This document shows, piece after piece, positions 1 through 37,562 of a stretch of 37,562 nt of DNA (the first letter of the stretch is position 1; each line of letters begins with the position of its first letter). The DNA comes from Aplysia californica (Eukaryota): NCBI RefSeq assembly GCF_000002075.1, contig NW_004797526.1, forward strand, positions 484,694 to 522,255, read 5' to 3'. A program made the position numbers and the translations under genes. The notes beneath the pieces are model-generated. The model was not told the origin of the DNA, did not search any database, and was given only the letters and a program-made list of their open reading frames with translations.

Positions 1-1328
1 GGAACTGATAAAAATTCAAATAAAAGATTTCTGGCGGATCAGAAGCCAAGCTGTATGTCAAGGTTCCAGTAGACGTAGGCCCACAGTTTTTCTTTTCTTT
101 TATCTGGTGCCGTCAGTCCTTGGACTTGGACTGCCTCAGACCTGTCTCACAGACTTGAGTGTGAGTCCTCATAAAAAAGCCTTATGGGCGCCTGCCAGCC
201 TTGTGGTCATCGGGCTGATATTTAGTGATGCCAGGTATTTTGCTGGTGGGCTGGGATTGGAAGAGAAAGAATATCAAGCAGCTAAGGAATGGGTGCCATG
301 TGTGGTGTGTACTTCTGGTGGCCAGTTCGCTGGAAATCTGGCGGGGCAAATTTATAGAGTAGAACGCAACTACAGCGGGACCTTACCGGAATCACCCTTT
401 TTTTCTCTACGTAAACTCAATTACCTGTGCTCGGGTTTAGCAGGGCAAGGAAAGGCCCGAACTTGGATACAGCAAGAGAGATTGAGCAAGGTTTAGCTTG
501 GGGGAAGGGGGTTGGTGGCTGTAGGCGGGCTCCAAACAGGAAGTCAGCGGTGCGGCGTTGTGAATGTCAATGGCCAGTCCAGTGATGAGTGAGGTGGGGC
601 AGGCGGCAGAGAGAGCTGGTTTGGAGAGACGCGTTACGGGAGCCACTCCAAAAGTGATGTGCCGTAGCTTAGACGTTCAGTATGAGAGTGTATAGGCCAT
701 AGCCCTAGGCCAAAAAGTAAAAGAAGAGGAGAGCGTGTAGTGTGTGATTCATGATTCATTGAATTGCGATCGTTGATGCTCACTGGCATACGCATGCATC
801 CACTTCACCAATTCTACAGTTGCCCTTCTGGTACGATAGACAGCTCAAGCAACGAAACTGAGAAAAAGATGGCTTCCAACAAGGACAAAAGGAAATGCTT
901 CTCACTCGAATTAAAAGCTGAGATAATCAACGAAGTTGACAAGAAAAGGAAGACTAATCAAAAGCGCAAATTTTTATTGATATGGAAGGGAGGTATTCAT
1001 GTGGATTTTTAGAAAATTTTAGGTAATTTCCCCTTTGCATTCCTATAGCGGGAACTCGCTTACAGCGATATTTTTTTTCTGGAACAAAATGTCCCGCTAT
1101 AGCCATGTTCTACTATATTAGTTTAATATATATCTAGATCTTTAATTATAATAAGGACCTTACAACTGGAGCGGATAGCCATGTAAAAGCACAAATACTA
1201 TGTTTATACAGGCATTCCTTTTCGTACAATGGCAGAACGTGGTTGTAAGCGGGGCTGGTGGTATAACGTAGGAGAGGGGTGGGGGGGGGGGGGGGGGGTT
1301 GGTGGTGGTTATAACGAGGTTTGACAGT
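1..1328. mobile_element. Right part of a long-TIR non-autonomous DNA transposon (copy A; left end outside the window), interrupted by a nested Tigger-like element
   Basis: 1-245 aligns by eye with 7580-7795. 250-356 plus 1116-1328 aligns with about 7960-8196 and with the reverse complement of about 6091-6415. Terminus ...gaggtttgacag-TA. Confidence 0.75.
357..1115 (+). mobile_element. Internally deleted Tigger/pogo-like DNA transposon relic
   Basis: Degenerate TIRs (gagtagaacgcaactacagcgggac / gtcccgctatagccatgttctacta) with TA on both sides. Internal MASNKDKRKCFSLELKAEIINEVDKKRK (about 869-955) resembles the CENP-B/psq HTH N-terminus of Tigger transposases. Confidence 0.78.
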
Positions 1329-1659
1329 ACATGTAGTGAATGTAGTGATTACCTGCAAGGTAAATGTTCTTTTGCCAGGTTACGGCTTGTCTCAAGATCA
1401 GTTTCCTGCCAGTAAACAAGACATAGCATTCATAGGTTCTGCCTCACTGACTCACTGTAGCTGGTACCATACATTGTTGCAAGACTCAACTGAAAAGAAG
1501 TCTGGTCTCATTGCTCTCTTATTACCTAAAAATGAAGGAGAATGCACGACTTCCACAGAGGGACAAAATTCCACTTGCCGTCTCAATCAAGGTTGAATTG
1601 GAGATCAGCTAGTTGCCTTTTATATATGACAGGTGCCACTTTAAAATCATAATTTTCAT

Positions 1660-2535
1660 GTTTGGTCTTAAAAGAACATTACATTACGAAGTGATATTCG
1701 ACACTACCCACTTATCAACATGTCTTATGGACATAACACTCTATAGAAAAGTGACATTAACATGCAGACAGAGTGGAGTCACCTTCCCCGCACCTTTTTC
1801 CCGTCTGGCCCCAATTAGGGGAGCAGCAGGTTTAATTTACAGGAAAAGCGCTGTGAGCGACAGAGTCGAGTCACCAACCTCTCACCTCCCCTTTTTGAGG
1901 CAAGTCCCCTCCAAGCGCCAAAAAAAGGTTGGTGACTGAATTTTAAAGCAGCACTAAAATTTCTCGCACATTCAGTAACCAAAAACCTTTTTGCATCAGA
2001 AGTTGAAACGTAGAAGTTGTCATTCTATGTGTGACAGACATGTTTCCTCGAAAGGACTTGCTCCATTAAATGATGATATTCACCATACTTATTACGACGT
2101 TGGTATATTTTGTGAACCCCAGTAACGGCATCTGTTCAGCATTCGTTTTCTGAAACTCAACCAATATAAAACCATCCACTGAAATATTTCTTCGTCCATC
2201 TTGCACAGACAGGGCTAGGCCAGCCTAGAAAACATTTTTACTTTGAGAAAATGTAATAACAATCACGAACACTGATTCAAAAGAGCGAAGATGTCACCCC
2301 TTCATAGGGGACGTCGGGGGAGGGGAGAGGCCTTCATTCTGTCGCCGACTTTCCTCTCCCCTAAAGGGGAGTGGAGAGGCTTGGGTTAGCTCCAGAAAGG
2401 TGACTACTCAGTCTCTACCTTTAGAAGCTACACACTTACCAAAATGTCTTATGAACATTACACTCTATAGAAAAGTGATATTAGACACTACACATTTTCC
2501 AAAATGTCTTATGGTGAGTACACTTTTTGTAAGAT
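1660..2535. repeat. Degenerate ~60-bp tandem repeat (acactacacactt..aaaatgtcttatg.acattacactctatagaaaagtgatatt) split by an insertion
   Basis: Units are visible at about 1700-1760, 2428-2484 and 2485-2535, with a partial unit at about 1660-1700. Confidence 0.7.
1767..2415. mobile_element. MITE-like TIR element inserted in the tandem repeat
   Basis: Ends agacagagtggagtcacctt / aaggtgactactcagtct are inverted repeats. An internal hairpin agtcaccaacct...aggttggtgact is present at about 1869-1937. Confidence 0.6.
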
Positions 2536-2609
2536 GAACTCACAGCCAACTGCCTTTGCCCTATAATTTCTCGGGACAAATGATCGTCAAACTTCAAAAC
2601 TTGCAGAAC

Positions 2610-2735
2610 TCGCACTCAAGAGGTTTGAGCCTCAGCACGGTCCGACATTGTGTCCTTGAGAAAGGCACTTTACAGTACCAAATTCCCATTTGGTTCGGCC
2701 CTTTCGGATATACGTTAAACTCCGAGGTCACACCT
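2610..2735 (+). mobile_element. SINE fragment (central core-like domain)
   Basis: ttgtgtccttgagaaaggcacttta and ttcggatatacgttaaactccgaggtc resemble conserved core motifs of invertebrate tRNA-derived SINEs (recognised from memory, not searched). Confidence 0.5.
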
Positions 2736-5700
2736 CTTAAATAACCTAACAGTGTTAAACCCATACCATTTTCACCAGTTTTTCACACTTAAGTCTATGC
2801 GACTAGAGAACAAAACACTCACGAAATATCAGAAAGCAAACACTGCTCTATGAATGATAAAATTTATTTGCACAAAACAATGAATAACAATGCAGAAAGT
2901 GGACAGTGGAAAGGTAGATAAGTCACATGGATGTACATGTACTAAAAAGTGACATTTTTACAAAGCAGTGACATTATGTCTCTTCTTCCTTCAATATTCC
3001 AGAGAGTCTCTCTCTCTCTCTAAATGGTGGGTGCCTTGTGGCTTTCAGAACTTATTGGTCTGTGCCAAATTGTTACCATGTCCATAGGAAAGACACTGCT
3101 GATCACTTTACCTCATACAATAATAAAGAGCAAAGAATATCCAAGATTTCCGGAAATCAGAAACGCCTCAATATCCTGAAAAGTGGTATTTGAACCCAAA
3201 TGGTCCCTTTTCCTGAGTCAGTACTCACAAAAACTGCTGATTGCATATATACACTCCGTTTCATCTCTTCTACACAGTAATTTATACAAACTGTAAAGGT
3301 CTGGCAGCTTCAGTCAATACAAGTGGAAAAAGGTGACCACCAGCGTCCAGACAAGGACATTACTGCCACAACTGCAGCTCGTGCGACAAAACGAAATCCC
3401 ATACATATTGTTATTACAGTAGGTAATACGTGGTGATGGAATCTTCATCAGAGTACACACACACACACACAGATACAAAACACAAGGGTGGGAGCTGAAA
3501 AAAAGCTAACAAAAGTGAAGCTAATAATGGACAGCATACATCACAGTAGCCCTTAAAATAAAGTGTCTTTTCACATGTTTCACAATCCCAATAAAGAAAA
3601 AAATCCCTTTCAATAGCAGCAATAGCTCTGTCCCCTTCCCACCTGCCAAATGGTAGAAAAGATCAATATCTAAGGACATTATTGAAAGACATCCATAAAA
3701 TACTCGCAATTCCATATTATGTGCAAAATGTGTCTTGAAGTCCACACATTTCAATGTACACCTGAATGGCACACAAGAAGTAAGTTGCGATGCGCACAGT
3801 GAACACAACAGCCAGTCTTCCCGAGGGCCAATTCATATATGTATATATTTTTAGCTCCAACAAAAAGTCAAAGAGGACACAAGTCACATGGTATAAAGCT
3901 GAAAAAGGCCACCATTATGCTGATGTTTAGACTGTGGTTTTATTCCCTTTCATCATCCGAAAAAAAAAGCGTATGTTTTCGCAATTGCAAACCAGGTTGG
4001 GAAATCGGGTTAAAATTTAAAATGTGTAGGTTTAGAAAATTAGACATGCTCTGAAGATTACTCAGTTTTACTTATGAAGAAAAAAAAGATTAATATCTTC
4101 TGTGTCAACACTAGACTTCCTCACTTTGAAGAGTTGCAGTACAAGTTCTCGAATATAATCCTGCGACAGGCCTGGTTCACCCGGAGAACGAGCTTCGTGC
4201 TCAGTTTGGCAAGAGCATTATCACCCCTTTTAACACAACTTTCTTATTCACAATTATAAAAAGATTTTACGGAAAGTAAGTGGACTTTTCTGGTGGAAGT
4301 GGAAGTCACCTGTACATCTCGCTGAGTTTTAATTAATCAAACACACCTGTGAGCAACCTTTTATTTACCATGGTCATCTCAAACCAAAATTTTCTTTGAT
4401 CATATTTTACTGATACCAAGAAAGTATACAGAAATTGAAATTTCTGACAATCTCATTAACCTGAAAAACAAAAATAAGAGAGAAATGTAAGAGGAAATAA
4501 TACTTGCCCCTATTCCGTCGAAGTTTGTGATGAGCCACCATGATAAGGGCTATATGGATTGACAGGACTATTTAGGGCAAGATATACTCAAAAAAAGTAA
4601 AAGACCAAATTAGAGTGCCAACCAACCACCTGAGATTTCGATAAGAGCCAAAAAGTGGCGAGCAGAAGTGAAACAAACACGACAAAAACCCATGATTTCA
4701 GCCAATTTCTCTTTTCAAAGTGTAATAATACTACGACTTGGCTATTTTCCTGAGACATCCTCCTTTCTGTGTGCACAGAAAGGGCACCTAAAACCAACAA
4801 AGCAGCTGGCAATTCACAAGTAAGTTTACTTAATTACCTTACACGCCAAAAGACACACAATTCATCTTTTTTCAAACGCTGGGTGGTGAAAGATGAAACT
4901 AAAACTACCATAAAATCTTCCTGTTTTGGTGTCAAATTTTTCCTGACAAAAACATTTCCAGATGTTGATACTTTTGACAAAGTAAGAAAAATCATTAAAA
5001 TCCTAACCAAACTGGAATATAAAAAAAAAAATTAAGCAGCCTGATTCCATGTGACTTGATCATCATTCGGACTGGTTGTGAGTCCAATCATGTGAAGATA
5101 CAGAGGGCATGAACACAGTCACTCTGAGCAACAGTTGGAGAACCTCCACATCTCCACCACACAAAAAGTGCCTTCCTTGCTACCACGTGTATATCGCTCA
5201 ACCATCTAATTTACAACAAAGTCGAGTCCAAAAAAAGTTACATCATATCAATACAATAAAATTCGTATAGTACTGAGATAAAGCGAGATGACAGAGAAAA
5301 TCTTGAAAGAATATTTCAGAAGTAGCATATTTTGCTAAACTGACAGATTAAGATAGGCCTACAAAAAAGAACAGGCAAGAGCCAAAACAAATTTTTTTTA
5401 AACTGCAAATCATCAGATTTTGAGACTGATTGAAAAGAAATGAGGCATTCTCAGCTTCTCACTCAACTTGGAAATACACTTTCATAATATTTTGTCTCTT
5501 TTACAACATTTACCAGTTCTCTAAAAAAAAACATATTTTTAGGACAATATTATTGAGCTCTGCTCAAAGATAGAAAACTGAAAACATCCTGGGATTTTTT
5601 TTTTAAAAGACAGGCATTTCAAAATTTGTCAGCTAGCACTTGGCCTTTATCATTATACCCAGTGCTGCCCCACAACCAATTACTTTGTTGCTCCCATCTG

Positions 5701-6617
5701 CCTTCCATTGGCAGAAGCACTGAGACTAGTGAGAGCCAGAAATGCTGTATGTGAAACTAACCTGTGTTGTGTTTGCAATGCACTCTGCACTATAAATTTT
5801 AATAAAACAGCAGCACCTTAAAAACTCAATTTAGACCCCCCAACAAAAAAAAATTGTATTCTCATCACAAGTTTGCTTTACTGTGAGAAACCAATACTGA
5901 CACCATGTATTAAGATCATACTTCATCAATGACACCTTTACAAAACCTTGAATCATAATACATGAAAAGAAAAACAAAAAGGCATGCGAACAATTGATAT
6001 TATTGATATTATTAACCCTACAACGGTCGCCTGCTGAATATATCAGCCAGCAAGCCTCCCCTCTGTGTTATTCTGCGGTTCGTATATATACGGTCAAACT
6101 TCATTGTACCGCCTCCCCCCATTATATCGTCAGCCCTGCTTAACGCCAGGTTTTTACCAATGTACGAAAAGGAGTGCCTGTATAAAAACATAGTGTTTGC
6201 GAGGTTTTACCAATGTACGAAAAGGAGTGCCAGAATAAACATAGTGTGTGAGCCCTCACATCGCCATCCGCCAATTGTCTGAGTTGTACGGTTCTTATTC
6301 AACTAAAGTAAATTTGCTCCACCAAAGAGCCAGCCAACTGACCGCCAGAGGTACACACTGCACACGGTGCACAACACCCACTGGTTAGCTGCTTAATAAT
6401 CTTTCTCCCACTAGTAAGACGAAGAGATAGAGAGAGAGAAGACTCTCGGCTCTGAATACATAATACACGTGCTTCCACAGTAGAATCATGTGTTCTGTGA
6501 CATTGGGCAGTTGAGGCTATACAACAGAGGAACCCGGTTGAACCGCTAGTGGAGCTATTCCACCAACATCATGCTCGTTCCAAGGGTGGCGGTACCCGTA
6601 TTTCGAGGCTTGACTGA

Positions 6618-6920
6618 TTTTTGGGTCGTTTTTTTGGGTTAGTGTTTCACAAAGCTCGCAACTGCATAATAAGGTCATATAAACGGGCGGGACACACCAA
6701 TTTTCAATTGGTAGGAAATTTTGAATTTTGCCCGGGTGGCGCCCGAAGCCTACTCTTATCAATTTTAGACCACAACTTGCACATGATCCCTCCGAGATTT
6801 TTTGCCCTTGTCCAAGAAGGCTAGGTGTAGATCTTTCCTACCAGAAAATCAGGGGTGTGGCGGAATAGTAGCAGTAAGAAGGAGCCAAGGAGTAGTAGAA
6901 ATAGAAAGGCTGCTGAGAGT
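6618..6920 (-). mobile_element. SINE-like retroposon body and tail (same family as 9700-10025)
   Basis: Reverse complement aligns with 9700-10005 (shared blocks gagtaggcttcgg, ttcctacca, ctagccttct, cttggctc.ttcttactgct). T-rich tail at about 6618-6640. Confidence 0.75.
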
Positions 6921-7452
6921 ATGTCCAATCCATCACCACACCGCCTACTTCCTACCTCACCTCTGACTTGGATCTGTCTTAACACTCCCTCGTTGGTGAC
7001 CCTGTCTGTCCATCTGATCCTCAGTAACTTTCTTAGAGACTTGCTCAAGAAAACCTGGATCCTCTTTATGAAAGTCTGTGATACATTCCATATCTCAAAT
7101 CCATACAACAGGCCTGACTTCACATTTGAATTGAAAATCCTCAGCCTTCTGTCGAAGTGAGATATCACGGGTCTTCCAAATCCTATCGAAAGATATGAAA
7201 GCAGCTTACGTTTTTCCAATGCGGGACTTTATTTCAGCACCTGTTCCTCCCTCTCTGTCAATTATACACCCAAGATAGCAGAAGGATTCAACGTCTTCTA
7301 GAGCATTTCCTTCTACTCTGACCCGCTCCTTTTGTTGTGCATCTGTCCTTGGGACCTTTGACTTTCCGGGATGGGTCCTCAATCCAACAGACTCTGATAG
7401 GCTGCTTAATACTGAAGTCTTTGCTTGCATCTGTTCCTGAGTGTGTGACAGA
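6920..7452 (-). mobile_element. RTE-clade LINE ORF2 fragment (RT C-terminus), frameshifted
   Basis: QMQAKTSVL...GLRTHPGKSK...LEDVESFCYLGCII...EIKSRIGK and LRIFNSNVKSGLLYGFEIW...LRKLLRIRWTDRVTNE are typical RTE-type post-RT motifs, split over two frames. Confidence 0.9.
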
Positions 7453-9699
7453 AGTGGTAGACTGGTAGAGACTATAAAGACAAACTGTGGCCAGCCTTAG
7501 TTCATCTTTCTGTTTTGTGCAATAACCATGTGCAGCGACAAAAAACAAGTGGCAACCAAATACATGTACAGCTCCAGCTGAACTGTAGCTCAATACAAAC
7601 TGAAAATGTCTGCTGGATCAGATGCTAAGCCATAATGTGTCAAGGACCCAATATATGTACTGGGTGGGTTTTTTTCTTCTTTTTCTACCCTATACCCTGA
7701 GCGTGAGTCCTCACCATATAGAAGCAAAAGGTTCACAGGTGCCTTCCAACCTTTTGGTCATCGGGCTGATGTCAGGTGAAGCCAGATATTTTGACAACAG
7801 GCCAAGGTGACGCAGTTCCTTTTCAGTTTTTCCTGGCCATTTTAAAATTTAATTCCATTATTATTTATTTTATATTTGCCATAGCCTAAAAATAATAGCA
7901 TTTGCGTAATCAGGAGCAAATCGACGACAACCTCAAAAAAGTGCTGAGCTCGCAGAGACCTGAGTGGGAAAAAGATGATAATCAAGCAACCACCTATGGG
8001 GGCTGTGTAGCGTGTGTATTGTACCTCTGGCGCCATACAATTCAGACGGCAGATGGCGGTGTGAAGACGCAAAAATTTATTTATATAGAGGCATCCTTTT
8101 CATACATCGGCAAAACCTGGCGGTAAGCTGGGTTGGCGGTACACAGCGCGGGGGGGGGGGGGGGGGGGGGGGCGCGGTATAATAAGATTTGACTGTAAAA
8201 GGAATGCTCCTATTGTAACTCATTCAACACACTTCCAGAAAAACTATGTTATATATGTGGGTTTCGTGTTACACCCAAGCACTGTTCGAAGCCTTCAATC
8301 AGCTCTGTGAAAATGGACAAAACCTACTTGACAAAACAGGATAAATGAACTGACACTGAAAGTTGTAGGGTTAAAAAATATCAATCATCAATCACAGTAT
8401 GAACCACCACAAAACCATCCTAATTTACTTTTAGCTAACTGTATGAAAATAAAAGGATGAATTATTTGCACATGAATTTCTTCTGAAATAGACAAAAGAG
8501 AAAGTAACTTTGATAACTTAAATGCAAAGATTGATAACTATTTGCAATTTGCTTTGATGAGCTTTATTATCTCATATTTTTTTTACAAGAAAGAGCATAA
8601 TACAATGAACATTTTTGGCAGACATACGTCTGTATGAACTTCATCTGACAGAGTTATATACAATTGTTTGTTTTACATCAAAATTTGAATAATCAGAGAA
8701 TCCAAAGAGTGAAAGACATAAAATGTTTTAAGACAGGATGATGCCTGCGAAGTCAAGCCTTAACGCTTTCCTTCTTATTTGCAAATCATTTCAACCACTC
8801 TTGCATTACTAGTTTTTTAAAGCAGCAAGCAAAATGTAAAAGCAGAGTTTCGTCGAGGCATAAAAATTCATTCGCACAGTGCTGAAAAGGACAAGCTTGC
8901 ACATGTCATCTGAGCGGGCATCTATGTCTATAAGTGACTAACAAACATACACACAGACTGTTTGCTAGACTAAAGAGCAGAAAATCGACACAATGATCAT
9001 TTAGTGCCGGAAAAGAGCAAGACGGATTTTTTTAAAAACCAAACAAACAAACAGAGAAAGTAAAGAAGTAAGACCTACCAGCGGTGTCTTCCAATAACCA
9101 GCAGATAAACATAAAGAAAGACAAACAAAAATACAAGGGGGTAGAGAGAGAGCCAAACAAACATTTCTGAAAACAAAAAGTATGCATGCACAAACAGGTG
9201 CATTCATTGAATTGATTTTAAAACAAACACTCAAATATTTTAGAACTACCTAAGATTCCCCAACATTCCAGCATTTCACAGACTAAGAGATGTATCTTCA
9301 ATTTCTTTGATCCCTTTTTCCAATGCTTGAGACTGAAAACAGTACAACCTGAATAATTGTTTTAGAAAAATAGAAAGTGCACCCTGTTTGACTTGACAGA
9401 GCACAGAGAAAAAACGGGTTGAGGTAAACAGATATTGTGATATCACTGAAATGGGCAACAGAGGAATTATTTCCATATGGTGGACAACCCATGAAGTGTT
9501 CCCAGGGGGCTCTCATGGTTTAGTGTTCACCTCACATTCAATTGGTCTCAGGTTCAAAACTTGAGAGCGACGGAAATTTTTTTTCTCTAAAATGTCCCCC
9601 TGTCATCTCCTTTCCTGCTCCTAACCATGTTCTGTTGTCTGCTTTCATCTTCATTTTCTGCCTCCCCCCCCCCTTATTTTCCCCCTCCTCTGGGTTCCT

Positions 9700-10025
9700 G
9701 ACCCTTTCTGCAGACTTCCTCTTCTGCTACTTCTTGGCTCTTTCTTACTGCTGTCTTTCAGCAACACCCCTGAGTTTAGGGTAGGTAAGATCTAACACCT
9801 AGCCTTCTCGGATAAGGTAAAAAAATCTCAGAGGTCTTGTGTGCAAGTTGCGCAAGTTAAAGATCCCTTGGTGGTCCTAAGATCGATATGAGTAGGCTTC
9901 GGCCGCCATCCAGGCAAAATTCCTACCAAACTGAAAATGCTTATTGTGTACTGCACATAAATAAGACCTTATGCAGTTGTAAGAGCTGTAAAACTTTTGC
10001 CAAAAAAAAAAAAGAAGAAAAAAAA
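9700..10025 (+). mobile_element. SINE-like retroposon with A-rich tail
   Basis: Core-like cggataagg...gaggtcttgtgtgc...gttaaagatccc, 3' end gaccttatgcagttgtaagagctgtaaaac, then poly(A) at 10003-10025. A second copy lies at 6618-6920. Confidence 0.72.
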
Positions 10026-10217
10026 CAGAAGTGTTCCCTTGATTGTTCGAGCGTTTCAATGAGTAGTCTGACTAGGTCTGAGAAAATACAATTTGTTAGC
10101 CTGCATTGCTGATGTACAAATCAGTGATATAACAAACAGGCCAGTCTGGATCCGAAAACTGGGGGTGGCACCGAGAGTGCGTTAGAGAGTATGCAGTACA
10201 GGAAGTACATTGCGTGG

Positions 10218-10390
10218 NNNNNNNNNNNNNNNNNNNNNNNNNNNNNNNNNNNNNNNNNNNNNNNNNNNNNNNNNNNNNNNNNNNNNNNNNNNNNNNNNNN
10301 NNNNNNNNNNNNNNNNNNNNNNNNNNNNNNNNNNNNNNNNNNNNNNNNNNNNNNNNNNNNNNNNNNNNNNNNNNNNNNNNNNNNNNNNNN
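10218..10390. other. Assembly gap (N run)
   Basis: Run of N. Confidence 1.
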
Positions 10391-13300
10391 GGTTGCAATC
10401 ACATTCTCAAAGGAGACCATAAGCCATGATTATCCTCTCATGCCTTTTGTCTCTGGGAGTGAAAAACAAGAACGGAGAGGTAAAGAAAGTTTTGGATGTT
10501 CATGTTTGTGTATAAAGAGAAATTATTTACAATCTAATGTAGACAGGGTGGATGGAGTGGTAGAAACTGGTTTCTCAGAGAAAGAAAAAATCCACAGTGA
10601 ACCATATCACAAGTTCCCAAACTCTGTAAGTCACTATGAGTTTACAATTCCTTCCACAAGCTCTAGCGGTGCAAGTTCTACAAACAGCGAGTTTGTCAAA
10701 TTGTGAATAGGAGATGGATGTCGTGACATCAGAGTTTAACTCTTTAAACCCCATCGGACGCTGGGAGCATCCGGCGGTAATAACCCCGTTCCCCATCGGT
10801 GGCTTGGAGCGTCTGGTACTAGTGACAACTGTTTCGCTTCATTTAGTACTACTTTTTTCTACTTTTTTCGGAACTATTCCCGATCCAAGTTTTTTAGTTA
10901 TGACTAAACCTTTATTACCGCCATTTAGAAGTTGAAGTCAAGCTTTTGGGGTTATAATGAGACACAGTGCACTAGGTTTAGGTGACAGTAGAAAAAACTC
11001 CGGGAAAAGGTGGAAAAAACTCAGGGTTTCAGAGAGTAAAATTCCACGTAAATCAACTTAAATTGCGAAAATGCGTAAGGACTGACTGCCTTTACAGACA
11101 TAACTTAGAATTTGCGACCTAATAGTATCCTATGCAGGTCCAATGCAGGCAAATTGATACTTTTCTTTCTTTCCTATTTTTTTTTCTTTGATGTGGACAA
11201 ATGATATGATAGACGGATCAATGCACAAACTGTAGGTGTTTAAGTACGGTACTAACTGGACAGCATCGTGATCAGGTACATCAAATATGACAGCGATGAG
11301 CATTCAATCTCCATTTGCATTTGCAAAATATGAATGTAATGACTTTAAAAAACATTTTGAAACACGTACGGATTGGATCTTGCATGACAAAGTGTTCAAT
11401 CAAAAGCAACTACTCACAGTAACAATGGTGCAAATTAATCAGTTTTCAGGTTAGCTTCAATAGACTTTAAGTTTGGAATGTTAATTTCACCTTGGCATTA
11501 AAGAAAAATATGACATCATTATGGGTACATTTATCTGAAGACAGAGTCAAAGAATGAGAGAAGGTACATAAACAAACTGTTACTGTCTTTAAAAAGAACA
11601 CATATTTATACTCAGAATTATTTTGAGTTTTAAAAAGACAGGTACCTTGAACACAGTGATATGTGAGACAAATATGAGTGAGGTCAGGGTGCTTACCAAG
11701 TGTGATAGATGCTGCACAACACCCTTTGTGTAAGTTTCATTTTTCTTTCACTGATTCAAATGATATTCTGAAAGTGAAATGTCGACGAACTTCCCCCCAA
11801 CATATACAGACTTATGAAGATATATAGCATGTAAACCCTTACAAAAAAACAAATGGTTAAATTTTGACTCCACAACAAAAATGGAAATCCCAGCAATTAT
11901 TTTCTAATTGAACATAAAATATAAGAATGAAACTGAAGTATAATTATCTAGAAATATATGTATTCATAAAAAGTAAGGTGTAAACGATACCCCTTCTCAA
12001 CTTTTAAAATGCATGTACAATAAAGCATAGGCCAGATCAAAGTTGGAGAGTAGCCACAAGAACAGAGAAAAGAAAAAAAAGAAGGGCAACAATAAGTCTT
12101 TCAAAAATGAACAAATTCCCATAAGAAAATATGAACTTCCATTGCTTTTCTACCAAAGGGAGAAAAAAACATGCATCAAGTCTTGTACAACGAACATATG
12201 TTTTTGAATATTGCAAAAATTCAAAATAGCTATCCCCTTTATATACGAGGAAACCCTGTTCAGTGTCTGTGATTTCAGTAGAGATGAACACAGTTCAGTA
12301 AAACATAGCACAATCCAGAAGTTCGGCGTTAGTTGCGAGAACACTGTGCAAATTTCCAACACAAGCTACCATTAATACATGGAAACCTTCCTTTTCATCT
12401 GAAACTCTTTTAATTTCTTGACAGACTAAACCTAATTTCCAAATGATTGAAACTTCCAGATTCACTGGAGTCAACAACCCTGTACTAGACCCCTTCTGGT
12501 TCATGAAGGTTTTAAAAAAGTTGGACAAAGTATAAGTTCAACACTTTGGTTGTTTTAAGACCAGAATGAGCTTGACCAACCACAAATGAATATGTTGCTA
12601 AAGTGGGCCAGAAGCACAATTCCTTGGTCGAGTCTTGACGCAAAATGTAAACATGATATAGAAAAATCATATTTTCTTTCGAAACACTAGGGTGGGCACA
12701 CTTAAAAGTCTTCACCGATTTTCCCTTCTTTTCAATTATCACTCCATTTTTCCCATACATACTCTCCTCCCACCCACCCTCCCTCTCTCTCCCACCCAAC
12801 ACAAAATGTGCACACCATATATACAAATGCCCCATTTTTTTTCATTTCTGTAAGTTTTGATATCTTTGTTCTAATGATCCAAGTAATGTCTCTCTGCTTT
12901 TCAAATGAGCTGTCAGTTCAGCCCTCCACTGCAAGCACTGTGCTACCAGGGAGAGTACAAAATGTTCCATGGGGGATGGGAGTAAGTAGGTACCAGAAAC
13001 TAAATTTTCAAAGCAGCTGTATGCCAAATCTATCTATTCCATATGAAAGGGCTTATATCTCCTGAGAATTTCGATACCTTTCTATAACCTCTAAGCCAAT
13101 TTTTAAGAAAATAGTAGCAGTTTTAAATATGATCAAATTTGCTAAAGTCGTTAACTGGCTGCAACCCCATGTTTAACAGATAATAAAAGAGTACCAAGTG
13201 AACCAATCATCTCCACATTAACAGAGTAAAATCACTATAACATAGACATGGAGCCTAATTTTTTCCAAGACTGTGGCATCATTACAAATCAATATTCGTT

Positions 13301-15695
13301 ATTTCGACAAAAACACCGAGCATTGAGCCGGCCGACGCCGCACTAGCCCCCTCGATGAGCGAATCGGCTCTATACTGCAGTGTACCAAGTGCTCCCCGCG
13401 TGGGGGGTAACATGCTTTCCGAGTTTCGCGGAAGGATTGATGCAAAATAATTCCAAGCCGCTTACTTTATTCTGATAGAAAATGAACTGATATTTCTATT
13501 GGTACCTTTTTTGAGCCGGTATTTTACATATTTCGTGTAAAAAATGATATTTGAAAACTTTGTCGCGATTTTTAAAGGCTTTCTATTTAAACATCAAAGC
13601 TCAACAGTTCTCTGTCAATGAAAAGACGGTATTTAATCATCAATCCTTCTGTGAAGCATTTGAATGCACGTGGGTCAATTTTTTAACCAGCTGATAACGC
13701 ATTCCGACCACGAGGGGCTTCGCTTTCCACAGCGATTCTCCAGCTCCTAATAATTGGACATATAAACAACTTACACCATTGTAACAAGGAAAAGCTGAAC
13801 TTTTACAAGGTGTACAGTATTTGGTGTGTTATAGCGAAAGAGCAAAGAAACAGCAATCTGAATTACCCCGATTTCACCGAAACCACTCGCTCTGTAGGCC
13901 AAAGTGCCCACGAGGCTGTGTTTACGCTACCTTGAGTAAGCACAGCTCTCTGGACCATTAATAGAAGCACAGGTAATCACAGTTCCCATCTCTTCGATAA
14001 AAATAAAAGCCTAACACTGAAAAAGATACAAACGCTATGCCGTACAATGCCCTGAAAAGGCTACACATTTAAAGTCATTGCATACCATGTATCTTTACAA
14101 CTTATACTGCCATGTCAGTATCTGAGTGTATGTGCATAACTGCTCACTGCTCAAACCTTTTTTTCTAACTTTATTTGTCTTCGTACAAGAAGAGGCAAGC
14201 ATAATCTAATATCAATTTCTTGAAACCACTTCTGTTGGTTTTGCTTTTTACATTGGTTTTTTGTTGTTCCGAGAAATATTCTTTCAAACAAAACAGCTGA
14301 AGGCATACCCACAGTTTGAAAATCCGAGTAAGGAAGACGGACGATGTGAAATGATAATATGGTGTTTGAAAAGCTATCAAACATTTTAAAAATCAGACCT
14401 TGCTTTAAAACCATATCCACCTAGCCAGAACTTATACTCGAGTCCGTACATATGAAAATTGGGTTTACTACAGAACAATTCCTTCCAAGGAGCTTCCAAA
14501 AGTCATTCTCTCGCAAGGACATAGACCTCTAACTGAAACATAGGGTTCCCAAGTGACATTGTATTTGGCAAGCCTTAAAGCATTTTTGAGCATTTAATAA
14601 ATAACAAATTTACATCAATGAGACCCAAAGCAAGGTGCTTACAGGACAGGTAAAAATTAAATGCATTTAGATACAAATCTACTAATTTTAAAGTGTTTCA
14701 TCCCAAAATCAAGGTAAAAACTTATTTCATATATATCTTTTTTAACACAAAAAAGAAGACTACAGAAAGTAAAGGTTACAGAGAATTCATACTAAAGAAA
14801 AAAACAAGTCAACATTTGCGACCACCTAAAGTCTGAAAGAGGGAGAACAAAATCACATAATCAGGCCCTTCAATCCTTGTCCTCCACTCATTATCCACAA
14901 CAAATTCATATCACATTAAATGCATTTGAGCACAAAAGACCATGAACTAATAAAAAAACTGGAGCTGTGTCCATTTTGTACCTCAGTGTAATCAACGTCA
15001 ATCCCTGACAGGAAACCAAGATACTTTGCATTAGAACTCTCAACCATAGCTGTGTGTTAGGCTGTCGGACGATCTACATATGATAAAACCATATTATTGT
15101 ACGTCAAGGGAGTTACGTGAGAGCTGATGATATATTTGTAAGAGACAACCTCCAACTTGGTTAACAAAATGACGCAGCAACATTCAAAATCAGAAACAAA
15201 GTTTAGAAAATGCATATATGCTTACAGTTTCTTCCAAACATTTGGTGCACATCAATATATAATGGTTCACAAAGCACACAATGTTAACAATCTGACACAT
15301 TTTAAGTGTAGGATGAGTTACGATTTATCATACCTGCGTGCATATACAATATACATTGTGTAAAAAAGTTCTCTGTGTCTGGTTTTCATCCACAAGTTAG
15401 CCCCCAAAATGTGACTGCTATGAAGAAACGTTTTCACTGAGGGACAACTACCAACAAATGAATTGACTTTCCTTCTGTGATCCTAGCTTCCATGGAATTC
15501 ATTTTAAAAGTATAAAAAAGAACAAAATGGGGGTCATCACTTCTATTCATTGACAGGAAAGGCTGTGGTCTGTGTCAAATATCACAAACAGACGTCATAA
15601 AATCGCTTTTTTACTTTTTTTCCAAGGCAAGCAACAGAAGTAGAAAAGACTTGAAAACAGGAGCAGCCCCATACGTTCACTGGTGACCCTGTGGC

Positions 15696-16090
15696 TCAAC
15701 TTGCATCCTCCTGCGCCGGCAGAGACACAATCACCTGAACAACATGATTCTTAGGAATTTTAGCATCCTCAATGCGAAGTTTGTCATTGAGCAAGCGGCC
15801 TGCGTAGAACCACCGCTGTCTCTGAGGCTCAACGCCCACCTGCATCTCGGCAATGCGTTTCTTCAGTTTTAGCACAGAGTCTGTGGAGGAGACTTGCAGT
15901 TTGATATCGTGGCTAAGATTTGACAGACGAAAACGAATGGGCTGCTCCACCCCGGGCGACAGGTTGGTGTCTGTGTCTGGGGCAGTGTCACTTTCACTCG
16001 CTTCTTCGATGAGGTTCACAGGCGCACTCAGAACATACTCAGGCAACTTGTATCTGTTACCCAGCTCATCATAGCAATCTAACAGGGTAC
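15696..16090 (-). CDS. UBTD2: UBTD1/2-family coding exon 3 (end of the UBD plus the C-terminal ubiquitin-like domain, stop TGA)
   Basis: GTLLDCYDELGNRYKLPEYVLSAPVNL...QRWFYAGRLLNDKLRIEDAKIPKNHVVQVIVS. Acceptor tttttttcattcttcag|. Exons sum to 79+237+395 = 711 nt, i.e. 236 aa plus stop. Confidence 0.97.
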
Positions 16091-16174
16091 CTGAAGAATG
16101 AAAAAAAAAATGGAAGATATTTCTGTATTCTCTCAAGACAGGTAAAACCATCCAGCATGACCAGATTTTTTTTT

Positions 16175-16295
16175 AAAGAGTTTTACAGCACTTGCAATAC
16201 AGTAAAGTCATCAAAAAAGAAGGATGAGAGATAAAGACGACAGATGTTTAATAGGAAAGAAGGAGCAAATCACACCAGAGCACCCTCCAACCACC
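16175..16295 (-). repeat. Interspersed retroposon 3'-tail repeat, copy 1 (UBTD intron 2)
   Basis: aaaagaagga...taggaaagaaggagcaaa.cac..cagagcaccc is shared with 16490-16720 and 30955-31130. Confidence 0.75.
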
Positions 16296-16489
16296 CACAG
16301 ACCAGATTTTGAAGATGCAAGTCACTCAATGCCTTCAATTAAAACAAAACACACACTGATCCCTACTAGATCTAACACCTAACTTTAAAACGGGACACTC
16401 TCAGCTCTAAATGATGGTTTTAAAAAGCATTTAAAAGAGACTTTAAGCTTTAAAACACAAATGACAGCATTGCAAAAACTTTTGTTTTA

Positions 16490-16720
16490 CTTTTAGTAAG
16501 CATTTTTCAGCACTTACAACACAGTTAGGTCATTTAAGTGCCAAAGAATAGAGGTGTTACAAGAGAATAACAAAGCAACGCAATTAAGTGATACGAATGC
16601 TGAAGATTAGAAGTGCTGTAAGAGAGTAATAAACACAAAAAAGAAGGAGAGATAAGGATGATACATGTTCAATAGGAAAGAAGGAGCAAACCACATCGGA
16701 GCACCCGCTTACCATCCACC
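16490..16720 (-). repeat. Interspersed retroposon 3'-tail repeat, copy 2 (with an internal duplication)
   Basis: ttttagtaag...gcactt.caacaca..tagg....taagtgcc.aaga.tagaggtgttacaagag matches 30960-31040. Confidence 0.78.
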
Positions 16721-17471
16721 AAGTACTCTACTGAAGTGAATAGTTACAGAAAAGCCAAGCACTATGCAACCACCCATTGCAGTATTATCTATAAAACTAA
16801 AACAAAAGGGGGAGGGGGAATTTGAGACTGTTCAACACTGCACTGTCACAGCTGTCTGTAAACATTTCCAGGGGCAGACGGAACAACTCTTTATATGTCG
16901 CATTTCATGACTATGACATCTACCTTCATGTTTTTATTGTTGATGTTTTATCAACATGATTCAGATAATTTTGGAGACAGGCTGCTTTGACCCTGCCTAT
17001 GATGGCCCATCCCGCCTGAGTGGGATACAACATCCCAGCAGATAGAGATACTCAATAAAGAACTTCCTCACCAGAGAATCCCAACTTCCATCTTCAAAAG
17101 CAAAGAAAATAACCTTTACACCACATGCCAGTACTATCAAACTGTCAAGCCTGGGGAGCATGAATTCATACCCCTAGACAACATGCTACACCCACATTGA
17201 GATGCAAAAACCTTTTACGGACTACATAATTTCTTTTTCCCTCTTTACATTAACTTATGTCCAGGAATCAAAGATACTATCGTTTGACAGTCACTAATCA
17301 TCTAAGCCTGAAATGTGTCTAATGAGCTTTATCTAACCGTAAGCTCAATAGAATCACTGGTCTCCTTAAATTTTGTACAGCATTTCAACAAAAATTTGTC
17401 TTATAAAACGAAGAATTTAATTTCACAACTGAACAAAATGCTGAAAAAACAGCAGCAGTTCTTCGCCTTAC

Positions 17472-17708
17472 CATGTGGTAGTGATATGCTTGCACCATCA
17501 ACAATAGCTTGAGCCATAGTGTGATCTCCAGTTTCCAATGCATAAGCTGCAGCTTTGAGAGCATCCCAGATTTCTTTTCTGCCATCAAAAGCAGGAGCTG
17601 TGTCCCAAAACTCATCACGTTTACTTTTCAACTGCCCTTCAGTCAAAGGGACATCGTTCTTCCATCTAGGTTTTTCTGCTTTCAAAGGCTGATTGCGTCC
17701 CACAGAAA
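17472..17708 (-). CDS. UBTD2: UBTD1/2-family coding exon 2 (DC-UbP/UBTD N-terminal ubiquitin-binding domain)
   Basis: [55 protein letters not shown]...ISLPHG is the hallmark UBTD sequence. Acceptor ttgcag|, donor G|gtaagg, phase 1/1. Confidence 0.97.
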
Positions 17709-18369
17709 CTGCAATAGGCAACAATGTGTACGTTTCAAAGGTTCATTCAATATGACACAAACAAAACAAAATCATGTCAAACAGCCGTAACTGGTCGTTT
17801 TTCAGTAGCAGATATAGGCCTACATCTCTGGTATCTCAGCTGAAAATGTTACACAAAATGATTGCAAAAGTAACATTCACATATATATGTACAGCAAAGA
17901 CTATATCTAAGCAGAAAGAGGGATAGTCTTCCATTACCTGCATGTTTTATTCACATTTGATGAATATGGGTCATAAGGTAACGGTTAGGGTGAGGGTAAG
18001 ATTCGGCTAGTGGGTAAAAATTTTACTTTCACTCCCGCACACAGATACACTGCTTTCGAAGGTCAAGTGGCTATATTTTTCGCTACAGATCACACATATT
18101 GTATAATAGTATAATTAATAGCCATTAAAACTGATGCAAATCAATTATTTCAAGAAATGTCAACACTTATTGCAAAACATCAAGGAGGAAAAACAAGGGG
18201 GCGGGGCATGCCCGCTGTTACCCCCAATTTTTTTCCCTCGGGGGCCCCTGAAACCCCCCCCCCCCCCCCCCCCCCCCCCCCAGGATTGGTCCAAAACATG
18301 GAAATTGCTAAACAATTTGACTTAGCATAAATATAATTCATTTTCATGCAGTGTGTCTTACACACGGAT

Positions 18370-19150
18370 AGCTTCTCCAGGCTTGACCACAGCTGAGATC
18401 CTTCCAGATACAACATGGAGATCAGAGCCAAAAAGACAAAGCATAAAACAGCATAAATAAAGCCAGTAAAGAAGAAAATCATAGTCTGTGGACAGGAACT
18501 CAAAACTTGTGAATCAGTTCAAGGACCTTGGAGCAATGCTCAATGAAATAAAGAAGGCTCAAAGGCCGAAGTCTGAGCAAGAGCAGCATAGACAGCAGCA
18601 GCACGGGTAATTTAACGGAAACCATTGTGGGGAGACAAATGAACTAAACTGAAGCTACTGCACGCATTAGTCCTGTCAATCTCTTAATAAAAATAATATG
18701 CATCACGCACTAACAGTAGAACTACAGAGAAAAATTCAAGCAGTGGAAATGGGATGTTCTTAGAAGGGTACACTCAACTGTCAACATCTCTCTCATTACA
18801 AAGAACACATGACATACATCACAAATGAAGCTGCGGCACAGAATCATCCCCAAGCACATGAACATATTTTGAAGAGCTGCTAACCACTCTCAAGAAAAGA
18901 AAACTTTGATGATAAGGTCAAGTGACAAGAGCCAGTGGCCTATTCGAAGACCATACCCCGAGGTACAGTTCAAGGTGGAAGAAAAGGCAGGCAAAAAATA
19001 AATGGATTGACAAGATTGCCGAGTGGAGAGAGAAGAGCTTTGCCCCGACTCTTCAAGCACTTGCCCATGACCGTCACAGGTGGAGACAGCTGATGCAGCG
19101 TTCAGCAATGTAGCTTCCCCCACGACTCCAGGAAAGGTTTTTAGAGAATC
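18370..19150 (+). mobile_element. Degenerate RTE-clade LINE 3' fragment in UBTD intron 1 (antisense to the gene)
   Basis: Frameshifted motifs YNMEI.AKKTK, NQFKDLGA, KLKLLHALVLSI, ELQRKIQAVEM, HITNE, ELLTTLKKRKL and KWIDKIAEW...LAHDRHRWRQL. Confidence 0.85.
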
Positions 19151-19410
19151 ATGATCGTAACATAGAGTAGTTGAAATAAAAACCATGAAACATATTTCAA
19201 ATTCTTATTATTTGTGATTCAATAGAGGCTTTTATTCCAGTAAAATGGGTAAAAATGAACAAGAAAACTGCTATACGTGCAACACCAAAACAGACTCACA
19301 GACAAAGAAAAGCAATTATTGAACTTTAACCAGGCCTAAATTGGTAAAAGGAAAAGTATAGACCAACTTTGTAGGTAAAAGCTTCTCTTGTGGACAAAAC
19401 CGGAACGAAA

Positions 19411-19652
19411 TGGCTATTCGGACTCGAGTCCGAACAGCCGCTGGAGGCTATTCGGACTCAAATTCCTGTGTGCGTGGGCAATCACCAGTTGTACCATAAG
19501 CGAGGTCTATACTCGAGTCCGAATAGTCTCCCGTTGCTACTCCCGTTGCTATGAAATTCGGACTTAGGCTATTACCAAATTACACTGTGTTCCACGACTA
19601 CAAAGGGATCAAAACATCAAATTCATAATCAGTCCTTACAAGACAGCCCCCC

Positions 19653-19684
<32 letters not shown>

Positions 19685-20846
19685 TTCTTTTCCTCTCTCT
19701 CTTTCTCTTACTTTTTCTCTCTTCATCTTACTTCCCCAGGCCCGCCCCACCATCACCGATTTTTAAAAATATTGTAGTCGAACCTGCCCTCACGGCCACC
19801 TCTATAAGACGGCCTCCTCTACAAACGGCCACTTTCCTTTTCCCCCCTTGCGTTTTTTTATATAATTTAACTGTGTAAAATGGGCACATGTCTAACACGG
19901 CCGCGGCCACCATTTTTTAGTACACAACCCCTATCACATCAAAAAATAACACCTGTCTTAGACGGCCACCTTAGTGACTCCGTTACGTTTTTTCATAAAT
20001 CGTGCATTGGCCCCAGGCGTTGTGGGCGAGCTGTCATAATCCCATCACCCGTCGTTGTTGTTAGGTACTCCCTCCAACCGATCATGTTGCGTAGGCCCCT
20101 CCCACTGTTGACCAATAGATAGGTAACAAATTTTCATCAGCTGGCAAGGTAAGCGTGTGAACCCTCACCCATAAGCCCCGCCCAGAACTCAACACAAATC
20201 GTTGTTAGTGAGATGAGCGGTCGATGTTTACCCAATCTGTAACAAAGTAACAATGGACGTCAACATGAACTTGTGTCAGAAGCGTCGCTCATTCTCCGAG
20301 TTGTGGCAACTCATGTGTTTGTTTTACCATAGCACTCAGTCTTCCTCGTTTAACACATTTCGTTTTATTGTCACCCTTGCGCAAAATCCGCCGCAAAAGA
20401 AAAAAAAAACACCAGGCGAAAACAACAACAACAACAATACTGCTACATTCGCTTGGGACCTCAGAAAGGAATGGTTTGTTTTCTTCATCTTGATCAGTCC
20501 TGCCTAAGACTGCCATCTGTCTTATACTGCCACTTTTCTCCTTGACAATGGGTGGCCGTCTTACACAGGTTCGACTGTAGATCTATATTCCCTCCCATAC
20601 CGTTGCCCATTGCCCGGCCCTACTATATATTATCCTTTGTGAAGAAAAGACCACAGTTCACACTGGGTCACCAAGGTCAGCGTCCATTTGTAGGGCAGAT
20701 CATAGAAACTGAGGAAGGCCAAGGTCGATTTGTCTGCTTCACATCCGGTACACCTAGTGATTGTGCACCACAGAATTCTATACTTAGTGTAGAATTTTGA
20801 GTGTACAATTCTGTGTAGTGCACGCGCATTGGAGTCCGAATAGCCA
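19411..20846. mobile_element. Putative TIR element bounded by tggctattcggactc / gagtccgaatagcca, hosting a nested MITE
   Basis: Perfect 15-bp inverted repeat at 19411-19425 and 20832-20846. The same motif is reiterated as palindromes at 19412-19530. Confidence 0.5.
19775..20577. mobile_element. Tigger/mariner-type MITE
   Basis: TIRs tagtcgaacctgccctcacggccacc / ggtggccgtcttacacaggttcgactg-TA, with repeated subterminal acggccac motifs. Confidence 0.82.
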
Positions 20847-20964
20847 CAGAAGGAAACCAGAGTGCATGCTTCATCACTACATAAAAAAATACAAAGCAAC
20901 AACTTATAGTTATGGGAAAAAATTGTTGGTCAGTCGGGAAGAGAACAAAAAAAACCCAAAAACT

Positions 20965-21058
20965 TCCAGGACCGGGATTCGTACCCACGCTCATAAAATG
21001 TATAATTATAATGGTTTCACTCCTAACGCAGACACGCTGTCCATTCAGCCATCAGCAC
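20965..21058 (-). other. tRNA-like Pol III promoter module (A box and B box), probably a SINE head or tRNA pseudogene
   Basis: Minus strand TGGCTGAATGG (A box, 21051-21041) and GGTACGAATCC (B box with one mismatch, 20985-20975). No convincing acceptor stem. Confidence 0.5.
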
Positions 21059-21219
21059 TTCCAATAACAAAGCAGATCTAGATTTGCCATATTAACACAC
21101 AGCGTTTTATTTAGCACTCGCGCTAATCGAAAAGCGGCGTTTTATTTAGCGCTGGCCCTAATCGCAATGCGACGTGACAAATCAAGGCACTTCCTTTGTT
21201 TTCAGATAGAAACATTTGA

Positions 21220-21457
21220 TTAAACGTAGAAAGACGCAAACTATTTTTAGGTACGTCGCCCATCTTGTTTGACGTCACACCAGGATACCCCTCCGATCAC
21301 GTGATTAAGTATTTTCGTACACTTCCATCTTTGGTGCCATGCGGTTGGCTATACTTAGTGACTTAGATGTAGTCACGTGATCAGAGGGGAATCCTGGTCT
21401 GACGGCAAACAAGATGGGTGCCGTGCCTAAAAATAGTTTGCGTCTTTCTACGTTTAA
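21220..21457. mobile_element. Palindromic (hairpin) MITE flanked by TTAA in UBTD intron 1
   Basis: About 90-bp inverted arms: ttaaacgtagaaagacgcaaactatttttagg...gatcacgtga / tcacgtgatc...cctaaaaatagtttgcgtctttctacgtttaa. Confidence 0.85.
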
Positions 21458-21627
21458 TCGCATGTGATAGAAAGAACAATCTTTCAGACAACAGAAGTTG
21501 TTAATCTAAACGAAGGGTAGAAAATTGACAAGAAAAGGATAGGACGGCTAATTTCCATGGCTCGCAGCATGAGAATATGTCAATATCAACTTCAACCACA
21601 CATTACCAACGATGTAAACAAACAAAC

Positions 21628-21706
21628 CGTGTTGAAGCCATCCTGCGTCAAGATCAGAGGATTCTCCAGTCCCAGAGTCTCTTTGGGACCCAATACATCC
21701 ACCCAT
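21628..21706 (-). CDS. UBTD2: Ubiquitin domain-containing protein (UBTD1/UBTD2 family), coding exon 1
   Basis: Manual translation gives MGGCIGSQRDSGTGESSDLDAGWLQH, whose start resembles the UBTD2 N-terminus MGGCVG. It ends in a phase-1 donor (G|GTTTGT) that joins exon 2 in frame (G+TT = Val). Too short to appear in the ORF track. The symbol indicates family; it is probably co-orthologous to UBTD1 and UBTD2. Confidence 0.85.
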
Positions 21707-21910
21707 CTTGAAGACAAAACACCTAAGAAACTGTAGAAAGTGGGGTTATACTCCTTCTGATTCATAAATCATGGTATTTGACCTTTCACCAAACTACACA
21801 GGAGAGACTTTCTGGTCCTATACTTTGATACACTCAAAACTGACAGTGCCAGGGACTGCAGTGTTCTCTCTGCTATAAACAGCTTTGTTCTTGTTCCTGT
21901 TTGTTGACTG

Positions 21911-21918
21911 TGACGTCA
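21911..21918. promoter_or_regulatory. Full palindromic CRE/ATF site TGACGTCA in the presumptive UBTD promoter
   Basis: Exact motif about 205 bp upstream of the UBTD ATG. A CRE-like tgacgtaa also occurs at about 22120. Function is unproven. Confidence 0.4.
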
Positions 21919-23204
21919 CGATTCTTTGTGCACTATCTTTTCAGCTGACACGCAGCTTTTCTCCATGCCTGAGAAAGAAGCAAATTCGATTATTTTGCAC
22001 AAAGAGTTTATTTCAGAATGTATAACTTTTCTATGCTAAGCCAGTGTTTATAAAATAGCAACAGAATGCATTCATTTTGAGTTGTCAATAATCGGCCGAG
22101 GAGAAACCGCATGTTGCTATGACGTAATAAGGACTGTTTTATTATTCCTAGTTTTTGTTATTACGGTGTAACCTAAATCTGGATCCCTTAACTTAAAAAT
22201 GGGGACAACATTAACCGGTGTTGCATTTCAATGCGAGTTGACAAGAAACCATCCCAAGCCTCTTCTCTTCAACGATTATGTTAGTAGCATCTGCTCATAA
22301 TTAAAGTTTTGGTATTGCACGTTGAGCAAATTTTGATACTTGAGGTTGTGGAATGTATCATAATACATCGTCATGTTATATAACGTTAGCAGAGTTCCTT
22401 TGTCAGCATAATAATCATTATTTTGTTGCACCATTTGTCTATTGTTGTCAGGTTGCAAGCTCACAAAAAATGAACGAATGTGTTACTTTCGTCCTTCTTT
22501 AAGTTGGGGGGTGCTTTTAGAGTGGCAATTGGTAGTGAGAATGGCATGTACATGACTGTCAGTTAAAATATCCCCACCCAGTATTACGGAGGAGTTTTTT
22601 TTATGGAAAAAGCTTTTGGTATCATGTTCTTCCATATTCATTCATTCTTGAAAGCAAAAGATTGAATTTAATGCTCTTGGATTTCCAAACCTTAACAGTG
22701 ATTTATGCCGACACAATATTGTCATAATGAATTGTTTGAAACTGGGGGGGGAGAAAATGATGCCATGGTCGGACCTGACATAGTGACAAGCTACTCCGAT
22801 ATAATCGTTTTGGGTTGTAGTCTTTGTAGTTTTTGTTTGCTTGTTTTCGTATGCATATACGTTTGTTTCCTTTTGGGGGTATTTTTTTCTTGGGGAGGAA
22901 TTTAAATAGAACTGTTAAACAATAGGAGGTTTTAAAATCTAGAGTAGGAGCCTACATGTATATGTTCTCTCTTAGTCGCTATGTGAAAGCATTATCACTG
23001 GTGGCAGAGTCAACTGGAGAGGTGCAAAATTGAAATTCGAAACCATCTGTTGAGTTTACAATGTTAGTTCTAAACTCCTTGCAAAGAAGTGATCGCGTCA
23101 GCCTTTGTTTGCTTGACGCATGTCTCCAGGTTTATCACTCTGGTAAATCCTGGCTAGGCCTACACCGGAATATAATTGCCGCGTTGGTACAAAGATAGTA
23201 CAAG

Positions 23205-23698
23205 CAATGATAGTACATAACAAGATGGGCCACTCAGCCAAAAAAGTGTCCGCAGGAAGTATGCTCTTTGCTTCAGATGGCGCTGCAGTCTGTTTTGAAG
23301 CTCTCTTTCGTTTTTCCAGAAAAAGAATAGGAATAGCACCTCCTTGCGTGCGCAGATCGACTGCTGTTCATCAGCAGTTCGGGTACGTTCAGTGCGGAGT
23401 TTTAGTTTTTAAAATTTTAATGACCTCTCGCCTTTCACTCTAAAGTCAAATTAAACAAAGAAAACCATCACCCTTTCCTCCGGAAGAGGTTTTTTGTCAG
23501 CGTAACCATTTTAAAAAAGCGTTCTTCCGAAATTTATCCCAAAACTTGCTAGTTTCACTTTGATTTTTTAAAACTCAAGTAGGGTAACTCTGTTCGCAAA
23601 GAGTGCGCTTTTGTGAAGAGGGCGCCACCAAATTTTGAGGACACTTTTTTAATTGGCTCAAAGAGAGAAGTGGCCCATCTTGTTATGTACTATCATTG
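23205..23698. mobile_element. P-superfamily-like MITE with 7-bp target-site duplication
   Basis: TIR caatgatagtacataacaagatgggcc / ggcccatcttgttatgtactatcattg. Direct repeat GTACAAG at 23198-23204 and 23699-23705. CA...TG termini. Confidence 0.88.
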
Positions 23699-25508
23699 GT
23701 ACAAGACGTTGGTACCAAAGATAGTGACGATACCAAAGATCAAGTACAATCTTTGACGATACCTGTCCATCAGCTATTTTCAGGGGATAAATATAATAAT
23801 AGGAAGTAATGTTTGGTACCGGCCAAGACACAGTAAGACTTACTGAGTCTTGGGTACCGGTACTGTTACAATGGAGTCCGCTTATTAAACCGGCCACGGT
23901 TATAACATCGGCCTAGGTTTTCTTGGATCCAAGAATGCCTAAATGTAGGCCTATTACAATTAAGTCCGCATAAACCGAAATCCGCCGAACTGCCGGATTT
24001 TCCGCGGTTTTTGCAGGATTTTCAAATGGATTATTTTAATAAAACGGGGATTTTTTTCTCTTTCTAGAATTTAAGAATACTGGTATAGCCACTTTGGGGA
24101 GTGGTTGTTTGCAAAGACAAACGCGGTTTTCCTATTATGTCGATGATATTGATACCTAAGAAAAAACAGCTTGTAGTTTGTAAAAATGGAAGTAAATTAT
24201 AACTGCGTATTCAAGCCCAGCCTACTGATCGAAAAACTGCACATTGCATTGCACGTAAAATCCCCGATCACAGTCAAAACATTATGTTTTAATACTGATT
24301 TATGGGTGTCTTATAAGGATTAATTAAGTACATATAAGGGCATCTGTGTTGTGATCAACTTTTGTAAAATAATAATAATTGTTATTATTATAATAATTAT
24401 AATAATAATAACAAATTGCACCTACAGTGGCCTATATATTGTAATCTGAGTTACCTCGAGTAAAATAAACGGTTACGAGTTGCTTTCTGCAGACTATACA
24501 GTGCATTTTCCGCTGAGACTAAAGATCCTATTCTACAACTACAAGATAAATTTACCTCTAAAAAGGCGATCTAGATAGAAGCTCTGGAAAGTGGCACAAC
24601 CTCAGATTTTATAGGGGTGAGGGTTAATTTTTTGTTTGTTTATTTGTTTGGGGGTTGTTGTTTTTTTGCATGCGACTTTTTTTTATTTAGATTTAAGAGA
24701 CCTTGCAGTAAAGGATCTTTCTTTGCTGAAGGATCAAAGATTCTCTACTAGAGAACTTTTACGTCATTTGATATGACCTTCGTATTCTTGGTTGTCCTTC
24801 TAATATAAGCCAGGAGAATCTGTGGTTATGAAACACAGTCGATACTGGTATCTTGAAAGAGAAGTTGGTATCGACAACAAGTGTCAGTCGGGAATTCCCG
24901 CATTCATAAGTTGTAGGAGACAAAAACCAAGGGTCCTTAGCAGAGGGATAGTTTAGTTTGAGTTTGAGAATTGTAACAACGGTGCTTGTACTTCGTAGAG
25001 AAGGAAATCTTGATGATTGCGTTCGCGAGTTACACCAATTTTTTTAGAAACAAGTAAGTATTTAAAGGTAGCCCCAAATTAAAACTGTAATGCACTGCCA
25101 TAGCGTGTAGAGATCCACACTGAAACAAAAGTGGTTGCCTCACTCTCAGAAACAGACGTCGCAGAGCGACGGGCGATGCTTTTGCTTTTCGGCTTTTACC
25201 CCAACTAACTTTACTAACCAGTTGCCTAAAATAGATCCTGCTTATAGAAAGAGAAGTAATGATGATGTCAGCCTTCAGGTTGAGGAGTATGACCACTTTA
25301 TCGCCAATTGCCTGTTTAGATTCGAGAGCGATCACTGTGTAGACCTATTGAAATATAATTTTATGAATTGTGACTTTTCTGGTGTTTGTAATTTTAATAT
25401 GATTAGGATTAGGAGGGCCTGTTTCAAAATCATCTTATAAAGAAAAAATGTTTTAAAAAATAAAGCTCATCCACAAGCCGCGAGTGGTTTTTTTTGGGTA
25501 AGTTTATA

Positions 25509-25541
25509 TAGATCTAGATCTAGATCTAGATCTAGATCTAG
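25509..25541. repeat. (TAGATC)n self-complementary microsatellite
   Basis: About 5 perfect units, close to an assembly gap. Confidence 0.9.
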
Positions 25542-25564
25542 TAGGATTTTAATTTTAAAGTATT

Positions 25565-25841
25565 NNNNNNNNNNNNNNNNNNNNNNNNNNNNNNNNNNNN
25601 NNNNNNNNNNNNNNNNNNNNNNNNNNNNNNNNNNNNNNNNNNNNNNNNNNNNNNNNNNNNNNNNNNNNNNNNNNNNNNNNNNNNNNNNNNNNNNNNNNNN
25701 NNNNNNNNNNNNNNNNNNNNNNNNNNNNNNNNNNNNNNNNNNNNNNNNNNNNNNNNNNNNNNNNNNNNNNNNNNNNNNNNNNNNNNNNNNNNNNNNNNNN
25801 NNNNNNNNNNNNNNNNNNNNNNNNNNNNNNNNNNNNNNNNN
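25565..25841. other. Assembly gap (N run)
   Basis: Run of N. Confidence 1.
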
Positions 25842-26269
25842 AGGCTCTGGACTGATTCTAAATTTAGTTAAGTTACACCTCTAGATTTGTTGCTACTCAG
25901 GTGAACAGGAAGTTTGAGCCTTTTGACAGGTTTATTTAATGATCTTTTGTGGTTCAGTCTTTAATTCTCACCTCCTCCCTCAACGGTTCAACCTGAGCCC
26001 CATGTCCTTTCATTACTTGGAACTTCTTATTATCTTCTGTGAGGTTTGTCGTGACAGCTGGTTTCATAGCTTACTAGCTCAAAGGATATATGTGTCACAA
26101 CGCAGTGGAATCAGGCACTCGTCTATTTTTGCATGTGGAGTTAAAGGCTATTGGTTGGTTCATTCAGCTTGTTCGTTTGTCTTGCTTTTGATTCCCAAAG
26201 TACCCATAAAATCTCTAGATATTTGTGATTGAAGGAGGTCAGGGTCGTCTTGTTTCAAAGGTAAAGTAA

Positions 26270-26500
26270 ACGGGAAAATGGCTGACTTCCATAGATTGAG
26301 AGTCCTTGAAAACTGAAAATTTTACAATTTTTGTGCCTTCAATCAACGCTTTTCAGTAAAAGTCGCACAATTTTAAATGGAATAAAAGGTGTGGAGCCCA
26401 AAAAAAATTCAATAAAAATAGACACACGGGCGGAAAAATTCTGGTTTCTTCAATTTCATTATTTTGACGAACGCTTGATTTCACCACGCTGCCTCACATA
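26270..26500 (+). repeat. Interspersed repeat family copy (also at about 28300-28400, 28660-28780 and 32520-32765)
   Basis: Shared blocks ttgaaaactgaaaatt..aca.ttttgt.ccttca.tcaac and tttcttc.atttcattattttgacga...tgatttcaccac..tgcctcaca. Confidence 0.78.
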
Positions 26501-26620
26501 TATATATATGTGTCAGCTTTGAATCAAAACTTCCCTGAATGATTTTGTTTCAGGTTTTGACCACACCGGTGCTGACTGGAGAAAAGTCCTTCATGGTCTA
26601 AATTCTAAAGCATTGTCAGT

Positions 26621-26853
26621 ATGGAGCCATCAGTTCAACGCAGTCTGTCACAGCGGAGAGACTCTGGGGTCTCCCTGAACAAACTTGTTATTCCACCTTT
26701 GGATACATCCCAGGAAGTTATTGTTGTTCCTTCTGGAATTCCGAGGGATAAGCATGAAGAAGTTGTGGAAGAAGGTAGAGAGCTGTTCACAAACTTTGTA
26801 TCGAGTGAAATTCAGAGGGTTCCTAATTTCTCCTACGAAGATATTCCGTTGCG
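26621..26853 (+). CDS. Bcl-2 family BAX-like apoptosis regulator, coding exon 1 (N-terminus and alpha1)
   Basis: ORF MEPSVQRSLSQRRDSGVS...VVEEGRELFTNFVSSEI... ends at a strong phase-2 donor CG|GTGAGT. An upstream acceptor (gattttgtttcag, 26551-26553) implies a 5'UTR intron. Confidence 0.8.
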
Positions 26854-27372
26854 GTGAGTAATACTTTGTCCTGCTCGTATTGGTATTTTTTTGGGTGTTT
26901 TTTTTTTGTTTCCTTAATGTGTGTGTGTGTTTTGCTTTAAAAACAGATCAGCCTTGGTCAGGCATGTTTACCATCATAGTCTAAATTGATATCCTGTTAA
27001 CTATAATAATACACTACTGTACTAACTTTATACAGACTGAATGCAATGTAATGCTCCTTCAGACAGGTATTTTTTATCAATTTATATGTTATAAATTATG
27101 ATCCGTCATTGACTTTAAAGCATCAACTGACCATTGAAAACATACTGTATTTTTAAATCAACTTGGTGTAAAACTCTACTATAAGTTTGTAATGTAAACA
27201 GACATCAAGTAGTAGATTGTTGACAAGCACACTCTATGCAGACTCTGAAAGTAAACCATTGACCGTACTTTATCAACCAACGTTAGACTGCAAAAAGGTT
27301 TTATTTTATTGTCCCAGTTGAAAGAATGTGTAGTTTAGACATAATCATTGATTTTTTATTTCATTTTCTAAG

Positions 27373-27490
27373 GACTCCACCAGGATACAAAGATCCTTTG
27401 TGGGCTAAAACAGGCAGAGACTTGCGACTTATGGCAGATGACTTTTCAAAAACTCGTGGGAGAGCGCAAGTGCAGAGAAGAGCTGAGCAG
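27373..27490 (+). CDS. BAX-like gene coding exon 2 (BH3 motif)
   Basis: TPPGYKDPLWAKTGRDLRLMADDFSKTRGRAQVQRRAEQ contains a BH3-like LRxMADDF. Acceptor ttttctaag| (phase 2 matches exon 1), donor CAG|gtatat (phase 0). Confidence 0.88.
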
Positions 27491-27842
27491 GTATATTTTT
27501 ATGTCCTATTTATGTTAACCACTCATCAAAAATGTATTTTGGTAGGGTGACCAGTTCCTTTCCACGCCGCTTTTACTTCCCCAACTCGAAGTCGGAGATG
27601 AGTGCACTAATCACTCCGCCACCGCACCCTCTACTCTGAGCAGTTGATATCTAAATTATGATTTAGTGCATTATACAAAAAGTGCAGAGATGACTAAATG
27701 TCCAAGGGAATGTAGTCACCTCTGGTGGCATTTGACATAAAACACAGGGCTCTATCATAAATTTAAATATCACTAGGTTTTGGAAAAGGAAGATATTTGC
27801 ATTCCAGTAGTTTACTCTTTTGAATTTCTGTCGTAAAGCATA

Positions 27843-28470
27843 TATCGATTTTTGGCCCAGAGGAGATGTTTGTCAGCTATATGAATTTCATTTTTCGCAA
27901 GACTGATTCTACGCTAAGCTCTAAGATAGACCACAGAGTGTTCAAGCCTTAATTACTCGCCCAAAAGTGATCATCAGAAAGAGGAACAAAACTTAAATTC
28001 AACCTTCAGGCAGCAACAGAAATTACTTTTCTTGCGAGCCTAATTTTGTGTGTATTCTGGGTCAAGAATTTGAATTTTGCGGAGACAAACCAATACTCAG
28101 CATTCTCTTTCATTTCTAAGAAATGTGAGTTATACTTTCTCATTTTGATATAGATGTACAATGTCATCATCAGTAACTTCTGTCCAGCTCGAACATTCTC
28201 ATGAAACCGCTACCTACAACTTGAAACCTTTAAGGTTCACTTTAAAATATAATTGTTCAGAGGTAAAATTAATGAGAAATCGCCAACAGAATGTGATAAC
28301 TTCAATAGCTTGAGAGTTCTTGAAAACTGAAAATTGACACATTTTGTACCTTCAGTCAACATTTTTCATTAAAATCCACAAAGAAATGTGTTTTTATATA
28401 TGTGAAAAGTGCTGACAAAATGAGTTATTTCTGGAAATCCCCAAATGAAGATATTGGCCAAAAATCGATA
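27843..28470. mobile_element. TIR-bounded element in BAX-like intron 2
   Basis: Perfect 15-bp inverted ends tatcgatttttggcc / ggccaaaaatcgata. Confidence 0.55.
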
Positions 28471-28659
28471 CTAGGGTCAAATTGTTTATTTTCTATTGAT
28501 GCCACATTCTTTAAGTATAACTTGCTTTTTATTACTTCATACTTCTAAACTGTAAAAACTTCACCTATAGGCATGATGTATCTATTTAAATAAGGCTTGA
28601 ATCCGAGAAGCAACTCAATTTGTCAGCACCCTTCACACATATATATAGAGAGAGAGACA

Positions 28660-28780
28660 TAAAAGATGTTGAGCCAAAAAACAAAAATTCTATAAAAATT
28701 ACTCAGCTGACGGAAAATTGAGTTTCTTCAATTTCATTATTTTGACGAGCGCTTGATTTCACCACGATGCCTCACACATA
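28660..28780 (+). repeat. Copy of the 26270-26500 repeat family (3' part)
   Basis: tttcttcaatttcattattttgacgagcgcttgatttcaccacgatgcctcaca is nearly identical to 26445-26498. Confidence 0.8.
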
Positions 28781-28866
28781 TGTTATTTCTTGTCTTGTTG
28801 GCATAACTGTGAGTACCCATTTGATTTCTGATTTTAAATTATCACAACTTTCTTTTTTCTTTTCAG

Positions 28867-29091
28867 GTGGGAACAGATGTCACCTTTGAACAGTTCCATG
28901 ACTTGTTGTCTCAGATCTTCTGTGAAGGGGGAATAACCAGAGAAAGGATTGTTGTGCTTTTTTTTTTCTGCTCGGATGTGGCTATACAAGCTCTCCGTGC
29001 TGGCAAAAACTTGTTCATGACTTTTCTCAACTGGTCCCTCACTTTTATTTCTGAGAAGATCTGCACCTGGGTGTACCAGCATGGTGGATGG
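28867..29091 (+). CDS. BAX-like gene coding exon 3 (BH1 and BH2)
   Basis: VGTDVTFEQFHDLLSQIFCEGGITRERIVVLFFFCSDVA...WVYQHGGW. Long polypyrimidine acceptor. The donor TGG|gtaagt falls directly after the BH2 GGW, the intron position conserved in BCL2/BAX/BAK genes. Confidence 0.93.
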
Positions 29092-29183
29092 GTAAGTCTC
29101 TTTCTCATTATTTATATTTGTTTCTTTGCATTTTAAAGTTAAAGGTTTGATCGGAGTAAAAATTGAAACTAACAAAACAAATA

Positions 29184-29348
29184 CAGTGGAACCTACTCTA
29201 ACAGCTAACAGTGTAAGACAAACCACTTGCTCTAATGGCCACTTGCCATGTACTACCTTTGGTACTTTTTACATTATAATGAGACTGTGTAAGACAGTCA
29301 CCACTTAACTCCTCAGCAATAGATGGCAGTATTAAACACTTTCGACTG
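29184..29348. mobile_element. Short degenerate Tigger/mariner-type MITE in BAX-like intron 3
   Basis: TA-cagtggaacct ... actttcgactg-TA; related to 19775-20577. Confidence 0.6.
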
Positions 29349-29909
29349 TATACTGAATAAAGGTACTTTCTCCCCATCAGTCTCTTTATAATGTCAGATT
29401 TAGGACGAATTTGGTAAAACAATCCAGATTGCTTTTAAAAATAGTAGCCAGCTGTATTTGAAATAATTCAATGCGACTATTTAGACAATATGAACTACAG
29501 ACCAATCTTGTTTTTTCTTCTTTTTGTACAGATTGGTCTTTACCTGTTGTCTACAGTTTAAAATGTATTAGAGAATCTGAAGTTTAAAAAATGAACATTT
29601 AGACTAAAGGAAAACAAAAGCAAAAGACTATTGAGATGATGATCTTTTCTGGCTCGTCACTCATCGTAAGTCTGTGTATTATGGATTTTTGAAATATCGT
29701 TTGAATGCAGGAAGGCTCATTAGGAGACTGCATATTTGTGTAACTTTCAATATCCTATGCTGCTTGTGTGCATCGCTGGGTTTTTTTCTTTTGTTTGGCC
29801 TGATAGCCTCTTTTCAGCCTAATTCGTGGTTTCTTTTCAAGTAACTTTTTTAAACTTATTGTTATTAATCTAATCAATGCTGTTTTTTGTTGTTTTTTTC
29901 TTTTTACAG

Positions 29910-30020
29910 GGTCAAGTTGTGGCAAAGCCATTTAATTCCGTCAACAAATTCTTCCTGTGGGCAGCAGTGGTTGGCTGTTTATTCCTTCTATTCCGTTACT
30001 ACAGGAAGAAACTTCTTTGA
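29910..30020 (+). CDS. BAX-like gene coding exon 4 (C-terminal transmembrane tail anchor, stop TGA)
   Basis: After the acceptor tttttacag|, phase 0 gives GQVVAKPFNSVNKFFLWAAVVGCLFLLFRYYRKKLL*, a hydrophobic helix followed by a basic tail typical of mitochondrial/ER tail anchors. This frame is not in the ORF track. Total CDS 687 nt, i.e. 228 aa plus stop. Confidence 0.9.
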   Translation, partial: GQVVAKPFNSVNKFFLWAAVVGCLFLLFRYYRKKLL

Positions 30021-30954
30021 CTTTGAAGAGAGGCAGCAATGGTCATGGTCTAGGAGGAGGATTGAGATAACCCTCGGAAAACAGAACTGGCTATGTCGTG
30101 TCATAATATAGAGTTTCCTGGGGAAATCAGGGGTGAAAATGAAACAATATTTTTGTACAAAAATATAGCTTTAGAATATGGATTAGTAATACATTGCCAG
30201 AAATATCATAACAGGAAGGAATCGAAAGGTACATGATTTGATAGTGGAAAAAGAATTACAAATTAGTATCATCAATATTTTTAGTAGTAGTGGTACTGAT
30301 TTTGTTTTTTGAGAGGCTATATGCTCATTTCCGGGAAAATGTCACGCTTGCCTTGAAGGATATTCACCCTTACAGTTAGCTTTTGGTTATCAAAAGTGAT
30401 CAAGGGTTAAAGTTTATGAAAGTTGATAACTGAATGCCTTTAATGAAATATTGAAGACCTTTACTGCTGTCTCATTTGATCATGTTGAAAATACATGTAC
30501 TATTATAACCAATGCATTCTGACGAAAAAGTATTTGATCTCATTAGCAAAATGGCAGAAATCATTGATTGATTTAACATACAATATCAACTAATTAAAAC
30601 AGATCACTATTTTTCTTCTTAAAAAAAAAACCCCCAACTTTTTAAGGCGGCCAGGACTTATAGATTTACTTGCTGGCAGAAGAAAGTTTTCAAAATGATA
30701 TCAATTTTGCAGTGGGCTATACAGCATTAGTGTAATTGTTTGTTATTTTATTCAATTCTAGAATATTAATACTAATAGATACATTGTTAAAAACTAGTAC
30801 TGGGTAATGTGTGAACCTGGTTGATGTATTCAATCGATCAAAGCACACTACGTTGTTTGGACCGGAGGAAGTTAAAACTTTGTTCTTTGAAGAGGGTTTT
30901 ATTTGGAGCCAATATGATACGAGTCGAGATTATTTACCACAGGAGTGACTTTCT

Positions 30955-31130
30955 GTTTTTGTTTTAGTAAGAGTTTTACGGCACTTGCAACACAATAGGC
31001 CGTATAAGTGCCGAAGATTAGAGGTGTTACAAGAGAGTAACAAACACAAAAAAGAAGGAGGGGAGATAGGATGATAGATGTTGGGTAGGAAAGAAGGAGC
31101 TAACTGCACCAGAGCACCCACCAACCTCCC
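30955..31130 (-). repeat. Interspersed retroposon 3'-tail repeat, copy 3
   Basis: Homologous to 16175-16295 and 16490-16720. The minus strand ends in a ggcactt...aagtgcc stem-loop followed by an (aaaac)-type tail. Confidence 0.78.
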
Positions 31131-31398
31131 ATTTTGTTTCTGTTTGTGAATTGAGATTATTTAGTGGCATGAGATAACATAGTTAACAATAATGGTTTTT
31201 ATTTTTCCGAGGCCAGATTGTAAACAGCGAAAAATATTATAGTACAACAGGTTTTTGGGGATTTTTTGCTTTGCGGAAAACATATTTTCAGGTGTCAGTC
31301 TTACATTGATGTCCTCTCAGATATGAAAAGACAAGAAGCACATGTTTCATGTATATGGGCGTTCCCAGTCTTTTCAAAAGACATATCTTAGTTTCATA

Positions 31399-32305
31399 CA
31401 GTGGGCCCCACTTTTTACAGTTTTAACAGGATTTCAGCTGTAGTGGGCTTATATTAAATATCCTCGAGTCCTGTCTCTTATAGTGTACTGTAAAAAAGTT
31501 CTTTTATAACAGGCATTCGGGCTGACATGTTAGACTATAACAGTGGTCCAACCATCGACACAATCCTAAAACAAACGGACAAGAAAGCTGAAAAACGAAA
31601 TAAATGAAGCAAATCAACATTAATGGCACATCGCATGGCACCTTCATGACTCACAGTAGGCCAGAATTGACTGTGTACACATTTTATGATCATGATGTGT
31701 CATACCTTGTGTGCAGGGAAGGGAGGAGATGGGGGGGGGGGAGCTGAACGCACTTTGTTGATGGAAGTCATGTCAATGAGATAGCATGATCTTGGTCTGG
31801 CACATCGTCACATTGTTTCCCCTCTATGGGTGGCGAGACTTGTAATAGGAATTACTGACTGAATGAAAAGTAGGCACTGCATGCAGATCTATGTGTGCTC
31901 CTTTTCCCAAATGTGGTAAAATTTCGATTACTAGTCAATGTAAAGCACACAGGGTATGCTGTAGACTGTTGAGCATGAATTGTTCCTGTTTGCAAGTATA
32001 ATAATAATAATTATTATTATTATTATTATCACTCGTGCTTCTCAAATTATTCTTGTCAACCTCAATGAGACTAAAATGCTTAGAAAAAAAGAAGATATAG
32101 ATGAGGAGGACAAAATTTCAGTGGGAAAAAAAAAACGGAGCAATGACTGATAAATTGTTTGTGGGTTATCTATGTAGTAAAAGGGATCCCATTCGTTAAT
32201 CATTAGTTGTAGTGTGTGTAAACTTGATCCCCATCTGTAACAGGTTGGGCTATAACAGGGACATCACGTCGGTCGCGGAAGTCTTGTAACAACCAGGGCC
32301 CACTG
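31399..32305. mobile_element. Tigger/mariner-type MITE
   Basis: TA-cagtgggccc ... gggcccactg-TA termini, with subterminal tataacag repeats. Confidence 0.72.
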
Positions 32306-32519
32306 TAATATAGATCTATGGGAATAGATTGTTATTGTTCACTATGTCTTTTTAATGGAAGGCAGAGCTCATGAGTTGACAAATTGTAGGTCTATATATA
32401 TAGAGAGCCAACATCATCTGTATACCTGAAAAAAATTCCCCATTTATCTAGAATTTTATAAGTCGAGATTTGGGGGATTGAAGGACGTAGGGGGTCACCT
32501 GGTTTCAGAGAAATTAGCC

Positions 32520-32765
32520 ATCTAAATTTGTTGACTTTCATAGCTACCATGTCCTTGGAAACAGTATATATTTACATTTTAGTGCCTCAAATCAAAGTTT
32601 TTCAGTAAATTCCACGTATAAATATGTTTTTGAATGGTCATATTAAGTGTTGAGCTAAGAAAAAAAAATTCGATAAAAATTGTTAAACCAGCAGAAAAAA
32701 TGACGGTTTCTTCGATTTCATTATTTTGACGATCACCTGATTTCACCACAATGCCTCACATTTCA
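32520..32765 (+). repeat. Copy of the 26270-26500 repeat family
   Basis: tgactttcatag...gtccttggaaac...tttcttcgatttcattattttgacga...tgatttcaccacaatgcctcaca. Confidence 0.75.
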
Positions 32766-34224
32766 TGTCCCTTAACATTAGACAATCGTTGCTAAATAAC
32801 AGAAGGCAGCATTGAAACTCCATTTTTCCACCAACTTCATATTTGTTCTTAGGCTGGATGTACAAAGGGTTTGACTGTGTTCTTTTTAAAAATATTTTTC
32901 ATCAAGTTCAAATGTAAATGCATGCAGCTGGAACAAAGGTTCTTGATTGACATTGCAGTGAAAGAGACAGATGGGTACATCATTCCCCAGCCACAATCCA
33001 TTATGTCTGTAGCCATCAATAATCATGGACAATTCTATTGTGGGGGCAGATTGTCACTACGTAGTTTTGTCAAGACAAAATCATTTTCAAACTTGTGAGT
33101 TGCTGCAGTCACAGCCAAACCCTCGCCTCATGTCAAAGCAACAATTTGACAAGTGAATGTTATAGTTTCTGAGACCTTTAGATTTAAAAGACATATATTT
33201 TTTTTACTGACACAATGATTGAAAGCTTTGTTGGTTGTAACAGTTAACACTTTGCGATCACTTGGCATAATAATGCGCCGATGAAAATTATCCGTTCAGG
33301 TCACCTGGCGCCAGACCCGAGAAGTCCGTTGCAGTCACTCTCCTGGCTGGGTGACCAGATGGAGTATTTTGTACAGCTGTTTCGGTCTAAGTGATCCGTG
33401 TCCTGTTTTGGCAATGCCTGCCTGAACTCAAGAACATGAGTTTCTTTGACTGCTTGTTTGGCAGTTTGAGGTAGATTCTCTTTCTCTTTTTGATCTTTTA
33501 CCAGAAATTTCTCAAAAATGTCCATATCAGATTTCCCAACTTCAGTCAACTGCAAATTTGGAACATAAGCAATTTGGCTAGTCGTAAGTTTTACTTTGTA
33601 AAGTTGTAAAATTATATTTCCTATATTCCCGAACAATTGTGTAGTCAAAATATGCCATGTGACTCATTTTTGTCTTATTGCCACTTTACATAGAACTTTG
33701 ATAATACGAACTTCTCAGGACTAGAAAATTTCTTCGTGTTCGTCAGATTTTGTGTTTAAAAAAGTTGCTATGCATAGAATAAAGAGGGGAAAAAATACAC
33801 CCAAAAAACGGGGATTCTTTCATGATGACAGGAATTTTGTACCAAAAGGCTTCATGTTATGACAACTCTAAAAAGTCTAATCTGTCCCTGTGGTTATAAT
33901 ATGCACCCAGCTTAATTTAGCAAAATTTGATATTTTTTTGCGTAATTTCTGATTATTTTCCTTTATCATTCTTTGTTAAAATTAACAGAATTCGCATAAT
34001 TTCACTTTTTTGGCTCAGTGTGCATAATTTCAAAATGTTTCTTGCATAAAACGAAGGGGACAATCTAATGCATTTACTTCTAGTCAAAATGCTCATGAAC
34101 AGTTTGGATGCTTGTTGGGTAGGTGTCAGTTATTGCAGTTTTACATTTACTGCTCTCGGAATTGCTTCTATATTCTGTAAGTGTGGGTGTGGTGTTCATA
34201 ATTATATATACTTACTCAAATTAA

Positions 34225-34534
34225 CCCTTCCAGCCCCAGCTCATTTTTGTGCACTCTCTAACCCCAGTCCCAGCCAATACAGCAGTATTTCAGAAAAAGA
34301 GGCATGCATTCTAAAAAGTGATGTAGTATCTTTGTAATCAGGTTTAAATAATAACTTATAACAATGTTTACTGGTAAATGAACAAATATTATGAAATTAT
34401 GAAAATTAAAGTTTAATTAAGATCGCTAATTTCGAAAAATACGCAAATTTGATCCCCCTCCCCCCGGAAACTGAGAATGTACGCTCATGAGACAAGAGCT
34501 GCTAAAAATATATACGCACTTGGGGCTGGAAGGC
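34225..34534. mobile_element. piggyBac-like MITE
   Basis: TTAA-cccttccagcccca ... tggggctggaaggc-TTAA. Confidence 0.8.
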
Positions 34535-35211
34535 TTAACACTTTGCCGACTGTTTACCACCCAGTTTCTTTGGATTTTCCACAAAATATGATGGCAAAGT
34601 GTTATGAATGATCATTAGAATTTTAAGTGTTCTCTTTTTTTAAGTCCCCTTTCCCTTTATCAGCAGCTTTACAGAATAACAAGGTTAACAATAAATACAT
34701 CTAAATCAAAGCATTACAAATTTTACAAATGATCTCACATCAGGTTTTGATATGAAGTTACAATTTTGTAACTATCTGCTAAAAAGCTCAGTACATAATG
34801 TTTTAATTTTTGTAGCTTATATCTATTTATTGGAGGGGGGGGGGGGTTTCATTGTTAACTTGGGCAAACGTGGTACTTGGAGAGATTTATGGATCCAAGT
34901 ATTGAAAATATATTTATGTTGGATTTTTTATAGAAAAGCTGAACTCTAAGTTTTTCAAATATTTTGAGTCGCTTTTGAGATATTGCTTCTTTTTTTTTTT
35001 TTTGAGGAAGGGTATAAAGATAGGAGTTCGAGGAAATGTGCTTTAAAGTTTTACGAACACAAACCACCACGAAGACACCAAAATGGCAGATCGGGCAAGG
35101 ATGGATAAGTAGTGTGTTTTGTTTGCAGAAGTAGTTATTCATGGGCACTGCTCTTTATAGTGATGGGGAAGTCCCAGTGATTATTTTGGTATATAACATG
35201 ATGGGGTTCAA

Positions 35212-35458
35212 CAAAAGATCATACATAACAAGATTGTTCACTCAGCCAAAAAACTGTCTTTGATCTTTGTTTTGGAAGCTCTCTTTCGTTTCTTCAGAAG
35301 AAGAATAGGAATAGCACAATTTGTTAATTTCTCTTTTATTGTTTTTCACACAAGTAGAAGTCCACGCTTTTTCTATGAGTGCGTGACCGAATTTTGAGGA
35401 CAGTTTTTTTAATTGGCTCAAAGAGAGGAGTGGACTATCTTGTTATGTACGATCTTTC
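35212..35458. mobile_element. Internally deleted, older copy of the 23205-23698 P-like MITE
   Basis: tacataacaagat...cactcagccaaaaaa...gaagctctctttcgttt...gaataggaatagcac and attttgaggaca.tttttt.aattggctcaaagaga...atcttgttatgtac are shared with 23205-23698. Confidence 0.88.
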
Positions 35459-37562
35459 AAATTCTTTTGTTCAACCAAAGAATCTCTACTAGTAGAGAAT
35501 CTTTGGTTCACCTTCACTTGAAGTGCAAAGTTAGGAAAAAGGAGACAGATCACGAGCATTGATCCGAGTCACTTGTTTAAGGCTATTTAAATTTTTTTAA
35601 AGAATACCTTGCTCTCAATCTGTCAAAATAGTTCCTAATGAAATACTGTACTTTAAAGTTGAATAAATGAGGATCCTTTTAGATTGTTTTTCATTTATGA
35701 AAAAACGTTTTGATTTAAAAAATGATTTTTTAAACATTATCAACCTGTAGCTCAAAATCATGTGGGTCAACTTTTCATCTTTCCCCAGGAGTGTACACAT
35801 GTTGTGCTAACGGTACAATTATACGATTTTTAATGTATCATTTATAGATCAAATGGCTTTTGGTTGCTTTTCTCTTTTATTTCTTTCAGAGTGTTTGTTG
35901 CTGGTGTTTTGTGCAAATTATTCATTTCTGGGTTTTTTTAAATTATTGTATCAAAGTCAATTGTGGACCGTGAATAGTGAGCATGGGTAATTATGACTTC
36001 GGCTAAAGTACATTTATTCTGAAGACGAACACACTGAGTCTGTCGACAGTCAGAGTGTATGAGCATGACTGTCATTTTGTCATTACAGCCCCATGCATAT
36101 TGTGAGCTAAATGCACTGTATCCAGGCCTGAAAATGATATTGCTGTGTGTCCAAAAGTGCATTTTTAAGGAGAAGCCAAAAACCTTATTTTCGAAAACCT
36201 CATTTTTTAAGCAAAATGGAAAGGACCTGTAGTATGATGTAGATGACAGTTAAGTCTGCTTGCCCTGTTTCGTCCTTCACCCTATTATAATGGGAGTTGT
36301 ACTCTGATTTCCTGCTGATATTCCAATGGTATTCAGCGCACATTTTTGTTTGTCTATGTCAGAAAAAATACTTTGACTTGGTACTTGTAGTTTGGTGCTG
36401 GAACCGACAAGATGACATTTACAGTGACAATGAAAGAAGAATTTGAAAACGGGAATTAAAGACAGCTGGGGACATTTCTTGCTTGAAAGAACCACAGTAC
36501 CCAATGTGTGCCTTTGTTTCAAGTGTCTTTGTTATAGGAACGTCATTTTTTGTTCCAATTATTCGCACTGCTGAAGTATTTTTACATGGTAGCAATGCTC
36601 AATGTTGTACTGCTGCTGAAGCACTTTTTGCACAGCACATTGCAGATCCACTTTTTAATCATTGTGATGTGTACCTTTTTAACTTTTGTCTTTTTTTTTT
36701 ACTCTTTTCGTTTGTGCTAAGTGGACTGGTTCTCATTGCGTCCTTTTCTTTCTCGCTTTGTTCGACAGTTTTTTTTGTAGATTCAATTTCACATTAGATT
36801 TAGTTAATTGTCCTTGCACAAAATAATTTTTTGTCTACTCTTGTTCTGTGGATGCTGTTGTAAGTAGAAGCCTTGAAATCTCTTTCCGTGTCTCAAAGTG
36901 GGCCTCTCTCATATCTTAAGTACATGAAAATAGAAGAAAGGAAATGACAACCCTCCTTGAAAGCTCAAATTCAGTTTAGGCTTGTGTTGTTGTTTTTTGT
37001 TTGTTTTTTTAATAGACTCTCATGAGAAATAAACAAATTTATTGGTGGATATCTATCACTGGTAGGTTGATTTTATATACTTTTTCACTATCCTTCAGTT
37101 GTTTTCATTGTGATGAAATTGATTTTTTGTGCCTTGGATTTCTAAAGCATGTCTGGAGCCCTTACTCGTTCTTCCTGCTGCAATATGTAAAAGGAACTTA
37201 TTCCAGGCACCAACGTTGCTGAAGAAATGCACAGTGGAGTCTCACCTGCAAATATTTGCATGTGTTTAATTCATCGACATCGTTTGGGATTTGCTCCAAG
37301 AACCTGCTACATTGTCTCATGTAATTTACTGTAAATATATAACAGTTGATGCATTTTTCTTATTTATTTTCTGTCTTTGCATTGTTAGTGCCAACAGGTT
37401 TTCTCTATAATCTAGCTCGCACATAGTGAAATCGGCAAGACACTGGAATCTATTTGCGTGTGAGACACTAGACTGTATTTTGAGCTTAACAAAGTACATT
37501 GTGTTCAGTGTGATGAGTTTTTTCCTGTTGGTGTTGCTACTGTTGCTTGGTTTTTGTTTTAT

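Follow-up and report, generated by a model that had tools for sequence, protein, structure and literature searches.

A BAX-labelled Aplysia protein with TRER at the BH1 site: a possible groove-closed BH3 donor from an old paralogue of BAX

Replacement of the BH1 glycine, G145 in BCL-2 or G138 in BCL-xL, reportedly disrupts binding of a BH3 helix in the groove. Natural losses of this residue are also on record. The BH1 motif of mouse Boo reads SWSQ; the protein does not bind BH3 motifs, and reversion of the change restores weak binding (PMC3542614). In Trichoplax Bak the motif is SWRR, again without the Gly (PMC8998228), and in cells lacking both BAX and BAK this protein releases no cytochrome c; its role is that of a sensitiser (PMC7527217). 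A BH1 without Gly is therefore no novelty, which lowers the surprise of the case described here.

Oyster work had found no BH3-only protein in molluscs as of 2017, according to the accessible text of PMC5550854. Mollusc proteins have been placed in BAX, BAK, BOK and pro-survival groups, with extra "Bax" copies or unassigned sequences besides (PMC10959488, PMC11463336), and three Biomphalaria "Bax" accessions are listed in PMC10959488. In their accessible parts neither of these papers defines the group of proteins considered below, which we call the TxER clade after its BH1 motif; the motif is absent from the searched text of PMC11463336, which did not include the BCL-2 sequence table. The open text of PMC7022251, PMC3847314 and PMC7456325 holds nothing on the clade either. 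No description of it was found in the literature within reach, subscription papers and bioRxiv supplements lying outside; clade members may already stand in published trees as "Bax".

The TRER gene and its sequence record

The stretch of Aplysia californica DNA that was analysed (the window, 37,562 nucleotides, along which all positions are numbered) carries a four-exon gene with an open frame of 228 residues (Table 1). All introns are of the GT-AG type, with phases 2/0/0, and the last lies directly 3′ of the GGW codon, an intron position described as family-wide (PMC8998228). The product is identical to XP_005100743.1 (P0002), annotated in A. californica as "apoptosis regulator BAX". It scores 51.2 bits against Pfam PF00452 (cut-off 31.4). 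The segment 28927-28980 (+) of the third coding exon translates to GGITRERIVVLFFFCSDV, in which the codons ACC AGA GAA AGG specify the BH1 motif. In an alignment to mouse BAX (5W62), T141, R142, E143 and R144 correspond to N106, W107, G108 and R109 of BAX, V147 to A112 and D154 to K119. The LRLMADDF segment matches the BH3 signature (Leu, small residue, Asp, hydrophobic residue at h4), and the hydrophobic tail reaches a Kyte-Doolittle mean of 1.87 over 19 residues; the tails of its relatives exceed 1.6 in 69 of 84 rows. Thus, the alignment of TRER with NWGR on which the earlier note was built is correct, and so is its description of the gene as intact, with open frame, BH3, BH2, post-GGW intron, tail and GT-AG joints all in place.

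Table 1. Coordinates of the TRER gene and its features within the window
Feature	Position	Strand	Remarks
First coding exon	26554..26853	+	ATG at 26621; encodes the disordered N-tail, helix 1 and a loop; the spliced X7 contig covers 26554-26852
N-tail motif RRDSGVSLNKLVI, residues 12-24	26654..26692	+	basic-kinase-type Ser with docking-type hydrophobic run; function putative
Second coding exon	27373..27490	+	TPxxY loop motif, helix 2 (BH3), helix 3
BH3 core LRLMADDF, L95-F102	27422..27445	+	Ala where BAX has Gly
Arg108, helix 3	27461..27463	+	near-invariant clade mark; predicted partner of Asp154
Third coding exon	28867..29091	+	helices 4-7, BH1 and BH2, last codon of GGW; both sides spliced in X18 and X5
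BH1 TRER in place of NWGR	28936..28947	+	Glu143 (28942-28944) at the BAX Gly108 position
Asp154, helix 5	28975..28977	+	BAX Lys119 position; invariant clade mark
BH2 WVYQHGGW	29068..29091	+	phase-0 intron of the family comes next
Last coding exon	29910..30020	+	helix 8, then the tail anchor (about 29937-29993), a basic end and the stop; in the X7 contig 29090 is joined to 29909, the contig extending to 30209

The structural model of the TRER protein (pLDDT 85.8) has the BCL-2 fold, with eight helices; helix 5, near whose start the motif lies, begins at residue 142. Its best fold matches are BCL-xL and BCL-2 (for BCL-xL, Z 17.1 and rmsd 2.4 with 142 aligned residues). When compared with full-length BAX monomers, the TRER model aligns over 152-160 columns, or over 181 at an rmsd of 8.5; a model of the canonical Aplysia BAX, itself of low confidence (pLDDT 66), aligns over 177-189 columns with an rmsd of 4.4-6.1 (ranks 1-7). 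The shorter match of the TRER model hints, weakly, at a helix 9 lying outside the groove.

The motif letters are identical in five of five public contig runs (X7, X1, X15, X18 and X5). The contigs of X7, X18 and X5, from three studies, show splicing at the joints expected from the gene model; those of X1 and X15 are unspliced, and the assembly itself may have been built from them. The NWGR-like codons by which reads or cDNA might have betrayed an assembly error, as the earlier note had it, were looked for, and all five runs read TRER. Almost no depth was seen over the coding exons in three polyA read sets, all of one study, so that expression was not seen in those samples, and none of the listed holders of the sequence is recorded as RNA. 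The spliced X5 contig has an in-frame 9-base insertion at window position 28984, in helix 5 just past Asp154, possibly an allele or an assembly slip.

Elsewhere in the window, on the minus strand, 15699-16100 and 17455-17742 are exons of a ubiquitin-domain gene (Pfam UBD, ubiquitin) that lies upstream of the TRER gene in divergent orientation. Also on the minus strand, 33304-33663 is an exon-like open frame with no confident Pfam match, and 6824-7496 holds frames that look like the last part of a LINE-type reverse transcriptase, with a weak DUF6451 match. A repeat at 30856-31200 has very deep polyA read cover, due to reads from many copies elsewhere, and poly-A loose ends at 31053.

Clade membership and relation to BAX

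Searches with the motif-bearing exon returned 16 and 275 relatives, the best 150 of the 275 being listed. The 161 aligned rows count the query twice (P0001, P0002) and contain a spurious repeat protein of 3183 residues (P0041). Among these listed matches Gly occurs at the BAX Gly108 position in none and Glu in 130. Full-length rows (at least 190 residues, starting with Met) number 130, of which 85 are non-redundant at less than 70% identity. In the latter, position 141 is T, S, N or D in 82; position 142 is variable, with R in 38, Q in 14, K in 9, S in 6 and W in 4; position 143 is E in 70, H in 5, T in 3 and another residue in 7, never G; position 144 is R in 70 and K in 6; and Val stands at the BAX Ala112 position in 65. 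This pattern indicates that the exchange of Asn for Thr is conservative, that the Trp position is free to vary and that loss of the Gly is universal. A helix-cap role has been described for the BH1 motif (PMC3542614). All three substitutions pointed out in the earlier note (N>T, W>R and G>E) are therefore real but of unequal weight, the first being a conservative helix-cap change and the second falling at a freely varying site, which leaves G>E as the telling one.

Named members of the clade come from gastropods, bivalves, a chiton, nemerteans, an annelid, hemichordates, echinoderms, a scorpion, mites, spiders, copepods, springtails and three insects; no cnidarian, sponge or chordate is among them, most matches carrying no name. 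The insect members, from a beetle (P0144), a lacewing (P0124) and a thrips (P0081), have TYER, TWER and TQAR at BH1, the place of the Trp being taken by an aromatic residue or by Gln, which means that some insects hold a BAX-related gene of the TxER clade.

The best-conserved marks of the clade, Asp154 and Arg108, sit outside TRER. Asp154 is found in all 85 non-redundant rows and in 130 of 130 full-length ones; Arg108 follows with 83 of the 85, then Ala115 (81), Ala99 (78) and Cys152 (77). The pattern F-x-[STAC]-D-[LVI] occurs in 200 of 209 clade rows versus 0 of 15 canonical BAX rows. In the model Arg108 is part of helix 3 and Asp154 of helix 5, both groove helices, and the two may form a buried pair that staples the groove. 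At the BH3 site, position 99 is Ala in 78 of the 85 rows, and position 100 is Asp in 49 and Glu in 17; the full signature with Asp is present in 44 of the 85 members, or 61 if Glu is allowed. The canonical mollusc BAX rows have GD in 10 of 15, the other 5 having no BH3 match. The LxxxAD of the clade presumably resembles the BH3s of the BAD/PUMA type. Arg93 and Arg96, within BH3, occur in 71 and 84 of the 130 full-length rows. A search of solved structures with the BH3 exon (phmmer) gave nothing at E 10, and one with the N-tail gave no useful match.

In the N-tail the pattern RRx[ST]x(1-4)LxxLx[ILMV] occurs in 31 of the 130 full-length rows, against a shuffle mean of 0.035, and in 17 of the 85 non-redundant ones, against 0.012, these 17 being from molluscs, nemerteans and echinoderms; outside this pattern the N-tail of the clade is unconserved. 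We take the motif to be a predicted basic-kinase site joined to a MAPK-docking run, in the manner of the HePTP-type kinase-interaction motif. TPxxY precedes BH3 in 32 of 130 full-length rows, versus 2.6 in shuffles; TPxG is present before BH3 in canonical mollusc BAX too.

Eight PF00452 matches were found in the Aplysia genome, the TRER gene among them. A canonical BAX with FNWGR is encoded by L007 and L010 (protein P0203), and NWGR is present in 15 of 15 canonical mollusc-type BAX rows. Judged from their translations, L003 is BCL-xL-like and L004 MCL-1-like, both with NWGR, L006 is BAK-like and L008 BOK-like; L009 is the remaining match. Only the GGW intron coincides between the TRER gene and the canonical Aplysia BAX gene, the intron after helix 5 being absent from the former, and the two proteins are about 22-23% identical. 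In a tree built without the four motif columns, 18 members form one clade with 98/99 support and four canonical BAX proteins stand apart (97/96). A 43-row tree under a mixture model again recovers the clade (95/88), with a divergent Aplysia paralogue (L002) inside it and L008, represented by a single 49-residue exon on a long branch, outside. The trees contain no vertebrate or cnidarian rows. An AU test did not reject forced grouping of the TRER protein with canonical BAX (p 0.151), long branches come together and the outgroups consist of partial exons, so that the trees do not fix the branching order between subfamilies. When the clade profile was run against the PDB, the best 11 matches were all BAX; both BOK and BAX clusters are represented among the atlas neighbours of the TRER protein, and the atlas structure search returned low-TM bacterial rows only.

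The presence in the same genome of a separate NWGR-bearing BAX with other introns indicates that the TRER gene is an old paralogue and not a mutant BAX. In this respect the earlier note, which had treated the protein as a variant of BAX, must be revised, as introns, the unconstrained trees and the FNWGR gene all speak for a paralogue beside canonical BAX. Several of its other expectations hold up: TRER marks an invertebrate subfamily that is conserved and non-canonical (none of 85 members, from many phyla, has the Gly) and that the phylogeny it called for recovers as one supported clade even with the motif columns removed, the change is common to many phyla and hence not private, and relatives are indeed filed as BAX, the Aplysia entry being a case in point.

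Other members of the family in Aplysia also depart from the BH1 consensus. The paralogue L002:1492-1716 (G000:C426:467789-468013) is very divergent but shares the 75-residue exon and its splice phases with the TRER gene; at BH1 it has LEEDIIVMFYFCLDL, where the Arg too is lost, and it forms a long branch inside the clade. BAK-like L006:1525-1713 has SWSR at BH1, also without Gly, near the motifs of Boo and Trichoplax Bak. L009:1501-1749, another BCL-2-like exon, scores less than the Pfam cut-off; it has SWDQ at BH1 and GGF at BH2 and is unplaced in the tree. Finally, the tail-anchor exon of canonical BAX occurs twice: a further copy, L012:3666-3731, sits in an intron of the canonical BAX gene and is 77% identical over 22 residues.

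Proposed function and alternatives

We propose, with somewhat less than even confidence, that the TRER protein, whose clade is an old invertebrate paralogue of BAX, is a tail-anchored, groove-closed BH3 donor. Glu143, where BAX has Gly108, and Val147, where BAX has Ala112, would crowd the groove, and pairing of Arg108 with Asp154 would staple helix 3 to helix 5; we count the loss of Gly in 85/85 members and the Val in 65/85 for a closed groove. Without a receptor groove the protein would neither be switched by BH3 ligands nor form BH3-in-groove dimers of the BAX type, and it likely cannot form pores as BAX does. Its helix 2 (LRLMADDF) could dock in the grooves of the two NWGR-bearing paralogues, BCL-xL-like and MCL-1-like; the survival proteins being thus tied up, canonical BAX of the same genome would be freed and death would ensue. 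Phosphorylation at the conserved N-tail motif, or at the TP site before helix 2, might provide the control, this being the most speculative step.

The donor reading is favoured by the Boo and Trichoplax Bak precedents, by the BH3-dependent binding of a tick protein and by the reported absence of BH3-only proteins from molluscs, which in the accessible text of PMC5550854 leaves the role of sensitiser vacant. A BH3 donor had already been suggested in the earlier note, and the Trichoplax precedent and, weakly, the published tick data lend it support. A supported clade apart from canonical BAX, and a genome with canonical BAX, BCL-xL-like and MCL-1-like genes of its own, also speak for this reading, as does, weakly, the shorter match of the TRER model to BAX monomers. 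The tick protein is RhBax of Rhipicephalus haemaphysaloides, whose primers are given in the supplement of PMC8336254. They translate to a TLML/SDLILKSV junction across the deleted BH1 and to the C-terminus GVVFYIWKNW. The match is to P0156, a clade member from Varroa, and covers both flanks of BH1 as well as the C-terminus. Judged by these primers, RhBax likely belongs to the TxER clade. It bound RhBcl-2 and the interaction was lost without BH3; a BH1 deletion was tested alongside (PMC8336254). Binding to Bcl-2 would then go through BH3 and not BH1, with the caveat that deletion of BH1 would unfold the protein.

Several observations count against a BH3 donor. BH3 ligands are described as having an absolutely conserved Asp (PMC3542614), yet only 49 of the 85 members have Asp at this site and 44 the full signature. 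Knockdown of RhBax in ticks left feeding and TUNEL rate unchanged (PMC8336254). Arg144 and Glu143 are each kept in 70 of 85, and a dead groove need not keep them. A stapled helix 3 could hinder exposure of BH3. The kinase-type N-tail motif is found in only 17 of 85 rows. To these add the phmmer null for the BH3 exon, the AU test, the low confidence of the canonical control model and the near-empty polyA depth over the exons.

The weakness of the BH3 Asp would also be accounted for if the protein had a closed groove and took no part in BH3 signalling, being either a membrane scaffold outside the BH3 network, engaged in kinase docking or in calcium or organelle control, or else a survival factor that BH3 proteins cannot switch off. 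CED-9 G169E is reportedly a gain-of-function allele and would offer a parallel for such a BH3-proof survival factor. That the best-kept residues (D154, R108, A115, F149, F151) are core or staple-like is consistent with this explanation, as are the conserved N-tail motif and the description of ced-9(n1950), whose residue is not given in the accessible text, as a constitutively active missense allele (PMC5270663). So are the unchanged feeding and TUNEL rate of ticks upon RhBax knockdown (PMC8336254) and the want of an overt phenotype in the boo knockout (PMC3542614). However, RhBax requires its BH3 for binding RhBcl-2 (PMC8336254), the TRER protein retains the full BH3 signature, and by sequence the clade is nearest to BAX. 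On balance we regard a BH3-silent protein as somewhat unlikely.

Conservation of Arg144 and Glu143 would also fit a protein that is still a pore former, with a groove that accepts a changed BH3 (namely the one in its own helix 2, where Ala replaces Gly and the flanks are basic) or with a BH3-independent way of permeabilising membranes. Arg93 and Arg96 are common in BH3, the aromatic residues of helix 5 are kept, and D100 and R144 tend to occur together (46/3/24/12; Fisher p 0.0016). This co-occurrence ranks only 4th of 38 comparable columns, tracks overall divergence and, counted on supported branches, comes down to 3 independent pairs (median p of the sign test, 1), so that covariation of D100 and R144 was rejected after these controls. 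Moreover, Thr-x-Glu at the start of helix 5 fits plain helix capping equally well, and a canonical BAX exists beside the TRER gene in the genome; a rewired effector appears improbable.

That TRER reflects an assembly error, a pseudogene or a private neutral change in BAX is refuted for practical purposes, since five runs agree and three are spliced, the motif type spans many phyla and canonical BAX is a different gene, the near absence of exon reads from three polyA samples of one study being what speaks for it.

A bolder form of the BH3-donor proposal can be considered, which we judge unlikely when taken as a whole. In it the clade would be an unrecognised subfamily as old as the protostome-deuterostome split, mislabelled "BAX" and composed of kinase-switched, tail-anchored BH3 donors with a sealed groove; it would supply the missing BH3-only-type trigger of molluscs and would have been the real subject of some arthropod "Bax" studies. 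Recognition of the clade would correct a spreading annotation, by which a whole group is called BAX though probably lacking the groove of BAX, and at least one functional study, that in the tick, likely used a clade member as BAX. If the TRER protein is a BH3 donor, it becomes a candidate for the mitochondrial death switch in molluscs, reported to be without BH3-only proteins.

Comparison with described BCL-2 proteins

BAX, the best sequence match among solved structures, shares with the TRER protein the layout of helices 1-8, BH2, the GGW intron and the tail anchor. The two differ in having NWGR versus TxER, LxxxGD versus LxxxAD and Lys versus Asp154, and in helix 3, which is longer in the TRER protein and contains Arg108. 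BCL-xL and BCL-2, the best matches in fold, are yet only about 20% identical to it; the TRER protein lacks their NWGR receptor groove, and the genome has a BCL-xL-like gene of its own. RhBax was handled as an ordinary Bax, and its BH1 change is unmentioned in the accessible text of PMC8336254. A Paracentrotus lividus protein named "BCL2L8" (P0015) is a clade member by alignment and tree; a literature search found no paper on BCL2L8, and the name suggests that a member had already been catalogued by someone.

Mouse Boo/Diva (BCL2L10) provides a natural case of BH1 Gly loss that abolishes BH3 binding (PMC3542614). Unlike the TxER clade, which keeps the Arg and BH3 and spans many phyla, Boo has lost the Arg too, and its change is at the level of rodents; BCL-B is described in the same paper as having no recognisable BH3 (PMC3542614). 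The functional model for the present proposal is Trichoplax Bak (trBcl-2L4), which combines a multi-motif fold with loss of the BH1 Gly and is a BH3 donor and not a pore former (PMC8998228, PMC7527217). It differs from the TxER clade in belonging to the BAK lineage, in keeping the Trp, in having Gly replaced by Arg and not Glu, and in having a BH3 with GD (PMC7527217); the likeness drawn here, to a protein absent from our trees, is one of motif and of proposed function. Should the TRER protein prove to be a BH3 donor, it would be the second case of a folded BCL-2 protein turned sensitiser.
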